Source: Candidatus Iainarchaeum sp. (GTDB lineage: Archaea; Iainarchaeota; Iainarchaeia; Iainarchaeales; SKW153). Taken from it: a DNA stretch of 64,000 nt. Shown one piece after another: positions 1 to 64,000 of the stretch (the first letter of the stretch is position 1; the number at the start of each line of letters is the position of its first letter). Below the pieces are notes generated by a model. It did no database searches and had not been told where the DNA came from. It saw only the letters and a list, made by a program, of their open reading frames with translations. The stretch spans positions 167,687-231,686 of the forward strand of contig JAOAJD010000001.1 in the NCBI GenBank assembly GCA_026414365.1, written 5' to 3'. The position numbers were made by a program, and so were the translations under genes.

Positions 1-284
1 CCAAAGAATTTTTCCAAAGAGATTTGAACAACATAGTAAAATTTTTTTCTAAATTGGGGGTAAACAAAAGCTATGAAGAAGCACTTCAAGAAATAAAAGA
101 AGAAATAAGTTTTTAAAAGAATAAAAGCAAAAGATTGCAAAAAAGTTCAATTTTATAAAAAATATAAATACATTAAAATTTTTGATATTCGATTTTTAAA
201 GTTAAGTTACATAAAAATACCAGTCATTATATAAGTTCATTATATATTTTCATTATATTTTTATTTATTATATATTATTATATA

Positions 285-812
285 TTGATGCACATAGAGT
301 CTTTTAGGATCCCAAAAGACAGAGTAGCTGTGCTTATAGGGCATAATGGAGAAACCAAAAGAAAAATAGAAGAATTAACAGGTATAAAATTAAACATAGA
401 TAGCGAGACAGGGGAAGTAGAAATAACATCAAACAAAGATGCATTGTTGTTTTGGAAATCTGCTGAAGTAGTAAAAGCAATTTCAAGAGGATTTAACCCT
501 GAGAAAGCCTTAACATTGCTTGATGAAGATTATGTTTTAGAAATTATTGAATTAGAAGAGATTATCGGTAAATCAAAAAATGCAATAAATGCAAAAAAAG
601 GGAGGATAATAGGAGAAAAGGGCAAAGTTAGAGAAAGGATAGAACAAGAAACAAATACATTTATATCTGTATATGGAAAAACAGTTGGGATAATTGGAAG
701 ATATGAGGATGTACAAAAAGCAAAAAAAGCAATAGAGATGTTGTTAGAAGGGGCGATGCACAAAACAGTTTTTAGATATTTAGAACATTGTAAAAATGAT
801 TTTGAGATTTAA
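285..812 (+). CDS. KH-domain RNA-binding protein (archaeal Dim2/Pno1-like, two KH modules)
   Basis: Two I-G-x-x-G-x-x-(K/R) KH-type motifs (LIGHNGETKRKIEELTG; RIIGEKGKVRERIEQET), ~175 aa, typical of archaeal KH proteins. Confidence 0.55.
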   Translation: MMHIESFRIPKDRVAVLIGHNGETKRKIEELTGIKLNIDSETGEVEITSNKDALLFWKSAEVVKAISRGFNPEKALTLLDEDYVLEIIELEEIIGKSKNAINAKKGRIIGEKGKVRERIEQETNTFISVYGKTVGIIGRYEDVQKAKKAIEMLLEGAMHKTVFRYLEHCKNDFEI

Positions 813-823
813 AAGGTGATCTA

Positions 824-2551
824 ATGAGTGAAGTTAAAGAAATGATTTCTGCAGAAGAACTTGCTAAAGAATTTAAAGAGCACTCAGTAGCTGAATTTTT
901 CAAAAAGAATAGACAAATGTTAGGTTTAACAGGAAAAATAAAAACCTTGACTGTAATAATTCACGAATATGTTTCTAATAGCTTAGATGCATGTGAAGAA
1001 GCGAAAATATTGCCAGACATCGAGGTGCAAGTTAAAGAGCTTGGTGAAGAACATTATGAAGTAATGGTAAAAGATAACGGACCAGGTTTGACAAAAGAAA
1101 CTGTGGGAAAAGCATTAGGACAGTTATTAGCAGGAACAAAATTTCATAGATTAATACAACAGAGAGGTCAACAAGGAATTGGAGCTTCAGGTTGTACTTT
1201 ACTTTCATTAATAACTACAGGTAAGCCTATACAAGTAATAAGTGGAACATCTAAAGATGTTTTTAAGTGCGAATTAACTATTGATCCTAAAAAGAATGAG
1301 CCAAAAATAATAAGTATTGAGGACTTAGACAAAAAATATAGAGGTTTGGCGATAAAAGCCCAATTTAAAGAAATAAAATACCAGAGATCTGATCAAGGGC
1401 CTTTAGAATATTTGAGAAGAACGGCAATAGCAAACCCTCACGCAAAAATAACTTTTACAGAACCTGATGGAACAGTGACTGTATTCGAAAGAAGTAGCCA
1501 TGAAATTCCGAAGAGACCACAACCAATAAAGCCTCATCCAAAAGGAGCTACAGTCGACGAACTTTTAACTTTAGCAAAACACACTAAAGCAAGAAAAATA
1601 AGTAGTTTTCTTAAAGAAGAATTTGACAGAATTGGAGATAAAGCTATTGAGGATATATCTAAATTAGTTCACTTTGATCTTAACTGCGATCCTAAAAGTT
1701 TAACATGGGAACAAGCTGAAGAGATAATAAAAGCATTTAGAAAAATAGATTTTATCGCGCCTCGGTTGGATGCATTGATTCCTATCGGAGAAGAGAGAAT
1801 TAAAAAGAGTATAAAAGCAATTGTAGAACCTGAATTTATAGAAGTTGTTGAGAGAAAACCTGCAGTATATCGAGGAGGTTTTCCTTTTTGCGTAGAAGTT
1901 GGTGTTGCATTCGGTGGAAATGCTGGCAGATTGGCAGGGAAAGATGAAGAGGGTAAACCAATTTGGAAAGCAGAAATAATGAGATTCGCAAATAGAACTC
2001 CTTTGTTATTTGATAGTGGAGGATGTGCCTTAACGCAAGCAGTACAAAGTATTGACTGGAAAAGATATGGGATAAAAGATTTTGACAATTCCCCAATAAC
2101 TATCTTTATACATTTGTTATCAGTACATATTCCATATACGGGTGCAGGAAAACAGGCAGTTAGTCCAGAAGAAGAAATAATGGAAGAAATTAGATTAGCT
2201 CTAATGGAAGCTGGAAGAAAAATATATAGATTTATAGGTTATCAAAGAAGAATGGCTGAAAGAGAAGCAAAAAGAAAGATGTATTATAAATATGCTACAG
2301 AGGTTGCAAGTGCTTTGTCAGTACTTACTAATAAAGATAAAAAAGAAATCGAAGAAAAATTACATGCGCTAGTATTAAAACATCTAAAGATAGAAGAAAA
2401 GAAAGAAGCAGAAGAAGCGAAGAAAATGGAGAATATAACTGAAGAAGAAATTGAGAAAGCTTATCAAAAACTTAAAGAAAAAGAAAAGAAAAAAGAAGTA
2501 AAAAAATCCAAAAAAGCTTCGATAGAAGCAGAAGAAGGTGGTGAAGAATGA
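824..2551 (+). CDS. top6B: DNA topoisomerase VI subunit B
   Basis: GHKL ATPase N-domain motifs (YVSNSLDA, DNGPGL, GQQGIGAS), transducer region, ~575 aa, stop overlaps start of top6A (ATGA); K/E-rich C-tail. Confidence 0.85.
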   Translation: MSEVKEMISAEELAKEFKEHSVAEFFKKNRQMLGLTGKIKTLTVIIHEYVSNSLDACEEAKILPDIEVQVKELGEEHYEVMVKDNGPGLTKETVGKALGQLLAGTKFHRLIQQRGQQGIGASGCTLLSLITTGKPIQVISGTSKDVFKCELTIDPKKNEPKIISIEDLDKKYRGLAIKAQFKEIKYQRSDQGPLEYLRRTAIANPHAKITFTEPDGTVTVFERSSHEIPKRPQPIKPHPKGATVDELLTLAKHTKARKISSFLKEEFDRIGDKAIEDISKLVHFDLNCDPKSLTWEQAEEIIKAFRKIDFIAPRLDALIPIGEERIKKSIKAIVEPEFIEVVERKPAVYRGGFPFCVEVGVAFGGNAGRLAGKDEEGKPIWKAEIMRFANRTPLLFDSGGCALTQAVQSIDWKRYGIKDFDNSPITIFIHLLSVHIPYTGAGKQAVSPEEEIMEEIRLALMEAGRKIYRFIGYQRRMAEREAKRKMYYKYATEVASALSVLTNKDKKEIEEKLHALVLKHLKIEEKKEAEEAKKMENITEEEIEKAYQKLKEKEKKKEVKKSKKASIEAEEGGEE

Positions 2552-3645
2552 AAACAGCAAAAGATAAGGAAGTTACAGAAAAATTAGAAAATGTTGGAAA
2601 AACAATATTATCACAAATAGAGAAGGGTCAAAACCCAACTTTTAGACTACCATTAAGAACTTTAAGCAATGTATACTTTGATGAAAAAACAGGTACAATA
2701 AAACTTGGAGACAAGATGGCAGATAGACAATTCCTCAATATAGCTCATAGTAGGAAATTCATGCAAACGATGCTTGTTGCTGCAGAGATAAAAAAAGTAA
2801 TACAAGAAGAAGCTACGATAAGTATCAGAGATTTATATTATGCATTAAAACACACTATAGAAGGAACTCAAGAAAATACTTTTGAAGAACAATCAGAAAG
2901 TGATCCTTGTATTGAAGATATTGAATGCTCTTTAGACCTATTAAGAGAAGAACTTCATTTAGCCGCTTCTGCAAAAGGAATTATAGCAGGAGATGTTTTA
3001 ATAAAGGATGGAAAGGATACAATAGATCTAACCAAAATGGGTTCTGGAGGTTGGAGTGTTCCATCTAACGTTGAACCTGATAGAATAGAGTTTAAAAAAG
3101 TAAATGCAGAATATGTACTGTTCATAGAGAAAGATGCTGTTTGGAGAAGATTCAACGAAGATCAGTTCTGGAAAAAACAAAATTGTATAATTATGACAGG
3201 TAGAGGCCAACCTGGTAGAGGTGAAAGAAGATTAGCTCAAAGACTGAACAAAGAATTTGGCTTACCAATATATGTTCTAACAGATGCTGATCCATGGGGT
3301 ATGTATATCTACAGTGTAATAAAACAAGGTTCTATTGCATTGTCATATTCTGAAGAAAAGTTAGCTACACCACAAGCAAAATTTTTAGGCTTATTGACAC
3401 AAGACGTAGAAAAATATAATATTCCTAAGGAAGTAACTATAAAACTAAACAACTTGGATGTAAAAAGATTAAAAGAAATGGAAAATTACAAATGGTTCCA
3501 AAAGAAAGAGTGGAAAGAAGAATTTAAGAATATGAAAGAAAAAGGATACAAACTAGAGCTAGAAGCACTAAGCAAAAAAGGGATAAGATTCATAACAGAA
3601 AAATACGTTCCTGAAAAAATAAAAAACAAAGAATTTTTGCCATAG
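2548..3645 (+). CDS. top6A: DNA topoisomerase VI subunit A (Spo11 homolog)
   Basis: Toprim region LTDADPWGMYIY, winged-helix/5Y-CAP region, 365 aa, translationally coupled to top6B. Confidence 0.9.
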   Translation: MKTAKDKEVTEKLENVGKTILSQIEKGQNPTFRLPLRTLSNVYFDEKTGTIKLGDKMADRQFLNIAHSRKFMQTMLVAAEIKKVIQEEATISIRDLYYALKHTIEGTQENTFEEQSESDPCIEDIECSLDLLREELHLAASAKGIIAGDVLIKDGKDTIDLTKMGSGGWSVPSNVEPDRIEFKKVNAEYVLFIEKDAVWRRFNEDQFWKKQNCIIMTGRGQPGRGERRLAQRLNKEFGLPIYVLTDADPWGMYIYSVIKQGSIALSYSEEKLATPQAKFLGLLTQDVEKYNIPKEVTIKLNNLDVKRLKEMENYKWFQKKEWKEEFKNMKEKGYKLELEALSKKGIRFITEKYVPEKIKNKEFLP

Positions 3646-3678
3646 ATACAAAATTAGAGGTTTATTAAAATACATTAT

Positions 3679-4908
3679 TTAAACATCTAGAAGTTCTAAT
3701 GCTTTCTCATTATTGCCTTCTATCAACAAGTCCAATATTTTCATATAGTCGAACGCATCTCCAAAGTCAGATTCTTTTAAATTTTTATCTAAAATGGAAA
3801 CAGCAATATCCTTTATTGATTGCTTCTTTGCATATTCATCTCTTAGATTTTTTATCTTTTCTTTAAAATTAGTAACTTCTAAATCTTTTGATATAGAAAC
3901 TATTGCCACATCTTTGAACTGATCTTCTATTCTTGCTAAGTTTAAATCGGCTAAAGACAAACCTTTTGCCAAACTACCTTTTAAACTTATTTTAACTAAT
4001 GGCTTCAAGCTAAAATTATTTTTCAGCAAATCTGAAATTTCTTTAACTACTATATTTCTTGTTTCTTCGGTGGTTGCATTATTCAAAAAAATTTCTTTAT
4101 AGAAAAAATCTCTCTGATTTCTTATCTCTAAAAACTTTGCATCTTTTGTCTCAGAATCAACTATAAATAGACCTTTTCTTGAGTTGGCTTCTATTTTTTT
4201 CATCTGGGTAGTTATTGTTGAACCAGGCAATAAAAAGAGTGATTTTCCTAAAGTATCTTTTTTATGCCAATGCAAATGCCCATTAACTAAGACATCAAAA
4301 CCTTTTGGTAAGTCTGCCAAAGAAATTGTTGCAATCATATCGTCGCCAAAAGGTAAAAACTCTTTTAATGATTGGTGCATCACAAAAATATTAAAGCAAT
4401 CTTTTATCGGTTCTGGATTTAGATATTTTAAAACCTCCAAAGCCCTCTTTTCTGGTACGCCACCCATACCATAAACAACTACTTTTTCATTATTGCTCTC
4501 AAATAAAACAGATTCTCCATGTATTTTTAACAACAAGCCTGTTTCTTGCATTATGTCTAAAATATTGACTTTATCAGATCCTCTAAATTCGTGAGTACCG
4601 AAAATAGCAACTATGGGAAAATTCTTAAAAAAGAACTCTTGATTGTTTCTCTTACCTGATATAAATTTAGCACTCTTTATTTTGCTATTTTGTTTGTTAA
4701 GAGAAGAAAAAAGTTTTATTGCTTTATAAAAACATTCTTGTGAAGGAACTGCTTCATCGAAAATGTCTCCTCCTAAAACAATCAAGTCAGCACCTTCAGA
4801 AATAGCAATATTAAAAGCCTCTTCTGCGTTTTTATAACTTTCATCTCCTCTTTCCTTTTCGTTAAAACCCAAATGCAAATCTGAAATTATCGCAATCTTC
4901 ATAAACAT
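3679..4908 (-). CDS. mre11: Mre11-like DNA repair metallophosphoesterase
   Basis: Calcineurin-like phosphoesterase motifs in Mre11 order: DLHLG, GGDIFDE, GTHE (motif III, Thr in place of usual Asn), GHLHWH; ~409 aa. Confidence 0.5.
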   Translation of the reverse strand: MFMKIAIISDLHLGFNEKERGDESYKNAEEAFNIAISEGADLIVLGGDIFDEAVPSQECFYKAIKLFSSLNKQNSKIKSAKFISGKRNNQEFFFKNFPIVAIFGTHEFRGSDKVNILDIMQETGLLLKIHGESVLFESNNEKVVVYGMGGVPEKRALEVLKYLNPEPIKDCFNIFVMHQSLKEFLPFGDDMIATISLADLPKGFDVLVNGHLHWHKKDTLGKSLFLLPGSTITTQMKKIEANSRKGLFIVDSETKDAKFLEIRNQRDFFYKEIFLNNATTEETRNIVVKEISDLLKNNFSLKPLVKISLKGSLAKGLSLADLNLARIEDQFKDVAIVSISKDLEVTNFKEKIKNLRDEYAKKQSIKDIAVSILDKNLKESDFGDAFDYMKILDLLIEGNNEKALELLDV

Positions 4909-5081
4909 TACAAAATAAAAAACATTTTATTAAACGTTCTAAATTTTGAGTTCTTTACAATTTTGTTCCCAATCAGTTCCAAATAGTATTTTTTAGGAAT
5001 ATTTAAAAGTTATGCTAAAAAATTTAAAAAATAAATTTAATTAAATAGTATTCCTAAAAATATATTTATATTAAACAATTT

Positions 5082-5152
5082 GCTGGAGTGGCAGAACGGC
5101 CATGCACTCGCCTGCAGAGCGAGCAAAGGGAGTTCGACTCTCTCCTCCAGCT
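5082..5152 (+). tRNA. tRNA-Cys (anticodon GCA)
   Basis: Cloverleaf folds by eye: acceptor GCTGGAG/CTCCAGC, anticodon stem CTCGC/GCGAG with loop CTGCAGA (GCA at 5114-5116), T-arm GGGAG-TTCGACT-CTCTC, 3-bp D-stem; no CCA encoded. Confidence 0.8.
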
Positions 5153-5153
5153 T

Positions 5154-5615
5154 ATGCAAATAAAACAAAAACCTAGGAAACCAGTAGAACAAATAAATAA
5201 AACTTTGGGAAATGTAGTAATAAAAAAAACAGCTTCTAAAGTTGGTGAAGAGTTATATAAAAGTATTAGAAATATAAAAAGTGAAGTAATAAAAGAGAGA
5301 GAATATATCCCTGAAAAAAAGTCATATGAATTATGGAAACATGAAGCGATAGACAGCTTACTTAAATACGAAGATGTATACGCAAAAAGATTGGGACTTA
5401 CACAGGAAGAGATTAGAATTAGGAAACAAATAATAGAGACACTCAGAAAAATAAACAATTGGGACGAATTTTGGAGATTTTTACAAGAGAACGGAATAAA
5501 AAAAGAGATATATGATAAAATTTTTCATTTAGAAGAAAGAAAACAAATATATGCTATATTCCATCCTAATGAAATTGTTGATGCAAAGAGAATGGAACTG
5601 AGGACTCCAAAATGA
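5154..5615 (+). CDS. hypothetical protein (basic, helical)
   Basis: ORF trimmed to first ATG after the tRNA (the 5088 start in the ORF track overlaps the tRNA); no recognisable motifs. Confidence 0.3.
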   Translation: MQIKQKPRKPVEQINKTLGNVVIKKTASKVGEELYKSIRNIKSEVIKEREYIPEKKSYELWKHEAIDSLLKYEDVYAKRLGLTQEEIRIRKQIIETLRKINNWDEFWRFLQENGIKKEIYDKIFHLEERKQIYAIFHPNEIVDAKRMELRTPK

Positions 5616-5708
5616 AACAAAAATTAAAAAAGTTAGGATTTAAAAACTATGCATAGAAAAAATAAATATTGCTGTTTTCTATTATTAACTTTAAAATGGT
5701 GAGCACAA

Positions 5709-6419
5709 TTGGCATTAAGACCAGGAAGATGTTATAGAAGCAAGAAAGATAGACCATATACTAGGTTAGCAGTTACTGTGCATTCTAGAAACTATATTGG
5801 TGCTGCTCCAGGTTTGAAGATAAGACAATTCAATATGGGAAACCCAGTAAAAGATTTTAATAAAATATTAGATCTTGTCGTACAAGAAGATGTTCAGATA
5901 AGGGATAATGCATTAGAAAGTGCAAGGATGTTGATAAATAGATATTTGGTTAGAAAATTAGGTAAAGATGGGTTCTTTGCAAAATTAAGAATATACCCTT
6001 ACCATGTGCTTAGAGAAAATAAACAAGCACAAGGAGCTCATGCTGATAGAATACAAAAAGGTATGAGCCATGCATTTGGAAAAGCAATTGGTAGGGCTGC
6101 AAGAGTAAGACCTGGACAAAAAATAATAAGTATTTTAGTTGATGAACAAAATGTTGAAGTCGCAAAAGAGGCTTTAAGAAGGGCTAAATCAAAATTAAAT
6201 TGCAAAATAAAGATAAGAGTAGGTGATGATGTAAAGTCAATAGGTACAAGACCGAGAAAGACAAAGATAGAGCTCATTGAAAAGAAAGAAGAAGCTGCTA
6301 AAGAAACAAAAGAAACAAAAACAGAAGCTCCACAAGCTGCAAAAGAGGAAGCTAAGAAAGATACTAAAGCGGCCAAAGAAGAAAAGAAAGAAGAGAAAAA
6401 AACAGAGAAAGCAAAGTAA
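5709..6419 (+). CDS. rpl10e: 50S ribosomal protein L10e (uL16) with K/E-rich C-terminal extension
   Basis: N-terminus ALRPGRCYR...YTR, conserved L10e/L16 core; apparent TTG start; ~45 aa low-complexity KE-rich tail. Confidence 0.85.
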   Translation: MALRPGRCYRSKKDRPYTRLAVTVHSRNYIGAAPGLKIRQFNMGNPVKDFNKILDLVVQEDVQIRDNALESARMLINRYLVRKLGKDGFFAKLRIYPYHVLRENKQAQGAHADRIQKGMSHAFGKAIGRAARVRPGQKIISILVDEQNVEVAKEALRRAKSKLNCKIKIRVGDDVKSIGTRPRKTKIELIEKKEEAAKETKETKTEAPQAAKEEAKKDTKAAKEEKKEEKKTEKAK

Positions 6420-6447
6420 CATAAATTTTATTCTAATTTTCTTTTTT

Positions 6448-7449
6448 ATGAAACTAGAAATAAAGATAGAAGAAATATATCCTCAAATAGAAAATCTAAA
6501 GGAAAAAGAATTTATTATACAAATACCTGAAGGTCTAAAAATAAGGACCTTAGATATAATTAACAATTTAAAAAGTAGATTCCCAGATAGAGAGTTTTAT
6601 ATTTTAGTTGATCCTTGCTATGGTGCTTGTGACTTGGCAATAAACAGTGCAGATGCACTTGGGATAAAAACAATTTTACATTTTGGTCATAGAAAGATTT
6701 TAGAAAAAAAGAATGTTCTATATGTACCCGTAGAATATAAAATATCAGAAGATGAATTGGAAAGAGTTGCTAACGATATATATAAAGAAATAAAAAAACA
6801 AAATCTTGAAAAAATTCTCTTAGTTGCATCTTCACCATATATTAGTTATATAGATGAAATTGCAAAAAAAATTAAAGAAAAAGAGATTAATGTAATGATT
6901 CCAGAAGGTAGTGAAAGGGCAAGAGAGAGAGGTTTAATACTAGGCTGTAATTATGAAGTAATAAAAAATATTTCAAATATAGATTCTATCTTATTAATCA
7001 GTGATGCTGAATTTCATGCAATAGGTTTATCTCTATCTACAAATAAAAAAATAATATACTACGATATGATCGAGAACAAAATAATAGATCTAGAAAAAAA
7101 GAGAGAATTATTTCTAAGAAAAAGGTTTGCACAGATTGCACTAGCAAAAGAAGCTAAGATTTTTGGAATATTAATATCAACAAAGATAGGTCAAAAAAGA
7201 AAAGATTTGGCAATTCAGATAAAAAAAGAATTATTTAAAAGAAATAGAGAAACAATAATGTTAGTAGCAGATTATATTTTACCAGAATATCTAGAAGGTA
7301 TAAAAGTAGATTGTTTTATTAACACAGCATGCCCAAGAATAGCATTTGAAAGCGAAAGATGGAAAAAGCCAATAATTAATCCTAATGAATTAGAAATTGT
7401 TTTGGATATAAGAAAATGGGAAGATTACAATATGGAACAAATTTTATAA
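6448..7449 (+). CDS. dph2: 2-(3-amino-3-carboxypropyl)histidine synthase (diphthamide synthesis Dph2)
   Basis: Start moved to ATG 6448 (upstream part of the ORF is the K-rich alternate frame of the L10e tail); motifs IQIPEGL, YGACD, HFGH, LGCNY, RKRFAQIA, ACPR match archaeal Dph2. Confidence 0.8.
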   Translation: MKLEIKIEEIYPQIENLKEKEFIIQIPEGLKIRTLDIINNLKSRFPDREFYILVDPCYGACDLAINSADALGIKTILHFGHRKILEKKNVLYVPVEYKISEDELERVANDIYKEIKKQNLEKILLVASSPYISYIDEIAKKIKEKEINVMIPEGSERARERGLILGCNYEVIKNISNIDSILLISDAEFHAIGLSLSTNKKIIYYDMIENKIIDLEKKRELFLRKRFAQIALAKEAKIFGILISTKIGQKRKDLAIQIKKELFKRNRETIMLVADYILPEYLEGIKVDCFINTACPRIAFESERWKKPIINPNELEIVLDIRKWEDYNMEQIL

Positions 7450-7462
7450 ATTTTATTAAAAT

Positions 7463-8335
7463 TCAATATTCTATCTCATCCAAATCTATTTTATCTTCAT
7501 TAAAACTTTTTGTACCTTTCATATTTGGATAATCTGTGTCTTTATTATCTAAGAAATCTTCATTAGAAGGTTCTATTAAGGTTCCTTCAAATGATTGGCC
7601 TTTTATAAAAGATCTTAGATTATCTATATTTCTTCCATTTAAAACAGCTGCTTTTATTTTACTTCTCCTTAGTATTAGAACACAAGGAATATCTAAAACA
7701 AAGTTTTGTCCTGGCAAGGAATTTGCTTCTCTTAAAATAGATAGTAATTTATTATAACTTATTTTATCATACAACTTAGCATCTTTATTATACCTTGGAT
7801 CGGAACTATAAATTCCATTAACATTTGTCAGATTAACAAAGACTGCATCTAAATATTCTGCCAACAATGCAGCTACAGAATCAGTTGTTAAAGAAGGCAA
7901 AACACCACCATAAATAGGAATCTTTCCTGAAGAGATTATTGCTTTTGAATCACTTATGTGCTTATCAATACAAAGATCGCTGTTTTTGAATAAACCTGCT
8001 AATATTGTTGCATTTGCTTTAGTTGCTAATATTGCTGCTTTATCCTTAACAAAATTATTTACTCCTAAAGTATCAGCTATTCTACAATATTCTCTAGCGG
8101 GCTTTCCTCCACCAACCACTATGCAAAATCTAAATCCTTCTGAAATAAGTTCTTCTATTGTAGAAACAAATCTCACAACTAATTCTTTATCAACATCCTC
8201 TCCAAAAAATATCGAACCGCCTGCAGAAATAACAAAAATTTTATTATTTGGTGCTTGTTGTGTTTGTTCACTAATTATTGAATCCCCAAACATTTCGAAT
8301 ATGTTTGACATTAAACCACCATTATTACAAAACAA
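7463..8335 (-). CDS. pyrH: uridylate (UMP) kinase, amino-acid-kinase family
   Basis: IFVISAGGS ... IVVGGGKPAREY ... ILATKANATILA pattern of archaeal UMP kinase; N- and C-terminal extensions, exact start uncertain. Confidence 0.6.
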   Translation of the reverse strand: MFCNNGGLMSNIFEMFGDSIISEQTQQAPNNKIFVISAGGSIFFGEDVDKELVVRFVSTIEELISEGFRFCIVVGGGKPAREYCRIADTLGVNNFVKDKAAILATKANATILAGLFKNSDLCIDKHISDSKAIISSGKIPIYGGVLPSLTTDSVAALLAEYLDAVFVNLTNVNGIYSSDPRYNKDAKLYDKISYNKLLSILREANSLPGQNFVLDIPCVLILRRSKIKAAVLNGRNIDNLRSFIKGQSFEGTLIEPSNEDFLDNKDTDYPNMKGTKSFNEDKIDLDEIEY

Positions 8336-8427
8336 ATTAAATATTTAATATTAATAAAATAATATTATAATTTAATAATAAATATTGACTTCTTATTTTT
8401 CTAATTATGAAAATAATTAGATAAGAT

Positions 8428-9669
8428 GTGGACTTTATGACAAAATTTGAAGATGTGGATGAAGCAGAGTTTTCATTATTCAAAAAAAAATTAGTGAAGC
8501 TTTCATCATATTCTGGCAAAGGCACTGAACTAATAAGTCTCTATATACCAGAAGATGCAGATAGAGGTAGTGTAATGAGCCAGTTAACAGAAGAAACAAG
8601 TCAAGCATCAAATATAAAAAGTCCACAAACAAGAAAAAATGTTCAAGGAGCGCTAAGAAAGATAATCGGATTTTTAAAAACAATAGATTTTAAAATTCCA
8701 AAAAGAGGATTAGCAATATTTTGCGGCAATATTTCTGAAGTAGAAGGAAAAACAGATATTAGGTTATTTACAGTTCATCCAATAAAACAACTTAGAACAA
8801 AACTTTATTGGTGTGATTCAAAATTCCATTTAGATCCTTTATATGAAATGATACAACCTTCTGATGTTTACGGTGTTGTTGCAATAGACAAGAATGAATC
8901 AACCTTGGCAATAATAAGTGGAAAACATTACGAGATAATTGGAAAATTTACTTCCGGCTACCATGGAAAGTTTAGAGCAGGAGGTTGGTCTGCGAAAAGA
9001 TTTGAACATTTGAGAGAAGAATCAGAGCACGAGTTTTACAAAAGAATCAGCGAAAAAATGAACAGTTATTTTATTCAACTTGGAGATAAGTTGAAAGGTA
9101 TAATAGTAGGTGGCCCAGGGATGACAAAAAATTACTTTTTGAATAAAGAGCTTTTAGATCATAGATTAAAAGCAAAAATAATAGGTTTAATTGATTCTTC
9201 TTATACAGACGAATATGGAATAAGAGAGATAATACAAAAATCAGACAAGTTGTTAAAAGAAACAGATTTGATTAAAGAAAAAGAGATAATAGATAAATTC
9301 ATGGAAGAAATATCTAAAGATGGGTTGGCAATATATGGAGAAAAAGAAATCAACGAGGCATTAGAAATTGGCAAAGTGGACAGATTATTGATATCTGAAG
9401 GTTTGGATTGGAGCGTTCTAAGGTTTAGGTGTAATAATTGCAATCACGAAATTCAAATTGTAGATAAAGAACATAAGATAGAAACCCAAAAATGTGAGAA
9501 ATGTAATTATGAGATGGAATTAATTGAGGAGAAAGATTATATTGATTATATGTTAGAGAAGGCTGCACAAACTGCAGCAGAAGTCAAAGTAATATCTACA
9601 GAAAGTTCTGAAGGACAACAATTCCTAAAAGCATTTGGTGGCTTAGGAGCTCTATTGAGATATAAATGA
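8428..9669 (+). CDS. prf1: peptide chain release factor aRF1 (eRF1 homolog), GGQ motif reads GGW; Zn-ribbon insertion in C-domain
   Basis: NIKS motif (QASNIKSPQTRKNV), GG-x-SAxRF block (FRAGGWSAKRFEHLR), C-terminal CNNC...CEKC insertion, ~413 aa. Confidence 0.8.
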   Translation: MDFMTKFEDVDEAEFSLFKKKLVKLSSYSGKGTELISLYIPEDADRGSVMSQLTEETSQASNIKSPQTRKNVQGALRKIIGFLKTIDFKIPKRGLAIFCGNISEVEGKTDIRLFTVHPIKQLRTKLYWCDSKFHLDPLYEMIQPSDVYGVVAIDKNESTLAIISGKHYEIIGKFTSGYHGKFRAGGWSAKRFEHLREESEHEFYKRISEKMNSYFIQLGDKLKGIIVGGPGMTKNYFLNKELLDHRLKAKIIGLIDSSYTDEYGIREIIQKSDKLLKETDLIKEKEIIDKFMEEISKDGLAIYGEKEINEALEIGKVDRLLISEGLDWSVLRFRCNNCNHEIQIVDKEHKIETQKCEKCNYEMELIEEKDYIDYMLEKAAQTAAEVKVISTESSEGQQFLKAFGGLGALLRYK

Positions 9670-9705
9670 TAAAAGCTGAAATATACATAAAAAAACAAGA
9701 TTAAG

Positions 9706-10989
9706 ATGATGAAAGTTGAATCCAAAAAATTAAGAAGGATAGGGATAGAATACTACGCTAGCTCTACATCTGGAATCGATGGGGAGATAAAAAGAAGAAT
9801 ATCTGATTTTATAGTTGAAGAAGTCTCTGAAGAACATGTCTGTAGTATAAAGGCTTTCTCAGACAAAGAAAAAAAAGAGATTGAATTTAAAGATATTGAA
9901 AATTCTGATAATAAAAAATATTTGATTTTAGAATTAGAAAAATACAACATGGATTTGAATTATGCGATAAGGAAAATAGCAAGATGGTTGCAAAGCAGTA
10001 GATATATAATTGGCTTTGCTGGAGTAAAAGACAAAAGAGCAATAACATGTCAAAGAATATCTATTAAAGAACCGGATATTAAAAGGTTAAAGGAATTTAA
10101 GTCAAGATATATCTCTTTAAGGCCTATATGTTGGTCAGACAATCAAATAGAAATAGGAATGTTAGAAGGAAATATCTTCAAAGTTACAATAAGAAAAATA
10201 GAAATTAAAGAAGAGGAAATTGAAAGGAGAGTAAAAGAATGTTTTAAAGAAATTTCTAATGGTGTACCAAACTATTTTGGCAGTCAGAGATTTGGAGGTA
10301 TAAGAGGGTTAACCCATGTTGTTGGCAAAGAGCTACTAAAAGGGAATTTTAAAGAAGGTGTATTAAAATATCTTTGTGAAGAAAATGAAGAAGAGGATGA
10401 AGAAATTAAAAATGCAAGAAGAAATCTAAAAGAAACATTAGATTATTCAAAGGCATCTAAAGAATTCCCACTAAAATACAGGTATGAAAGAGCAATCATT
10501 CATCATCTATGTAAATATCCTAAAGACTATGTTAATGCTTTTGGGAAATTACCCAAAAGTTTAAGATATATGTTTACGCATGCTTATCAAGGATATCTAT
10601 TTAATAAAGCAATAAGTAGAAGGTTTGAATTAGGGATTGGGCTAAAGAGATTGGAAGATGATGTTTTAGATAAAGATGGAAATCCAACTGCTTCTTTGAT
10701 AGGTTACGAAACTGAGTTTGGTAATAGTACACAAAGCAAAATAGAACAACAAATTCTAGAAGAAGAAGGAATAACAAAAGATTTGTTTTATGTTAAAAAA
10801 ATGCCAGAAATAAGTAGTAAAGGTTCAAGAAGATCAATAATTGTAAAACCAGAAAGATTAGAGATTGTTGAAATAGGAAAAGATGAATTCAACGAAGGAA
10901 AAAACAAGATAACAATAAGTTTCTACTTGCCAAAGGGTAGCTATGCTACAGTTGTTATAAACGAGATTATTAAAAATGGTTTGTGCTAA
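9706..10989 (+). CDS. truD: tRNA pseudouridine(13) synthase TruD/Pus7
   Basis: TruD motifs: ISDFIVEEV, GFAGVKDKRAIT (catalytic Asp), NYFGSQRFG. Confidence 0.75.
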   Translation: MMKVESKKLRRIGIEYYASSTSGIDGEIKRRISDFIVEEVSEEHVCSIKAFSDKEKKEIEFKDIENSDNKKYLILELEKYNMDLNYAIRKIARWLQSSRYIIGFAGVKDKRAITCQRISIKEPDIKRLKEFKSRYISLRPICWSDNQIEIGMLEGNIFKVTIRKIEIKEEEIERRVKECFKEISNGVPNYFGSQRFGGIRGLTHVVGKELLKGNFKEGVLKYLCEENEEEDEEIKNARRNLKETLDYSKASKEFPLKYRYERAIIHHLCKYPKDYVNAFGKLPKSLRYMFTHAYQGYLFNKAISRRFELGIGLKRLEDDVLDKDGNPTASLIGYETEFGNSTQSKIEQQILEEEGITKDLFYVKKMPEISSKGSRRSIIVKPERLEIVEIGKDEFNEGKNKITISFYLPKGSYATVVINEIIKNGLC

Positions 10990-10998
10990 AAATTTTTC

Positions 10999-11940
10999 AT
11001 GAAATTTTTAATTTTTTACTTTAGTTGCTTCTTAATTTCGCTAATATTTGTCTATATTTATATAAACATCAACAGAAGAATGAAACTGTTTTACGGAATA
11101 GACATAAATAAAAAATCTTTGCCTAAGATTACAGAATCTGGTGGTATAGCAGTATTATTTTCAATATGGTTTCTTATAATTTTAAACAATTATTTAGGAT
11201 TTATAAAAATTGACTATAGTTTGCTTGGTTGGTTACTTTTAATTAGTTCTTTTTCAATTGTAGGGATAATAGATGATAGTAAAAACAAATTTTTATCTAA
11301 ACCAATCCCATGGAAAACAAGAGCTTTTTTTATAGCACTAATCTGCCTTTTATTTTCTTGGTTGTTCATAACAAAGGATTTGCTTTTAGTAATTTTGGCT
11401 TCTCTATTCATTGCTGCTATCGCATCTTTTCATAACACTTTTGCTGGCCTAAACGGCTGGGAAGTAGGAAGCTCTTTTATAATATCTATCTTCACATCTA
11501 TTTTATTAGTAAACACAAGTTACTTTTACATATCTTTAATAATATCATCATCAATACTTGCTTTGCTTATCTTTAACAAATATCCTGCAAGAATATTTCC
11601 TGGTGACTCGGGAACATTGCTTTTTGGATCTTCTTTGGGAACTTTAATATTATTAAATCAGAACCTAAAGATATTGGTCATTTTTGTATTATTCTATATT
11701 CCCCATATCATAGACTTCTTCTTTTTAAAACTGTTAACAAACCCAAAAGATGTTTCTCAAAGTAAAGTAAAACCTTATGAACTAAAATATAATAAACTAA
11801 CAATTCCTAAAAATTCAGGTTATGATTTTGCGAAACTAATAATAAAAATATTTGGCCCTTTAGAAGAATGGAAAATTGTATTAATAATTTGGATTATTGT
11901 TATAATTAACTGTTCATTTTGGCTTTTGGTTATTAAGTGA
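10999..11940 (+). CDS. polytopic membrane glycosyl-1-phosphate transferase (MraY/WecA/AglH-like, GT4 family)
   Basis: Multiple TM helices, IIDDSKN and FPGDSGTLLFG motifs resembling DDxxD and PGD motifs of the family. Confidence 0.4.
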   Translation: MKFLIFYFSCFLISLIFVYIYININRRMKLFYGIDINKKSLPKITESGGIAVLFSIWFLIILNNYLGFIKIDYSLLGWLLLISSFSIVGIIDDSKNKFLSKPIPWKTRAFFIALICLLFSWLFITKDLLLVILASLFIAAIASFHNTFAGLNGWEVGSSFIISIFTSILLVNTSYFYISLIISSSILALLIFNKYPARIFPGDSGTLLFGSSLGTLILLNQNLKILVIFVLFYIPHIIDFFFLKLLTNPKDVSQSKVKPYELKYNKLTIPKNSGYDFAKLIIKIFGPLEEWKIVLIIWIIVIINCSFWLLVIK

Positions 11941-12909
11941 TTTTAATATAGGATAAGATACAAATAAGCTTAATGCAGTAGGCAAAAACAACCTGACAAA
12001 ATCATAAACTACTATAAGCGCCACTATTTCTTTTATTTTAAAAGAACTACCTATAAGAGAAGGCATCGCTAAAATGTAATATCCAGAAATTTCTACTAAA
12101 CCAATACCTCTTGGCAACAAAGGATTTCTCTCTAAAACTGCAAATAAAGTTGCTAGCAACAAAACCTGTGATAAACCAATCTGTAGATTTAAAGATAAAA
12201 AACAAAAATATAATGCTAAAAACTCAAAAGTCCAAGAAAGAAGACAGAAAAAAAAGACAATCAAAATCAAGCCGATATTTGTTTGGTTGAGATATTCTGT
12301 GTATTCTTCAAAAAAGTTACCTAACTTTTTACTAAAACCTAGAAACCTTATTTGAGATAGAGAATTAAAAAGTTGTGCGATGGACAAACCTATTGCTCTA
12401 TTGAAAGGAAGCAAAAAAAGCAAACAAGCCAACAAAATAACAAACAAACCACTCAAATAATAAAATATCAAAGAAATGTCTGGCTTTGTAGTAGTTAAAT
12501 AATAAAAGAAGAGAAATATTGCAAACAAAGCAATTATAAAAAATTTTATTCCTTTAGCAACCATAGAAGCAGATATAGAAGTTTTGTAATCTATTTTATA
12601 CAATCTCTTAAGATTTATTGACCTTAAAGCCTCTGCACCTATTTGGACTGGTGTTAAGGAACCATAAAATGATGCAACTCCTATAGATAAAGAGTCAACC
12701 AATTTGACATTACATGTATTTTTTATTAGACAAGCCCATCCAAAAAGCCATACAATAACTGAAACAATAAAGAAAAATGATGCTACTATTAAGAAAAAAA
12801 TATTGGTAGTGTAAATAATATCTATTGCCTCACTTATATGGGTTATTATAAAAAGAACTGCTCCAAAAACCAACAGAAAAAGAAGCGTTTTTGTTATGTT
12901 TGATTCCAA
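11914..12909 (-). CDS. integral membrane protein (flippase-like/UPF0104-like)
   Basis: ~8 predicted TM segments, no soluble domain; overlaps 3' end of upstream gene by 27 nt. Confidence 0.3.
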   Translation of the reverse strand: MESNITKTLLFLLVFGAVLFIITHISEAIDIIYTTNIFFLIVASFFFIVSVIVWLFGWACLIKNTCNVKLVDSLSIGVASFYGSLTPVQIGAEALRSINLKRLYKIDYKTSISASMVAKGIKFFIIALFAIFLFFYYLTTTKPDISLIFYYLSGLFVILLACLLFLLPFNRAIGLSIAQLFNSLSQIRFLGFSKKLGNFFEEYTEYLNQTNIGLILIVFFFCLLSWTFEFLALYFCFLSLNLQIGLSQVLLLATLFAVLERNPLLPRGIGLVEISGYYILAMPSLIGSSFKIKEIVALIVVYDFVRLFLPTALSLFVSYPILKSLNNQKPK

Positions 12910-12913
12910 ATGC

Positions 12914-13600
12914 TCACCTTATTAAACCTTCTGCCTTTTTATTAGAAGCTTCAATTGCCAAATCTGCATTCTCATTAAATAGTTTCCTAAGCACTAAGTG
13001 GCTTAATTGAGAAATATCGTGCTCAGATTTTGGCTTTATTTCAATTAACCCTTCTTCTACTCTGATCTTAGATTGTTTATTATTAGGTTTTTCTATCAAA
13101 ATTTTTACATAAGAATTGTTATCTAAGTAAGCCAAACATTCGTTCTTATCTAACTCCTTTCCAGTCAAAACATCTCCTTCATTGGTATAACAATAATTAA
13201 CATCATTTCCTTCTGTAACCCTGCCTAAAATAATAGTTGATTTACCTAAATATGTTAAGACAACAGTAAACCTAACTATTGCATCAGACATTTGAGAATT
13301 TAAGTAAGAACTTTCTTTAGTAAACTCTGGAGATATTAAAAACAATTTTCTTTCTGCTATTTGCGCTAAAAGCAAAGAAGGTTTTTTTGTATTAGAATAA
13401 AAAAGAATTCCTTGAAAGAATTCTTCGTTTTGTTTTTCTTGCTTCAATAAATCACTAATTAAAGCAAAAGAAAAAGTGAATATTAAAATTAGTATGAAAA
13501 CTGCAAATAAAACACCATATTTTTGAAACAAATTTTCTTTTTTGTTATGCTGATGTTTTTTTTCTTGGTTATTATTTTTATCCTTCTCCATTTTTATCAC
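12914..13600 (-). CDS. hypothetical membrane-anchored protein
   Basis: K/E-rich N-terminus then single TM (VLFAVFILILIFTFSFALI), soluble C-domain. Confidence 0.3.
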   Translation of the reverse strand: MIKMEKDKNNNQEKKHQHNKKENLFQKYGVLFAVFILILIFTFSFALISDLLKQEKQNEEFFQGILFYSNTKKPSLLLAQIAERKLFLISPEFTKESSYLNSQMSDAIVRFTVVLTYLGKSTIILGRVTEGNDVNYCYTNEGDVLTGKELDKNECLAYLDNNSYVKILIEKPNNKQSKIRVEEGLIEIKPKSEHDISQLSHLVLRKLFNENADLAIEASNKKAEGLIR

Positions 13601-13894
13601 ACAATAAAAAATTCAATTTAATAAAAATTAAATTAAAAATACAATATTTTAGCTGATTCCCAGATTTAACTTTTTTGAAGCTTAAAATCCTTTGATAATA
13701 AAATATCTTAAAACTTAAATATTTTAAAGTTAAGCACCTGAGAACAAGGTAAAAATTAAGAAAACAAATATTTTTAAATTCCTGACAAGAACAAAAATTA
13801 AATCAGTAACATTAAATCGGTAACATTTTAGAAATAAAAAACAAACTCAGAAAACAAAAACAGAACAAAAAACAAAAAATTATAAAAACAAAAA

Positions 13895-13930
13895 AGAAAA
13901 AAGAGAAGGAAAGGCCTTTAGCCTAACCTT
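13895..13930 (-). terminator. putative terminator of the surface-protein gene (GC hairpin AGGC-CTTTA-GCCT followed by T-rich run on minus strand)
   Basis: Short GC-rich inverted repeat at ~13913-13925 immediately 3' of the stop at 13941, then oligo-T on the transcribed strand. Confidence 0.3.
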
Positions 13931-13940
13931 TTTATTTTAT

Positions 13941-16778
13941 TTATTGGCTAATTGCTTGGATGAACTCTCTTGCTGCAGATATTGTATCTTGAGCTGTATA
14001 ACCTGCTACAATGATATCTCCGCTTGAGAGCTTCTGTACAACTTTTTGACCTGCTGTATTCAAAGCTATCTCTTCTTCATATTGCTTGGCTATCTTGTTA
14101 ACTATTGGACCACCTACTATTACGAATGGCCCTGTAGTAGCATCATTATCTAATACTACTAAGTTGCCAACAGTAGCTGGTACAACAGCTTTAGCAACCG
14201 ATGGTGTACATGTAGCTTGACCTGTTCCTGCAGCAGTACAGCTTGCGGTTATACTGACATCATCTATCTTTACTACTACACCGTCTGTTGTTGTAAAGGT
14301 ATCTCCTTTCTTCAATGCTTTCTTACTCTCGCCGCCTTCTACAGTTACTGCCTGCTCACCGCCATAAACTGTTACTAAAATATCTGCTGCGCTATTTGGA
14401 ATCCTTAGCTTGGTATTATCTTCACTTTCTTCTAACCATACCTTGGTACCATTGTCTATATATGCTGCAGTATATGCATCATCATCCTCTTCGTCATTAC
14501 TTAGTTCTAACTTTGCAGTTCCTGCCACCATTAATTCTGCGAAAGAATTAACAGCATCAGTTCCATCGAAATTACTAAGAGTATAACTACTAACACCGAA
14601 TACTGCTGCATTATATCCTCTATTTTCTAACTTTTCATTTCCGATTGGCAATAGTCCTCCTGTGTTAGTATTAACTGTTACAACTGTTCCATAACCACTA
14701 TCTTTAACTAAGAAATATGCTGTGAAATATGCATCTGAATTTTTGAATGGATTATTACTAGTATTGCCCCAATTAGAAACTTTTGTACTCTTAGGCACAT
14801 ATGCTTTTATAAAGTCTCGAGTATTACCATTAGCAGGATTACAATCGTAACAATAGTATACAGTACCAGGACTACCAACAGTAACTGTACCAAACTCACC
14901 TTCCTCTTTAATATCGCTTGCTGCTTTTGTCAAACCTGTTCCATAGAAATATATTTGTTTACCGTTGTTTGTTACGAAAGGTGCTCCTGTATTTTCACTT
15001 AATACGAAAAAGATATCTTTCCCATCCTCTGACAATATCACATCATAGTTTACAGGACTTAGACCACCGAACTTAGTATCCACATCGTAATAATTTGCGT
15101 TATATAGAGAAGTAGGACTACTTAAACTTATTGTTTGAATAGGAGAACTACCACTATTACACTCAACAACAGTTGGATTACATATATATATCTTATTTGT
15201 ACTACCATCGTAAGTTACTTTTATATCTGCAGTAACTCCGCCTTCTTTGTAAATAGTCAAAGACTCATCTTCACCTGCGCTCACTGTGTAATAGAATGGT
15301 ATTTTATTAGTTCCATTTGCTGCAGTATATACTATTCCAGAACCGCTACCTAATTCAATTGGAGCATTCTCACCAATAATTACTGCATCCATTGTTCTAC
15401 CTGAATAATCAAAGCCTTTGAAATCAACTTTGAAATAGTTTCTACCTACAGGCAATTCTTCTCCAAATACTGCTGGCTTTCCTGTTTTGCCTTTCAAAGA
15501 TTGTCCTGGGAATGTTGGATACAATGGTGATGTTTTTCCTTTAGTATCATAAGTCCACGTTTTCTTATAGTTAGAAATTGTTATTCCCATTAAATCTTTT
15601 GCAGTACTACTATAATTTATTGTTGCTCTATAATAATCATCGCTTGTATTATTATCGTTGTCGTAAGGGAACTCTGCATTATTTCTTATTATTAAGGTAT
15701 CAGACCCTTTTCTTATTGAAACCCCTGGTAGACCAGTTGCTACTGTTTTATAAATAGAGCTGACAAACACATTATCTAAGATTAGATTCTCTCCGTCGTC
15801 TGAAACCAAACTGTCTTTAGCATTTTCGCCACTATATACTTCGTCTGACTCTGCAACCTCTTGACCATCTACAACTAATGCAAACACTACATGATAATCG
15901 TCTTCTTCGCCAGTAACTGCCACTCTCTTAACCTTCAAACTAACTGTTTTACCTTTATAAGGTCCATCACCAGCTATGCCTTGTATCAATTCACCTTCCT
16001 GATAACTCTTACTTGAAGTTTCTGGCTTAACTAAAGTTAACTCTAGTGGGTTTTCAGTAAATTTCTGGAGAGTATATAATTCACCAAATAGGTAAATCGG
16101 TATATTATCTTTTGATGTATCTTCGAAAGAATCATTATTAGTATTATCCCACCCTTTTGCATCATTCAAACTTATACCACTACCAAAAGAAATAGTATAA
16201 TTCAACTCTCCTTCGTCAATGTAAGCAACTAGATCTTGTAAATCTTCTTCACTTGCATCAAACTTGGCATCAACTGTTACGTTTAACGTCTCTTTTTCTA
16301 ATATGTCTGTTACATCTCCTTTTAATCTAACTTTAACTTGCTTATCTAATAAATAAGGCAATGCTGCTTTTGTTATATTTTGGTTATCTACTTCTACTGC
16401 TGAGGAACCTGTTGAGGAATCTAATGTAGTTCTAAAAACTTTAGTGTCTTCCAAACTGAAAGTACTTCTTCCTCCAACTGTCAAATCAACTGTAGCTGAT
16501 GGATTGGTTAATTGACATGTTGCTGAAGCTGCTGAGCCTGAACAAGTTACTGTTTGCTCAGAATATGCTAAAGACGCAATCTTTGCAGCAATGTTACCTG
16601 CCCAAACTGCATCTGTAATTTGAGCAGCTGAACCAACAACTACTTTAACTTTTGGTGTACCGTTGTCATTTATCACGTCAGATTTGCCTATAGCACTAAC
16701 AAAAGGTGCTAAAGCAGATCCGACTAATGCAGCACCTGCTGCAATAGCAGCAATTTTCTTTACTGACATTCCTTTCAT
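13941..16778 (-). CDS. large secreted cell-surface (S-layer-like) protein
   Basis: 945 aa, N-terminal signal peptide MKGMSVKKIAAIAAGAALVGSALAPFVSA, T/S/G/N/D-rich beta-rich composition, long AT-rich upstream and downstream regions. Confidence 0.55.
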   Translation of the reverse strand: MKGMSVKKIAAIAAGAALVGSALAPFVSAIGKSDVINDNGTPKVKVVVGSAAQITDAVWAGNIAAKIASLAYSEQTVTCSGSAASATCQLTNPSATVDLTVGGRSTFSLEDTKVFRTTLDSSTGSSAVEVDNQNITKAALPYLLDKQVKVRLKGDVTDILEKETLNVTVDAKFDASEEDLQDLVAYIDEGELNYTISFGSGISLNDAKGWDNTNNDSFEDTSKDNIPIYLFGELYTLQKFTENPLELTLVKPETSSKSYQEGELIQGIAGDGPYKGKTVSLKVKRVAVTGEEDDYHVVFALVVDGQEVAESDEVYSGENAKDSLVSDDGENLILDNVFVSSIYKTVATGLPGVSIRKGSDTLIIRNNAEFPYDNDNNTSDDYYRATINYSSTAKDLMGITISNYKKTWTYDTKGKTSPLYPTFPGQSLKGKTGKPAVFGEELPVGRNYFKVDFKGFDYSGRTMDAVIIGENAPIELGSGSGIVYTAANGTNKIPFYYTVSAGEDESLTIYKEGGVTADIKVTYDGSTNKIYICNPTVVECNSGSSPIQTISLSSPTSLYNANYYDVDTKFGGLSPVNYDVILSEDGKDIFFVLSENTGAPFVTNNGKQIYFYGTGLTKAASDIKEEGEFGTVTVGSPGTVYYCYDCNPANGNTRDFIKAYVPKSTKVSNWGNTSNNPFKNSDAYFTAYFLVKDSGYGTVVTVNTNTGGLLPIGNEKLENRGYNAAVFGVSSYTLSNFDGTDAVNSFAELMVAGTAKLELSNDEEDDDAYTAAYIDNGTKVWLEESEDNTKLRIPNSAADILVTVYGGEQAVTVEGGESKKALKKGDTFTTTDGVVVKIDDVSITASCTAAGTGQATCTPSVAKAVVPATVGNLVVLDNDATTGPFVIVGGPIVNKIAKQYEEEIALNTAGQKVVQKLSSGDIIVAGYTAQDTISAAREFIQAISQ

Positions 16779-16965
16779 GAATTCACCTCACATATTATCA
16801 ATAATAACACCTTTAGATAAGCATCGCTCTATAATCACCTATAGAGCAAGCCTACTATCTAAAGGCCATACTTTAATTATTAAACCCCCATTTTATTTAA
16901 ATATCTTTCTCTTTTAGGAAAAACAACCAAAAATACTACAATTGTTGTATTTTCCTAACAAAGTC

Positions 16966-16991
16966 ATATGCAGAAAAAAAATTCTGCATAT
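16966..16991. promoter_or_regulatory. perfect 10-bp inverted repeat ATATGCAGAA-aaaaaa-TTCTGCATAT
   Basis: Read directly; lies ~190 bp upstream of the S-layer gene start and ~190 bp downstream of the stop of the 17183-17833 gene. Confidence 0.3.
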
Positions 16992-17182
16992 AACGAATAT
17001 GAGTGGAAGTATATAATAATGTATATAAAGGGTTAAATTTAAAAAAATAGATTTAAAAAAGTTAAGAATAAGGTATAAACGGAATATTTTATTTGCACAT
17101 ACCCAACCAAAAGATAGATTAAGGAATAATAGAATTGGGAAAATATAAAGAAATTTATAAAGCACAAAGAAGAAAAAATCTA

Positions 17183-17833
17183 CTATTTCTTTTGTATAAC
17201 TTTTCTATAGAAGTCCTCTAACTCTGCCTTATTCATCAATTTTAACATAGTTGTATTATAAGCCTGAATCATGCCAAGCATTAAAAGTAACCCATCTTGT
17301 AACTCTGAAGCCTTAAGCTCTAATTTTTCTGGTTTTAATACTTCAACAGAAACTGGCCCATAAAAATACATTAACTTAACCATTGCACTAAAATCTTTTA
17401 CTGAAAGTTCTACCTCTAAAAAACAAGAATAATAATCATTATCTCTCTTTATTGGTTCACCAACAATAGAATCATAAACGTTATAATCTTTCTCTTTTCT
17501 TAATGCTTCTTCTATTCCTTTCATCTCTCTCAAAAGTAAATCTTTATCTAAAGACTGAGCTTCAATAATAATATTCAATCTAATCTTATAAGGATCTTTT
17601 TCTGCAATCTCATTTCTTTTTTCAATAGCTTCTTGAATACCCTTTGCAATAGAGTATTTCAATGGATGCCCAGAAGCTGTTATCAACTTCAAACTAAGCA
17701 TTTGCTTTAATTCTTCGATAAGCTCATCATAGCTTACTCCTAACTCTTTAACTAATTCTTCTGCTGTCTTTGGCTTGTGCATTATCGACAAAGCTATTTT
17801 CTTATGAATATCTTTTATCAATTTTCTCTGCAT
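17183..17833 (-). CDS. hypothetical protein with N-terminal winged-helix-like segment
   Basis: N-terminus KTAEELVKELGVSYDELIEELKQML resembles HTH; rest unassigned. Confidence 0.3.
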   Translation of the reverse strand: MQRKLIKDIHKKIALSIMHKPKTAEELVKELGVSYDELIEELKQMLSLKLITASGHPLKYSIAKGIQEAIEKRNEIAEKDPYKIRLNIIIEAQSLDKDLLLREMKGIEEALRKEKDYNVYDSIVGEPIKRDNDYYSCFLEVELSVKDFSAMVKLMYFYGPVSVEVLKPEKLELKASELQDGLLLMLGMIQAYNTTMLKLMNKAELEDFYRKVIQKK

Positions 17834-18275
17834 AAAAAGAGTAATATTTTATTCATTTATAAATAAATAGGATAGAATTTTAATATGTGAATCATTACTT
17901 AAGATAATTAATTTATATTTAATTTTGGGTTTTAATTCGATAGTTAGTACTCTGGCATTCTCTTTTGTGTTAAAACATAAGAGTCTAAAAATATAGATTC
18001 TAGATTTAAAAAATTAAAAGAGTTGATCATTAAATATTTTTTAACCCCAAAACAATACACAAATAAAAAATTGTTGAGAAGATGAAACAATTTATAATTG
18101 CTTAAAGTTTGGATAAATCAATCAAGAAATAGAAATAAAACAATAAAGACTTAATCTCAACAAATTAAATCTCTCAAAAGTACATCTTTAATTTTAGTAG
18201 ATGGAACAAAATTTAAAATTATAAAATGCTTGCAATGACAGTTAGTAATAAATTAAAAGAAAAGAATAAGTTTTT

Positions 18276-18572
18276 ATGGAAATTTTATTAATAGATTTAA
18301 ACGCAACATCACAAAATATTGTAAACAGCTTAACTAATAACATAAACTTGTTGATAATAGGAATTTTGTTAATTATAATAGCAATAATCTTAATTGCATA
18401 CTTAAAAGAAATTGTTATAAATTCTATATTGGGCTTAATCTGTTGGTTGATATTATATTTTGTATTCAAAATAGAACTTCAATTAATACCAACATTAGTA
18501 ATATCAATTATATTTGGCTTAGCAGGCATTGGAACAATTCTGATATTAAAATTCTTTGGTATTCCTGTCTGA
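18276..18572 (+). CDS. small hydrophobic membrane protein (3 TM)
   Basis: 98 aa, three hydrophobic spans; low confidence that it is a real gene. Confidence 0.25.
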   Translation: MEILLIDLNATSQNIVNSLTNNINLLIIGILLIIIAIILIAYLKEIVINSILGLICWLILYFVFKIELQLIPTLVISIIFGLAGIGTILILKFFGIPV

Positions 18573-18599
18573 ATAAAGTAAAAATCCAAAATTATACCA

Positions 18600-19607
18600 T
18601 TATAGAATTATATCTGCCTTAGTTCTGCATTTTCTGCAAAACGAACCGTCTAATCCTAAAATCTCAGTATTATAGTAAAATCTCTTAATCAATAAATTCC
18701 CACAATTTTTACAATACGTGTTTTCTTCTGTTCCTAAATTGCCAAGATAAACATAATGCAAACCAAACTTTTCAGATATCTTTTTTGCTCTAACCAAAGT
18801 TTCTTTAGGCGTCGATGAGAAATCATTTAACTTATAACATGGATAAAATCTTGAGAAGTGCAAAGGAATGTCTTTGTCTAAAGAAGCAATGAAACTACAA
18901 ACTTCACTTATATCTTTATCATTATCATTCAAAGTTGGTATTATTAAATTTGTGACCTCTACATGAATATTGTTTTTATGACATAACTCAATATTATCTA
19001 AAACAAACTGTCTTTTTACATTACCACAAATTTTTTCGTAAAAACTATCATTACCTTTTAGATCTATATTTACTGCATCTAGATATGGCTTAATTAAATC
19101 AAATAAATCTTTAGAGAAATACCCATTTGAAACCCACACATTATACAAACCTTTCTTCTTAGCAATCTTCATAATATCTAACGCATATTCAAAAAATACA
19201 GTTGGCTCATTATAAGTATAAGATATTATCTCCAAAGAATTTTCGATAGTAAAATCAACTACTTCTCTGGGATCTGTATAAGGAACACTTAGAATATCTT
19301 TTTCAACAAACTCTTGGCTTATATTGAAGTTTTGACAAAACAAACACTTAAAATTACAACCGTAAGTTGAAATACTAGAACATTCTGATGATGGTTTAAA
19401 ATGAAAGAGAGGTTTTTTTTCAATTGGATCTATGGCATTACTCAAAGTTCTCCCATAAACCAAACAAAAGAGCTTTCCATCTATGTTTTTTCTAACACCG
19501 CAATTCCCTGTTTTGTTATCTTCAATAACACAAAATCTATTGCACGCTCTACATTGTACTTTTTTATCATTCAATTTTTTCCAAAGCAAAGCTTCTTTAA
19601 ATTTCAA
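18600..19607 (-). CDS. radical SAM enzyme (PflA-like activase / AmmeMemoRadiSam-type)
   Basis: CNFKCLFCQN (CxxxCxxC) plus extra N-terminal CRACNRFC...CG cluster and C-terminal CKNCG/CRKCR pairs. Confidence 0.6.
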   Translation of the reverse strand: MKFKEALLWKKLNDKKVQCRACNRFCVIEDNKTGNCGVRKNIDGKLFCLVYGRTLSNAIDPIEKKPLFHFKPSSECSSISTYGCNFKCLFCQNFNISQEFVEKDILSVPYTDPREVVDFTIENSLEIISYTYNEPTVFFEYALDIMKIAKKKGLYNVWVSNGYFSKDLFDLIKPYLDAVNIDLKGNDSFYEKICGNVKRQFVLDNIELCHKNNIHVEVTNLIIPTLNDNDKDISEVCSFIASLDKDIPLHFSRFYPCYKLNDFSSTPKETLVRAKKISEKFGLHYVYLGNLGTEENTYCKNCGNLLIKRFYYNTEILGLDGSFCRKCRTKADIIL

Positions 19608-19684
19608 ATAACCACCTTTAAAAAAAGAAAAAATAAAAACACTGTCTCCTGAATATTAGAATGGTTATTTTAAAATAAAAGAGT

Positions 19685-20992
19685 ATGTTAAACATATCTA
19701 TGAAGGAATATAATGCAGACTTGCATTTACATGGTAAATATTCAGGAGGAGTTAGTAAAAACATGGAATTGGGCCTTATGGCAGAACAAGCAAAACTAAA
19801 AGGATTGCATATATTAGCAACTGGCGATGTATTACACAAAGAATGGCTAAGACATATTAAGGCAAATCTGATTGAAGAAACAAATGGGTTATTTAAACAT
19901 AAAAAATTTGATTGTTACTTCATAATACAAACAGAAGTGGAATGTAAAGATAGAGTTCATCACATAATCTTTTTTCCAAGTATAGAAAGTGCTGAAGAAA
20001 TGAGAGAAAAGTTAGGAAAATTTGGTGATCTGGATTTAGAAGGTTTTGGCAGACCAAAACTAAAATGCAGTGCTGAAACAATAGTTGAAAAAGCTGAAGA
20101 AGTTGGAGCAATAGTTGGCCCAGCGCATGCATTTACTCCTTATTTTTCAGTATATGCTCATTTTGACAGTTTAAAACAATTGTACAAAGAAATGTATGAA
20201 AAAATTTATTATATAGAACTTGGTTTGAGCGCAGATTCATATCTGGCTGACTTAATAACAGAAAATCATAACTATTCTTTTATAACTGCTTCTGATGCAC
20301 ATAGTCCTTGGCCATTTAGATTAGGCAGAGAATTTACAAGATTTAGAATAAGAGAACCCTCATTTAAAGAAATAAAAAGAGCGTTAATTGAGAAAGAAGA
20401 AAAAAAGATAACTTTAAATGTAGGATTAGATCCAAGAGAAGGAAAATATCATAGAACTGCTTGTAATAAATGTTACACAAAATATAATTTAGAACAAGCT
20501 CAGAGAAATAAATGGAGATGCGTAAAATGTAATGGAACAATAAAAAAGGGTGTAAAGGAAAGAATTTTGGAACTAGCAAAAATAGAAGAAAGTGAAATTA
20601 GTAAGTATGAAGCAAATCAAATTAACCCAGAATTTAGACCACCTTATATTCACATTATCCCTTTAGCAGAGATAATTCAAATAACATTAAAAGAAAGAGA
20701 ACCAAACTCTGAAAAAGTACAGAAAATTTGGAAAAATTTTGTTGAAGTCTTTGAAAACGAAATTTTTGTTTTAATTGATGCTAAAATAGAAGAATTGAGT
20801 GAGTTAAATAAAGAGGTTGCTGAAAACATAAACTGTTTCAGGAAAGGTTTAGTAGTTTACGAAGAAGGTGGCGGTGGTAATTATGGAAAACCAATTATTT
20901 GTAAAGACAATCTTGAAATTGAAAAATTAAAAGAGGAGATAAAAAAATCAAAAAAAGATTTTTCTAAACAAAGAACCTTGAATGATTTTTAG
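19685..20992 (+). CDS. PHP-domain metal-dependent phosphoesterase with internal zinc ribbon
   Basis: N-terminal ADLHLHGKYS PHP signature, later His/Asp metal ligands (DAHSP), CNKC...CVKCNG zinc ribbon. Confidence 0.5.
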   Translation: MLNISMKEYNADLHLHGKYSGGVSKNMELGLMAEQAKLKGLHILATGDVLHKEWLRHIKANLIEETNGLFKHKKFDCYFIIQTEVECKDRVHHIIFFPSIESAEEMREKLGKFGDLDLEGFGRPKLKCSAETIVEKAEEVGAIVGPAHAFTPYFSVYAHFDSLKQLYKEMYEKIYYIELGLSADSYLADLITENHNYSFITASDAHSPWPFRLGREFTRFRIREPSFKEIKRALIEKEEKKITLNVGLDPREGKYHRTACNKCYTKYNLEQAQRNKWRCVKCNGTIKKGVKERILELAKIEESEISKYEANQINPEFRPPYIHIIPLAEIIQITLKEREPNSEKVQKIWKNFVEVFENEIFVLIDAKIEELSELNKEVAENINCFRKGLVVYEEGGGGNYGKPIICKDNLEIEKLKEEIKKSKKDFSKQRTLNDF

Positions 20993-21144
20993 ATATTGTG
21001 TAAATAAAAAGCAAGATATTTTTTTATCAAAATAAAAATCTCAGTTTCCAAATCAAGCTATTTCTGACTAATGATCGTTTTTGTCAAGAGTTCTAAACAA
21101 TTCAAACAAAAAAATAAATTAAAAAAAACCTAAAAAAAGCAAGA

Positions 21145-21924
21145 TCATCTTACATAAGTAAGCTTATCTACAGGCTCAACCTTTGGCTCTTCAGTTAATT
21201 GTTTGTTGAGCTCTGCAAATGCATTCTCAATTTCTTTAGCTTCCTTTTCTATTAAATCCATACTTATCTTCAAATTATACCTCTTTGTCAATATCTCAAG
21301 AACTGCCTTTGCAGCACCTTGATCACCATAAACTAACCTAGCATTTGTTTCACCCATCAGACAAGACGCTTTTACTTTATATTCCTCGTTGGCTATAGCT
21401 GGAATCAAGCCTGCAGCACCTGTTATTAAACCTTCGGATTTATCAACTATTGCTCCTAACTTTTCCCATTCTTCTAACAACTTCTTATCTGTAGCAGAAG
21501 CAATCACTCTTGGTTTAGAAGTTATTCTTTTATCCCCTATATTTATACCTGCCAAAGCACATATCTCAGAGAGTTTATATTTTTTCAAAGATTCGACTAT
21601 TGCTCTTGCAAATTCATAATGATCATAGCTACTCCCTAATCTTAGATCCAGAGCTGGTTGTACTGGGCCAGCCAAAAACAAAAAATCATTTTTGTTTCCT
21701 CTGTACAAATAAATCTCATCTTTGATTAGACTAATTATTCCTTTCGAAGTTTGAACACTAGGAGGGAAAGAATCAGAAGTTATTTCTGCAATCTTTTCAG
21801 GATTTAGCTGTTTAAGCATGTAATCAACACATATTTTACCAACTAAACCTATACCTGGCAAACCTGTAAACAATATACCTTTATTTACCTTTACTTTTTT
21901 AGTAAATTTTACGCTCGTTACCAT
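21145..21924 (-). CDS. proteasome assembly chaperone (PAC2/COG1938) family protein
   Basis: N-terminal FTGLPGIGLVG motif typical of archaeal PAC2 homologs; conserved position after aIF2-alpha. Confidence 0.5.
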   Translation of the reverse strand: MVTSVKFTKKVKVNKGILFTGLPGIGLVGKICVDYMLKQLNPEKIAEITSDSFPPSVQTSKGIISLIKDEIYLYRGNKNDFLFLAGPVQPALDLRLGSSYDHYEFARAIVESLKKYKLSEICALAGINIGDKRITSKPRVIASATDKKLLEEWEKLGAIVDKSEGLITGAAGLIPAIANEEYKVKASCLMGETNARLVYGDQGAAKAVLEILTKRYNLKISMDLIEKEAKEIENAFAELNKQLTEEPKVEPVDKLTYVR

Positions 21925-21934
21925 AACACCACCA

Positions 21935-22711
21935 TCATACTCTCTCTATAGAAGCTTCTCCTTTATTTTTTCTAACATAGTTAACTGCTCTTTCAGCTAT
22001 AATATTTATCTCTTTCTCAGCAGTCTTATAATCTAAAGCTTTAACTTTAACTAAATATTTTCCACTTCCTAAATAAGAAATATTGCATATATTCTCCTTC
22101 CCTTTTCTTGCTTCTAACAACGCATTTTTAATTATCTCTAACCCATTTGGCTCATATGAAGTCAATTTTAAAATTAAAGAAACTTCCCTTTCAGGAATCT
22201 CTATATTTTTCCTTATGACTTTAATCATTGCCTCTCTCCATTCTTCAGGTACTAGTTTAGCTTCTATCTCCCCATTAATTAAAATGCTTTCAAAAGCCTC
22301 TATCAGATTATCGTATTTTTTAAGTAGTGGTTCCGCAACATTTTCCCAGGCGGAATCAAAATCAGAATTCTTCTCTTTAGCAATAAGCTCAACTAATTTT
22401 TGTTGCCTTTTAAATAATCTAAATTCGTCCAACTTTTCTTTCTCTTTAGCCTCTGATATCTTAGTAAAGGAAACATCTATCTGATTCTTTTCCTTATCTA
22501 CTTTTATAACTTGCCCAACTTTTATCTGACCTTCTTTGACAAAATTTCTTATATTTTTTATCCAAGAAGAAGCAACTTGAGAAATATGCACAAAAGCTTG
22601 TATATTATCATACTCTAAAAGCTCAACTATTACCCCATAATCCATTATCTTAACAATCTTGCAAACTACTATATCTCCAACTTCAGGATAATCTTCCATG
22701 CTTTCACTCAA
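21935..22711 (-). CDS. eif2a: translation initiation factor 2 subunit alpha (aIF2-alpha)
   Basis: N-terminal S1 domain (GDIVVCKIVKIMDYGVIVEL...AFVHISQVASSW), helical and C-terminal alpha-beta domains, 258 aa. Confidence 0.85.
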   Translation of the reverse strand: MSESMEDYPEVGDIVVCKIVKIMDYGVIVELLEYDNIQAFVHISQVASSWIKNIRNFVKEGQIKVGQVIKVDKEKNQIDVSFTKISEAKEKEKLDEFRLFKRQQKLVELIAKEKNSDFDSAWENVAEPLLKKYDNLIEAFESILINGEIEAKLVPEEWREAMIKVIRKNIEIPEREVSLILKLTSYEPNGLEIIKNALLEARKGKENICNISYLGSGKYLVKVKALDYKTAEKEINIIAERAVNYVRKNKGEASIERV

Positions 22712-22910
22712 GTATTGAAATAACTTTAGATTTCAACTTTAACTTAGAACCAGTACTTTCTGCTAAATCTTTTTCGCAAACTAAACATTTTACTTTAGAG
22801 GTTGCTGGTGCACTAAATATAATTTGCTCGTTACCACAACCACTACATTTTACTCTTAAAAATTTTGTTTTTGGATGAGGAATATATTTTGCATAATCCA
22901 TATCAATCAC
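22704..22910 (-). CDS. rps27e: 30S ribosomal protein S27e
   Basis: C4 zinc finger VKCSGCGNEQIIFS...VKCLVCEKDL, 68 aa. Confidence 0.85.
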   Translation of the reverse strand: MIDMDYAKYIPHPKTKFLRVKCSGCGNEQIIFSAPATSKVKCLVCEKDLAESTGSKLKLKSKVISILE

Positions 22911-23483
22911 CTAAATCATTTTCGCCACATTTTTCTTAATAAGAAGTTTTGCTATCTCATAAGGCAATGAAATCTCTTGATCCTTCTTAAATGGACCATA
23001 GGTTTTCATATCTGCTCCAATAAAACTGGGGATATCTGAAAGAATTTTGACATAAACAATATTTAAATCCTTTTGGCCTTCTTTATTGTTAAGATTAAAC
23101 ATCTCATTTAAAACACGGTTATAAAAATCCAGTTCTCTAATAATGTTATCATAAAGCTTCTTTTCATGCCAAGGCAGTTGTGGAATAAATTCCTCTTCTT
23201 TATTGGAACGCGCTAAAGCTATATTAATTATTTTCTTTTTTCTTGCAGAAAAAATTTCTTCAAGAACCTGTTTAATAATTTGTAGATCTTTAGTTTTATC
23301 ATACATAAGATTGGATTTAGAGCTAAGATCTTGCTGTTTCTTGACAAAATCTCTTAGCTCGTTATAAAAATTGTCTGGCAAAACAGACAACTTAGAAGAA
23401 GTAGTCTCGAACTTATGTATTTTTCTAATATCATCAAAATTTAAAGGCAAACTAACCACCCAAAGTAGCATAATTTCTTGCAA
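22911..23483 (-). CDS. hypothetical helical protein; candidate GINS subunit (Gins51/Gins15-like) by position next to priS
   Basis: 190 aa, no signature motifs; in several archaea the Gins15 gene is adjacent to priS. Context-based only. Confidence 0.3.
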   Translation of the reverse strand: MQEIMLLWVVSLPLNFDDIRKIHKFETTSSKLSVLPDNFYNELRDFVKKQQDLSSKSNLMYDKTKDLQIIKQVLEEIFSARKKKIINIALARSNKEEEFIPQLPWHEKKLYDNIIRELDFYNRVLNEMFNLNNKEGQKDLNIVYVKILSDIPSFIGADMKTYGPFKKDQEISLPYEIAKLLIKKNVAKMI

Positions 23484-24666
23484 TCAAATATATTGCAGCG
23501 TAAGCTGGTAACTCTACTGTCTCATTTTCATATGGTCCAAAAACTTTTGAATTCAACTCAAAAGAAGGTACGCTTTTAACATTAATCTTAATTGCTTTCT
23601 CTGGGAAAACTATAGAATTTTTTAAAGGATCGAAATTTTTAATATCTCTTAACTCAACAATACTTGCTTTTAATCCAGTAGCACCGTGCAAAGAGTCTGG
23701 AAGTCTAACAATTTTTTTTATATCTACAGAAGTTTGTCTATCTATAGGCAAAGCTTCTTTATTTATACTGTAAGATATCAAAGAATTCCAAAATTTCTCA
23801 TTTTTGTGGAAAAGTTTAGGCAAATATCCGTTCTTCATACTATTAATAACTAAATCACTATTATATATTATCCTTTTTGCGCTAGATAAAGTTATACCTG
23901 TTGCCAAAGCAAGCTCTTCATAATTAGCAGACATGAAAATATTCTTTATAGCAAGCAATATCTTTTTTTGCCAACCTCTCGCAGAGTTTTCAGCTGGACA
24001 ATAGAAAACCCCATCTTGATAGTTGAAACCTAAAGATTTTGTATCTAAAAAATGAGCAGTTAGATAATCAACCAATTCAACTCTTGCATTTTGTTTTAAA
24101 TTTTTAATTTCGTGCATTCTAACATGTACGTGATAGCCCTTAAAACCTGAAAAATTAACATAGATACCTTCGTCTATACCAAAATCAGATTTTAACCAAG
24201 ATATAAGTTTTAGTGTATTCTGTTTAGCTTTTTCTAAGCAATTTTTACAGACCCACTGATCTAATTCAACACGACCACCACAGTAAGGACATTTTTCGGG
24301 AGCACCCTGACCTTTTGCATTACAACTTTTACAAGACCACCTATCATGTTTATCTACACAATCTTCATTAAAATCATCTGCATCAAACTCATAAATCAAA
24401 TCAGAACCTAAAAATCCTTTGGCTTCCATTGGTGTAGCATCAGGCTTTTTATAATAAGCACAAGAATACGAAATATAAAGAGGTATTTCTGCCCTTAAAA
24501 AATTGTTAAGCTCTTTTTCGTTTTGAAAAGCGAAATGTCTTTTATCTATTTTCTTACCAAATGAACCTATTCCAAACTCTCTATTCTCTATACTATCTGG
24601 AGCTGGAACCTTATTTTTAGAGTAATACCAACCAAACGCCTTTTTTAAAAAATCTTCATTTTTCAT
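23452..24666 (-). CDS. priS: DNA primase small (catalytic) subunit PriS
   Basis: Catalytic acidic motif LIYEFDADDF, Zn knuckle CKSCN...CPYCG, HVHV motif; 404 aa. Confidence 0.85.
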   Translation of the reverse strand: MKNEDFLKKAFGWYYSKNKVPAPDSIENREFGIGSFGKKIDKRHFAFQNEKELNNFLRAEIPLYISYSCAYYKKPDATPMEAKGFLGSDLIYEFDADDFNEDCVDKHDRWSCKSCNAKGQGAPEKCPYCGGRVELDQWVCKNCLEKAKQNTLKLISWLKSDFGIDEGIYVNFSGFKGYHVHVRMHEIKNLKQNARVELVDYLTAHFLDTKSLGFNYQDGVFYCPAENSARGWQKKILLAIKNIFMSANYEELALATGITLSSAKRIIYNSDLVINSMKNGYLPKLFHKNEKFWNSLISYSINKEALPIDRQTSVDIKKIVRLPDSLHGATGLKASIVELRDIKNFDPLKNSIVFPEKAIKINVKSVPSFELNSKVFGPYENETVELPAYAAIYLIARNYATLGG

Positions 24667-24822
24667 TAAATAAATTTGAAAGATAAATATTAAAAAAAGA
24701 AGAATTTTAACGATTGCGAAAAATTTTGAGAAATGCTAATTAAAAAAATCCTTCTTAATTAAAAAGCTTAATAATATTTGAATCCTGTTCTTACAAAAAT
24801 TCGTGATTTAAAAAAAGTTTTG

Positions 24823-25821
24823 TTATTTTTGCTTCTTATCAGTAAACAACATCTTTTTGTAATAAACAATTGGGTTTTTAACATTACAATTATCTTTGCA
24901 CAAACCATATTCTCTCAGTTTGGCACAGCTTGGAGGTAAAAACCTTTTTTTAGAAAAAATCCTATCTACGTGATATTTTGTTTTGGTCTCATTATAATTT
25001 GGAGCATTTTTAAACAATTCAATAATACTTTCCTTTTTCATCCCTACCGCGGCCAAAAATACTGCTAAATAGAACCTTGCAATGTGAGTTAAATTCGAAC
25101 CTGACAAAAGAGAGAAATAAAGCTCTCTATAACAAGCAGGGAAAGCATTTGGATATATGTTTTGAATTTTGTTAAAAGAAATTTTATACTTCCTAGAAAA
25201 AATATCATTTCTTATCGAATTTGCTTCTTCTTTTAAACTCGAAGGTAACCCATCAACACTACAAGGCAAAGTATTTAATAACTCTGAGAAAATATGATTT
25301 GACAAAAATTTTGCAAATTTTTCCCGACTCAAATAAACATTTCCCGCATCTAACCTCTGATTAACAAGTTTAAAACTGTTATCATTATCAAAACAATCAA
25401 CTTTTAAGAACGAAAACAATGGGATAACTACAAAATCATTTTTAGTAGAAAATTCAATATTCAAATCATATGCAAGGTCAAAAACTTCAGAAAAATTATT
25501 ATTAGTTAAATTATCATAGGTTCTCTTTGCAATATATTTTGCAAACCTTGTGTATAACTCTTCATTAGCTATTATTGAAACATAGATTTTTGCCAGAGGG
25601 TAAGCCAAAATATGATCTAATAATAACTCTTTAGAGTAAACTTTGATATCATAGGGGCTTAGAAATGTTCTAAAATAAGAATCGAGGATTATTCCCTTTG
25701 CTAAATCTTTTGTTTCTAAACTAACTTTTGAAAAATCATCAACATAGTATTTAACAATATCTCTTGCAACAGAAGAAAACGGATATTTAGCCGCAAACTG
25801 AAACTCTTCCTGAGAAAACAT
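24823..25821 (-). CDS. priL: DNA primase large subunit PriL
   Basis: C-terminal Fe-S cysteines (PACY...CAKLREYGLCKDNC), helical body, adjacent to priS. Confidence 0.7.
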   Translation of the reverse strand: MFSQEEFQFAAKYPFSSVARDIVKYYVDDFSKVSLETKDLAKGIILDSYFRTFLSPYDIKVYSKELLLDHILAYPLAKIYVSIIANEELYTRFAKYIAKRTYDNLTNNNFSEVFDLAYDLNIEFSTKNDFVVIPLFSFLKVDCFDNDNSFKLVNQRLDAGNVYLSREKFAKFLSNHIFSELLNTLPCSVDGLPSSLKEEANSIRNDIFSRKYKISFNKIQNIYPNAFPACYRELYFSLLSGSNLTHIARFYLAVFLAAVGMKKESIIELFKNAPNYNETKTKYHVDRIFSKKRFLPPSCAKLREYGLCKDNCNVKNPIVYYKKMLFTDKKQK

Positions 25822-25880
25822 AAATAATATTGATAATAAAAAAAATAATAAATAAAATATTCTTTCACTTTTATAGACTC

Positions 25881-26600
25881 CTACAGTAGCATGTGAGCCA
25901 GATAGAAATCTATCTTGGAAGTTCCTATGTTATAGCTTATCTTCATTGGGGAATCATTACCTAAAGCAATAAAAATATCCTTATCATTATCTGCCTCTTT
26001 GATTATATTGGATAAAAAGTTTAGGGAATATTTAGAAATAACTTCTTTAGAAGCATTTATTTTGACCAACTTTTCTTTCGCTTCAATTACCAAACTACCC
26101 GCAGTACTTTTAGACTCTAAACTTAAAATTCCTTTATTAACTCTGAAAATGACAGAACTACCAAACAAAGCTGCATCTTTTAATGCCTCTTTTAACACTT
26201 TAGCAGTTATTTTAATATTAGCCGTCTCCTCTATCTTAGGAATATCAATTTCTTCTTCACTTATGTCTATTAGGGGTAAACTAAAACTCCTAAAAACTTC
26301 GCCCTTCAAAAAAATTTTAATTTCAGAATCATCTATTTCTAAAGATAACTCATCTTCAGGATTTGCCCGGGATAAAACCTTATTGAATTCTGTTATATCA
26401 ACACCTATCAAAGTTGGCTCTACATCGAATTTATCAAAAATTTTCTTATCTGCAAAATAGTCAACTAAAACTATTTGACTTGGGTCTATAGATCTAAAAA
26501 ACAAACCTCTATCATTAAATCTGAAATTACCTTCAGAAATAAAAGAAGATATTGCAGATATTGCCTTCCTAAAAAACTCTGGATTTCTTACTACTATCAT
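25881..26600 (-). CDS. pcn: DNA polymerase sliding clamp PCNA (paralog 1)
   Basis: 239 aa, two-domain PCNA pattern incl. IDPSQIVLVDY and C-terminal region. Confidence 0.85.
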   Translation of the reverse strand: MIVVRNPEFFRKAISAISSFISEGNFRFNDRGLFFRSIDPSQIVLVDYFADKKIFDKFDVEPTLIGVDITEFNKVLSRANPEDELSLEIDDSEIKIFLKGEVFRSFSLPLIDISEEEIDIPKIEETANIKITAKVLKEALKDAALFGSSVIFRVNKGILSLESKSTAGSLVIEAKEKLVKINASKEVISKYSLNFLSNIIKEADNDKDIFIALGNDSPMKISYNIGTSKIDFYLAHMLL

Positions 26601-26708
26601 TACTATCTACCAAACCTTTAATAAAAACAAGAAAATTCAACAAGAACAGAACATATTAATAATAAAACAGTTATTTATTTAAAAGAATTTTTACTATTTT
26701 TTTGCAAC

Positions 26709-27173
26709 ATGAATAAAAAATCTAAAAATGAAATCTTTATTGCTTCAGATCATGCTGGTTTTGAACACAAAGAGTTTATAAAGAACAAACTAACAAAAAA
26801 AGGCTTTGAAGTTTTTGATTTAGGTTGCTATAACAAAGAAAGTTGTGATTATCCTGACTTTGCGAAAATATTGGCAAAAAAAGTTTTGAAAAAAAAAATT
26901 TTTGGTATATTAATCTGTGGTACAGGTATAGGAATGTCTATTACAGCAAACAGGTTTAGAGGTATAAGAGCGGCACTTTGCACTAACAGTTATATGGCAA
27001 AAGTTGCTAGAGAACACAACGACGCGAATATCCTCTGTTTAGGTTCAAGAATTTTAAGTAAAAAAGAAGCACTTAAAATCTCAGAAATTTTTTTGACTAC
27101 TGAATTTTCAGGGGAAATAAGACACAAAAGAAGAATAAGAAAGATAGATATTGTGAATACAAAAACTTGTTAA
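26709..27173 (+). CDS. rpiB: ribose-5-phosphate isomerase B
   Basis: IASDHAGF, GILICGTGIGMSITANR, CLGSR motifs of RpiB/LacAB family. Confidence 0.85.
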   Translation: MNKKSKNEIFIASDHAGFEHKEFIKNKLTKKGFEVFDLGCYNKESCDYPDFAKILAKKVLKKKIFGILICGTGIGMSITANRFRGIRAALCTNSYMAKVAREHNDANILCLGSRILSKKEALKISEIFLTTEFSGEIRHKRRIRKIDIVNTKTC

Positions 27174-27238
27174 CAAGCATTATTTTCTAATGACTCAACA
27201 AAGTAGAAATAGTAGATAAAATTAAGATATGTGCAATC

Positions 27239-27988
27239 CTACTCTACTTCTATACGAGGGGCAAGATAATAAATAATATTTGCTTTCCCAATATCATACT
27301 GTAACTTAACTGGCGCATCTTGTTTTAACCACAACATGATTTCTGTATTCGGTGAAGTTCCTTTCATCATATTAGAAAGATAATCCAAAGGAAATGTAGC
27401 CTTTAAACTACCCTTAGATTTTAAAGATATTAATGCAGTATCATTTTTTGATAATTCATTCCTAAAACTTCCTTTACTTGATTCTGCATACATAACAAAA
27501 GTGCCATCATCGATGGCTAGAGTAATATGATTACTTAATAAAGAAGCATCTTTCAAAGAATCTTGAAACATGTCTGCCTTTATTTTAAGTTCGGCATCAA
27601 AACTAATTTTTGGATTTGGCAATTCCATTGAACTAATATCTATGAGTGGAACAGAAAATGTTCTCTTAGAAGCACCTTTCAGGATTATTTTTAGATTGCC
27701 CTCTTCGACAATTAGATGAAGTTCATCTTTAGGTTTTGCTCTAGAAACAAGCTCTGCAAGATGATTTAAATCTAGACCTATTTTTGTCTTTTCAACTAAT
27801 TTATATGATTTAAAACTTTCTTTTTTAATTAGAAAATCCACCATAGAAATTTGACTAGGATCTGTAGCCTTTAAGGTTAAACCATTATTATCAACTATAA
27901 ACTCTGCTTCGTTTATAAGCACAGAGATTGCATCTATGCTCTTCTTAAAATCGGATGCCTCTTCTAAAACAAGTTCTAAATTAGTCAT
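27239..27988 (-). CDS. pcn: DNA polymerase sliding clamp PCNA (paralog 2)
   Basis: ~30% identical to paralog 1 (ATDPSQISMVDF, YLAPRIE); start set to MTNLELV by alignment with paralog 1 (ORF track begins 18 nt upstream). Confidence 0.8.
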   Translation of the reverse strand: MTNLELVLEEASDFKKSIDAISVLINEAEFIVDNNGLTLKATDPSQISMVDFLIKKESFKSYKLVEKTKIGLDLNHLAELVSRAKPKDELHLIVEEGNLKIILKGASKRTFSVPLIDISSMELPNPKISFDAELKIKADMFQDSLKDASLLSNHITLAIDDGTFVMYAESSKGSFRNELSKNDTALISLKSKGSLKATFPLDYLSNMMKGTSPNTEIMLWLKQDAPVKLQYDIGKANIIYYLAPRIEVE

Positions 27989-28086
27989 GTAAATAATGAA
28001 ATACAAAAAGAATATTAATAATTACTCTGATGTCCTCTAAAAAATGTTATTTTTAATAATTGCGCCAGACATGCAAAAAAGATTAG

Positions 28087-28968
28087 CTAAGGGAAATAAC
28101 AGTCTTGTTTACAACCAAAAATTAGGTTAGGTAAATCATCAAAAATCAAAATTTTAACATATCCTATCAATGGAATCTTTAGAATAACTTTTCCATCAAT
28201 TTTATCTGCAGGGATAGGATAATAAGATATCGGTTTGATATAAAATTGATAATCTTGATCAATAATGGGATTTTTATAAGAATCACCTTTTGTCAAAATA
28301 AAAACGCCATCTTTAGCAACTATCTTTACAACCGCCCTATGGATTATCTGTTTATTCAATGAATCTGAATAGTATATTACTATATCGCCCCTCCTTTCAA
28401 TATCTACTCTTTGCCCATCTTTAAAGATTAAATATTTAGTTTCGAAAGAATCTAGTGGAATCTTACCTTTGACATAAAGACTTAAAAAATAGCTACAATC
28501 TTTTATAAAACTAGGGTCTTCTATAAAAGCACAATAAGAAGTTGCATAATTTCCTAAAGGCATATTATTAATTTCAAAATCGAAATAAATTGTCTTTGCA
28601 TTCAAATCATTCGCTGAAGTTCCTTTAGCTAAAACAAAATCCCCTCTGCTAAGCTCAGGTACCATACTGTAAGAATAAACTATTGCTGCTGGGATTTTTG
28701 TAGACAATAAAAAACCAAGAATAATATATAAAGAAAATGCAAAAAAAGCTGCAAAAAATATATTTACAATTAATTCAATAAATTTGTTTTTGTTGGGGTT
28801 GACAACTGGCATTACATAAATATCCACATAAGTAAAAGGATCTAACCATTTGAGATTTTCTTTTATTCTATTAAAAACGTTCCAAAGATTATCTTTATTT
28901 TCTTTTTCCATTTTTCTTTTAGCCAAAAAATCACCTTTTAGATTCTCCTGAAGAAATACCCGATGCAA
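28087..28968 (-). CDS. signal peptidase I (S26/Sec11-like) with C-terminal extension
   Basis: N-terminal TM, SMVP (Ser nucleophile box) followed by GDFV, later His region; 293 aa. Confidence 0.45.
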   Translation of the reverse strand: MHRVFLQENLKGDFLAKRKMEKENKDNLWNVFNRIKENLKWLDPFTYVDIYVMPVVNPNKNKFIELIVNIFFAAFFAFSLYIILGFLLSTKIPAAIVYSYSMVPELSRGDFVLAKGTSANDLNAKTIYFDFEINNMPLGNYATSYCAFIEDPSFIKDCSYFLSLYVKGKIPLDSFETKYLIFKDGQRVDIERRGDIVIYYSDSLNKQIIHRAVVKIVAKDGVFILTKGDSYKNPIIDQDYQFYIKPISYYPIPADKIDGKVILKIPLIGYVKILIFDDLPNLIFGCKQDCYFP

Positions 28969-29497
28969 TAATATGACTAAGTCTTATTGGCTCTGGTAAT
29001 CTAGAATTAATAATAGTTCTTTTTAATAAAATAGTCGCCTTTTCTTTAGTTGTACCTACTACCTGAAAATAAAAACCATTAAGAAGATAGATCTTCCCGG
29101 CGTTTTTGAATAGTCTTCTCCTTAAATTAAAATCAGGGAATTTTTTCAGAGCTGAAAATATCTTTGTAAAATTAGGTTTTTTCTTTATTATCACAAGAAC
29201 AGGGAGATTTAGTTCGTTATATATGCGCTTTATATCTGCAATATTAAAACCTGCAAAATTAATGCCGCTAAGCATGATAGCAGAGATTTGGTCATAAAAT
29301 CTACTATTTTTTATTAGATCGATTATTTTTTCAGTTACATCTAACCCATCTTTTTTAATATATCCGGAAAGTACACCTTCTATTAAGCCATCAATCCTAT
29401 AAACAACACCTACTAAAAGTACATTGTATGAGTCTCTAGAAAAAAAACCATCATCAAAAGCTATTACCCTAGTAGCTTTCTTTACAATATCTTTCAT
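28931..29497 (-). CDS. DUF99/UPF0215 family protein (exosome-neighbourhood endonuclease-like)
   Basis: N-terminal VIAFDDGFF motif; conserved position next to rpoL-csl4. Confidence 0.4.
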   Translation of the reverse strand: MKDIVKKATRVIAFDDGFFSRDSYNVLLVGVVYRIDGLIEGVLSGYIKKDGLDVTEKIIDLIKNSRFYDQISAIMLSGINFAGFNIADIKRIYNELNLPVLVIIKKKPNFTKIFSALKKFPDFNLRRRLFKNAGKIYLLNGFYFQVVGTTKEKATILLKRTIINSRLPEPIRLSHIIASGISSGESKR

Positions 29498-29534
29498 AGT
29501 AATTTTAAAATTTATTTTCGCCTAAATTAAAAAC

Positions 29535-29810
29535 TTATTTTAATTTCTTTAGAGAATTTTGAAAATTATTTGCTTCCTCAATTATCTCATCACATGCTTG
29601 TGCTATAATCTCTTTTGGATCCTTACCATTGGTTCTTATAAAAAATCTTGCTCTGTTATCTAAAGGATGATCAAGCTTGTAAGCTACAAAATCTACATGC
29701 TTGTTACTCTCCAACTTGTTTTTTAAAAGTGCTGGCAGAGTATGTCTCTCACCCTTTATATAAAATTCTAAAGAATTCTTTTCCTTCGAAATCAATTCCA
29801 ACTCCAACAA
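29535..29810 (-). CDS. rpoL: DNA-directed RNA polymerase subunit L (Rpb11 homolog)
   Basis: 91 aa, LELELISKEKNSLEF...HTLPALLKNKL...VDFVAYKLDHPL pattern. Confidence 0.8.
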   Translation of the reverse strand: MLELELISKEKNSLEFYIKGERHTLPALLKNKLESNKHVDFVAYKLDHPLDNRARFFIRTNGKDPKEIIAQACDEIIEEANNFQNSLKKLK

Positions 29811-29824
29811 ATCACCCCTTAAAT

Positions 29825-30382
29825 TTAAATCTTCAAATAATCTGAAGATATTTTTCTTCTCTCAAGAGAATTACAATTTTTACACCTTAAATAAACTCCC
29901 TCTCTACTTAATGTATGTCTACAATTAGTACAAAATGCTTTCACTACGCCTAAAGAGACATCTTTAGTAGTTAAGGTCACACTAAAATTTGTTATCTCTA
30001 CCACTCTAGCTTTAACAAGATCACCTATTCTAAAAAGATCACGTATGTCTTTTATGTAAAAATTTGCCATATTGTGAATAGGTAAAAAAGCATAAGAATT
30101 TGTTATTACTACCTCTTTTGAATCTTTGTAGGCTTTAAACAATCTCACTAAAGAAAAGAAATCTTTGTTTTTTTCTATAATACCTAAAACGACACAATCT
30201 AAATCTAAAGGCTCCAATTCTCGTGTTAACTTTCTAACGTTGGCTACTCTATTACTCATATCTTCTTCTTTTATGCCTATACTGTCCGAATATATTTTAT
30301 CATTATATTCAAACGTATTTCTACCCGGCAAAAATTCTTCACAATTTGATATAAAATAACCTGGCAAAACTTTATTACTCAT
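29825..30382 (-). CDS. csl4: exosome complex RNA-binding protein Csl4
   Basis: N-domain, S1 domain (IGDLVKARV), C-terminal Zn ribbon CTNCRH...CKNCN. Confidence 0.8.
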   Translation of the reverse strand: MSNKVLPGYFISNCEEFLPGRNTFEYNDKIYSDSIGIKEEDMSNRVANVRKLTRELEPLDLDCVVLGIIEKNKDFFSLVRLFKAYKDSKEVVITNSYAFLPIHNMANFYIKDIRDLFRIGDLVKARVVEITNFSVTLTTKDVSLGVVKAFCTNCRHTLSREGVYLRCKNCNSLERRKISSDYLKI

Positions 30383-30493
30383 TCAACACACTTTCAGATT
30401 ATAAAAATCAAATTAGTGAGAAAGTATTAAAAAGATAACAAAAAACAAGTTCATAACTCAATATTATTAAGAAGAATAGTTTAATAAATAATC

Positions 30494-31390
30494 ATGGTAT
30501 TAGAAGCACTTGAAACAATAGAAACAATAAAAAATAATTCTGCATTAACTGTATTGGTTGCCTTTGTTGTATCGACCTTTAGTATATTTACCTCATATTA
30601 TATGTTCTCAGAACATGCAAGTGTTCTATCTCTACTTTTTATAACAGTAGCTATGATGCCATTAGTGCATACCTTATTTTCTAAAGAAGAAGAAAAAGAA
30701 GTTGAAAAGCCTGGTTTTGCTCCTGGTTTTATAATTAGACATTTTACTCTCATAAAATTTTATTCATGGTTTTTTATTGGTTTGATTATAAGCTACTCTC
30801 TATTTTATGTTATCTTACCAAACGAAAAACCATTAAATTGCAAACAAACATTTAGTCTAACATGTATTATGCCACCAAAGCAAGCTATATTTAAAGAGCA
30901 GATAAAACAATTTTATGCAATAAGTGGTAGAGCTACCGAAGTTAACGAAACAACAATTGCATATGATGAATGTAAAAATCCAGAAACAAGAAGCTTTGAG
31001 AAATGCAGAGACTTTATCTTTTCAAATAATGTATATGTGATGGGTCTTCATGTGTTATTCTCTTTTTTATATGGTGCTGGGGCTATAGAACTTTTAGGTT
31101 GGAATGCCTCTGTATTAGCTACTTTTATAGGAAAAGAAATATCTGAAAATGATTTGAGTTCTGGAATTGCGCTAGCTATTGGCTATTTGCCTCACGGTAT
31201 TTTTGAAATAACTGCATACTTTATAGGTGCCATTGCTGGTGGTATAATATCTGCTGCGATCTCTAGAAGGAAATTTAGAACTTATGAATTTGAAATAATT
31301 GCGAAAGACGTTTTAGTTTTAATCTTATTATCTTACATTCTTTTGTACATAGGAGCATGGATAGAAAGTATGATAATAATGGCCCAATAA
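30494..31390 (+). CDS. SpoIIM-like (DUF95) integral membrane protein
   Basis: Multi-TM with LPHGIFEITAYFIGAIAGG motif typical of the SpoIIM/DUF95 family. Confidence 0.5.
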   Translation: MVLEALETIETIKNNSALTVLVAFVVSTFSIFTSYYMFSEHASVLSLLFITVAMMPLVHTLFSKEEEKEVEKPGFAPGFIIRHFTLIKFYSWFFIGLIISYSLFYVILPNEKPLNCKQTFSLTCIMPPKQAIFKEQIKQFYAISGRATEVNETTIAYDECKNPETRSFEKCRDFIFSNNVYVMGLHVLFSFLYGAGAIELLGWNASVLATFIGKEISENDLSSGIALAIGYLPHGIFEITAYFIGAIAGGIISAAISRRKFRTYEFEIIAKDVLVLILLSYILLYIGAWIESMIIMAQ

Positions 31391-31508
31391 CATTTATTTT
31401 TTAACTTTAATAGTAAATAAATAAAATAATTTTAAAAATTAAATTAAAAAACTAACAAAATTATTTTATCATTTCTATAATCTTCCGAAAAGATTAAAAC
31501 TTTCATTA

Positions 31509-32492
31509 TTATTTTTTCTTTCTTTTATCCTTTTTATCTGCTTTTTCCTTCTCTTCTAACTTGTCCAAAACTTCTTTTAGTTTTGGTTCGTAATATCTGA
31601 ACAATTCCTCAATCTCTTTAGAGTCTTGTTTTGTAGAAAGTTTTGAAGAAATAGAAGAAACCAAAGCACTTATCTCCATAGGAAAAACAAACTTAGTACT
31701 TTTGCCTTTACCAAGCTCTTCTAACGCTTTTATATAATAATAAGCCAAAGCCTTGTCACTTAATTTCTCTGCAGCTTGCCTAACTGCCTCAATTTCTGCC
31801 ATATGAGCCTCAGCTTGTTCCTGCCTAGCTTTTTTCTCATGGAAAGCCGCTTTAGATTTATGCATAGCATCCATTACCACATCTGGCACATCAACATCTT
31901 TTAATTCAACTGCTTCGCAGGTTATACCCCACTCTTTAGAAATTTCCTCAATTCCTTTTTTTAATTCTTGATTTATGTGATTAACATTAGAAATAACTTC
32001 ATCAAATGTCATAGATCCAATTATATCACGCACCCTTGCAATTACATATAGAATTGTTGCCTCTTTATAATCCTTAACTTCAACAACAGAATTAATTATA
32101 GATTGTTTGTCTTTCTTTACTTTTAAATAAACAACGGCATCGATTTTTAGCTCTACTTTGTCTTTTGTTATTACATCTTGTTTAGGAACATCCAAAGTTA
32201 TTACTCTTAAATCTACTAATCTATAAGTTTCAAAAGGTGGGAAAACAAAACACCAACCTGGACCAGAAACCCTGTTAACTCTACCAAATCTAAAAATAAC
32301 TACTCTCTCATATTCTTGCAATGTAAGAAGAAAATCGTATCTTATAATTAAAGCCAAGAATACCACTAAAAGTACGAGCCAAAGGATGTTTCTTGTTATT
32401 GTATCCTGAAAGTAAAAAAAGATGAATATGAGAAAAGCAAATGCTAAAATAATTGCAAAAAAAACAATTTCTTTTTTTTCTTCTACCTTCAA
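31509..32492 (-). CDS. SPFH/band-7 (stomatin/slipin) family protein
   Basis: N-terminal TM, EYERVVIFRFGRV...GPG core, coiled-coil, K-rich C-tail. Confidence 0.8.
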   Translation of the reverse strand: MKVEEKKEIVFFAIILAFAFLIFIFFYFQDTITRNILWLVLLVVFLALIIRYDFLLTLQEYERVVIFRFGRVNRVSGPGWCFVFPPFETYRLVDLRVITLDVPKQDVITKDKVELKIDAVVYLKVKKDKQSIINSVVEVKDYKEATILYVIARVRDIIGSMTFDEVISNVNHINQELKKGIEEISKEWGITCEAVELKDVDVPDVVMDAMHKSKAAFHEKKARQEQAEAHMAEIEAVRQAAEKLSDKALAYYYIKALEELGKGKSTKFVFPMEISALVSSISSKLSTKQDSKEIEELFRYYEPKLKEVLDKLEEKEKADKKDKRKKK

Positions 32493-32597
32493 AAAAACAC
32501 CGTAAAATTCAAAGCAAAAGAATTTAATTCTATAAAAAATAATAGTATGTTAGTGTATATAAATAATTAGTTGAAATAGAGAAAATAGAGTGAAACA

Positions 32598-33842
32598 ATG
32601 CCGAAAGAATATAAAAACATATTAATAATTTGTGTAGACAGAGACGATGATTTAGGTAAAAAGGCAGATATAGAAGGACCTATTGTAGGCAGAAAAGAAA
32701 ATCTAAACGCTGCAGCAAAACTTGCTTTGGCTGACCCTGAAGAATCTGATGCTAATTGTATTTTTGGAGCAATAAAAAAATATGATGAAATAAAGAAAAA
32801 ATACCCTAATACAGAAATCGTGACATTGACAGGAGCTTCGAAATTGGGTTTCGATTCAGATAGGAAGATAAACTCACAATTAGATGAAGTTTTGGAAAAA
32901 TTTAAACCAGATGGATTCGTGTTGGTTACTGATGGTGCAGAAGATGATCAAGTAATACCAATACTCCAGAGTAGAGCTCCAATAATATCTAAAGAAACAA
33001 TTTTAGTAAAGCAAGCAAAAGAAGTCGAAAGTACATATTATACAATAAAAGAAGTATTAAAAGATCCTGAAATTGCAAGAATAGTCTTTCTGATACCTGG
33101 AATCATAATTCTCATTTGGGGGGTATTATATTTTTTAAACTCAGAAAGATTTTTTTATCAAGCAATATCTTTTATTGTTGGTATTTATTTAATAATGAAA
33201 GGCAGTGGACTAGAAGAAATTATCGCATCAAATATAAAAAACGTTGTTTCTTCTTTTTCTCTTCAAAGAGTCAGTTTTCCATTCTATATCTTCTCAATTG
33301 CATTAATAATTTTTTTGGTTTACAATACATATTTCATAATTATAAAACCCCCTTATTCTAAAATCGAAGATAATCTAATTTATGCTTCTGAACAAAGTTT
33401 GTTGTTGTTGTCAATATCATCAATTAGTTTTATATTTGGCAAAGCAATAGATAGTGTACAACTAAAAAAAGCTATATTTTTAAGAACGTATTTTCTTTAC
33501 TCTACTGCTATAATAATACTCTGGTATTTTTTGGATGGAAGTGTAAAAGTTATTGCTGGTGAAGAATATGCTGATTTAAACTGGCTTATGCTTAGAGTAA
33601 TTATATGTTTTATATCCTCACTCTTAGCATTCAAAATTTCTACCTGGTTAGACATAAGCAAAAGAGTAACTAAGATATTAGTTGGATTACCAGTTTATGA
33701 CAAAGAAGGTAGATTAATAGGAAAAGTTGAAGAAATTGATAAGAATAAAAAAATAATAAAATATCTAAATTATAAGACTAAAGAAAAGATAGAAATTAAA
33801 GAAGGTTTATTTATTTTAAAAAAAGGAAAAATATTTGTTTAA
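32598..33842 (+). CDS. archaeal membrane protein (DUF373-like): soluble N-domain plus polytopic membrane domain
   Basis: N-terminal ILIICVDRDDDLG soluble region, multiple TMs, C-terminal soluble tail. Confidence 0.4.
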   Translation: MPKEYKNILIICVDRDDDLGKKADIEGPIVGRKENLNAAAKLALADPEESDANCIFGAIKKYDEIKKKYPNTEIVTLTGASKLGFDSDRKINSQLDEVLEKFKPDGFVLVTDGAEDDQVIPILQSRAPIISKETILVKQAKEVESTYYTIKEVLKDPEIARIVFLIPGIIILIWGVLYFLNSERFFYQAISFIVGIYLIMKGSGLEEIIASNIKNVVSSFSLQRVSFPFYIFSIALIIFLVYNTYFIIIKPPYSKIEDNLIYASEQSLLLLSISSISFIFGKAIDSVQLKKAIFLRTYFLYSTAIIILWYFLDGSVKVIAGEEYADLNWLMLRVIICFISSLLAFKISTWLDISKRVTKILVGLPVYDKEGRLIGKVEEIDKNKKIIKYLNYKTKEKIEIKEGLFILKKGKIFV

Positions 33843-33889
33843 TTTTACTGACCTTTATTATTATTAAAAATAGAATAACAAAGTTAATA

Positions 33890-35806
33890 TCATAATTGAT
33901 AAAGGCTCTTTAAATTATTAAGCAAAGATTTTTTCGCTTCACAATCTACAAAAGCATTTTCTATTACATCACTTAAATTAGAAGCCGCTATTAATTTTAT
34001 TTTTGAGATTTTCTCTTTGTTTATTATTACATCACCTAAATTTGACTTTGGGATTATTACTTCTTTTAATCCTGAATCTATAGCAGCTTCTACTTTTGCA
34101 GATACTCCTCCTACAGGTAAAACTTCTCCTCTAACACTCAAGCTACCCGTCATTGCAATACTCTGCTTTATAGGAATATTTTCCATTGCACTTATAACCG
34201 CAGTAGCAACTGAAACAGATGCAGAATCACCCTCTACTCCAGAATAACTCTGTAAAAACTGTACGTGTATATCATACTTTGAAATATCTTTGCCAGAAAG
34301 CTTCTTTATAATTGCAGAAACATTTTGAACTGCTTCTTTAGCTATCTCTCCTAACTTTCCCGTTGCAATAATCTTACCTTCTTCCTTAGAAGCCGCAGGA
34401 GCAACTTCTGCTTCTATTGGCATAACTATTCCTGCATCTCCCTCAGCTAAAACTGCCAGACCATTAACCCTACCAACCCTAGATCCTTTTGTAAGATAAA
34501 CATCATAATCTTTCTTTTCTTCCATATATTTAACAACCATCTGTTGTTCTAAAGTTTTTGCAGAAGCTTTTGCTTCTAACACATCTTCAACATCTACTAT
34601 ATTCTTACCTTTTGATTTAGCAATATCTCCTGCTGCTCTAACCAAACCACCCAAATCTCTAAGTTTTAAAGTAAATTTATTCTTTCTTCCAGATCTCCTT
34701 TTTGCCTCAAAAACTATTTGTTCAACTGCTTCTTTTGAGAAATGAGGAATCTTCCCATCTTTAACAACTTCTTGGGCAACAAATTGAACTAATTTTTTTC
34801 TATTCTGCTCATTATCAGGCATATCTAAATTCATATATATTTCGTATCCATATCCTCTAATCCTACTCCTTAAAGCAGGATGAACTTTTTCCAAATCTTC
34901 ATAATTACCTGCAGCAACTAATACAAAATCACATGGCACGGGATCTGTCCTTGTCATAGCACCTGAAGACATTTCGCTTTGACCCGTAATAGAATATTTC
35001 TTTTCTTGCATAGCAGTTAATAATTCTTGTTGACTTTTAGGACTTAATGTTGCAATTTCATCAATAAATAAAACACCTCCATTAGCTCTATGAATCATAC
35101 CTGGTTCTACCCTTAAGTGCGGTGGAGTCCCTAAACCACCACTTTGTAAAGGATCGTGTCTTACATCACCTAATAAAGCACCTGCTCTAGCACCTGTTGC
35201 CTCTAAAAATGGTGCTGATTTTTTATCTGAATTATCAACTAAAAGCTTAGGTTCTTCACTACCTGATTTGATTCTCATTTGTGCACCGAGTGAAAAAGCA
35301 ACTAATAAAAAACCTCCAACTACAATAGTAGCAGCATAAATATTGACATGCATTCCAAAGAAAGCGTATAAAATATAATTAACTATAAACCAACCCAAAG
35401 GAATCAAAATAGCTAAAAGTTTAGCACTGTCTTCTTCTTGCTTTGCATCCAATCTTGCTTTTTCTAAAATTTTTATTCCTTCACCAGCATCTACAACAAC
35501 AACCTTTGGATTGTTTGGATCTATTGGGTTTGGGTATATCAAAATATCTTTAAGTTTCTGCACAGGCAAAAGCTCCGCCATCGCTTGTGCTAACATACTT
35601 TTTCCTGTCCCTGGTAAACCAATAAGAAGTACGTTTCTTCTCTGTTCTGCGGCTTTTTTTATGAGCTCTACGGCTTTATCTTGACCTATTATTTGGTCAG
35701 CTAATTTATCTGGAATCTTTATCTCTGCTGTTGTCTTGAAATCAAAAAAATCTTTCGCAATTTTCTTTTTTACTGATTTTTTAGCAGTTGTCTTTGCAGG
35801 GGGCAT
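33890..35806 (-). CDS. lonB: archaeal membrane-bound Lon protease (LonB)
   Basis: AAA+ Walker A GLPGTGKSM split by two TM helices, C-terminal Lon protease domain with Ser-Lys dyad region (TGSLSVRGEV). Confidence 0.85.
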   Translation of the reverse strand: MPPAKTTAKKSVKKKIAKDFFDFKTTAEIKIPDKLADQIIGQDKAVELIKKAAEQRRNVLLIGLPGTGKSMLAQAMAELLPVQKLKDILIYPNPIDPNNPKVVVVDAGEGIKILEKARLDAKQEEDSAKLLAILIPLGWFIVNYILYAFFGMHVNIYAATIVVGGFLLVAFSLGAQMRIKSGSEEPKLLVDNSDKKSAPFLEATGARAGALLGDVRHDPLQSGGLGTPPHLRVEPGMIHRANGGVLFIDEIATLSPKSQQELLTAMQEKKYSITGQSEMSSGAMTRTDPVPCDFVLVAAGNYEDLEKVHPALRSRIRGYGYEIYMNLDMPDNEQNRKKLVQFVAQEVVKDGKIPHFSKEAVEQIVFEAKRRSGRKNKFTLKLRDLGGLVRAAGDIAKSKGKNIVDVEDVLEAKASAKTLEQQMVVKYMEEKKDYDVYLTKGSRVGRVNGLAVLAEGDAGIVMPIEAEVAPAASKEEGKIIATGKLGEIAKEAVQNVSAIIKKLSGKDISKYDIHVQFLQSYSGVEGDSASVSVATAVISAMENIPIKQSIAMTGSLSVRGEVLPVGGVSAKVEAAIDSGLKEVIIPKSNLGDVIINKEKISKIKLIAASNLSDVIENAFVDCEAKKSLLNNLKSLYQL

Positions 35807-36020
35807 AAATTAATTTTAAAATAAAAGTTTATTAAAATTGTTGCACATTTAAAAAATTAAAATATCTTTATATTTGTCTAAAATTTGTCTATCTAAGAAA
35901 TAACATTAGAGATAGTAATAAATAAGTAAATCAAATCCTGTTAAAATAAAAAAATATTAAAAAAACAATAGAGTCATAGAAAAAATAATATTAAATTAAA
36001 ATGGTGTAAAAATAATAACT

Positions 36021-36935
36021 ATGAAACCATTACAAATTGTCTTTTTAGGCACAGCTGCTTCTGTTCCAACAAGAGATAGAAATCTTAGCAGTATCGCTTT
36101 AAAATATTCTGGGAACTGGTTACTATTTGATTGTCCAGAAGGTACACAAAGACAAATGATGGCAACAAATGTTAGTTATATGAAGATAAAATATGTTTTT
36201 ATATCACATTTTCATGGAGATCATTTTTTAGGTTTGCCAGGCCTTTTAGCAACGATGAGTATGCATGGCAGAGAAGAAACTTTGACTATCTTTGGTCCTA
36301 AAGGAGTGGAAGATTATATAAAAAAAGCTGTAGAATTAAGTATGTTACAAATAAACTTCCAAATAAATTGTGTACAAATAAAAAGTGGAAGGATTCTAAA
36401 AGAGGATGAATATGAAATAAAAGCATTTAAGCTTAATCACGATGTACCTTGTTTCGGTTTTGTTTTTAAAGAGGAAGATAAATTAGGAGAATTTAAGAGA
36501 GACAAGGTAATTAAGTTAGGCATCCCAGAAGGACCTTTATGGAGGAAACTACAAAAGGGTGAAAATATAATCTATGGAGAGAAACAAATAAGACCTGAAG
36601 ATGTTTTAGACTTATCTAAAGCAAAAAAAGGAAAGAAAATTTCTATTGTGTTTGACACTAGAGCAAATTACAGCTATATTGAAGCAATTAAAGAATCAGA
36701 TATTCTAATACACGAAGCTTCATTCACTGAAGAATTAAAAAAAAGAGCTATAGAAACAAAACACAGTACTGCCTTAGAAGCCGCAAATATTGCAAAAGAA
36801 GCAAAAGTAAGAAAATTATATCTATTCCATATAAGTTCTCGATACAAAGACCCTTTAGAAATAGAGAACGAAGCTAAGAAAATGTTTGCCAATAGCTATG
36901 TAGCAAAAGATTTACTAAAAATAGAAATCTTGTGA
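36021..36935 (+). CDS. rnz: ribonuclease Z (tRNA 3' endonuclease)
   Basis: MBL motif ISHFHGDHF, GTA...P start, ~304 aa. Confidence 0.8.
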   Translation: MKPLQIVFLGTAASVPTRDRNLSSIALKYSGNWLLFDCPEGTQRQMMATNVSYMKIKYVFISHFHGDHFLGLPGLLATMSMHGREETLTIFGPKGVEDYIKKAVELSMLQINFQINCVQIKSGRILKEDEYEIKAFKLNHDVPCFGFVFKEEDKLGEFKRDKVIKLGIPEGPLWRKLQKGENIIYGEKQIRPEDVLDLSKAKKGKKISIVFDTRANYSYIEAIKESDILIHEASFTEELKKRAIETKHSTALEAANIAKEAKVRKLYLFHISSRYKDPLEIENEAKKMFANSYVAKDLLKIEIL

Positions 36936-37654
36936 TAGCAATGAAAATTAAGAAGGCTGTAATATTAGCTGCAGGAAAAGGCTTAAGATTAAGGCCATTA
37001 ACAGAAAACGTTCCTAAAACAATGGTAAAACTAAAAGGCAAACCAATATTAGAATGGATCTTAGACTCTCTTAATGATACTTCTTTCGAAGAAGTCATAA
37101 TAGTTGTTGGTTACAAAAAAGAGAATATAATTAATTATTTCGGAAATAAATATAAAAACTTAAAGATAAGTTATGTAGTCCAAGAAGAACAAAAAGGTAC
37201 TGCCCATGCTATTAGTCTTGTTGAAGGCAGAGTAGAAAAAAAATTTTTAGTAATGAATGGAGATGTCATTGCAAGTAGTAAATTAATTAGTGAGATTTCA
37301 GAATATGAACCTTGGGATGAATGGGATATAGTAATAGTAGGTAGAGAAGTTGACGATCCTTGGAGATATGGAATAATAAGTTTTGAAAATGAAAAAATAA
37401 ATGACATTGTGGAAAAACCGATGCCTGGAGAAGAACCATCTAAAATTGCAAATACAGGTATATATAGGTTTGATACAAAAATATTCTCTGCAATAAAGAT
37501 AACTCCTTTGAGCAGAAGGAACGAATATGAAATAACTGATTCTATTAAGATAATGATAAATTTAGGAGCAAAAGTAAAATTACTAATAAGTCAAGAGAAG
37601 ATTATTGATATAGGGACAAAACAAGATCTCGAAGAAGCTGAAAAATTGCTCTAA
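36932..37654 (+). CDS. sugar-phosphate nucleotidyltransferase (NTP-transferase family)
   Basis: AVILAAGKGLRLRPLTENVPK signature; GTG start overlapping rnz stop, or ATG at 36941. Confidence 0.65.
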   Translation: MIAMKIKKAVILAAGKGLRLRPLTENVPKTMVKLKGKPILEWILDSLNDTSFEEVIIVVGYKKENIINYFGNKYKNLKISYVVQEEQKGTAHAISLVEGRVEKKFLVMNGDVIASSKLISEISEYEPWDEWDIVIVGREVDDPWRYGIISFENEKINDIVEKPMPGEEPSKIANTGIYRFDTKIFSAIKITPLSRRNEYEITDSIKIMINLGAKVKLLISQEKIIDIGTKQDLEEAEKLL

Positions 37655-37677
37655 ACTATTTATAAGTTTTCAGAATT

Positions 37678-38382
37678 CTAAATTCTCTTACCTTTAGCTT
37701 TTGAAGTATCTAAAGTTTGACCGGGTTTCAGTATTATGGGTTCAGTTTTTAGAATACTTTTTTCTATTTTTATCTTAAACTCATTAGGGTCTGCCTTAAT
37801 ATCATCCCAAGTGTTATAATGCATGGGTATTACAAAATCAGGCTTTATCATTTTAGTGGCTCTAACTGCATCTACAACATCCATAGTATAACTACCACCT
37901 ATTGGCAACAATGCAACATTAGCACGTATCTTGGCAAAATAGTCCATTAAATCTGTGTCTCCTGCATGAAAAACCGACTCGTCTTTAATTCTTATCAAAT
38001 AACTTAATGGATAGAAAGAGGTTGGATGATGAGATGGAAAACATTCAATGAACACATCTTTAATATTCAAATTAGAAAAACTTTTCGCTGGTTTTAAAAT
38101 AGAGCTTGGTAAATTTAGTTCCTTTAGCAAATCCTCATTTCCCACGACAAAACACATATTCTTCCTTGCAACTTTTTCTACAAACTCTTTGTCAAAATGA
38201 TCAAAATGCTCGTGGGTTAACAAAATTAAATCTATTCCATTAATATGTTTATCAATATTTGGGCACCTAACAAGCTCTGTTAGTTTCTTTTCTGATTTAC
38301 AAGATACGAAAGGATCTATCAAAATGTTAAAACCATAAGATGAGATTTTAAAAAAAGCATGTCTGAAATAAGTTATCTTCAT
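37678..38382 (-). CDS. metallo-beta-lactamase-fold hydrolase
   Basis: LLTHEHFDHFD motif. Confidence 0.6.
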   Translation of the reverse strand: MKITYFRHAFFKISSYGFNILIDPFVSCKSEKKLTELVRCPNIDKHINGIDLILLTHEHFDHFDKEFVEKVARKNMCFVVGNEDLLKELNLPSSILKPAKSFSNLNIKDVFIECFPSHHPTSFYPLSYLIRIKDESVFHAGDTDLMDYFAKIRANVALLPIGGSYTMDVVDAVRATKMIKPDFVIPMHYNTWDDIKADPNEFKIKIEKSILKTEPIILKPGQTLDTSKAKGKRI

Positions 38383-38520
38383 CTCATCCCTAAATAAATT
38401 TGAGAGTGCAAAAAAATAAAAACAGTTTTATAAGTAAAATTAAAACACATTTTTAATTTATTTTTAAAATAGTAATTTTATAAACAACAAAGTAGAATTA
38501 TTTTATGTGAATGCAAAAAG

Positions 38521-39318
38521 GTGAAGGCATTGAGAAAAATCTTTTTTTTATTTATCCTATTTATTTCTTTTGTAATTTTCTCCCATAGTGTTATCTTAGA
38601 GAAGTTAGAAATAGAAGTAGAAGTGAACAAAGAAGGATATGCAACAGTAAAAGAGACTTATAAGATATCTTTTACGAATAGTTATGACGAATATAATTTT
38701 AATCAGATAAAAACAAAAAATGGATCTTCTTTAACTATGTGGAGTTTAGATTATAACTGGCTCTCCCCTAAATTTGGGAACTTAGCAGGACAAGAAATGC
38801 CAATAAGTAAATCAAATATGACTTTTGAAGAAAAGGAGAATAAAATAATAGTAAATTACGAACTATCAAAGCCAATTGCTTTCATTATGGAAAACAAACC
38901 AAGGGTATCGAATTGGCGTATTTATGATTCCTTCTTTCAAAAATTTATAAAAAACGATCTAATAAATATACCGCAAAACACAGTAGTTAATATAATATTG
39001 CCCAAAGAAGCATATATTGATAAAGATATTCTAACAAAGCAAGCAGTAGTGAATGAAAACATAATAACACTAACAGGAATTTCAACAAATTATATAAACA
39101 TAAGATATGAGATAAAGAAACCCATAGGAAGTTCTAACAGTATGATAGAAAATTTCTTGAGAAATACAACAATAGGTAACTTAATAATAATCCTATCTTT
39201 AATAACATTACTACTAATCTTTGTCTTTAGAAAGAGAATCAAAGAAAAGATAGAAAATTATATCGTAGAGCATACAGAATTTGAAATAAAAGAAATAGAA
39301 GAAGAAGTAGAAGCTTAA
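38521..39318 (+). CDS. hypothetical secreted protein with C-terminal membrane anchor
   Basis: N-terminal signal/TM (IFFLFILFISFVIF), C-terminal TM (IGNLIIILSLITLLLIFVF) then charged tail. Confidence 0.3.
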   Translation: MKALRKIFFLFILFISFVIFSHSVILEKLEIEVEVNKEGYATVKETYKISFTNSYDEYNFNQIKTKNGSSLTMWSLDYNWLSPKFGNLAGQEMPISKSNMTFEEKENKIIVNYELSKPIAFIMENKPRVSNWRIYDSFFQKFIKNDLINIPQNTVVNIILPKEAYIDKDILTKQAVVNENIITLTGISTNYINIRYEIKKPIGSSNSMIENFLRNTTIGNLIIILSLITLLLIFVFRKRIKEKIENYIVEHTEFEIKEIEEEVEA

Positions 39319-39743
39319 TCTTCTTGTGTTTTCTTTTTAAAGATTATTATTTTTTTTATTTCTGGATAAATCGCAGAGTTAAAAGGTATTTTAGAATAAG
39401 CTAGAACGTTTTGTATACTATAATCGTCAGTGATAACTAAGAAATTCTTATTCTTTTTTATAAAATCTAAAGCTAGAGCAACAACACTCAAATCCGCTTC
39501 AGAGATGGCGGTGTTAATTTCAGAAGCTTTCTTTTTGGCTTCAACTAATGATTTCTTTGAAGGAACTCTAATTTTTAATGTTTTGTTTTTTAGTGCATTA
39601 TCCACCAAAAGTTTACTTCTAAAATCCTTAAGTTCTAAAATTGTATTAGGAGTCATATAATAAGAAAATTCTTCAGAGAAAACAAAACTCTGACTGTTTA
39701 TTATTGCAGATGCATCTAATATCAAACAAAGTTTTCTTTTCAT
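39315..39743 (-). CDS. PIN-domain protein
   Basis: N-terminal LILDASAIIN (first conserved Asp of PIN), ~142 aa. Confidence 0.45.
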   Translation of the reverse strand: MKRKLCLILDASAIINSQSFVFSEEFSYYMTPNTILELKDFRSKLLVDNALKNKTLKIRVPSKKSLVEAKKKASEINTAISEADLSVVALALDFIKKNKNFLVITDDYSIQNVLAYSKIPFNSAIYPEIKKIIIFKKKTQED

Positions 39744-39824
39744 AAAAAGAGAAATTAAGAAAAGTAATTTAATAACTTTGAGTTTAATTAATTTTAACTA
39801 TTAGTTAATTAAAATGGTTGCATT

Positions 39825-41288
39825 ATGCAAGATATTGAAATAATTGCAAAAGAACTCAGTGAGATTGAAAGAAAAACAATTTTTGTTTTAGATAAAGATG
39901 TTTATAAAAATGTTGAAAATGTTGCAAAAGAAGCAAAGATTGACAATGACTCTGCAAGAAGAGCATTCGAATGGCTTGTATCAAAAAATCTTGTAGAATT
40001 GTCAATAAAAGAATACGAAAAGATTAGAACAACTGCTGCAGGAAACTCATCTATATCAAAAGGTCTGCCAGAAAGAATATTTATTGAGAAATTATTAGAA
40101 TTGGGTGGCAAAGCAGAGTTGGGAGAGTTAAAAAGAAAATCGTTATTGAATGAACCAGAATTTAATGCTGCAATGGGAATTGCTAAAAGAAATGCTTGGA
40201 TATCTGTTAGAAGGGAACAAGATAAAACAATGATTGAACTTACAGGTTTAGAGAATGAACTTTTAGAAGGTAAATATTATATCGAAAATGCGTTGTTAGA
40301 AATAAAAAATGGCAAAGAAGCAAATCAAAATATTTTAGAAGAACTTATTAGGAGGGGCCTTGTAGAAAAAGTAAAAATAATTGAAAAAGCAATAAAACTT
40401 AATGAAAACGGAGAAAGAGCAAGAGAAATTATATTGAAAACGAAAACAAGAAGCTTTGATGTTAGAGCAAAAGCACCTACAATCTATATAGGAAAGAAAC
40501 AGCCATATGTGCAATTTTTACTCAAAATAAGGAGAAAACTTGTAGAGCTTGGTTTTAAAGAGATGGATGCCCCATTAATAACACAAGAATTTTACAACTT
40601 TGATGTTTTGTTCCAACCACAGAATCATCCAGCTAGGTCTTGGACAGATACTTATCAATTGAAAAAACCTACAGCTGGGAAATTACCTAATTATAAAATA
40701 GTTAAAGCAGTCAAAGAAGCTCACGAAAATGGTGGCAATAGTGGTTCTAGAGGATGGGGTTACAAATGGGATGAAGAAATCGCAAAAAAATTGATGCCAT
40801 CTGCCCATGGCACTGCACACTCTGCAAGACAGTTGGTAAAAGGCATAGAAGTTCCTGGAAAATATTTCGCAATAGCAAGATGTTATAGACCTGATGTGAT
40901 GGATGCTTCACACCTAATCGAATTTAACCAATTAGAGGGTTTTATCGTTGGGGAGGAACTGAACTTTAGACATCTATTAGGAATGTTAAAAAGCTTTGCT
41001 ATAGAAATAGCAGGAGCTGAAAAAGTGAAATTCTATCCTGATTATTATCCTTTCACTGAACCATCAGTACAACTTTCTGCATACAACAAAGAATTAGGAT
41101 GGATCGAATTTGCAGGTGCAGGAATATTTAGACCAGAAATGATGAATGCATTAGGAATAAAGGAAACGGCAATAGCATGGGGCTTAGGAATAGATAGGCT
41201 GGCAATGTTTGCATTAAATATAAAAGATATGAGAAATTTGTTTTCACAAGACTTAAATTGGTTAAGAAATTCTAAGATGATAAAATGA
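39825..41288 (+). CDS. pheS: phenylalanine--tRNA ligase alpha subunit
   Basis: Class II aaRS motifs (FNQLEGFIVGE, FYPDYYPFTEPS, GAGIFRPEM), archaeal N-terminal wH domains. Confidence 0.9.
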   Translation: MQDIEIIAKELSEIERKTIFVLDKDVYKNVENVAKEAKIDNDSARRAFEWLVSKNLVELSIKEYEKIRTTAAGNSSISKGLPERIFIEKLLELGGKAELGELKRKSLLNEPEFNAAMGIAKRNAWISVRREQDKTMIELTGLENELLEGKYYIENALLEIKNGKEANQNILEELIRRGLVEKVKIIEKAIKLNENGERAREIILKTKTRSFDVRAKAPTIYIGKKQPYVQFLLKIRRKLVELGFKEMDAPLITQEFYNFDVLFQPQNHPARSWTDTYQLKKPTAGKLPNYKIVKAVKEAHENGGNSGSRGWGYKWDEEIAKKLMPSAHGTAHSARQLVKGIEVPGKYFAIARCYRPDVMDASHLIEFNQLEGFIVGEELNFRHLLGMLKSFAIEIAGAEKVKFYPDYYPFTEPSVQLSAYNKELGWIEFAGAGIFRPEMMNALGIKETAIAWGLGIDRLAMFALNIKDMRNLFSQDLNWLRNSKMIK

Positions 41289-41746
41289 AAATACCAAAGA
41301 AAAATAGGAATAAAATCAAAGCAGAGAGAGCAATAATGAGAGAATTGGCAAGAACAGGAATACTTAACAAATATGAGATAATGAAAAGAAAGAATGACTT
41401 CATTAACTATGGTAATGTGAGTATTAAATTAATTAAAAAGGCATATAGACCATCATCTAGAGAAATAAAACCTGAAAATTGTACTGAAAAAGAATTTTTT
41501 GAAAAGCTTGAGTCCATAAAAGAAAAAAATGAAAAACTTTACAATAAATACATAGGTCTTCTAACAGAAAGAGCTCATGATAGAAAAACATTCGAGACCT
41601 ATCACATATATTTGCCAAGAGGTGTTAAAAAGAAAGATAAAAGAAAAGAACATGATATTTATCTGGCTTTAAGAAGAGGTTACAAAGGGAAAATGCCAAC
41701 AAATACTAATACAGAGGGTGATAAAGATGGCAGCAAAAAAGATTAA
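41285..41746 (+). CDS. small basic protein, first gene of the pheS-pheT island (translationally coupled to pheS via ATGA)
   Basis: 153 aa, K/R-rich; weak resemblance to family B (KEKN... region); no known motif. Confidence 0.4.
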   Translation: MKIPKKNRNKIKAERAIMRELARTGILNKYEIMKRKNDFINYGNVSIKLIKKAYRPSSREIKPENCTEKEFFEKLESIKEKNEKLYNKYIGLLTERAHDRKTFETYHIYLPRGVKKKDKRKEHDIYLALRRGYKGKMPTNTNTEGDKDGSKKD

Positions 41747-41927
41747 TAAAAAAATGAATAAGTTGATAAAGGTAACTGCTAGAGAATTGGCTAGGATGCC
41801 ACATGTAGGAGCTAGATCAACATATTATCAAGCAAAAGCAATAGCAGAAAGTGGAAAACCTCTAGGGGACCGAGAAAAAAGAGCACTAAGACAAAAAAAA
41901 GGGTTTATAGACATAACAGAAATCTAG
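41718..41927 (+). CDS. small basic protein, family A (short form, divergent member); RHH-like pattern
   Basis: MIKMAAKK...KVTARELARMP...ARSTYYQAKAIAE parallels MIKMSAKK...RTVSKEF... of 43757. Confidence 0.4.
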   Translation: MIKMAAKKINKKMNKLIKVTARELARMPHVGARSTYYQAKAIAESGKPLGDREKRALRQKKGFIDITEI

Positions 41928-42106
41928 ATATATATAGTTAAAAGTTTTTTAATGTTGGAATAACGCGAGAATTGAAAAAACAAACAGAATTTATAAATAA
42001 ACAATAGAATGTTCTAAACAAAGAGACATGAAAACAACCTTTTTTAATAAAACGTAATAATTGATATATTAAAATACAAAAAAATAAAAAAAAAGGAGGA
42101 ATTGAA

Positions 42107-42337
42107 ATGCCAACAAAAAAAACACCACCAGCAAAAAGGACTGTGAGCAAAGAGTTTATGAAGATAGCTAAAGAATATGGGAGGATCCCTTCAGTCCAAA
42201 AAATGCCACCGAGTGCTAGACGCATTGTTAGTGGAGACATAAAATATATGTTAATTACAAAACGAGAATTAGCCCCTGAAGAGAAAAGATTAATTAGAAA
42301 ATTGAGGAGTCAATCAGAGGGAAATAAATCAAAATAA
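42107..42337 (+). CDS. small basic protein, family A (short form); RHH-like pattern
   Basis: PAKRTVSKEFMKIAKEYGRIP...ARRIVSGDIKYML...ELAPEEKRLIRKL; strong SD (AGGAGG) 8 nt upstream. Confidence 0.5.
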   Translation: MPTKKTPPAKRTVSKEFMKIAKEYGRIPSVQKMPPSARRIVSGDIKYMLITKRELAPEEKRLIRKLRSQSEGNKSK

Positions 42338-42635
42338 ACACTAATCTAACAAAAAACAAAAAATTAGTATTGTGACCTATTTAGTAAAAATTAAAGAGTG
42401 TAAGAGGCAATATGGAAAAGAGTAGAGATGCTCTGAAGGTTATGGCTTTTATTTAAATAAACAAAAAATACAGAGATTAAAATTAATAATTTTAGCAACA
42501 AGAGGATAAGTAGAATGTTATATAAAAGATTGAAATGACATTGAATAAGAAAATAATAAAAATGAAATCTGTTTTAAATAAGAATAGCAGAATTATTATA
42601 TAATGATTAAGAATATAATTAGTATATAACGATTA

Positions 42636-43106
42636 ATGATATACAAATTTAATGTTTTAAAGGGGATGTGTTTGGGTGTTAAAAAAACGCCAAAATCAGT
42701 TAGAAAAGAAAGCTTGTTAGTAAGAAGGAATTTGAGGGAGCTAACAAGAAATCCAGAGTATACTAAAGAAGAGATAAAAAAAATGTTGGAAATGCTAAAA
42801 GAAAAGAATAGAGAATTACCAAAAGTGATGAAACAGAACTTACGTAAAAAATATAGAGAATCTCTACAAAAGTCAGCTGACGATAAAAGGCTTTTCGATA
42901 GATATATGGAAAAAATGGCAAAATATAATTATAAAAATCCGAGATTAAGAAAGGCTTTTCTAAATATGATGAACAGGAGAAAACTTGAAAACAAAATAAA
43001 TCAAATCAGGGATTCTAATATTAAGAGAGAAGAGAAAATAGAACAAGAAAAACTCTATAGGAAATTAAAGGATTTTAGTCATGTTGATAATTTTGATTTT
43101 GAATAA
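42636..43106 (+). CDS. small basic protein, family B (probable true start ATG 42666)
   Basis: KTPKSVRKESLLVRRN ... MEKMAKYNYKNPRLRKAF shared with 44180 (51-nt identical DNA segment). Confidence 0.5.
   Translation: MIYKFNVLKGMCLGVKKTPKSVRKESLLVRRNLRELTRNPEYTKEEIKKMLEMLKEKNRELPKVMKQNLRKKYRESLQKSADDKRLFDRYMEKMAKYNYKNPRLRKAFLNMMNRRKLENKINQIRDSNIKREEKIEQEKLYRKLKDFSHVDNFDFE
42909..42959 (+). repeat. 51-nt perfect direct repeat (copy 1) inside family-B genes
   Basis: gaaaaaatggcaaaatataattataaaaatccgagattaagaaaggctttt identical at 42909-42959 and 44415-44465. Confidence 0.8.
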
Positions 43107-43113
43107 GAGATGA

Positions 43114-43182
43114 TAAAATGTCTGCAAAAAAACCTATTAAGAAAATGCAACCTGCTAAAAGGACTGTGAGTAAAGAGTTTAT
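43114..43182 (+). repeat. 69-nt perfect direct repeat (copy 1) spanning RBS and 5' end of family-A genes
   Basis: taaaatgtctgcaaaaaaacctattaagaaaatgcaacctgctaaaaggactgtgagtaaagagtttat identical at 43114-43182 and 43762-43830. Confidence 0.8.
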
Positions 43183-43609
43183 GAAGATAGCTAGAGAATA
43201 TGGGACAATTCCTATAGAGCGCAGATCACAGATTATCAAAAAAATTAGAGAGATGGCGAAAGAAGGTAGAGAATTATCTAGTGAACAAAAAGCAGAGCTA
43301 AGGGAAGAAAGACGAAGTATAGATCCTGTAAGTGCATCTTTTCCAATTAAAGTTATGCCAAGAGTGATAAAAATCATACAAAAAGATGTTAGTGCTGCGA
43401 CACAAATGGATGAAATGCTGCTAAACAGAATTAAGAATACTAAAGAATACTTTGAAAGATATAGGTATCAGAAGAGAGGCGAAAATAAAAGTCAGATACG
43501 GAAAAGGGAAGATAAAAAGAGAAAAGAAAAAAGATTTGAAGATTTTTTGAAATTAGCTATAAAAAGACAAAAAAAGACCTTGATTAATAAGTTTGCAGGT
43601 ACGAATTAA
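43118..43609 (+). CDS. small basic protein, family A (long form with C-terminal extension)
   Basis: N-terminal 21 aa identical to 43757 product (69-nt perfect DNA repeat); C-half MLLNRIKNTKEYFERY... shared with 44628. Confidence 0.5.
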   Translation: MSAKKPIKKMQPAKRTVSKEFMKIAREYGTIPIERRSQIIKKIREMAKEGRELSSEQKAELREERRSIDPVSASFPIKVMPRVIKIIQKDVSAATQMDEMLLNRIKNTKEYFERYRYQKRGENKSQIRKREDKKRKEKRFEDFLKLAIKRQKKTLINKFAGTN

Positions 43610-43756
43610 ATAATGTTTTTGTAAAGACTGGGGGATAAAAGAGAATAAAATATAGAAATAGTTTATTTGCTAAAGTATTGTCAGATAATAAAGGATAATG
43701 CTTTTTATAATGCTTACTTAAGAATAATAAAGGGACATATTTGAACATTTAAGAAG

Positions 43757-43984
43757 ATGATTAAAATGTCTGCAAAAAAACCTATTAAGAAAATGCAACC
43801 TGCTAAAAGGACTGTGAGTAAAGAGTTTATAAGAACGGCCAAAGAAATTGCAAGACTGCCAGAGATTAAAGGATCAAGTTTATCTTCTAGGAAAGCTTTA
43901 ACTGATAGTATAAAAAATATGTTGGCACAGAGAGGAGAATTGACTCCTGAGGAAAAAAGATTATTAAGAAAATTAAACCACTAA
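43757..43984 (+). CDS. small basic protein, family A (short form)
   Basis: MIKMSAKKPIKKMQPAKRTVSKEF...ELTPEEKRLLRKL, paralog of 42107. Confidence 0.5.
   Translation: MIKMSAKKPIKKMQPAKRTVSKEFIRTAKEIARLPEIKGSSLSSRKALTDSIKNMLAQRGELTPEEKRLLRKLNH
43762..43830 (+). repeat. 69-nt perfect direct repeat (copy 2)
   Basis: Identical to 43114-43182. Confidence 0.8.
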
Positions 43985-44179
43985 TAAATAGAGTCTTAAC
44001 TAAGCATGGTTTACAAAAAGTGACCAAATTTAAATAGGGATTTATACAAAATATATGCAGCACAAAAAAATGTCTTAACTGTTTAATAAACATATTATTA
44101 TAAGCTAAAGTACATTATAAGAAAGATTAAATAGAACAAAAAAGTTAGATATTTAGATTTGAAAGGGTGAAGATATAGA

Positions 44180-44593
44180 ATGGTTTGGAAAACGCCAAAA
44201 TCAGCTAGAAAGGAAAGTCTGTTAGTCAGAAAAAACATAGGAGAATTATCAAGAAATCCAACATTTACTAAAAAAAATTTAGAAAACTTGTACAAAATTA
44301 TCAGAGACACTGGAATAGAATTATTATCAGATAAAGGTAAGAAAGCTTTGAGGAGAGAATCTAAGAAAGCGATATCACTCCAAAACGAAGAGAGCGTACT
44401 TATTGATAGATTTTTTGAAAAAATGGCAAAATATAATTATAAAAATCCGAGATTAAGAAAGGCTTTTATTAAAATGATGCTTAGGAGAGAGATCGAAAAT
44501 GAAATAAATAAGTGTAGACAATCAAATATTAAAAAGGAAGAGAAGAGGAAGAGAGAAGAAGAACTTAGGAAGTTGAAAGAAAGCATTGTATAA
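44180..44593 (+). CDS. small basic protein, family B
   Basis: MVWKTPKSARKESLLVRKN...MAKYNYKNPRLRKAF...; paralog of 42636. Confidence 0.5.
   Translation: MVWKTPKSARKESLLVRKNIGELSRNPTFTKKNLENLYKIIRDTGIELLSDKGKKALRRESKKAISLQNEESVLIDRFFEKMAKYNYKNPRLRKAFIKMMLRREIENEINKCRQSNIKKEEKRKREEELRKLKESIV
44415..44465 (+). repeat. 51-nt perfect direct repeat (copy 2) inside family-B genes
   Basis: Identical to 42909-42959. Confidence 0.8.
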
Positions 44594-44627
44594 ACAATGA
44601 AAATAAAGAAAATATCATAAAAGAGGG

Positions 44628-45116
44628 GTGGTAAAAATGTTGAAAAAAAGGATGGAACCAGCACAGAGGACTGTAAGTAAGGAATTTATGAGAATAGCTA
44701 AAGAAACTGGCAGAATTCCTATGGAATATAGACCACAAATAATTAAAAAAATCAAAGAGATGGCAGAAAGGAAAGAAAATTTAACTGTTGGACAAAAAAA
44801 ATTTCTTAGAAAAATGGGTCGCCAGTTATCTTTAAGTGCATACATTTCCCCTGCTGTTATGCCAAAAGTAGAAAAAATTTTAAGTAGAGGTGATAAAAAT
44901 TCAGCAAAGTTGGCAGCAATGTTACTTACTAGGATTAAAAATGCTCGAGAATATTTTGAAAGATATAACTTTTCAGGAAGGGGTGTAACTAAAGCGCAAA
45001 TAAGAAAAATGGAAGACGAAGAGAGAAAAATGGAAAGATTTTTAGATTTCTTAGAGTTAACTGAGAAAAAACAAGGAAAGAACATAATAAAAGGAGGATT
45101 CACAAGTAAAAATTAA
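44628..45116 (+). CDS. small basic protein, family A (long form)
   Basis: PAQRTVSKEFMRIAKETGRIP...MLLTRIKNAREYFERYNF...; paralog of 43118. Confidence 0.5.
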   Translation: MVKMLKKRMEPAQRTVSKEFMRIAKETGRIPMEYRPQIIKKIKEMAERKENLTVGQKKFLRKMGRQLSLSAYISPAVMPKVEKILSRGDKNSAKLAAMLLTRIKNAREYFERYNFSGRGVTKAQIRKMEDEERKMERFLDFLELTEKKQGKNIIKGGFTSKN

Positions 45117-45314
45117 CTATTTTTCTAATGAAGTACCTAAGAAAAAGTTTATTTATGGGAATATGGAAAAAAATAATTTTGGAAAAATTCAAAAAATATA
45201 ATATAAATAATTATAAGATATGGTAACATGACTTTTCTGAGTAGAGGTTAAAAAGATAATTAGATTATCTTCTTTAAAGAAACCTACCTTAAATAAGGAA
45301 TGAGAGGAAGCCAA

Positions 45315-46973
45315 ATGCCAAAACTGGAAATAAGTAAAAAAGATTTAGAAATACTTGTAGGGAAAAAATTTAAGGATATGGAAGAATTAGAAGAAGTTCT
45401 CATGTATGCCAAAGTAGAACTAGACGGCCAGGAGAATGACAAACTATTTTTAGATGCAAAAGACACAAACAGACCTGATCTTTGGAGCGCGGAGGGTATT
45501 GCAAGACAATTAAAAGCCTCTTTGGGCTTAAAAAAAGGTTTACCAAAATATGATGTCAGAAAATCAAATCTAAAAGTTAAAATAGAGGCTAGTGTTAAAG
45601 ATGTTAGACCATTAACATATTGTGCAATAATAAAAGATGTCAAAATTACTGAAGAATCTCTAATACAAATGATTCAATTGCAAGAAAAAGTTGCAATGAC
45701 TTTTGGTAGAAAAAGAAAAGAAGCGGCGATAGGTATTTATGATTATGATAAAATAAAAGGAAACATAAGATTTTATGGTGCTGATCCAAAAACAAAAAAA
45801 TTTGTTCCTCTAGAATTTAAAGAGGAACTTACTTTAGAAGAAATTTTAGAGCTGCATCCAAAAGGCATAGAATATGGGCATTTGCTTAAAGGTAAAGAAG
45901 TTTATCCAATATTTGAGGACTCCGAAGGCAATGTACTTTCAATGCCACCAATAATTAACTCTAATTATAGCGGCAAAGTTACAGAGGAAACTAAAAATCT
46001 TTTTATAGAAGTTAGTGGATTCAAAGAAGAGACTATCTCAACTGCTTTAAATGTCTTAGTAACTGCATTTGCAGATAGAGGTGGCAAAATATTCTCGGTG
46101 AAGGTTATTGATTCAAACGGAAAAGAAAGATGGACTCCAGATTTAAGACCTAAAAAAATTGAGATTGAGATAGATGATATAAAAAAACTTAGTGGGTTAA
46201 ATCTAAAAAATAAAGAAATCTTAGAATTGTTAAAGAAAATGTGTTATGATGTAAATATAAAGGGAAACAAGATTTTCTGCGAATACCCTGCATACAGAAA
46301 TGATATATTACATCATGTTGATGTAATTGAAGATGTGATAATTGCGTACGGTTACAATAAAATAGAGCCTGAAAAATTAAACATTCCAATAATTGGCTAC
46401 GAAAAAGAAGAAACTAGATATATTGATACTGTAAGAGAAGTTTGCATAGGATTGAAACTACAAGAAGTTCTAACATTTACATTGACGTCAAAAGCGAAGC
46501 AGAGTGATTTAGTATATGAAAACAAAGAAGACTTGGTTGAGATACTAAATCCAATCTCAGAAAATTGGTCTGTCTTCAGGAAAAACATATTTCCGGAGCT
46601 TTTAGAATTTTTAGAAAAAAATAAAAATGCTGAATACCCACAAAATATTTTTGAGATAGGAAAAACTATAAAATTGGATGAGGAGTCAGAAACCGGCGTG
46701 TGTGAAAAAGATAAGCTCTGCATAGTTCTAACAGGTAGAGATTATAACTATACAAAGATAAAATCTTTCTTTGATGCAATAAACGAAAATTTAGACTTAA
46801 ATCTTAATATAAGCGAAGGCGAAATAAAATTTTTAGAAAGTGGAAAGAGCGCTTATATAATGAAAGGAGATAAAAAGATTGGTTTTATTGGAGAATTAAA
46901 CAAGAACGTATTAAAAAAATTTAAATTAAAGTTTCCTGTAGTTTTATTAGAATTCGAGTTGGTTGTTAAATAA
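45315..46973 (+). CDS. pheT: phenylalanine--tRNA ligase beta subunit
   Basis: Archaeal PheT architecture (B3/4-like, B5, catalytic-like domain), ~552 aa; start chosen at MPKLEISKKDL (ORF track begins 15 nt earlier). Confidence 0.85.
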   Translation: MPKLEISKKDLEILVGKKFKDMEELEEVLMYAKVELDGQENDKLFLDAKDTNRPDLWSAEGIARQLKASLGLKKGLPKYDVRKSNLKVKIEASVKDVRPLTYCAIIKDVKITEESLIQMIQLQEKVAMTFGRKRKEAAIGIYDYDKIKGNIRFYGADPKTKKFVPLEFKEELTLEEILELHPKGIEYGHLLKGKEVYPIFEDSEGNVLSMPPIINSNYSGKVTEETKNLFIEVSGFKEETISTALNVLVTAFADRGGKIFSVKVIDSNGKERWTPDLRPKKIEIEIDDIKKLSGLNLKNKEILELLKKMCYDVNIKGNKIFCEYPAYRNDILHHVDVIEDVIIAYGYNKIEPEKLNIPIIGYEKEETRYIDTVREVCIGLKLQEVLTFTLTSKAKQSDLVYENKEDLVEILNPISENWSVFRKNIFPELLEFLEKNKNAEYPQNIFEIGKTIKLDEESETGVCEKDKLCIVLTGRDYNYTKIKSFFDAINENLDLNLNISEGEIKFLESGKSAYIMKGDKKIGFIGELNKNVLKKFKLKFPVVLLEFELVVK

Positions 46974-48293
46974 TTTTGTTTGTAATTCTCGTTTGTTTTC
47001 AGACTCTTCTCTAATTTTTCTTTTAGCATGTGACTTTTCTCCATTTTTTTCGCGACCCTCTAAAACCTTCATTAAATCTGTAGGTATTTTTTCATCCCCC
47101 AAAAGAAAAGATATCTCCTTTTCTTCGAAACCAAATAACTTTGTGAAAGCTATTGCATAGTTTTCATTTTGGAAAAGCTGCTTCAAATAAGGGATATCTT
47201 GCGCAATAATCTCTCTTTTGGAACTGTGTGTTTTAGCTTTTATCTTCTCGGCTATAGAGTTTAAAATCTCTTTTTTAGCTGAAATTCTGGATAAATATAA
47301 AAGTATCTTTGGAAACTGATAAGGAACAAAGTCTGATTTTTGTTTTGTCCTGGACAGTGCTACTCCTGCACTAAGGAAATCATAATAAAATTTTTTGAGC
47401 GAATAATTTTGTCTTCTAATAATTCTAGTTTCATATAAACTTGCTTTACTAACATAATCGAAGGCATTAAAAATATCTGACCCATCGTATTGTCTCGGAA
47501 TGTTCTCTTCTATCCAAAGAAAAAGAAGATCTTCACTAACATCTGAAAAATTTATTGCAGATCTGGCTTCTTCAAAGTTTTTAGCTCTAAAGATGTGTTT
47601 CATTACTTCAAATATTTTTTCATACCTGTCTCTAGTGTAAACTTCACTAATTCTTTGCATATCTATTTTTTTACCATAAGACAAACTTTGGAGATCTAAT
47701 AAAGCCGACCTTACATCACCATAAGACTTTGATGCTAACTCTTTCAATGCTTCTTTATCATATTCTATATTCTCTTTTCTACAAATATTTTCTAAATGAT
47801 TGGCTATAGAGATATAGTTAACTTTTCTAAACTCTAAAATTTTACATTCTAATCTAATTTGGTTTAACTTTCTGTCAGAGTATACATCATTAGCTGTTAA
47901 TATTATAGGATTTCTTGCCTCTCTAATTAATGTTAATATTGCTGAAGAGGCTCCCCTATCATTTGCACTTAAGCCATCAATTTCATCTAATAATATTAAT
48001 CTTAAATTACCAGAAAAAGAAGTGTTAAAAGCTGCGGCACCTGCTATTCTTTCTATTGACTCTTTGTCCCTTAAATCAGAAGCATTCATTTCAAAAATGT
48101 CCCAATTATTCAACTTCGCAACTAAATGTGCCAAACATGTTTTACCAACCCCAGAAGGACCAACAAAAAGCAAAGGTATTTGCTTTTTACCATCATTCCA
48201 AAGTTTTGCCCACTTTAAAACTGATTCTACAATTTCTTGATTTCCTATAAACTCCCTTTCATTTTTAGGAAAGTATTTTTCAGTAAACAGCAT
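46947..48293 (-). CDS. rfcL: replication factor C large subunit
   Basis: AAA+ Walker A GPSGVGKTCLAH, DEID Walker B, sensor regions, K/E-rich C-terminal tail typical of archaeal RfcL. Confidence 0.8.
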   Translation of the reverse strand: MLFTEKYFPKNEREFIGNQEIVESVLKWAKLWNDGKKQIPLLFVGPSGVGKTCLAHLVAKLNNWDIFEMNASDLRDKESIERIAGAAAFNTSFSGNLRLILLDEIDGLSANDRGASSAILTLIREARNPIILTANDVYSDRKLNQIRLECKILEFRKVNYISIANHLENICRKENIEYDKEALKELASKSYGDVRSALLDLQSLSYGKKIDMQRISEVYTRDRYEKIFEVMKHIFRAKNFEEARSAINFSDVSEDLLFLWIEENIPRQYDGSDIFNAFDYVSKASLYETRIIRRQNYSLKKFYYDFLSAGVALSRTKQKSDFVPYQFPKILLYLSRISAKKEILNSIAEKIKAKTHSSKREIIAQDIPYLKQLFQNENYAIAFTKLFGFEEKEISFLLGDEKIPTDLMKVLEGREKNGEKSHAKRKIREESENKRELQTKLFNNQLEF

Positions 48294-48372
48294 AAAAAAG
48301 ACATAACAAAAGTTAATAAAATTAATTTGGTTAGAGTATCAATTTATAACTACTATTTAAAACTAATTTTAT

Positions 48373-49566
48373 ATGTTGATTGGCATCGTAGGAAAACCTA
48401 ATTGTGGAAAAAGTACTTTTTTCGCTGCTTCTACACTTGTGGATGTAGAAATAAGTAACAGGCCTTTTGTAACAATAAAACCAAATCAAGGAATAGCTTA
48501 TGTAACTAGAAAGTGTGTACACGAAGAAAAAGGTGTTCCTTGTAATCCTGTAAATAGCAAATGTGAAAAAGGAATTAGACTAATACCTATAACTCTTTTA
48601 GATGTTGCCGGATTAGTGCCAGATGCTTGGAAAGGTAGAGGTTTAGGTAATCAATTTATGAATGATCTAATGCAAGCCAAAGCATTGATACATGTAGTAG
48701 ATGCTTCTGGTAGTACCGATGCCGAAGGGAATGTAGTAGAAAAAGGAAGTCATGACCCTTGTGAAGACATTAGGTTTTTAGAGAGAGAAATAAACTATTG
48801 GATAAAAGGAATATTGGATGAAAATTGGAACAAAATAAAAAAGACTGCAGAGATAGATAAAAATCCAGCATCAAACATTGCAAAACAACTTAGCGGTTTA
48901 GGTATAAGTGAAGATGACATTAAGAAAGCAATAATAAAACTGAAACTGCCCGACAGATTATCATTATGGGATGATCAGAATATATTAGAATTCTGCAATG
49001 AAGTTAGAAAGATAAGTAAACCTATGTTAATTGCAGCAAATAAGATGGATATTGACAGTTCTTTAGAAAACTATAAAAGAATGTTAAAAGAGTTTCCAGA
49101 ATATCAAATAGTCCCATGTTGTGCAGAGGCAGAATTGGCTTTAAGGAAAGCTGCAAAAAGTGGGTTAATAGAATATATACCCGGCGGAAATAATTTTAAT
49201 TATCTCGGCGAAGTGAATGAAAAACAAAAAAAAGCATTAGATTTTATAAAATCTAATATATTAGAAAAATTCAAAAGCACAGGTGTACAAGAAGCAATAA
49301 ATAAAACAACATTCGACTTACTTAAATTAATAGTTGTCTACCCTGTACAAGACCAAAACAAATGGACTTCTGGCAAAGGCAATATATTGCCCGATGCTTA
49401 TTTGTTAAAAGATGGTTCTACAGCTATAGATTTAGCATATGAAATACATACTGAATTTAAAGATAGATTTTTAGCAGCAATAGACTGTAAAAGTGGCCAG
49501 AAAATAGGGAGAGAACACAAACTAAAAATGGATGATGTAATAAAAATTGTTTTAAGACCAGCATAA
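48373..49566 (+). CDS. Obg-family GTPase (YchF/OLA1-like) with TGS-like C-terminus
   Basis: P-loop GIVGKPNCGKSTFF at extreme N-terminus, DVAGLV (G3), NKMD (G4). Confidence 0.55.
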   Translation: MLIGIVGKPNCGKSTFFAASTLVDVEISNRPFVTIKPNQGIAYVTRKCVHEEKGVPCNPVNSKCEKGIRLIPITLLDVAGLVPDAWKGRGLGNQFMNDLMQAKALIHVVDASGSTDAEGNVVEKGSHDPCEDIRFLEREINYWIKGILDENWNKIKKTAEIDKNPASNIAKQLSGLGISEDDIKKAIIKLKLPDRLSLWDDQNILEFCNEVRKISKPMLIAANKMDIDSSLENYKRMLKEFPEYQIVPCCAEAELALRKAAKSGLIEYIPGGNNFNYLGEVNEKQKKALDFIKSNILEKFKSTGVQEAINKTTFDLLKLIVVYPVQDQNKWTSGKGNILPDAYLLKDGSTAIDLAYEIHTEFKDRFLAAIDCKSGQKIGREHKLKMDDVIKIVLRPA

Positions 49567-49583
49567 TAAGTATAAGATGAAAA

Positions 49584-50429
49584 TTAATCTAAACTTTCCC
49601 AAAACCTCTTCATAACTAGAGCATCGTCTTCTAGATTAGGGCTTTCAGAAATAATTGTGCCTGAAACATTAAAAGATTTAAGAGACCTTAGGATTATCTT
49701 AAAGTCCAAAGTATTATCTTTGTCTTGCAGATTAAGATGATTTCTCTCGCCCTTTTCGCTATAATTTATACCCGACATATGAATATGCAAATCTTTTAGA
49801 AATCTTTTTGGAATTTTTTCTAAAACATTATCTACATCTTTTTGTGTTTTAAACAAACCATTTCCTCTCGCATGTAAATGAGCAAAATCTACTACCGGAA
49901 AAACATTTTTAACTTCTTCAGAAAGAGATAAAATTTCTTCCAAAGTTCCAAAAGCAGAAACTTTACCTGTTGTTTCCAAACCTAATTTTATTTCAATTTT
50001 TTCACTTTTTAGAATATCTGTTAGTTCAACTAAAATAGACTTTATGTTCTCATAAACTTTCTTTTTATCTTCACCTAAATAAAAGCCTGGATGAAAAACT
50101 ACTATCTTTGCACTTGCTAAATGACCAACTCTACAACTTTGTAATATATTGTGCTTACTTAAACCTAATTTTCTTTTATCTTTTGCATTTAGATTTATAT
50201 AATAAGGAGCGTGAACACTTAAAGAAATATTTTTAGAAACTGCCTCTTCTTTGTTTTTTTTAGCTAGTTGCTCACTCATTTTGATTCCATAAACAAACTC
50301 AAGTTCCATAGCATCTAATCCAAGCTTCGAGATTTCTTTTATTCCACTTATAGAATCTTTTTTTTCAGCTGTGTGAGGTATTCCTGCTGTTCCAAACAAC
50401 ATATTTCCACTAAATAGAACTTTGCACAA
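49584..50429 (-). CDS. nfo: endonuclease IV-type AP endonuclease (TIM barrel)
   Basis: VHAPYYINL and VFHPGFY motifs matching EndoIV metal-binding blocks. Confidence 0.7.
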   Translation of the reverse strand: MCKVLFSGNMLFGTAGIPHTAEKKDSISGIKEISKLGLDAMELEFVYGIKMSEQLAKKNKEEAVSKNISLSVHAPYYINLNAKDKRKLGLSKHNILQSCRVGHLASAKIVVFHPGFYLGEDKKKVYENIKSILVELTDILKSEKIEIKLGLETTGKVSAFGTLEEILSLSEEVKNVFPVVDFAHLHARGNGLFKTQKDVDNVLEKIPKRFLKDLHIHMSGINYSEKGERNHLNLQDKDNTLDFKIILRSLKSFNVSGTIISESPNLEDDALVMKRFWESLD

Positions 50430-50461
50430 GGTTATTAAAAAAAATTTACTTTAAATAAATT

Positions 50462-51148
50462 ATGGAAAAAAATAAAACTATTATAATAATACCTGCATAC
50501 AATGAAGAGGAAAATATAGGTAGAACAATAAGAATAATAAAGGAAAATACAAAAAATATAGAAATAGACAATATCAAAGTTGATAGTGAAATAATAGTTG
50601 TAAACGATGGAAGTACAGACAAAACTGCAGAAATTGCAAGAAACAAAGGATGTGAAGTAATAAACTTACCAAGAAATTTAGGCAAAGCGAATGCTTTTTT
50701 TGCAGGTATCAAAGCAGCGATTAGGAAAGATGCGGATGTAGTTATAACAATGGATGCTGATCTTTTAGAAGCACATAAAGAAGATTTTATAGATCTTATA
50801 AAAGCAGCGAGAGATGTCAAAAATAAAAACAAGCCTATGATGGTTATTGCACAAGCAAGAGAAAAAGTTGATCTAAATATGTATGTAGCCACTATTTCAA
50901 ACAGTGGAATAAGAGCTTTTAATAAACCTGCATGTTATGTTATAACATCAGCAAGAGAAAAAGGAAAAGTGAAAGGGTACGGCATAGAGAACTACCTTAA
51001 TATCCTATTTGCTAAAAATCAAAGAGTAGCATACTGTGATCTTAAATTCAAGGAAGCCTACAGAGGCAACGCTAAAAATAAAATAATTCAGAAGAGAGAT
51101 ATCAGAAAGACTTTAAACAAAATTAAAAAACTAAGAAGAATATTTTAA
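50462..51148 (+). CDS. family 2 glycosyltransferase (dolichyl-phosphate sugar synthase-like)
   Basis: IIIPAYNEEENI, VVNDGSTDKT, DAD motifs. Confidence 0.75.
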   Translation: MEKNKTIIIIPAYNEEENIGRTIRIIKENTKNIEIDNIKVDSEIIVVNDGSTDKTAEIARNKGCEVINLPRNLGKANAFFAGIKAAIRKDADVVITMDADLLEAHKEDFIDLIKAARDVKNKNKPMMVIAQAREKVDLNMYVATISNSGIRAFNKPACYVITSAREKGKVKGYGIENYLNILFAKNQRVAYCDLKFKEAYRGNAKNKIIQKRDIRKTLNKIKKLRRIF

Positions 51149-51185
51149 CTAAAGTTTAAATTAAAAAATAATGTAAAATTAAAAT

Positions 51186-52310
51186 ATGAAGGACATATTT
51201 AGAATAAACCATGCAGAAATGAGCGTTTTTAAGGATGAGACTATATTATATCCTGATTATCTACCAGAAAAATTACCAGGTAGACAAAAAGAAATAGAAG
51301 AAATTGCCAGTTGTTTAAGGCCTTTATTGTTTGGAAAAATGCCAAGAAATATGTTTCTATATGGCAGTACAGGAGTTGGTAAAACAGCTTGTGTAAAGTT
51401 TGTCCTAAAAAAACTTACGGAAGAAGTAGAAAGACGATATTATGAAATTAAAAGTTTTTATATAAATTGCTTTCAAATAAACACAAAATATAGTATATTT
51501 ACTGAAATTTCTAACTATATGGGTTTTACAACACCACGAAGAGGATTATCTTGTGATGAAGTATATGCAACAATAAAAGAAGCAATTAGAAAAGTTAAAT
51601 TTTACCCTATTATAACACTAGACGAATTTGACAAAGTGTTGAACAAACAAGATGCTTCCGAGGTATTATATAATTTATCAAGAATAACAGATAGCGATAA
51701 GAAATTTTGTTTGATAATAATATCAAACGATGAATCTTTAATTTCAAGACTAGATGATAGAGCTAGGAGTTCCCTAATGCCTATCGTAATAAAATTCGAA
51801 AATTATGGACAAAAAGAATTGAAAGAAATATTGGTAGAAAGAAGTAACCTCGCATTTAAGGAAAATTGCATAGAATATGAGGCAATAGCCTTAGCTGCAG
51901 CAAAAGCTGCTAAACTTGGTGGGGATGCAAGGGTTGCAATTAATGCTATTTTAGAAGCAGGTAGAATTGCAGACCATGAGAATTCATCAAAAGTAAAGAT
52001 AGACCATGTAAAAAAAGCTTTTGAAAAAACCGAATTTGTATCAAAATTAAAAGCACTCAAGTATTTAGGCCAAAAAGAAAAGAACGTTTTAAAGATAATT
52101 TCAAGTAAAGATGGAATAACCTCTGGAGAGGTTTACGAGATTCTAGATAAGATGGATATAAAGATGAGTGAAAGATCTAAGAGATATGCCTTAGAAAAAC
52201 TAGAAAAACTCGGTTTGATAAAGACTACTAAACTACAACTGGGCAACAAAGGAAAGACAAGAAGAATATATGTAAACTTCGAAAAAGAAGCTCTCGAAAA
52301 ATATTTATAA
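51186..52310 (+). CDS. cdc6: ORC1-type DNA replication protein (Orc1/Cdc6)
   Basis: AAA+ Walker A GSTGVGKTA, Walker B LDEFD, sensor, C-terminal winged helix; 374 aa. Confidence 0.85.
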   Translation: MKDIFRINHAEMSVFKDETILYPDYLPEKLPGRQKEIEEIASCLRPLLFGKMPRNMFLYGSTGVGKTACVKFVLKKLTEEVERRYYEIKSFYINCFQINTKYSIFTEISNYMGFTTPRRGLSCDEVYATIKEAIRKVKFYPIITLDEFDKVLNKQDASEVLYNLSRITDSDKKFCLIIISNDESLISRLDDRARSSLMPIVIKFENYGQKELKEILVERSNLAFKENCIEYEAIALAAAKAAKLGGDARVAINAILEAGRIADHENSSKVKIDHVKKAFEKTEFVSKLKALKYLGQKEKNVLKIISSKDGITSGEVYEILDKMDIKMSERSKRYALEKLEKLGLIKTTKLQLGNKGKTRRIYVNFEKEALEKYL

Positions 52311-52402
52311 GACTTTGCAAAAAACGCAGAGAAAAATATTTAAAGACAAATTAATAAAATAAATAATATTAAAAAAAATATTTTAACTTTGAATGATGCA
52401 AA

Positions 52403-52627
52403 ATGAAAAAAACACTAACAGAAGAAGAAATAGCATGTGAACTAGTTTCTATCTATTTTGAAGAAATTGTTAGATTGGGGGTTAAGAGAACTCTTAATAC
52501 TGATAGTGTTATAAACGCTTATCTTTATACACTACAAAGAATTAAAAATAAAAACAAAGAAATCGATTCACTCGAAGATATAATAAAAGAAGAAGAGAAA
52601 CAAATTCAAAGTCAATTAAATATCTAG
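52403..52627 (+). CDS. hypothetical small acidic protein
   Basis: 74 aa ORF immediately downstream of orc1; no motifs. Confidence 0.25.
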
Positions 52628-52643
52628 AGAAAACAAAAAAGAG

Positions 52644-53207
52644 GTGATTAAAATAAAAATAATGAGATATCTTCCAAAATATGTTTTCTTCGTTAAAGGA
52701 AATGGAGTTCATAAAGAAAGATTGAGATCTTTCGAAATTGCCTTGAGAGATGCAGGAATAGCTCCTTTTAACTTGGTAAGTGTTTCCAGTATATTACCTC
52801 CAGGGTGCAAGATCATAAGTAAAGAAAAGGGATTAAAAATGCTAAAACCAGGACAAGTTGTATTCTGTGTCTTAGCAAGAAATGATACAAATGAACCACA
52901 CAGGTTGGTAGCTTCTGCAATCGGTGTAGCAATACCTGCAAAAAAAACACAATATGGTTATTTAAGTGAACATCACTCTTTCGGACAAAGTGAAAAAGAA
53001 GCTAAAGAATATGCTGAAGATTTGGCTGCCTCTATGTTAGCTTCTACTTTAGGAATAGAATTCGATCCTGATAAAGCATGGGACGAAAGAAAAGAAGCTT
53101 ATAGAATGAGCGGTCAGATAGTCAGATCAACGAGTATTTGCCAATCAGCGATAGGAAGTAAGAAAGGCGAATGGACAACAACAGTAGCTGCAGCAGTTTT
53201 TGTATAA
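52644..53207 (+). CDS. pdaD: pyruvoyl-dependent arginine decarboxylase
   Basis: [12 protein letters not shown]...[14 protein letters not shown] with conserved self-cleaving Ser region; likely true start at MRYLPK (52662). Confidence 0.8.
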
Positions 53208-53234
53208 ATATCTCGAATAGATGCTATTCATACT

Positions 53235-54785
53235 TTACAAAAAACTATCTAGCTCAGCATTTCTTTTCTCAGCTTCTAATTCAAACTGTTTAGCGGCTTC
53301 TTCCAAAGACAGTTCGTGTTTAGATGGTTGACTTTTATTTTTTCTAACTCTAAAAAATACAGGATGATTTACTGCTTCTCCAACAATTAAAGCTTCCCCA
53401 ACCTTTAAAGACGTAAGCATGTCCAAACTTCTTTGATCTATTCCCTCTGAACTCCTACTTACATGTGCCAAATCATTAGGATTAGTGATCCTAAGTAAGA
53501 TATGTGTATTACATTGTGCTAAAGCAGTAGTTGAAAGATTAACTGGTCTTTGAGAAACTAAACATAAACAAACTCCAAATTTTCTACCCTCTCTTGCAAT
53601 TGTTTCTATTATGTCTCTAGAAATTGCATTCTCTTCACTGGCCATCGGTGCAAACTGATGACTCTCTTCGACTACTAATAAAAAAGGTGGCACCTTTTTT
53701 TCTATCCGTTCTGCAAAAAGTCTTGATCCAAAATAAGCCAAAATAGTTTGCTTAACCCTTAAATCTAATAAATCACTCATATCAACAACAGTCAAACCCC
53801 CTGGATTTAAAAGTTCTTTTATACTAGGATGGTCTGTTTTAGAAAATATTCCAAGACTTTCTAAATTGTTTATCCATGATATCAAAGCGGCAGCGGTTTT
53901 TTCATTTATTTTTTGATCTTCTTCAATTTTTTTTCTAACGTCAGATAGGTCAAATGGTCCTACACCATCTTGCATCTCCTTTAATAATTCATCAAATATT
54001 CTCTCTAATTCCCTCCTTTGTTGTGGGGATAAAACTTTTATTATGGTAGCAATCAAAGAAATGTCTAAAGAAGGAACGCCTATTCTAATATCTTTGCCTT
54101 TTATTAATTTAGTTTTATCTGAGTAGTCAACATAAACATGCTTTAAATGATTTGGGACTGGTTGTGCAAAGTTTGTATACTCGCCATGAACATCCATAAC
54201 TAAAACTGCAATTCTGCCCTGCTCTTTTGTTCTTTGAATAAGTTCTTCGATAATCCTCTTGACAGTCACGCTTTTGCCAGCTCCGGACATTGCCAGTACC
54301 GCCAAATGTTTTTTAAGTAATCTGTCAATATTGATTCTAAGTTCTAGATCATGATAATCTACATCACCTAAATATAATCCTTTCTCGTCGAAACCCAAAA
54401 TAAATGATAAGTTTTTATTATTAGCAATATTAACTTGAGCGCCGGGGGAAGGTGGATTTGAACATCTGCTTAGAGAACCATCTTTTGAAAAAAAACCTAT
54501 TGGTTTTGCAGTTGCTATCATAAATTCCCAATCTGAAATTGGAAAATAATCTTCTATATTTTTATCAGTATCTTGGAATCCCTTCACAGAATCTGCTCTT
54601 TCAAAATATCTATTTGCCTTCAGAATATCAACAACTTGTGCTACAATACAACCATCAGAATGTTCGATTTCTACAAATTGCCCTTTATGTAAAGAACCTC
54701 TTTTTACCACAAATTTGATTTCAGACGGAGTTGGGCTCTCAACAGTACTTACCACTATGCCCAAAAAGGATGAATCATCTACCAT
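53235..54785 (-). CDS. herA: HerA-like ATPase (DUF87 / FtsK-HerA superfamily)
   Basis: N-terminal HAS-barrel-like region, Walker A LAMSGAGKSVT, Walker B VVEESHQF, ~516 aa. Confidence 0.6.
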   Translation of the reverse strand: MVDDSSFLGIVVSTVESPTPSEIKFVVKRGSLHKGQFVEIEHSDGCIVAQVVDILKANRYFERADSVKGFQDTDKNIEDYFPISDWEFMIATAKPIGFFSKDGSLSRCSNPPSPGAQVNIANNKNLSFILGFDEKGLYLGDVDYHDLELRINIDRLLKKHLAVLAMSGAGKSVTVKRIIEELIQRTKEQGRIAVLVMDVHGEYTNFAQPVPNHLKHVYVDYSDKTKLIKGKDIRIGVPSLDISLIATIIKVLSPQQRRELERIFDELLKEMQDGVGPFDLSDVRKKIEEDQKINEKTAAALISWINNLESLGIFSKTDHPSIKELLNPGGLTVVDMSDLLDLRVKQTILAYFGSRLFAERIEKKVPPFLLVVEESHQFAPMASEENAISRDIIETIAREGRKFGVCLCLVSQRPVNLSTTALAQCNTHILLRITNPNDLAHVSRSSEGIDQRSLDMLTSLKVGEALIVGEAVNHPVFFRVRKNKSQPSKHELSLEEAAKQFELEAEKRNAELDSFL

Positions 54786-54807
54786 AAAAATTTTTTATAG
54801 TGATAAC

Positions 54808-55878
54808 TTAAAATGGTTTTCTATTTCTTCTCATATTAAATTTATCTTTTATCATTAGGTTATCAACTATTTTATTATAAAAGAAATCTACTTCATTATG
54901 ACCTATTCTTGCCCTCAAATCTGCCTCAATAAGAACAGAAGGAAAAGAAAATTCATTACTAAAACTACTTAAAAAACAAACTACTCTTGAAATCTTATCT
55001 GCTACCTCAGAAAGATTATCCTTGTTAGCTATAAATTCAACTCTAAAAGGACAATCTTTAAAAGAAGGCTTAATGTAAAATGCAAATACCTTGTTGGACC
55101 AATAGTCATCAAAATCTAATAAAATTGGGTGTTTTTCTTTAGGGGAAGAATAACTAAATGCAAAACTTCTTTGAGAACTTCTTAACAGATAATTAAATAA
55201 AACAATATCATTTAATTTCTCCGAAATATTTTTCGGGATATTATCAACTATATTCTCAATTATCTCTAATGCTCTTCTACCTCGACTATCTTTGATACAC
55301 CCAACCAAAAAGCAATTATTTTCTTCTGCAACCGAAAAAAGCTTTTCAAAATCTCTGATAAGTTCTTTGTATTGTAATATGGCATTTTCACTTCTCTTTG
55401 GCTTATCCGTGTATTGTGGCAATATACTCCCGTCCAAAAAACAAAAAGATGGTTTATGATCAATTATAAGCTTTGTTGCCATATTAACCTCTTCTTTTAG
55501 CCTCAAAATATTCAAAGAACTCTGTTCATCTTCAGAATCAATATTAGAATACAAAATATACCCCTTTGGATAAAAAAATTTATCAGGATAATATTGTACT
55601 AAATTAATTTTATTATCTTTGTAATCAAAAACTACTCCTATGCATCTGACAAAAAATAGATCAAAATAAATATGCCTCTTAAAGTTAAACCCAGAATCAA
55701 TGCCGACAACTTTGCCACAAAAGTTTGTAGAGGGTATATCGTAAACTAGTTTGTCCTCACCTTCTTCCTTTGGTAGAGATAACGAAAGCTGTTCAATATC
55801 TCTGGACAAAGCAATTATCTTTTTTTGTAGAGCATCCAGCTTAGTAATTATATCTTTAATATTATTTTCAGTGAACAT
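54808..55878 (-). CDS. nurA: NurA-like nuclease (partner of HerA)
   Basis: VVGIDSGFN motif resembling NurA GIDGS catalytic Asp block; size and adjacency to herA-like gene. Confidence 0.4.
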   Translation of the reverse strand: MFTENNIKDIITKLDALQKKIIALSRDIEQLSLSLPKEEGEDKLVYDIPSTNFCGKVVGIDSGFNFKRHIYFDLFFVRCIGVVFDYKDNKINLVQYYPDKFFYPKGYILYSNIDSEDEQSSLNILRLKEEVNMATKLIIDHKPSFCFLDGSILPQYTDKPKRSENAILQYKELIRDFEKLFSVAEENNCFLVGCIKDSRGRRALEIIENIVDNIPKNISEKLNDIVLFNYLLRSSQRSFAFSYSSPKEKHPILLDFDDYWSNKVFAFYIKPSFKDCPFRVEFIANKDNLSEVADKISRVVCFLSSFSNEFSFPSVLIEADLRARIGHNEVDFFYNKIVDNLMIKDKFNMRRNRKPF

Positions 55879-56004
55879 AAAGATATTTTTGTAAAATTAC
55901 TTTAAAAAATTAAAACTGGACAAAATTAATATAAATATGTAAAGCAATATCTCTGTTAAACAAGTTTTAAAAAATAAACTATTATTAATCATATATTAAA
56001 CACA

Positions 56005-56352
56005 GTGAGGTTGGTTAAAATGAAAGCAATATTTGAAGTAAAAACAGTAGCTGCTGAATGGAAACCGCCTTTTTCAAAAAAGATTGAAACAAAAGAATAT
56101 GAAGTCGGTGAGAATGAATCTTTTGAAGATTTAAACTTAAATGGTTTATCTGGCAAGATTTTCACTGTTAAGGCGATCAGAGGTAATAGAGTTTTAATTA
56201 AATATGACAGACATTTTATGATAAAAGGATTTGGGGAAGACCCTTTAAAGAAGGAGAAATGGATAGAAGAAGAAAGTCCTGTAGAGTTTAGCTTTATGTG
56301 GGCTAATCAAGGGCTGACAAAAAAGTTAATATTGAAAAAGGTATTGGCTTGA
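56005..56352 (+). CDS. hypothetical protein
   Basis: 115 aa, stop overlaps pth2 start; no motifs. Confidence 0.3.
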   Translation: MRLVKMKAIFEVKTVAAEWKPPFSKKIETKEYEVGENESFEDLNLNGLSGKIFTVKAIRGNRVLIKYDRHFMIKGFGEDPLKKEKWIEEESPVEFSFMWANQGLTKKLILKKVLA

Positions 56353-56699
56353 TAGAACTAAAACAAATTCTTATTGTTAGAACAGATTTAAAAATGGGTA
56401 AAGGTAAAGTTGCTGCTCAATGTTGCCATGCATCGATAGAAGCATATGAAACTACAAAAAAGAAGAACCCAGAATATACAGAGCTCTGGAAGGAACAAGG
56501 AATGCCAAAAGTTGTTTTAAAAGTAAAAGATGAAATAGAATTGATGCAAATATATGAAAAACTAAAGAAATATAATCCAGTTCTAATTAAAGATGCAGGA
56601 AAAACACAGGTTGAACCTAATACTATTACTTGTCTAGGGGTCGGACCTGCCCCATCAAAATACTTAGATAAAATTACAAAGAACTTAAAATTATTGTAA
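56349..56699 (+). CDS. pth2: peptidyl-tRNA hydrolase Pth2
   Basis: ILIVRTDLKMGKGKVAAQCCHAS...GVGP pattern of PTH2 family, 116 aa. Confidence 0.85.
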   Translation: MIELKQILIVRTDLKMGKGKVAAQCCHASIEAYETTKKKNPEYTELWKEQGMPKVVLKVKDEIELMQIYEKLKKYNPVLIKDAGKTQVEPNTITCLGVGPAPSKYLDKITKNLKLL

Positions 56700-56763
56700 A
56701 AGATCAACAAAATATTAAGTGTTGTCAAAAAAATAAATAAAATTACTAAATAAGGTAATTAAT

Positions 56764-58005
56764 ATGCAAAATATTATCGCGCAAATAATCGTACTCTTAT
56801 TCTTAATCTTTCTTTCCGGCTTGGCATCTTTAACAGAAACTGCTTTTGTAGCGACGGATAAAATTAGAGTAAAAAAAATGTTGAAGAAAGGTGTTAGAAA
56901 TGCCGAGATTGTCGCAAATCTAAAGAAAATACCTGAGAGGGTTATAATTGTACTTTTGCTTTGGAATAATTTAGTAAATATATTGGCTGGATCTGTAGCT
57001 ACTGTATTTGCTCTAAATATTTTTCCTAATAACTTTGCCATAAGTATAGCCACAGGAGTATTGACCTTCTTGATATTAGTATTTGGTGATATAATACCAA
57101 AGAGAATTGCCATAAAACATTATGAGATAATAATATCTGTAATGGCACCATATGTAAATTTTTTAGTAAATTTTTTTGGAATAGTTATAGATTTTGCCGA
57201 TACAATATCTTCTAAAACAATAAAAGCTTTAGGCATCGAGGAAAAAGAAAAGAAAATAACTCAAGAAGAAGTTAAAAGTGCTTTGTCCTTAGGAGTAGAA
57301 GAAGGTACAATAAAACAAACTGAAAAGGAGATGATACACAAAATATTTTTATTAGACGATATCCCTGTAGAAGAAATAATGACGCCGCGAGCAGAGATAA
57401 TTGCAACAGAAGAAAACAAAACAATTAAAGAAGTATGTGAAATTTTGAAAAAGAAGCCTGTAGAAAGAATACCTGTTTTTAAAAAAGATATAGATCACAT
57501 AGTAGGAATTGTTTATACGAAAGACATAATAAAGATGCTAGCAGAAGGAAAAAATAAATTAAAAATAAATAAAATAATGGAGAAGCCTTACTTTGTACCA
57601 AAAACAAAAAAAATAGATAAATTACTTAGAGAGTTTCAAGAAAGGAAAAAATATGTTGCAATTATAGTGGATGAATATGGAACAACACAAGGAATAGTAA
57701 CCCTAGATGATATTTTAGAAGAAATAGTTGGAAGTTTAGAAGAAGGTAAAGAAGAGGGAGACATAAAGAAGATTGGAAGTAAGAAATATATTGTTAAAGG
57801 AAATGTCCCCCTAATAGAAATAAATGATAGGTTTGGTACTAACTTTAGCATAAAAGAATACGAAACATTAGCTGGCTTCTTGATAAACAAATTTGATTCA
57901 TTTCCAAAAGAAGGAGATAAGATTGAAGTAGAAGATCTAGAAATAACAATTAGAAAATGTGATGGACCAAAAATAGAAGAAGTGATTATAGTTGACAAAA
58001 GATGA
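56764..58005 (+). CDS. CNNM/HlyC-CorC family transporter (DUF21 + CBS pair + CorC_HlyC)
   Basis: N-terminal 4-TM DUF21, two CBS motifs (IMTPR...; EYGTTQGIVTLDDILEEIVG), C-terminal transporter-associated domain. Confidence 0.8.
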   Translation: MQNIIAQIIVLLFLIFLSGLASLTETAFVATDKIRVKKMLKKGVRNAEIVANLKKIPERVIIVLLLWNNLVNILAGSVATVFALNIFPNNFAISIATGVLTFLILVFGDIIPKRIAIKHYEIIISVMAPYVNFLVNFFGIVIDFADTISSKTIKALGIEEKEKKITQEEVKSALSLGVEEGTIKQTEKEMIHKIFLLDDIPVEEIMTPRAEIIATEENKTIKEVCEILKKKPVERIPVFKKDIDHIVGIVYTKDIIKMLAEGKNKLKINKIMEKPYFVPKTKKIDKLLREFQERKKYVAIIVDEYGTTQGIVTLDDILEEIVGSLEEGKEEGDIKKIGSKKYIVKGNVPLIEINDRFGTNFSIKEYETLAGFLINKFDSFPKEGDKIEVEDLEITIRKCDGPKIEEVIIVDKR

Positions 58006-59125
58006 CTTTTGGGGATACTCATTAAAAACAAAAATATTTTTTGGGACAGGATCTTTAAAAAAGATAGGGGAAATATTAAAAAGTGAGAATGTTAAAAGAA
58101 TAACAATAGTATGTGGTAAATCTATAGAAAAAACAGATATCATAAGAAAACTAATAAAAAACATTAAAAAAACAAAAACAAAATATGTTATTTTTAATAA
58201 AGTGGAGCCAAATCCTAAAGTTACTATTTGTGTAGAAGCGAGTAAAATTGCAAGAGAGTTTAACAGCGAATATATCTTAGGGATTGGGGGCGGTTCAGCA
58301 TTAGATACAGCAAAGGCATCTGCTGCTACATGTACAAACAATGTTGATTTAGAAGATATTATAAAAAATAACATACCATTAAAAAATGAAGCATTGCCTA
58401 TAATTGCAATACCAACAACATCTGGTACTGCATCTGAAATAAATAAATTTTCTGTTTTAACGAGTAGTGCTGGCAAAAAAATTGTATTAAGAGACGAGAA
58501 GATAATACCAAAATTTGCGATAATAGATCCTATGCTCACAGTAAGTTGCCCAAAGAGAACAACAGCAGCAGCAGGTTTAGATACTATATCACACGCTATA
58601 GAAAGTTACTGGTCAAAGAAAGCAAATCCTTTAACAAAACTTTTTTGCATAGAGTCTATGAAAATCTCTAATAAATGGTTGGAAAAAGCCTACAAAGATG
58701 GAGGAAATATAAAAGCAAGAGAAGAAATGTCAAAAGCTAGTTTATATGCAGGACTTGGTTTCTCAAATACTGGCACAACAGATGTGCATAAACTATCATA
58801 TACTTTAACTGAGAAATTTGGTCTGGAACATGGTTTTGCATGTGCGATTTTTTTACCAGAGTATGTAAAATTTAATGAAAAGGGTAATAATAAAACTCTG
58901 AAAGAAATTGCACAAGCTTTTGGAGAAAGAAATGCAAAAGAGTTAGCTAAGAGATTAATGCAAATAATGAGAAATGTCAATGCTCCAACTAGTTTAAGAG
59001 AAATTGGCGCAAAAGAAAAAGATGTCGAATTCATCGTTAATGAAGGATATTCCGAAAATAAAAGAAACAACCCTAGAAATATAACAAAAAAACAATTGAG
59101 AGAGATTATAAGAAAAATAATGTGA
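57992..59125 (+). CDS. iron-containing alcohol dehydrogenase family protein
   Basis: GIGGGSALDTAKA NAD-binding motif, His-rich metal site region. Confidence 0.65.
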   Translation: MTKDDFWGYSLKTKIFFGTGSLKKIGEILKSENVKRITIVCGKSIEKTDIIRKLIKNIKKTKTKYVIFNKVEPNPKVTICVEASKIAREFNSEYILGIGGGSALDTAKASAATCTNNVDLEDIIKNNIPLKNEALPIIAIPTTSGTASEINKFSVLTSSAGKKIVLRDEKIIPKFAIIDPMLTVSCPKRTTAAAGLDTISHAIESYWSKKANPLTKLFCIESMKISNKWLEKAYKDGGNIKAREEMSKASLYAGLGFSNTGTTDVHKLSYTLTEKFGLEHGFACAIFLPEYVKFNEKGNNKTLKEIAQAFGERNAKELAKRLMQIMRNVNAPTSLREIGAKEKDVEFIVNEGYSENKRNNPRNITKKQLREIIRKIM

Positions 59126-59127
59126 TT

Positions 59128-59313
59128 CTAAAATTCGGAGCTTGCATTCATATATTCATCTCTACACTTATCAGAACAAAATCTCCTGCTATATAAATCA
59201 CCTTTCTCTCTAGTCTCCAACTCTTTACCGCAATTAAGACACTTCCTTTTAATCTTAATATTTTTTGCAAAGTATTTACTATCTATATTATCAAATAATC
59301 TCATAAAAATCAC
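59128..59313 (-). CDS. small zinc-ribbon protein (DUF2116-like)
   Basis: CLNCGKE...CSDKC motif, 61 aa. Confidence 0.4.
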   Translation of the reverse strand: MIFMRLFDNIDSKYFAKNIKIKRKCLNCGKELETREKGDLYSRRFCSDKCRDEYMNASSEF

Positions 59314-59372
59314 CTTTGTAAATTTAACATAATAAACTATTTAGAAACAAAATTAAATTAAAGCAGATTGTT

Positions 59373-60788
59373 TTACAGAAAAGATTCTTTTCCCCGTAAA
59401 TACTCGCTTAAAAATTTTTTAAAATCAATGTTAGATTTATATAAAAAAAATATCTGATCTTCATTTAATATTTTATATTTGGGAAAACAATTTACTATGG
59501 GCTCTTTTTCTGTTTTGGCTAAATCTCTTAAAATATCTTTTAAAAGGTCCGATACGCGGACATATTTTCTCTCAACTTCTACTACCCACCTTCCATCTTC
59601 TATCCTCGGACCTGCACAAGACTTTTTATGAGCCTCTAAAAATTTATCACTATTTTCAAAATCAATAACCTCCGGACCAATTTTCTTTTTTATTCTTTGT
59701 AAACACAATGATTCTAACTCAAAGATTAAAACTATGTTCTTATTCTCATCGGTCCAACACTCAAACCTGTTGATCACAAAATCGTTTATTGACAAAACAT
59801 TGGTTATTTTTTTACATATTCTCTTCGATTGACCCCATACTATATCAGCTAAAACGTTTTTTGGATATGGCAGATAAACAGCAACTAATTCTTTCTTTGA
59901 TAATATTTCTTTTAGCTTTTTTAATTCAAAATCTTTGTATTTCCTACCGAAGAAAAAATGCAAGGATGGTTTCTTTAGAAAGGCTCTAGCTGCCGCTATT
60001 ATTCTTGCATATTGATTATAAGACAAAGCGGCAGCAACATTTCTATTCATATCCACAGGATCCACAACAATGAGATGAGAATTAAACCTTCTTATAGCAT
60101 CTTGTTTCCTATAATAATTCTCAATGTCGATTACTTCATTAGACTTCCAATTAGATATAGCTTTCAAACAATTTAAGAAGTTACCATAATAAAGTATTAA
60201 CAATTCACTCACATAACCAGGCAAAGCATTGTATCGTAACTCGGCACCGTAACTACCTATACCTTTCAAAAATTGTTTTAATAGTCTAATTTCATCTTTT
60301 TGCTTCTCAGAGAGTTTTTTTAATAAATAATCGTTGTGAAAGGGGGTTCTATCCACAGCACTCTTTAATTGATATGCAAAATCTACTTTATAGCTAGGTA
60401 CTATCTCTATCTCATAACCATTTATCTTACCTTTAATATATGGGTGATCTGAAAATGATTCTTCAAAAGAATGTCCTTTGAAAAATTTTTTAGATATTGA
60501 AAGACCCTCTTCAATGAATCTCTCCTCGTTGAAATCTTTGGGAAAAAGAAGAAATATATCAATATCTTTGTCATTTTTCAGGTGAGTATTTCTAGCAAAA
60601 GAACCAGCTAATTTAATTTCTATATAATCAGGACATATTTTTCTTAGCCTCTTTATTTGCTCATCTAAGAAAGCAAGTTCTTTTTTATATTCATCTTCAG
60701 TTGGTTTTACTTTTCTTAAAACTATTTTTTCAATTCTATATATTTTTTGATTGAATTCTGACATGAAAAATAATATATAAGAAACCAT
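59373..60788 (-). CDS. cca: CCA-adding enzyme (archaeal class I tRNA nucleotidyltransferase)
   Basis: KLAGSFARNTHLKNDKDIDIFL nucleotidyltransferase motif, ~460 aa archaeal architecture. Confidence 0.8.
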   Translation of the reverse strand: MVSYILFFMSEFNQKIYRIEKIVLRKVKPTEDEYKKELAFLDEQIKRLRKICPDYIEIKLAGSFARNTHLKNDKDIDIFLLFPKDFNEERFIEEGLSISKKFFKGHSFEESFSDHPYIKGKINGYEIEIVPSYKVDFAYQLKSAVDRTPFHNDYLLKKLSEKQKDEIRLLKQFLKGIGSYGAELRYNALPGYVSELLILYYGNFLNCLKAISNWKSNEVIDIENYYRKQDAIRRFNSHLIVVDPVDMNRNVAAALSYNQYARIIAAARAFLKKPSLHFFFGRKYKDFELKKLKEILSKKELVAVYLPYPKNVLADIVWGQSKRICKKITNVLSINDFVINRFECWTDENKNIVLIFELESLCLQRIKKKIGPEVIDFENSDKFLEAHKKSCAGPRIEDGRWVVEVERKYVRVSDLLKDILRDLAKTEKEPIVNCFPKYKILNEDQIFFLYKSNIDFKKFLSEYLRGKESFL

Positions 60789-60807
60789 TATATATTATTT
60801 TGTAATT

Positions 60808-62382
60808 ATGGAAAGGATAAAACAAACCGTTGGAAAGAAACTAGTATCTTACGACAGAATTACAATATATGAAGGATTTCCTTATTTTTATTATGAAGTG
60901 AACCCTTTTGAATTTGAAAAAGAAGAAAAAAATCTTACTGAAATACTAAAAGGTCTAATAAAAGGAGAAATATCTTTTGATGAGGCAAAAATAAGAGCTT
61001 CTTGGTTAGATGATTTATTCTTAAAAGAGTTTAGAGAAAAAATAATTTCAACAATAACATACAAAAATGCGCTTTCTTTGTTCATCGATAATGAAGATAT
61101 AAAAAAAATAAAGCTTATATCTATTGCACTAATAAAAAAATATCTGCCAAAAGTGAAAAATGTTTCAGAAGTAACGAATGAAACAATAGATAATACTATA
61201 GGATATGGTATTTTGGCACCTCTAATTGAAGATCAAGATCTAGAAGAGATTATGGTAAACGGTTACAAAAAACCAGTATTTGTATTTCATAAAAAATATG
61301 GGATGTGTATAACAAATATAGAAGTTGAACAAAACAGAAAAATAGATAATATAATACAAAGAATAGCATTAACAGTTGGAAAAGAAATTAATCAAGAGAA
61401 TCCACTTTTAGATGCAAGACTTAATAGTGGGGATAGAGCTAATGCAACTCACTTCTCTGTAACTCCTGGAGGTCCAACTTTAACAATAAGAAAATTTAAT
61501 AAAACACCTATTTCTATTATAGACTTAATTGTAAATAATACATTAAATAGCGAACTTGCAGCATTTTTATGGGTGATGGTAGAAGGATTAGGCATAGAAC
61601 CAAAAAATATAATAGTTACTGGTGGCACTAGCTCAGGTAAAACAACACTATTGAATGCATTAACATCTTTCATAAAATACGATGAAAGGATTATAACAAT
61701 AGAAGATACTCTAGAGCTTAACTTAGGAGACAGAGAAAACTGGATACAAATGGAATCACGACCTAGAATAAAAGGATACGAAGAAGTTACTATGGATGAT
61801 CTCTTAAAAAATGCTCTAAGAATGAGACCAGATAGGATTATAGTTGGGGAGGTTAGGGGCAAAGAAGCCCAAACATTGTTTATAGCAATGGACACAGGAC
61901 ATGAAGGAATAATGGGAACTTTGCATTCGAATAGTGGAAAAGAACTAATACTTAGGTTAAAGTCAGAACCAATGAATGTCCCTGAATCAATAATACCTTT
62001 ATTAGATTTAGTCATAGTTATGAAAAGGACATACCACAAAGATATAGGGATAATACGAAGGGTTGCAGCAGTATGTGAAATCACCAGTATGGATGGTAAG
62101 CCCTTGATAAGTGAGATATACCTACTCAACAAAGAAAAGGACGTTGTTGAAAGAACAGATATTCCTGCCCATTCTATAGAATCACTATCAGAAAAAACAA
62201 TGAAGACAAAAAAAGAGATTACAAGAGAAATATTGGTAAGAAAGAAGATACTAGAATGGATGGTAAACAACAAAATCAGACAAAACAGAGATGTTGAGAC
62301 AATAATCCAAACATATTATTCTAATCCAGAAGAACTTTTGAGATTGGTAATGAAAACAGATGATTTAGCTACTACTACTTAA
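60808..62382 (+). CDS. type II/IV secretion-system ATPase (FlaI/PilB/VirB11-like; archaeal pilus or archaellum assembly)
   Basis: Walker A IIVTGGTSSGKTTLLNAL, Asp box, Walker B, His box (MDTGHEG). Confidence 0.7.
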   Translation: MERIKQTVGKKLVSYDRITIYEGFPYFYYEVNPFEFEKEEKNLTEILKGLIKGEISFDEAKIRASWLDDLFLKEFREKIISTITYKNALSLFIDNEDIKKIKLISIALIKKYLPKVKNVSEVTNETIDNTIGYGILAPLIEDQDLEEIMVNGYKKPVFVFHKKYGMCITNIEVEQNRKIDNIIQRIALTVGKEINQENPLLDARLNSGDRANATHFSVTPGGPTLTIRKFNKTPISIIDLIVNNTLNSELAAFLWVMVEGLGIEPKNIIVTGGTSSGKTTLLNALTSFIKYDERIITIEDTLELNLGDRENWIQMESRPRIKGYEEVTMDDLLKNALRMRPDRIIVGEVRGKEAQTLFIAMDTGHEGIMGTLHSNSGKELILRLKSEPMNVPESIIPLLDLVIVMKRTYHKDIGIIRRVAAVCEITSMDGKPLISEIYLLNKEKDVVERTDIPAHSIESLSEKTMKTKKEITREILVRKKILEWMVNNKIRQNRDVETIIQTYYSNPEELLRLVMKTDDLATTT

Positions 62383-62907
62383 TTTTGAAAAAATTGTTTT
62401 ATATTTTGGTCCATGCGAATATAAAACAGACTCTATAAGTTCAAAAGATTTAACACTAAAAGATTGATTAAAGTCTTCTTTATTTAAAATATCTAGAACT
62501 TCTAAAAAATTATCTTTTTGCATGTTTTTATTTCTAGCTATTGTTAAGTGAGCTCTAAAATTGTCATGAGTACCCAATGTCTCATTTATTCGAAATGCTA
62601 AGCTTTCCAAAAAATCTCTTCCTTTAATTATATCAATAAAAAGAACTCTATATTTGAAGTGAGAAAACCCTTTTATCTCTATATTAAATGGCTTAAAAGA
62701 TACCTTATCTAATGCAGAGATAAGTTCATCCAATTTCTCTTCTGGCATATACCCAATAAATTTCAAAGTTATATGTAAATTTTCTTTTTCTACAAATCTT
62801 AAACCTTCCAAACATTTATTCTTCTTTAAGTTTAAAACTAAATTATTAATTTCTTGCTTTATATTTTCTGGAACCGAAACTGCAATAAATAGTCTTTTAG
62901 TGCTCAT
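62365..62907 (-). CDS. thpR: RNA 2',3'-cyclic phosphodiesterase (2H family, ThpR/LigT)
   Basis: Two H-x-T-x motifs: HITLKF and HLTIAR. Confidence 0.75.
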   Translation of the reverse strand: MSTKRLFIAVSVPENIKQEINNLVLNLKKNKCLEGLRFVEKENLHITLKFIGYMPEEKLDELISALDKVSFKPFNIEIKGFSHFKYRVLFIDIIKGRDFLESLAFRINETLGTHDNFRAHLTIARNKNMQKDNFLEVLDILNKEDFNQSFSVKSFELIESVLYSHGPKYKTIFSKLSSSS

Positions 62908-63505
62908 TTATTACACCTTTAAAAGCATTATAAAACTTTTCAAGTCTTTTGTAATTTTGAGATATTTTCTTATTTGAAATTTCAATTAAATAACTTAGAT
63001 AATTTTCGTCCACCAAAATCTTGTTATCTTTGACTAGAGGTAAACTAACAAACTGCGTACCAGTTAATTCCAATAAATATTTTCCTTCTTCTGCGAATAT
63101 TATGCCACCTCTCTTAATACCTGCTTTATTTTTTACTTCTAAAATTTTTTTAGCTTTCTCAAGATTTTTGCATCCTATGTGAATTATAAAGGGCTCCACC
63201 CTCAACCATAAAACTCCTTTCGATCTTTTAGCTAATTCGATCTTCAATTCCTGTAAACTTATTTTTCTATGCCACTTTGCATGAAACTTAGAATCTTTTT
63301 TATTTTCATCGCCAACTACATCAAGGAGCATTATTCTACCAGCACAACTGCTGCTAGTAAAATAATCTTCAGTACTATTTATCAACTTACAAAGATCTAT
63401 CATCTGTTGATCTATTTTGTTACTTTTTATCGCATCTTCTAACGTTTTTGAATGTCTGTTTTTAATCATAGAAAATCTCTTTTCAGATATATCTGGCTTA
63501 TTCAA
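62897..63505 (-). CDS. taw3: tRNA wyosine-derivative methyltransferase Taw3 (TYW3 family)
   Basis: SSCAGRI signature motif of TYW3/DUF207. Confidence 0.7.
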   Translation of the reverse strand: MNKPDISEKRFSMIKNRHSKTLEDAIKSNKIDQQMIDLCKLINSTEDYFTSSSCAGRIMLLDVVGDENKKDSKFHAKWHRKISLQELKIELAKRSKGVLWLRVEPFIIHIGCKNLEKAKKILEVKNKAGIKRGGIIFAEEGKYLLELTGTQFVSLPLVKDNKILVDENYLSYLIEISNKKISQNYKRLEKFYNAFKGVINEH

Positions 63506-63998
63506 TTAAACCACTCTCGAAAAAAACTCCCTTATCAGAAATATTTAATAAACAAAAATTTCCATCTTTTAATGGTCCTGGGTTTATACAAATTGTTTTT
63601 CCAATGTTGTCAAAACCTTTTGCTTCATGAACATGACCACTCAAAACAACCAAAGGCTGAAAGTTCTCAATAAACGACCTAAGTTCTTTTAAACCTAAAT
63701 CAACATTCGAATAAGTTTTGGATATTCTGGTATTGTATGGTGGGCTGTGAGTTACAATTATTGTTTTTTTCGAGTCTAATCCCAAAGAAAGTTTTTTAAG
63801 ATATTTTTTGGCTTCTAACTCTGAAAGATTTAATTTATACAGAGTATTAATTGGCTTTGCTCCACCTAAACCAATAAAAGAATAACCATTATAACTCTCA
63901 ACTTTTTTATGCAAGCAAACGCCCTCTTTCTCAAAGAGATTTAAAATCAATTCATCATCCATATTACCAGGGACTACAAAAACTTTTGCAAAAGACAA
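63498..63998 (-). CDS. calcineurin-like metallophosphoesterase (YfcE-like); N-terminus may lie beyond the window end
   Basis: GNMDD, VTHSPP, GHVHE metal-ligand motifs; ORF reaches the window edge. Confidence 0.55.
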   Translation of the reverse strand: MSFAKVFVVPGNMDDELILNLFEKEGVCLHKKVESYNGYSFIGLGGAKPINTLYKLNLSELEAKKYLKKLSLGLDSKKTIIVTHSPPYNTRISKTYSNVDLGLKELRSFIENFQPLVVLSGHVHEAKGFDNIGKTICINPGPLKDGNFCLLNISDKGVFFESGLIE

Positions 63999-64000
63999 TT

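What the first reader, a model, noticed from the sequence alone, without database searches (positions are those of the whole stretch)
8428..9669. aRF1 with the catalytic GGQ motif replaced by GGW
The ORF is clearly aRF1 (NIKS motif QASNIKS, three-domain length, Zn-ribbon insertion in the C-domain). At the position of the universally conserved GGQ peptidyl-tRNA-hydrolysis motif the DNA reads gga ggt tgg (8980-8988), giving FRAGGWSAKRF. The Gln of GGQ is essential and methylated in characterised release factors. A Trp here would predict loss or alteration of hydrolysis activity, unless this is a sequencing error or a second functional release-factor paralog exists elsewhere.
Basis: seen in the sequence. 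Interest (0 to 1): 0.6.

Follow-up and report, generated by a model that had tools for sequence, protein, structure and literature searches.

The report
Release factor lacking its universal glutamine
The protein that ends protein synthesis in this tiny archaeon has tryptophan where release factors are held to need an essential glutamine. The same kind of swap is fixed in whole lineages of DPANN archaea, so the "universal" glutamine appears not to be indispensable.

Summary
ORF 8428/8437-9669(+) is a full three-domain aRF1, and gga ggt tgg (8980-8988) puts Trp exactly where solved aRF1/eRF1 structures have the Gln of GGQ.

It is not an error. Q to W needs at least 2 base changes. An identical protein is in NCBI (MCX8158226.1, Diapherotrites/Iainarchaeota MAG). 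Four more GGW proteins of 64-74% identity come from other assemblies.

The gene is the positional orthologue of GGQ aRF1. It keeps NIKS, YxCxxxF, both Gly, Ser188 and Arg191, and is under purifying selection.

The swap is widespread:
- Two separate Iainarchaeota clades have GGF.
- Among Aenigmatarchaeota aRF1 homologues, 113/120 around one query are GGW.
- Around another query, 115/120 are GGM and none is GGQ.
- Bacterial acVLRF1 normally reads GGWSQ.

All three stop codons end genes in the window.

Best reading (0.7): this is the cell's working omnipotent release factor. Hydrolysis relies on the Gly-Gly backbone geometry and the backbone amide, and a bulky hydrophobic side chain (W/F/M) fills the pocket normally held by methyl-Gln.

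Not excluded: a second GGQ factor elsewhere in the genome, or release by other means. I found no prior report. This is a new variant of a known kind.

The parts
8428..9669 (+). aRF1 gene. The mechanical ORF starts at GTG 8428. The annotated NCBI start is ATG 8437, giving 410 aa (MCX8158226.1). The stop is TGA 9667-9669.
   Evidence: AF2 model pLDDT 92.4; best PDB matches are aRF1 4af1 and eRF1 5lzt at TM 0.80
8485..8853 (+). N domain (eRF1_1, residues 20-142), the stop-codon recognition domain
   Evidence: Pfam PF03463, E = 1.1e-13
8602..8622 (+). QASNIKS (NIKS motif, residues 59-65)
   Evidence: N62, I63 and K64 are invariant in the 74-sequence alignment
8806..8826 (+). YWCDSKF (YxCxxxF motif, residues 127-133). 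Trp128 is encoded by TGG.
8869..9261 (+). M domain (eRF1_2, residues 148-278), which carries the catalytic loop
   Evidence: Pfam PF03464, E = 4.4e-36
8965..9003 (+). Catalytic loop GKFRAGGWSAKRF (residues 180-192)
8980..8988 (+). GGA GGT TGG, coding Gly185-Gly186-Trp187 in place of GGQ
9271..9666 (+). C domain (eRF1_3, residues 282-413) with the CNNC...CEKC zinc-ribbon insertion (9430-9504)
   Evidence: Pfam PF03465, E = 5.8e-28
5709..16778 (.). Conserved neighbourhood that marks the gene as the positional orthologue of canonical aRF1. Order: L10e, Dph2, amino-acid kinase(-), aRF1, TruD, GT4, LPG-synthase(-), orf228(-), S-layer(-).
   Evidence: Pfam; the same order is seen around GGW, GGF and GGQ genes in other genomes

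Best explanation
This is the organism's ordinary, omnipotent class-I release factor. It is the orthologue of canonical aRF1, and the glutamine of GGQ has been replaced by tryptophan.

Inferred mechanism:
- The N domain (NIKS, YxCxxxF) reads UAA, UAG and UGA.
- aEF1alpha-GTP delivers the factor.
- The M-domain loop, still shaped by the invariant Gly-Gly, enters the peptidyl-transferase centre.
- Ester hydrolysis is promoted by the loop backbone (the amide of residue 187) and by the rRNA.
- The Gln side chain normally packs in the centre, and, as I recall from Shaw & Green 2007, keeps nucleophiles larger than water out. Here a bulky hydrophobic side chain does the packing. W, or F or M in relatives, may imitate the hydrophobic N5-methyl-Gln and make the Mtq2 methylation step unnecessary.

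Shown here: identity, orthology, conservation, lineage-wide fixation and recurrence.
Inferred: retained hydrolysis activity, the packing role, and the link to methylation.
For: 1. Full aRF1. TIGR03676 scores 476 bits against a cut-off of 235, with three Pfam domains. The fold matches aRF1/eRF1.
2. Positional orthology. The order L10e-Dph2-AAkinase(-)-aRF1-TruD... surrounds GGW genes (window, L007, L011), a GGF gene (L008) and GGQ genes (L001, L003, L005, L006).
3. Constraint. Of 117 columns that are at least 95% conserved in 110 GGQ homologues, P0001 differs at 4, one of which is the Gln. GGQ proteins differ at 1.6 on average and 8 at most. G185, G186, S188 and R191 are invariant. For L011 against L007, dN = 0.20 and dS = 1.71. 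Near-identical gene pairs differ only synonymously: 4:0, 1:0 and 1:0.
4. Recurrence. Within Iainarchaeota there is one GGW clade (5 clusters) and two GGF clades. Each is closer to GGQ proteins (66-73% identity) than to the other non-Q clades (58-65%).
5. Whole lineages. Among Aenigmatarchaeota aRF1 homologues, 113/120 around L046 are GGW. Around P0287, 114/119 are GGM, 3 are W, 2 are F and none is Q. These sit on contigs up to 938 kb. The GGW and GGQ genes there share the context KaiC-like(-)-aRF1-Nop5(-).
6. The replacements are almost only W, F or M, which are large and hydrophobic. That is not the random spectrum expected from decay.
7. The window uses all three stops: TAA 36, TGA 16, TAG 9. 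It is 89% coding with intact ORFs.
8. Precedent. The acVLRF1 family is named a peptidyl-tRNA hydrolase by NCBIfam (NF041024, 206 bits), and its native loop is GKTKAGGWSQQRF.
9. Literature. [quoted passage not shown] The Gln side chain 'assumes a packing role' (PMC5799190). [quoted passage not shown]
Against: - No activity was measured.
- In model organisms, mutation of any GGQ residue is reported lethal. In vitro such mutations lower efficiency or admit other nucleophiles (PMC9589212). Yeast eRF1 Q182E could not be propagated (PMC12440015).
- The rest of the source genome could not be read, so a second GGQ factor is not excluded. That is about 458 kb of the contig plus other contigs.
- Presence or absence of Mtq2 in these genomes was not testable.
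- The window protein has no Gln at +2 (GGWSA), unlike acVLRF1 (GGWSQ). The acVLRF1 precedent is therefore only partial.
- All sequences are metagenome-assembled.
- The trees are neighbour-joining without support values.
Confidence: 0.7

Rival explanations
1. Hydrolysis-dead decoder. GGW aRF1 still recognises stop codons and recruits ABCE1 but cannot hydrolyse. In this view the ribosome is split with peptidyl-tRNA intact, and another enzyme frees the peptide. Candidates are Pth2, a VLRF1-like factor or an unknown hydrolase. That would be a Pelota-like termination route.
For: - Gln is treated as the marker of catalytic competence across the aeRF1 superfamily. Gln-less members such as Dom34 are held to be inactive (PMC6514570).
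- GGQ mutations are lethal in model organisms (PMC9589212).
- From my own knowledge, eRF1 GGQ mutants can still support ABCE1-driven subunit splitting in vitro.
Against: - Gly-Gly and the flanking Ser and Arg stay invariant in every W, F and M protein seen. In the truly non-catalytic relatives the loop is poorly conserved (PMC6514570).
- The replacement spectrum is restricted to W, F and M.
- No Pth2, Pelota, ABCE1 or VLRF1 gene is linked to the locus.
Confidence: 0.12
2. Division of labour. A second, canonical GGQ aRF1 elsewhere in the genome does the hydrolysis. The GGW copy would then be a specialised paralogue, for example a regulator, a rescue factor or a hibernation factor.
For: - Only 64 kb of the genome could be inspected.
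- Seven GGQ proteins occur among the Aenigmatarchaeota homologues.
- aeRF1 relatives without Gln, such as Balon/Rv2629, act as hibernation factors (names).
Against: - The GGW gene occupies the orthologous locus of GGQ aRF1.
- Aenigmatarchaeota GGQ and GGW genes share one locus, so they are alleles across species and not co-resident paralogues.
- No second homologue shares a long contig with a non-Q gene among the 120-hit lists.
- The ±10 kb looked at around the P0447 gene on one look-alike contig holds a single aRF1.
- No paralogue lies in the window.
- The Rv2629 and Pelota models score far below their cut-offs.
- Around P0287, none of 120 homologues is GGQ.
Confidence: 0.1
3. Artefact or pseudogene: a sequencing or assembly error, or a decaying gene.
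For: - The source is a MAG.
- Read data are not available.
Against: - At least two base changes are needed.
- The ORF is intact.
- The same residue occurs in independent assemblies with synonymous differences in the flanking Gly and Ser codons: GGA GGT TGG TCT, GGA GGC TGG AGT and GGC GGA TGG TCT.
- Purifying selection is evident.
Confidence: 0.01
4. Recoding: TGG at this site is read as Gln, or the Trp is converted after translation.
For: None. One distant metagenomic aRF1 (L056) has TAG at this codon.
Against: - TGG encodes the family-conserved Trp128 in the same gene and occurs 125 times in window genes.
- Relatives carry TTC (Phe, read directly in L008-L010) or a called Met at the site, which no single recoding explains.
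Confidence: 0.01

Closest known systems
Canonical archaeal/eukaryotic class-I release factor aRF1/eRF1 (for example H. salinarum aRF1 PDB 4af1, A. pernix aRF1 3agk/3vmf, human eRF1 1dt9)
   Same: - Three-domain architecture and fold.
- NIKS and YxCxxxF motifs.
- Gly-Gly loop followed by S-x-x-R-F.
- C-domain zinc ribbon.
- Orthologous genomic position.

   Different: - The Gln of GGQ is described as universally conserved and is N5-methylated by Mtq2 in H. volcanii (PMC6144793). Here it is Trp.
- That methylation cannot occur on this protein.
acVLRF1 / aVLRF-1 families of the aeRF1 superfamily ('GGxSQ' motif; Burroughs & Aravind 2019, PMC6514570)
   Same: - The loop reads GGW.
- acVLRF1 has GKTKAGGWSQQRF, the same 13-mer as Aenigmatarchaeota aRF1 P0151/P0157.
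- It is predicted to be an active peptidyl-tRNA hydrolase.
   Different: - acVLRF1 lacks the stop-codon domain, and aVLRF-1 lacks the C domain.
- Their proposed catalytic Gln sits at +2. The window protein has Ala there (GGWSA).
- PF18859 scores 25.4 bits against a cut-off of 27.1.
Laboratory Gln substitutions in RF1/RF2/eRF1 (Shaw & Green 2007; Seit-Nebi et al. 2000; Mora et al. 2003)
   Same: - They have the same chemistry problem: a release factor without the Gln side chain.
- Published work indicates residual activity, backbone-amide catalysis and a packing role for the side chain.
   Different: - Those are engineered mutants that are lethal or toxic in vivo.
- Here the substitution is natural, fixed and recurrent.
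- I could not read Shaw & Green, so I do not know whether W, F or M were assayed.
Pelota/Dom34 and Balon/Rv2629-type aeRF1 relatives
   Same: - They have the same superfamily fold.
- They lack a catalytic Gln.
   Different: - They lack NIKS and YxCxxxF, and the loop is not conserved.
- Model scores fall far below cut-offs: pelota 94 against 178, Rv2629 family 32 against 320.

Membership tests
aRF1/eRF1 class-I release factor | Three domains: eRF1_1 (N), eRF1_2 (M) and eRF1_3 (C) | tested here: met
   Pfam E = 1e-13, 4e-36 and 6e-28. AF2 model plus Foldseek finds aRF1 4af1 at E = 1e-41 and eRF1 5lzt at TM 0.80.
aRF1/eRF1 class-I release factor | Scores above the curated equivalog cut-off (TIGR03676) | tested here: met
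   475.9 bits against a cut-off of 234.7
aRF1/eRF1 class-I release factor | Stop-codon recognition motifs NIKS and YxCxxxF | tested here: met
   QASNIKS at residues 59-65 and YWCDSKF at 127-133. N, I, K, Y, C and F are invariant in the 74-sequence alignment.
aRF1/eRF1 class-I release factor | Gly-Gly of the GGQ loop at the tip of the M domain | tested here: met
   G185 and G186 are invariant
aRF1/eRF1 class-I release factor | Gln of GGQ, the catalytic and methylated residue | tested here: not met
   Trp187 is encoded by TGG 8986-8988 and aligns to Gln in 4af1, 4crn and 3e1y. No Gln lies anywhere in loop residues 180-192.
aRF1/eRF1 class-I release factor | Orthologous locus shared with canonical aRF1 of related genomes | tested here: met
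   Shared synteny with the GGQ genomes L001, L003, L005 and L006
aRF1/eRF1 class-I release factor | Stop-codon-dependent peptidyl-tRNA hydrolysis on the ribosome | not testable with these tools
   Needs biochemistry. The indirect evidence is purifying selection and lineage-wide fixation.
aRF1/eRF1 class-I release factor | Single copy, the sole class-I factor of the genome | tested here: inconclusive
   No paralogue in the 64-kb window. None shares a long contig in the hit lists. The source genome is not in genome contigs.
acVLRF1 / aVLRF-1 (GGxSQ) | Loss of the N domain (acVLRF1) or of the C domain plus a coiled-coil extension (aVLRF-1) | tested here: not met
   All three domains are present and there is no extension. 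Family description from PMC6514570.
acVLRF1 / aVLRF-1 (GGxSQ) | GGxSQ loop with Gln at +2 | tested here: not met
   The window protein has GGWSA. NF041024 scores 19.5 bits against a cut-off of 125, and PF18859 scores 25.4 against 27.1.
Pelota/Dom34 | Sm-like N domain, no NIKS, score above the TIGR00111 cut-off | tested here: not met
   94.1 bits against a cut-off of 177.65. The match covers only the M and C domains.
Balon / Rv2629-type hibernation factors | Score above the family cut-offs | tested here: not met
   31.9 against 320, 23 against 330 and 20 against 480 bits

The most novel reading that the evidence does not exclude
Whole archaeal lineages terminate every protein with a release factor that has no catalytic glutamine and therefore no Gln methylation. 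These are most Aenigmatarchaeota (GGW or GGM), several Iainarchaeota clades including this genome (GGW, GGF) and other uncultured groups. The 'universally conserved' GGQ would then not be a requirement of ribosomal peptide release. A bulky hydrophobic residue would suffice, either as a stand-in for methyl-Gln or as part of a modified release chemistry in these reduced, symbiotic cells.
Probability: 0.65. Interest if true: 0.85.

Novelty: new variant of a known kind. Interest (0 to 1): 0.78.

Why it matters
GGQ is one of the few motifs regarded as invariant in all three domains of life. It evolved independently in the bacterial and the archaeal/eukaryotic release factors, and dedicated methyltransferases modify its Gln.

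If these factors are active, several things follow:
- A natural, repeatedly evolved and lineage-wide replacement by W, F or M is an evolutionary experiment on what the Gln side chain is for. It would support backbone catalysis plus steric packing over a chemical role for the amide.
- It gives ready-made sequences for testing nucleophile selectivity and for engineering release factors.
- Using 'Gln present or absent' to call aeRF1-family proteins active or inactive would need caution.
- It raises a testable co-evolution question for DPANN archaea. Did loss of Mtq2, or changes in the peptidyl-transferase centre, go with the swap?
- It also links the odd GGWSQ loop of bacterial acVLRF1 to a DPANN-type aRF1 loop.

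Tried and rejected
- **Second aRF1 or Pelota in the window.** phmmer of the protein against all six-frame ORFs found only the gene itself.
- **Fetching the rest of the genome.** P0001 is not in the gene-position index. The genome is not among the GTDB representatives.
- **Stop-codon reassignment or suppressor tRNA.** All three stops end genes, and only tRNA-Cys lies in the window.
- **Mtq2-like methyltransferase.** No NPPY-type ORF occurs in the window or in any fetched locus. The methyltransferases near the Aenigmatarchaeota aRF1 genes are generic, not Mtq2. This says nothing about the whole genomes.
- **Enrichment of tandem in-frame stops after genes, as a sign of leaky termination.** 8/61 genes have a stop at +1, against 6 and 0 in the other frames. 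The sample is too small and the DNA too AT-rich to mean anything.
- **Compensating Gln at +2.** It is absent here and in 36 of 111 Aenigmatarchaeota GGW proteins, and it is also common in GGQ lineages. It is therefore not a required substitute.
- **Convergent second-site changes.** A376V appears in 6/7 GGW and 8/15 GGF proteins but not in this protein. I did not pursue it.
- **Same contig length for P0447 and P0522 (21,719).** The ±10 kb looked at around the P0447 gene on that contig holds one aRF1.
- **Literature.** There were no hits for GGW or GGF with 'release factor' and GGQ, or for GGQ with DPANN, Aenigmarchaeota or metagenom*. Shaw & Green 2007 is not held.

Full report
**1. The observation**

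- The window has a 413-codon ORF at 8428-9669(+). NCBI's version starts at the ATG at 8437 and has 410 aa (MCX8158226.1, 'Candidatus Diapherotrites archaeon', on a 522,072-bp contig).
- Pfam finds eRF1 domains 1, 2 and 3. NCBIfam's aRF1 equivalog scores 475.9 bits against a cut-off of 234.7. The Pelota, Rv2629-type and acVLRF1 models fall far below their cut-offs.
- Residue-level HMMER alignments to solved H. salinarum aRF1 and to yeast and human eRF1 put G185-G186-W187 (GGA GGT TGG, 8980-8988) exactly on GGQ. No other GGQ lies nearby.
- An AlphaFold model built on a 74-sequence alignment has pLDDT 92.4. The loop lies just before a long helix that starts at residue 187. Its best PDB matches are aRF1 4af1 and ribosome-bound eRF1 (TM 0.80 to 5lzt).

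**2. Not an error**

- Gln (CAA/CAG) to Trp (TGG) needs two or three substitutions.
- TGG also encodes the family-conserved Trp128 of the same gene and occurs 125 times in window genes.
- Among the 120 best homologues, 111 have GGQ, 5 have GGW and 4 have GGF.
  - The GGW proteins are P0001, P0002, P0003, P0005 and P0048.
  - They are 64-74% identical to the query and come from NCBI, ENA, Logan and JGI.
- The Gly and Ser codons flanking TGG differ synonymously among the three fetched GGW genes.

**3. Orthologue, under constraint**

- The neighbourhood is L10e, Dph2, amino-acid kinase(-), aRF1, TruD, GT4, LPG-synthase(-)..., S-layer(-).
- The same order surrounds other GGW genes (L007, L011/L012), a GGF gene (L008-L010) and GGQ genes in Iainarchaeum MAGs (L001, L003, L005, L006).
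- Of 117 columns that are at least 95% conserved in 110 GGQ homologues, the query differs at 4, including the Gln. GGQ proteins differ at 1.6 on average and 8 at most.
- Across 74 sequences down to 31% identity, G185, G186, S188 and R191 are invariant.
- dN is 0.19-0.25 within the GGW clade, and dS is saturated. For L011 against L007, dN/dS is about 0.12. Near-identical gene pairs differ only by synonymous changes.

**4. It recurs**

- A neighbour-joining tree places the GGW proteins in one deep clade and the GGF proteins in two other clades, all nested among GGQ proteins.
- Each non-Q clade is closer to some GGQ proteins (66-73% identity) than to the other non-Q clades (58-65%).
- A metagenome scan for G-K-x-x-A-G-G-[codon starting with T]-S-x-x-R-F found further true aRF1 genes (8 distinct loci; L025 lies on the JGI contig of L008).
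  - They carry NIKS and YxCxxxF and are only 34-43% identical to the query.
  - They have GGW (L027, L031, L046, L049, L055) or GGF (L062/L070).
  - One has TAG at that codon (L056).

**5. Whole lineages**

- A search with the L046 protein returned Aenigmarchaeota/Aenigmatarchaeota aRF1. Of 120 homologues, 113 are GGW and 7 are GGQ.
- GGW and GGQ genes there share the locus KaiC-like ATPase(-), aRF1, Nop5(-). They are therefore orthologues and not co-resident paralogues.
- A search with an intein-spliced GGM protein (P0287) returned another large Aenigmatarchaeota set. Of 119 homologues, 114 are GGM, 3 are GGW, 2 are GGF and none is GGQ. Some sit on contigs up to 938 kb.
- An exhaustive HMMER search of 50%-identity representatives returned 150 best hits. 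Among the 146 sequences fetched for the first time, 122 are Q, 9 are W, 5 are M, 3 are F, 2 are E, 1 is S and 4 are fragments. Two further W proteins (P0187, P0250) had been fetched earlier.
- Gly-Gly is kept in all of them.

**6. What it most likely does**

- The window is an ordinary archaeal chromosome stretch. It encodes Topo VI, aIF2alpha, GINS, primase, two PCNA, LonB, PheRS, Cdc6, HerA/NurA and the CCA-adding enzyme.
- It is 89% coding. Genes end in TAA (36), TGA (16) and TAG (9). The cell therefore needs an omnipotent release factor.
- Several lines make a working release factor the best reading. They are orthology, constraint on every other functional motif, invariance of Gly-Gly, recurrence and a replacement spectrum limited to W, F and M.
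- Published mechanism is compatible with this.
  - The Gln backbone amide is proposed to catalyse hydrolysis (PMC6742477).
  - The side chain is said to have a packing role, and methylation orients it (PMC5799190).
  - GGQ mutations lower efficiency or let in other nucleophiles (PMC9589212).
  - Human eRF1 Gln substitutions 'do not entirely abolish' activity (title cited in PMC12440015).
- A bulky hydrophobic residue could fill the same pocket, perhaps imitating N5-methyl-Gln. This step is inference, and no assay exists.

**7. Comparison with known families**

- The protein meets every tested criterion of aRF1 except the Gln.
- The closest precedent for the loop is acVLRF1.
  - About 34 high-GC loci from the scan encode it (NF041024, 206 bits against a cut-off of 125).
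  - They all read GKTKAGGWSQQRF.
  - Some Aenigmatarchaeota aRF1 carry the identical 13-mer.
- Burroughs & Aravind describe a 'GGxSQ' motif for aVLRF-1 and acVLRF-1 and take the +2 Gln as catalytic (PMC6514570).
- The window protein has Ala at +2. So do 36 of 111 Aenigmatarchaeota GGW proteins without an intein at the site. A shifted Gln is therefore not the general answer.

**8. Limits**

- I could not read the rest of the source genome. A second GGQ factor cannot be excluded for this organism, nor can the presence or absence of Mtq2 be established.
- None of the hit lists shows a second homologue on the same long contig.
- The trees lack support values.
- All data are metagenomic.
- The literature library covers open-access papers and bioRxiv only. 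It gave no report of GGW, GGF or GGM aRF1, but a prior description elsewhere is possible.

**9. Verdict**

- This is a real feature: a natural aRF1 variant without the 'universal' Gln.
- It belongs to a much wider DPANN pattern that is apparently undescribed.
- I rate it a new variant of a known kind, with interest 0.78.

Noticed in passing
P0064, P0092, P0099; L005 and L006 (aRF1 match starts at residue 185); 55 of 146 representatives (P0258-P0403): The peptide bond right after GGx is an intein hot-spot. Many aRF1 genes carry an intein at GGQ|C...HN|S. Inteins also occur after GGW, GGF, GGM and GGS.
   Followed up: partly
L056, about 3541-3543 on the - strand (3.6-kb metagenome contig): An aRF1 gene has an in-frame TAG exactly at the Gln codon (GKSRAGG*SARRF). 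A neighbouring gene seems to end normally in TAG. It could be a nonsense allele, an error or read-through. CAG to TAG to TGG is one of the two shortest (two-step) routes from Q to W; the other runs through CGG.
   Followed up: partly
L013, L014, L016, L019, L024, L026, L030, L033 and others (about 34 high-GC loci): Bacterial acVLRF1 proteins all carry the loop GKTKAGGWSQQRF. This is identical to the loop of Aenigmatarchaeota aRF1 P0151/P0157 and hints at a DPANN-type origin of the acVLRF1 M domain.
   Followed up: partly
P0365, P0402, P0311 (50%-identity representatives): Rare aRF1-like proteins have GGE or GGS at the motif. P0365 (GGE) is named aRF-1 of '[Eubacterium] cellulosolvens' (WP_455278356.1), which is an odd host for aRF1.
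   Followed up: no
alignment column equal to P0001 residue 376 (C domain): Ala is conserved in 106/110 GGQ proteins. It is Val in 6/7 GGW and 8/15 GGF proteins, though not in the window protein. This may be convergence or a phylogenetic coincidence.
   Followed up: no
window 25881-26600(-) and 27239-28006(-): Two PCNA genes lie about 600 bp apart, with a ribose-5-phosphate isomerase B gene between them.
   Followed up: no
window 5709-6419(+) and 6277-7449(+): The L10e ORF has a long C-terminal tail. It overlaps a Lys-rich N-terminal extension of the mechanically called Dph2 ORF. The Dph2 domain starts at residue 84, so the true Dph2 start is probably an internal ATG near 6450.
   Followed up: no
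window 9667-9672: The aRF1 gene ends in tandem in-frame stops, TGA TAA. Window-wide, tandem stops are not clearly enriched: 8/61 at +1 against 6 and 0 in the other frames.
   Followed up: yes

Follow-up and report, generated by a model that had tools for sequence, protein, structure and literature searches.

Two perfect DNA repeats of 69 and 51 nt lie within small paralogous genes of a Candidatus Diapherotrites (DPANN) archaeon, a tiny, symbiotic-type organism represented by a MAG, and short-tract gene conversion among old paralogs is the best explanation that we can draw for them from the sequence. The genes form an eight-member array that fills a 4,011-nt insert between the archaeal pheS and pheT genes. 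The account as a whole, in which the array is specific to one lineage, the duplication of a three-gene cassette within it is old, and conversion took place later, seems to us likely to be correct. The homogenization mechanism itself is textbook biology, and what it represents here, though real, is an ordinary way for genomes to evolve. The array nevertheless offers a clean, statistically supported case of short-tract conversion in a DPANN archaeon, non-equivalent paralogs included. To our knowledge, recombination has hardly been documented in these archaea.

An eight-gene array between pheS and pheT

The left boundary of the insert is pheS (39825-41288), a 487-aa ORF for the alpha subunit of archaeal PheRS with 35-66% identity to its counterparts in DPANN and other archaea. 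The right boundary is pheT (45300-46973), a 557-aa ORF for the beta subunit with 37-60% identity to the PheT proteins encoded directly after PheS in relatives. Both genes and all eight array members are on the forward strand. A first-pass annotation of this DNA had described a tandem three-gene cassette, and the order A-short, B, A-long is indeed present twice, as AS1-B1-AL1 and AS2-B2-AL2. In the first cassette, AS1 (42107-42337; 76 aa, pI 10.7) is preceded by a GGAGG Shine-Dalgarno sequence at 42094-42098, and B1 (N3D73_01195; 42672-43106) encodes 144 aa from the TTG start chosen by NCBI, the longest ORF beginning at 42636. AL1 (N3D73_01200; 43118-43609, 163 aa) follows 11 nt past B1. The second cassette consists of AS2 (43766-43984; 72 aa, or 75 aa from the NCBI start at 43757), B2 (N3D73_01210; 44180-44593, 137 aa), and, after a 43-nt spacing, AL2 (44637-45116), which has 159 aa counted from its ATG (the start used in the public protein P0004) and an alternative GTG start at 44628.

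Beyond the two cassettes, the array has two more divergent members, AL0 and AS0, which begin at the pheS stop codon, AL0 with a start that overlaps it (ATGA). AL0 (41285-41746; 153 aa, pI 10.0) is a long form linking subfamily A to subfamily B, with composition-controlled Smith-Waterman z scores of 5.4 against B1, 4.8 against AL2, 4.4 against AS1, and 4.0 against B2. It also matches B1 by tblastn (E = 1e-5) and has a C-terminal motif, F-E-x-Y...RG..K..RK..D, in common with AL1 and AL2. AS0 (41727-41927; about 66-69 aa, with an alternative GTG start at 41718) is a short form whose z scores in the same type of comparison are 7.7 with AS2, 6.1 with AL1, 4.7 with B1, and 4.5 with B2, and whose N-terminus, MAAKKINKKM, resembles the MSAKKPIKKM of AL1 and AS2. 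Elsewhere in the window, by which we mean the whole 64 kb stretch of DNA analyzed, an ORF at 5154-5615 was considered as a further family member and rejected, its weak similarity being to AS2 alone (z = 5.5) and to no other member.

Identity islands within the cassettes

The 69-nt repeat reported in the first-pass annotation is perfect and maximal. Its first copy (43114-43182, forward strand) comprises 4 nt upstream of AL1 and the first 21 codons of the gene, start codon included, and its second copy (43762-43830, forward strand) forms the 5' end of AS2. This island pairs non-equivalent genes, the A-long of cassette 1 with the A-short of cassette 2, and upstream of it similarity runs on through a GATGAT Shine-Dalgarno-like motif with a 1-nt indel. 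The 51-nt repeat is likewise real: the forward-strand segment 42909-42959 inside B1, which encodes EKMAKYNYKNPRLRKAF, exactly matches 44417-44467 inside B2, although this second copy had been placed 2 nt too early, at 44415-44465. The peptide it encodes is the most conserved motif of B. These two pairs are the only exact repeats of at least 25 nt in the window. A third tract is nearly identical, with 47 of 49 positions (96%) shared between AS1 (42134-42182) and AL1 (43157-43205), so that the earlier view of only two homogenized segments describes the perfect islands correctly and leaves out this AS1-AL1 tract.

Age of the cassette duplication and selection on its copies

Around these tracts the paralogs are strongly diverged, as had been claimed. 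Amino-acid identity is 54% for AS1/AS2, 51% for B1/B2, and 52% for AL1/AL2 (E values 1e-19 to 1e-42), and AS1 is 48% identical to the N-terminus of AL1. A collinear alignment of the two cassettes gives 55-80% DNA identity in coding parts and is near random in the spacers. Between cassette paralogs dS is saturated at 1.16-2.59, whereas dN/dS is 0.16-0.31, which indicates real genes under purifying selection, and indels between paralogs are multiples of three. Low-complexity sequence rich in K, E, and R, antisense ORFs that are equally long (for example, 44615-45103 on the minus strand), and the absence of homologs anywhere might raise the suspicion that the ORFs are chance open frames in purine-rich, AT-rich DNA. 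The low dN/dS and in-frame indels just described speak against this, as do Shine-Dalgarno motifs at the proper distance, eight intact frames on one strand separated by AT-rich spacers of 20-23% GC, and the annotation of five of the products as proteins by NCBI, and we give chance frames next to no credence.

The first-pass annotation had left a choice between recent duplication and ongoing gene conversion. If the perfect repeats were leftovers of a young tandem duplication that had not yet diverged, the same gene order in both cassettes and the perfect identity in places would be as expected. Synonymous sites outside the islands, however, are saturated (dS 1.2-2.6), amino-acid identity is down to about 50%, and the inter-cassette spacers are unalignable. 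In addition, the AL1-AS2 island joins genes that are not each other's counterparts, and because of this non-equivalence a simple cassette duplication cannot yield it. Recent duplication is thus highly improbable, and of the two proposals it is gene conversion that stands, as the best explanation.

A different concern is that the second cassette or the islands could have been produced by the metagenome assembler, through joining of strain variants or jumps at repeats. The genome is a MAG, no contig but this one is known to encode any of the proteins (cluster size 1), and we found no independent assembly. But copies that differ in roughly every second residue and have dS above 1 cannot be strain variants of one locus, collapsed or concatenated. 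Each of them moreover retains an intact reading frame, its own ribosome-binding site, and dN/dS below 0.35, and the array does not depart from its flanks in composition. Shared k-mers may lead an assembler into a wrong join, but they are not of its making, and the islands must therefore be present in the sample. An assembly artifact appears very unlikely on these grounds.

Tests for gene conversion

A Sawyer-type permutation test on the 5' regions of the four A genes of the cassettes found 22 consecutive concordant polymorphic sites for the pair AL1-AS2 (P < 1e-4, global P < 1e-4) and 8 for AS1-AL1 (P = 0.005). AS2 is a mosaic, its 5' 69 nt being identical to AL1 while AS1 is the nearest relative of its 3' half (83% over 40 nt). 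For B1/B2, 22 conserved degenerate residues in succession are encoded by identical codons, a run with P = 0.0024, and the codon sharing within the island has a probability of 1.8e-4 under independent codon draws. The two perfect repeats and the 49-nt tract are significantly longer than one would expect at the background level of divergence. The significance of the B island is moderate (P about 2e-4 to 2e-3), because the island falls on the best-conserved peptide motif of B and codon choice shows a strong bias.

These same properties suggest another reading, in which the islands have been kept by selection, either on a conserved peptide in combination with AT-biased codon usage or on a nucleotide-level element such as a translation-initiation region or a regulatory RNA target. 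The B island coincides exactly with the most conserved B peptide, the baseline of codon identity at conserved residues is 0.56-0.67, about 63% of such residues beyond the island have a codon in common anyway, and the A island spans the ribosome-binding site and start region. If selection maintained the A island, however, it is difficult to see why the remaining two A genes show only 66-72% identity over this stretch, or why identical degenerate codons should fall abruptly at its boundary, from 19 of 19 inside to 3 of 11 outside. Both copies of the B island have in common two rare codons, CCG, used for 3% of Pro, and AAG, used for 17% of Lys, and codon bias would not lead one to expect this. 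At the nucleotide level, the islands gave no signal of RNA secondary structure (fold z -0.45 to +1.44) and no Rfam match at E ≤ 1, and no conserved promoter or operator motifs were found in the spacers, the promoter scan being one for bacterial sigma-70 and uninformative for an archaeon. We consider selection on the islands improbable.

The data show a history in which an ancestral set of long and short genes diversified into the A-short, A-long, and B subfamilies, and the unit A-short/B/A-long was duplicated in tandem long ago, with every copy since retained as a working gene. The tracts would have been laid down by recent, short-tract, non-reciprocal homologous recombination between neighboring paralogs. 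Some of this exchange would have crossed between non-equivalent genes, as the match between AL1 and AS2 over the ribosome-binding site and first 21 codons suggests. The direct repeats may also be substrates for unequal crossing-over, which could remove or add AL1 (a 648-bp period) or a whole cassette (a 1,508-bp period).

A family of small basic proteins

All eight products are small and very basic, with pI 10.0-10.9 and K+R of 25-29%, and are probably all-helical. The AF2 models for AL1 and B1 contain helices only and are of low confidence (pLDDT 61.5 and 65.5, respectively), and a Foldseek search against the PDB returned nothing below E = 2. Among about 15 billion proteins, no homolog was found beyond the genome's own proteins; these searches covered a 5.8-billion-cluster collection (two single-sequence searches and one profile search) and, with a HMMER profile, 1.84 billion representatives. 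For the eight proteins, Pfam, NCBIfam, and PHROGs gave no family and only sub-threshold noise, PADLOC gave 0 families, and there was no match in PDB sequence-profile searches or in IMG/VR, phage, and plasmid collections. The array thus brings to attention a family of eight small, very basic proteins, under selection and without a relative in this public protein space, and the devotion of about 4 kb to one family in so small a genome suggests a function.

What that function might be can be approached only tentatively. Judging from composition only, the proteins might bind nucleic acid (DNA or RNA), and the first two genes, AL0 and AS0, might be expressed together with PheRS, as the overlap between the pheS stop and the AL0 start would suggest; we hold this combined reading at somewhat less than even confidence. 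A far more speculative scenario, to which we attach only a slim chance, is that the eight genes were born locally at the junction in one DPANN lineage, de novo or by divergence beyond recognition, were amplified in place, and were retained by selection in a genome of very small size. The products would in this case be an as yet undescribed set of nucleic-acid-binding or PheRS/tRNA-associated accessory proteins in which short forms (the N-terminal module only) and long forms cooperate, with conversion of the N-terminal basic arm matching the specificities of a short form and the neighboring long form.

The pheS-pheT junction in related archaea

In 31 of 50 related loci pheS and pheT abut or overlap, and the remaining 19 carry unrelated small genes at the junction, which for this reason is an insertion hotspot. 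Across DPANN lineages, small accessory genes have thus landed repeatedly between two genes that are normally contiguous. The largest insert at the other loci is 1,491 nt. Scans anchored on PheS, through GTDB representative genomes and JGI metagenomes, revealed no close relative, the nearest PheS proteins being only 62-66% identical, and no orthologous array was found in any collection searched. Single basic junction ORFs in three Iainarchaeia (L008, L009, and L014) were considered as homologs and set aside, since hhalign, HMM, and shuffle-controlled alignments showed homology to be absent or undetectable.

Given such a hotspot, the insert could be a selfish or defense module (toxin-antitoxin-like, or a virus or plasmid remnant) that landed there and was amplified. 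Junctions of relatives do hold toxin-antitoxin-like and accessory genes, namely a DUF6036 nucleotidyltransferase accompanied by a small partner, a MazE/AbrB-like protein with an HTH gene, and GNAT, HIT, and LAGLIDADG-like genes; the tight B/A-long pairs and the absence of the family everywhere else would also be in keeping with it. But the array has no match in PADLOC, PHROGs, Pfam toxin-antitoxin families, or phage, plasmid, or IMG/VR sequences, and it is accompanied by no integrase, transposase, flanking repeats, or tRNA, its neighbors being housekeeping genes. Its composition is native (28-32% GC, as in the rest of the window), the overlap of AL0 with the pheS stop is operon-like, and all eight products are alike in being basic and helical, unlike a toxin plus its antidote. 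A mobile or defense origin is therefore unlikely, if a little less so than selection on the islands.

Comparison with known systems

By eye, the N-terminal module has features that we take to be RHH-like (CopG/Arc/MetJ-type): a basic arm and a short alternating stretch, KRTVS, are followed by a helix ending in Gly (KEFMKIAKEYG), and a further helix comes after x-I-P. In size and basic charge, too, the array proteins are like RHH proteins, and the low-confidence AL1 monomer model (coil 1-16, helices 17-28 and 33-49) is compatible with the beta-alpha-alpha fold of that family. In the low-confidence B1 model, however, a helix (6-23) lies over the putative RHH strand, hmmscan of the eight proteins against Pfam-A at E ≤ 1 found no RHH family (Pfam clan Met_repress), and PDB sequence searches found no RHH chains. 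With no profile match and a contradicting B model, we do not accept RHH membership and retain the resemblance as no more than a lead. The array genes are also like the junction genes of other DPANN archaea in position, small size, and shared strand with pheS and pheT, but those are unrelated in sequence and come as one or two genes, whereas here there is an eight-gene paralogous array.

The closest parallel in the mode of evolution may be the lpl cluster of Staphylococcus aureus, for which Tsuru and Kobayashi (2008; PMC2568036) describe tandem paralogs with a highly conserved nucleotide tract in otherwise variable ORFs, a possible site of homologous recombination. Like the lpl ORFs, AS2 has 5' and 3' parts with different nearest relatives. 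The present case differs in belonging to an archaeon and being known from a single genome, in encoding small basic cytoplasmic-type proteins and not lipoproteins, in having one tract at the extreme 5' end with the ribosome-binding site included, and in what appears to be exchange involving both long and short forms of the gene. Concerted evolution in prokaryotes, as outlined in a phylogenomic survey (PMC6053082), keeps within-genome paralogs partly identical by non-reciprocal recombination. Unlike long-lasting concerted evolution of whole genes, the array is homogenized only in patches of 50-70 nt within otherwise saturated sequence, a pattern that points to sporadic, short-tract conversion.

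The pheS-pheT locus and its eight-gene array

The source organism is a metagenome-assembled Candidatus Diapherotrites (DPANN) archaeon, and three proteins of the locus have NCBI entries (N3D73_01195, N3D73_01200 and N3D73_01210, on a 522,072-bp contig). The array is bounded on the left by an archaeal-type pheS (39825-41288) and on the right by an archaeal-type pheT (45300-46973), with the array and both of these genes all on the + strand. The first-pass annotation had described the gene order A-short, B, A-long as occurring twice, and both copies are present: AS1 (A-short, 42107-42337), B1 (42672-43106) and AL1 (A-long, 43118-43609) make up cassette 1, and AS2 (43766-43984), B2 (44180-44593) and AL2 (44637-45116) make up cassette 2. 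The array exceeds this description by two additional ORFs directly 3' of pheS, AL0 (41285-41746), whose start codon overlaps the pheS stop codon, and AS0 (41727-41927), which follows it. From these overlapping stop and start codons we infer that AL0 and AS0 are co-expressed with pheS. The short distances between B and A-long genes (11 and 43 nt) and the AT-rich spacers of 147-334 nt at the A-short genes suggest that B and A-long are gene pairs and that the A-short genes are transcribed separately, a prediction from spacing.

Between the cassettes, amino-acid identity is 54% for AS1/AS2, 51% for B1/B2 and 52% for AL1/AL2, and the N-terminal ~65 residues of A-long correspond to A-short at 43-49% identity. 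In composition-controlled alignments AS0 scores z=7.7 with AS2, 6.1 with AL1, 4.7 with B1 and 4.5 with B2, while AL0 scores 5.4 with B1, 4.8 with AL2, 4.4 with AS1 and 4.0 with B2. Because both align in this way to A and B members, all eight ORFs probably belong to one superfamily. Common to them is an N-terminal module of ~55 residues consisting of a basic arm, two helices separated by an x-P turn, and then the pattern G/N-x-E-L-x-x-x-x-K-x-x-L-R-K, and all eight products are strongly basic (pI 10.0-10.9, K+R 25-29%).

The surrounding genes are housekeeping in character (LonB, an RNase Z-like protein, a nucleotidyltransferase, a PIN protein, the RFC large subunit, a YchF-type GTPase, an endonuclease IV-like protein and Cdc6/Orc1), and neither an integrase nor a transposase was found among them. 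The GC content of the array, 28-32%, matches that of the remaining window. The gene that directly precedes pheS lies on the other strand and encodes a PIN-domain ribonuclease (PF17146, E=3e-10; 39315-39743, -). The Cdc6/Orc1 gene lies at 51186-52310, and the spacer adjoining it may be the site of a replication origin. The sole tRNA in the 64 kb window, tRNA-Cys(GCA) at 5082-5152, has just inside or after it the start of an ORF (5088-5615) for a K/E-rich protein of ~153 aa; this protein has weak similarity to AS2 (z=5.5) and to no other array member, and is probably unrelated to the family.

An old duplication with islands of identity

The only exact repeats of at least 25 nt in the 64 kb window are a 69-nt pair, which we call the A island, and a 51-nt pair, the B island. 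The A island was correctly placed at 43114-43182 and 43762-43830 and is exact. It joins non-equivalent genes, the A-long of cassette 1 and the A-short of cassette 2, and the similarity extends upstream across the Shine-Dalgarno-like motif with one indel. Degenerate codons of AL1 and AS2 are identical at 19/19 positions within the island and at 3/11 beyond it. A Sawyer-type permutation applied to the four A 5' regions gives P<1e-4 for this pair, which has 22 consecutive concordant polymorphic sites, and P<1e-4 globally as well. Judged by its sequence affinities, AS2 is a mosaic gene, since the A island ties it to AL1 while its 3' half is nearest to AS1 (83% over 40 nt). A further tract links AS1 (42134-42182) with AL1 (43157-43205) at 47/49 positions (P=0.005).

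The B island is likewise real, with its first copy at 42909-42959 as reported; the second copy is at 44417-44467, 2 nt from the position first assigned to it. B1 and B2 use identical codons at 22 successive conserved degenerate residues (P=0.0024), and under independent draws from local codon usage the coincidence of all 17 codons of the island has P=1.8e-4. Both copies use the rare codons CCG and AAG, which account for 3% of Pro and 17% of Lys codons, respectively. Support from this island is weaker than from the A island because it encodes the most conserved peptide of B.

These islands had originally been attributed to recent duplication or ongoing gene conversion, and the two halves of that proposal fare differently. 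Ongoing or recent conversion is supported by the statistics on the islands, and recent duplication is rejected on the divergence of the cassettes: aligned as DNA, they are 55-80% identical where they code for protein and nearly random in the spacers, and NG86 estimates for their paralogs are dS=1.16-2.59 and dN/dS=0.16-0.31. On these alignment identities and substitution rates, the cassette duplication is old and its copies are maintained by purifying selection; an assembly artefact is a very unlikely source of the duplicated cassette. Shine-Dalgarno-like motifs (GGAGG, GGGGTGG, AGGGTGA, GATGAT) are present upstream of the starts. Antisense ORFs of 100-162 aa mirror family genes at 41938-42240, 43075-43377 and 44615-45103 (all -); the coding strand is purine-rich, with GC and AT skews both about +0.3, and these ORFs are most likely a by-product of that composition and not genes.

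The islands contain no RNA structure detectable by folding (z from -0.45 to +1.44) and have no Rfam match, and no motif common to the spacers was found. Short-tract gene conversion among neighbouring paralogs is the best explanation of the islands. The direct repeats that such conversion would leave, with a spacing of 648 bp for the A island and 1,508 bp for the B island, might then permit unequal crossing-over.

Identity of the proteins

The family proteins have no match in Pfam, PHROGs, PADLOC or NCBIfam, among PDB sequence profiles, or in IMG/VR, phage and plasmid collections. A large protein collection, searched with single sequences and with profiles, yielded the genome's own proteins only, as did a full profile search over 1.84 billion representatives. 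AF2 models are all-helical and of low confidence (pLDDT 61.5 for AL1 and 65.5 for B1), and they gave no match in Foldseek. By eye the N-terminal module resembles a ribbon-helix-helix pattern, but it matches none of the RHH profiles and the model of B is at odds with such a fold, so we do not adopt this assignment. Charge, size and helicity point tentatively to nucleic-acid binding, a prediction to which we give somewhat less than even chances. That the fuller description holds, of a family that arose locally, is under selection and comprises putative nucleic-acid-binding proteins associated with the PheRS operon, we consider improbable.

The pheS-pheT junction in relatives

PheS-anchored scans retrieved 67 loci (L001-L067) with a best PheS identity of 66%. 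Neither the GTDB representative genomes nor the JGI metagenome contigs searched contained a close relative of the source organism (best PheS identity 62-66%), so that the family's ORFan status in part reflects sampling. Among the 50 loci with both pheS and pheT, from DPANN and other archaeal relatives, the two genes abut or overlap in 31, and in the other 19 they are separated by inserts of 249-1,491 nt. Since these 19 hold unrelated small accessory genes, the junction seems to be a recurrent insertion hotspot. Their contents include a DUF6036-type nucleotidyltransferase and its small partner (L028, 7314-8073; L030), a MazE/AbrB-like protein with an HTH protein (L010, 6186-6615; L032), GNAT acetyltransferases (L016, 11631-12795), HIT proteins (L017, 11526-11924; L018) and a LAGLIDADG-like protein (L025, 7878-9119). 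The 4,011-nt insert described here is the largest among the loci seen.

Three Iainarchaeia have, exactly between pheS and pheT, a lone basic helical-looking ORF of 101-133 aa and pI 10.3-10.4 (L008, 5421-5795; L009, 3305-3610, the same as L031; L014, 11447-11848). Similarity of these ORFs to the family or to one another is not detectable; they could be homologues diverged past recognition, or they could have been acquired independently.

Comparison with known systems

What is seen in the array corresponds to tandem paralog clusters in which recombination takes place at conserved tracts within the genes, as in the S. aureus lpl cluster (PMC2568036). It agrees as well with prokaryotic gene conversion and concerted evolution generally (PMC6053082). 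The protein family is new; the evolutionary mechanism is already known.
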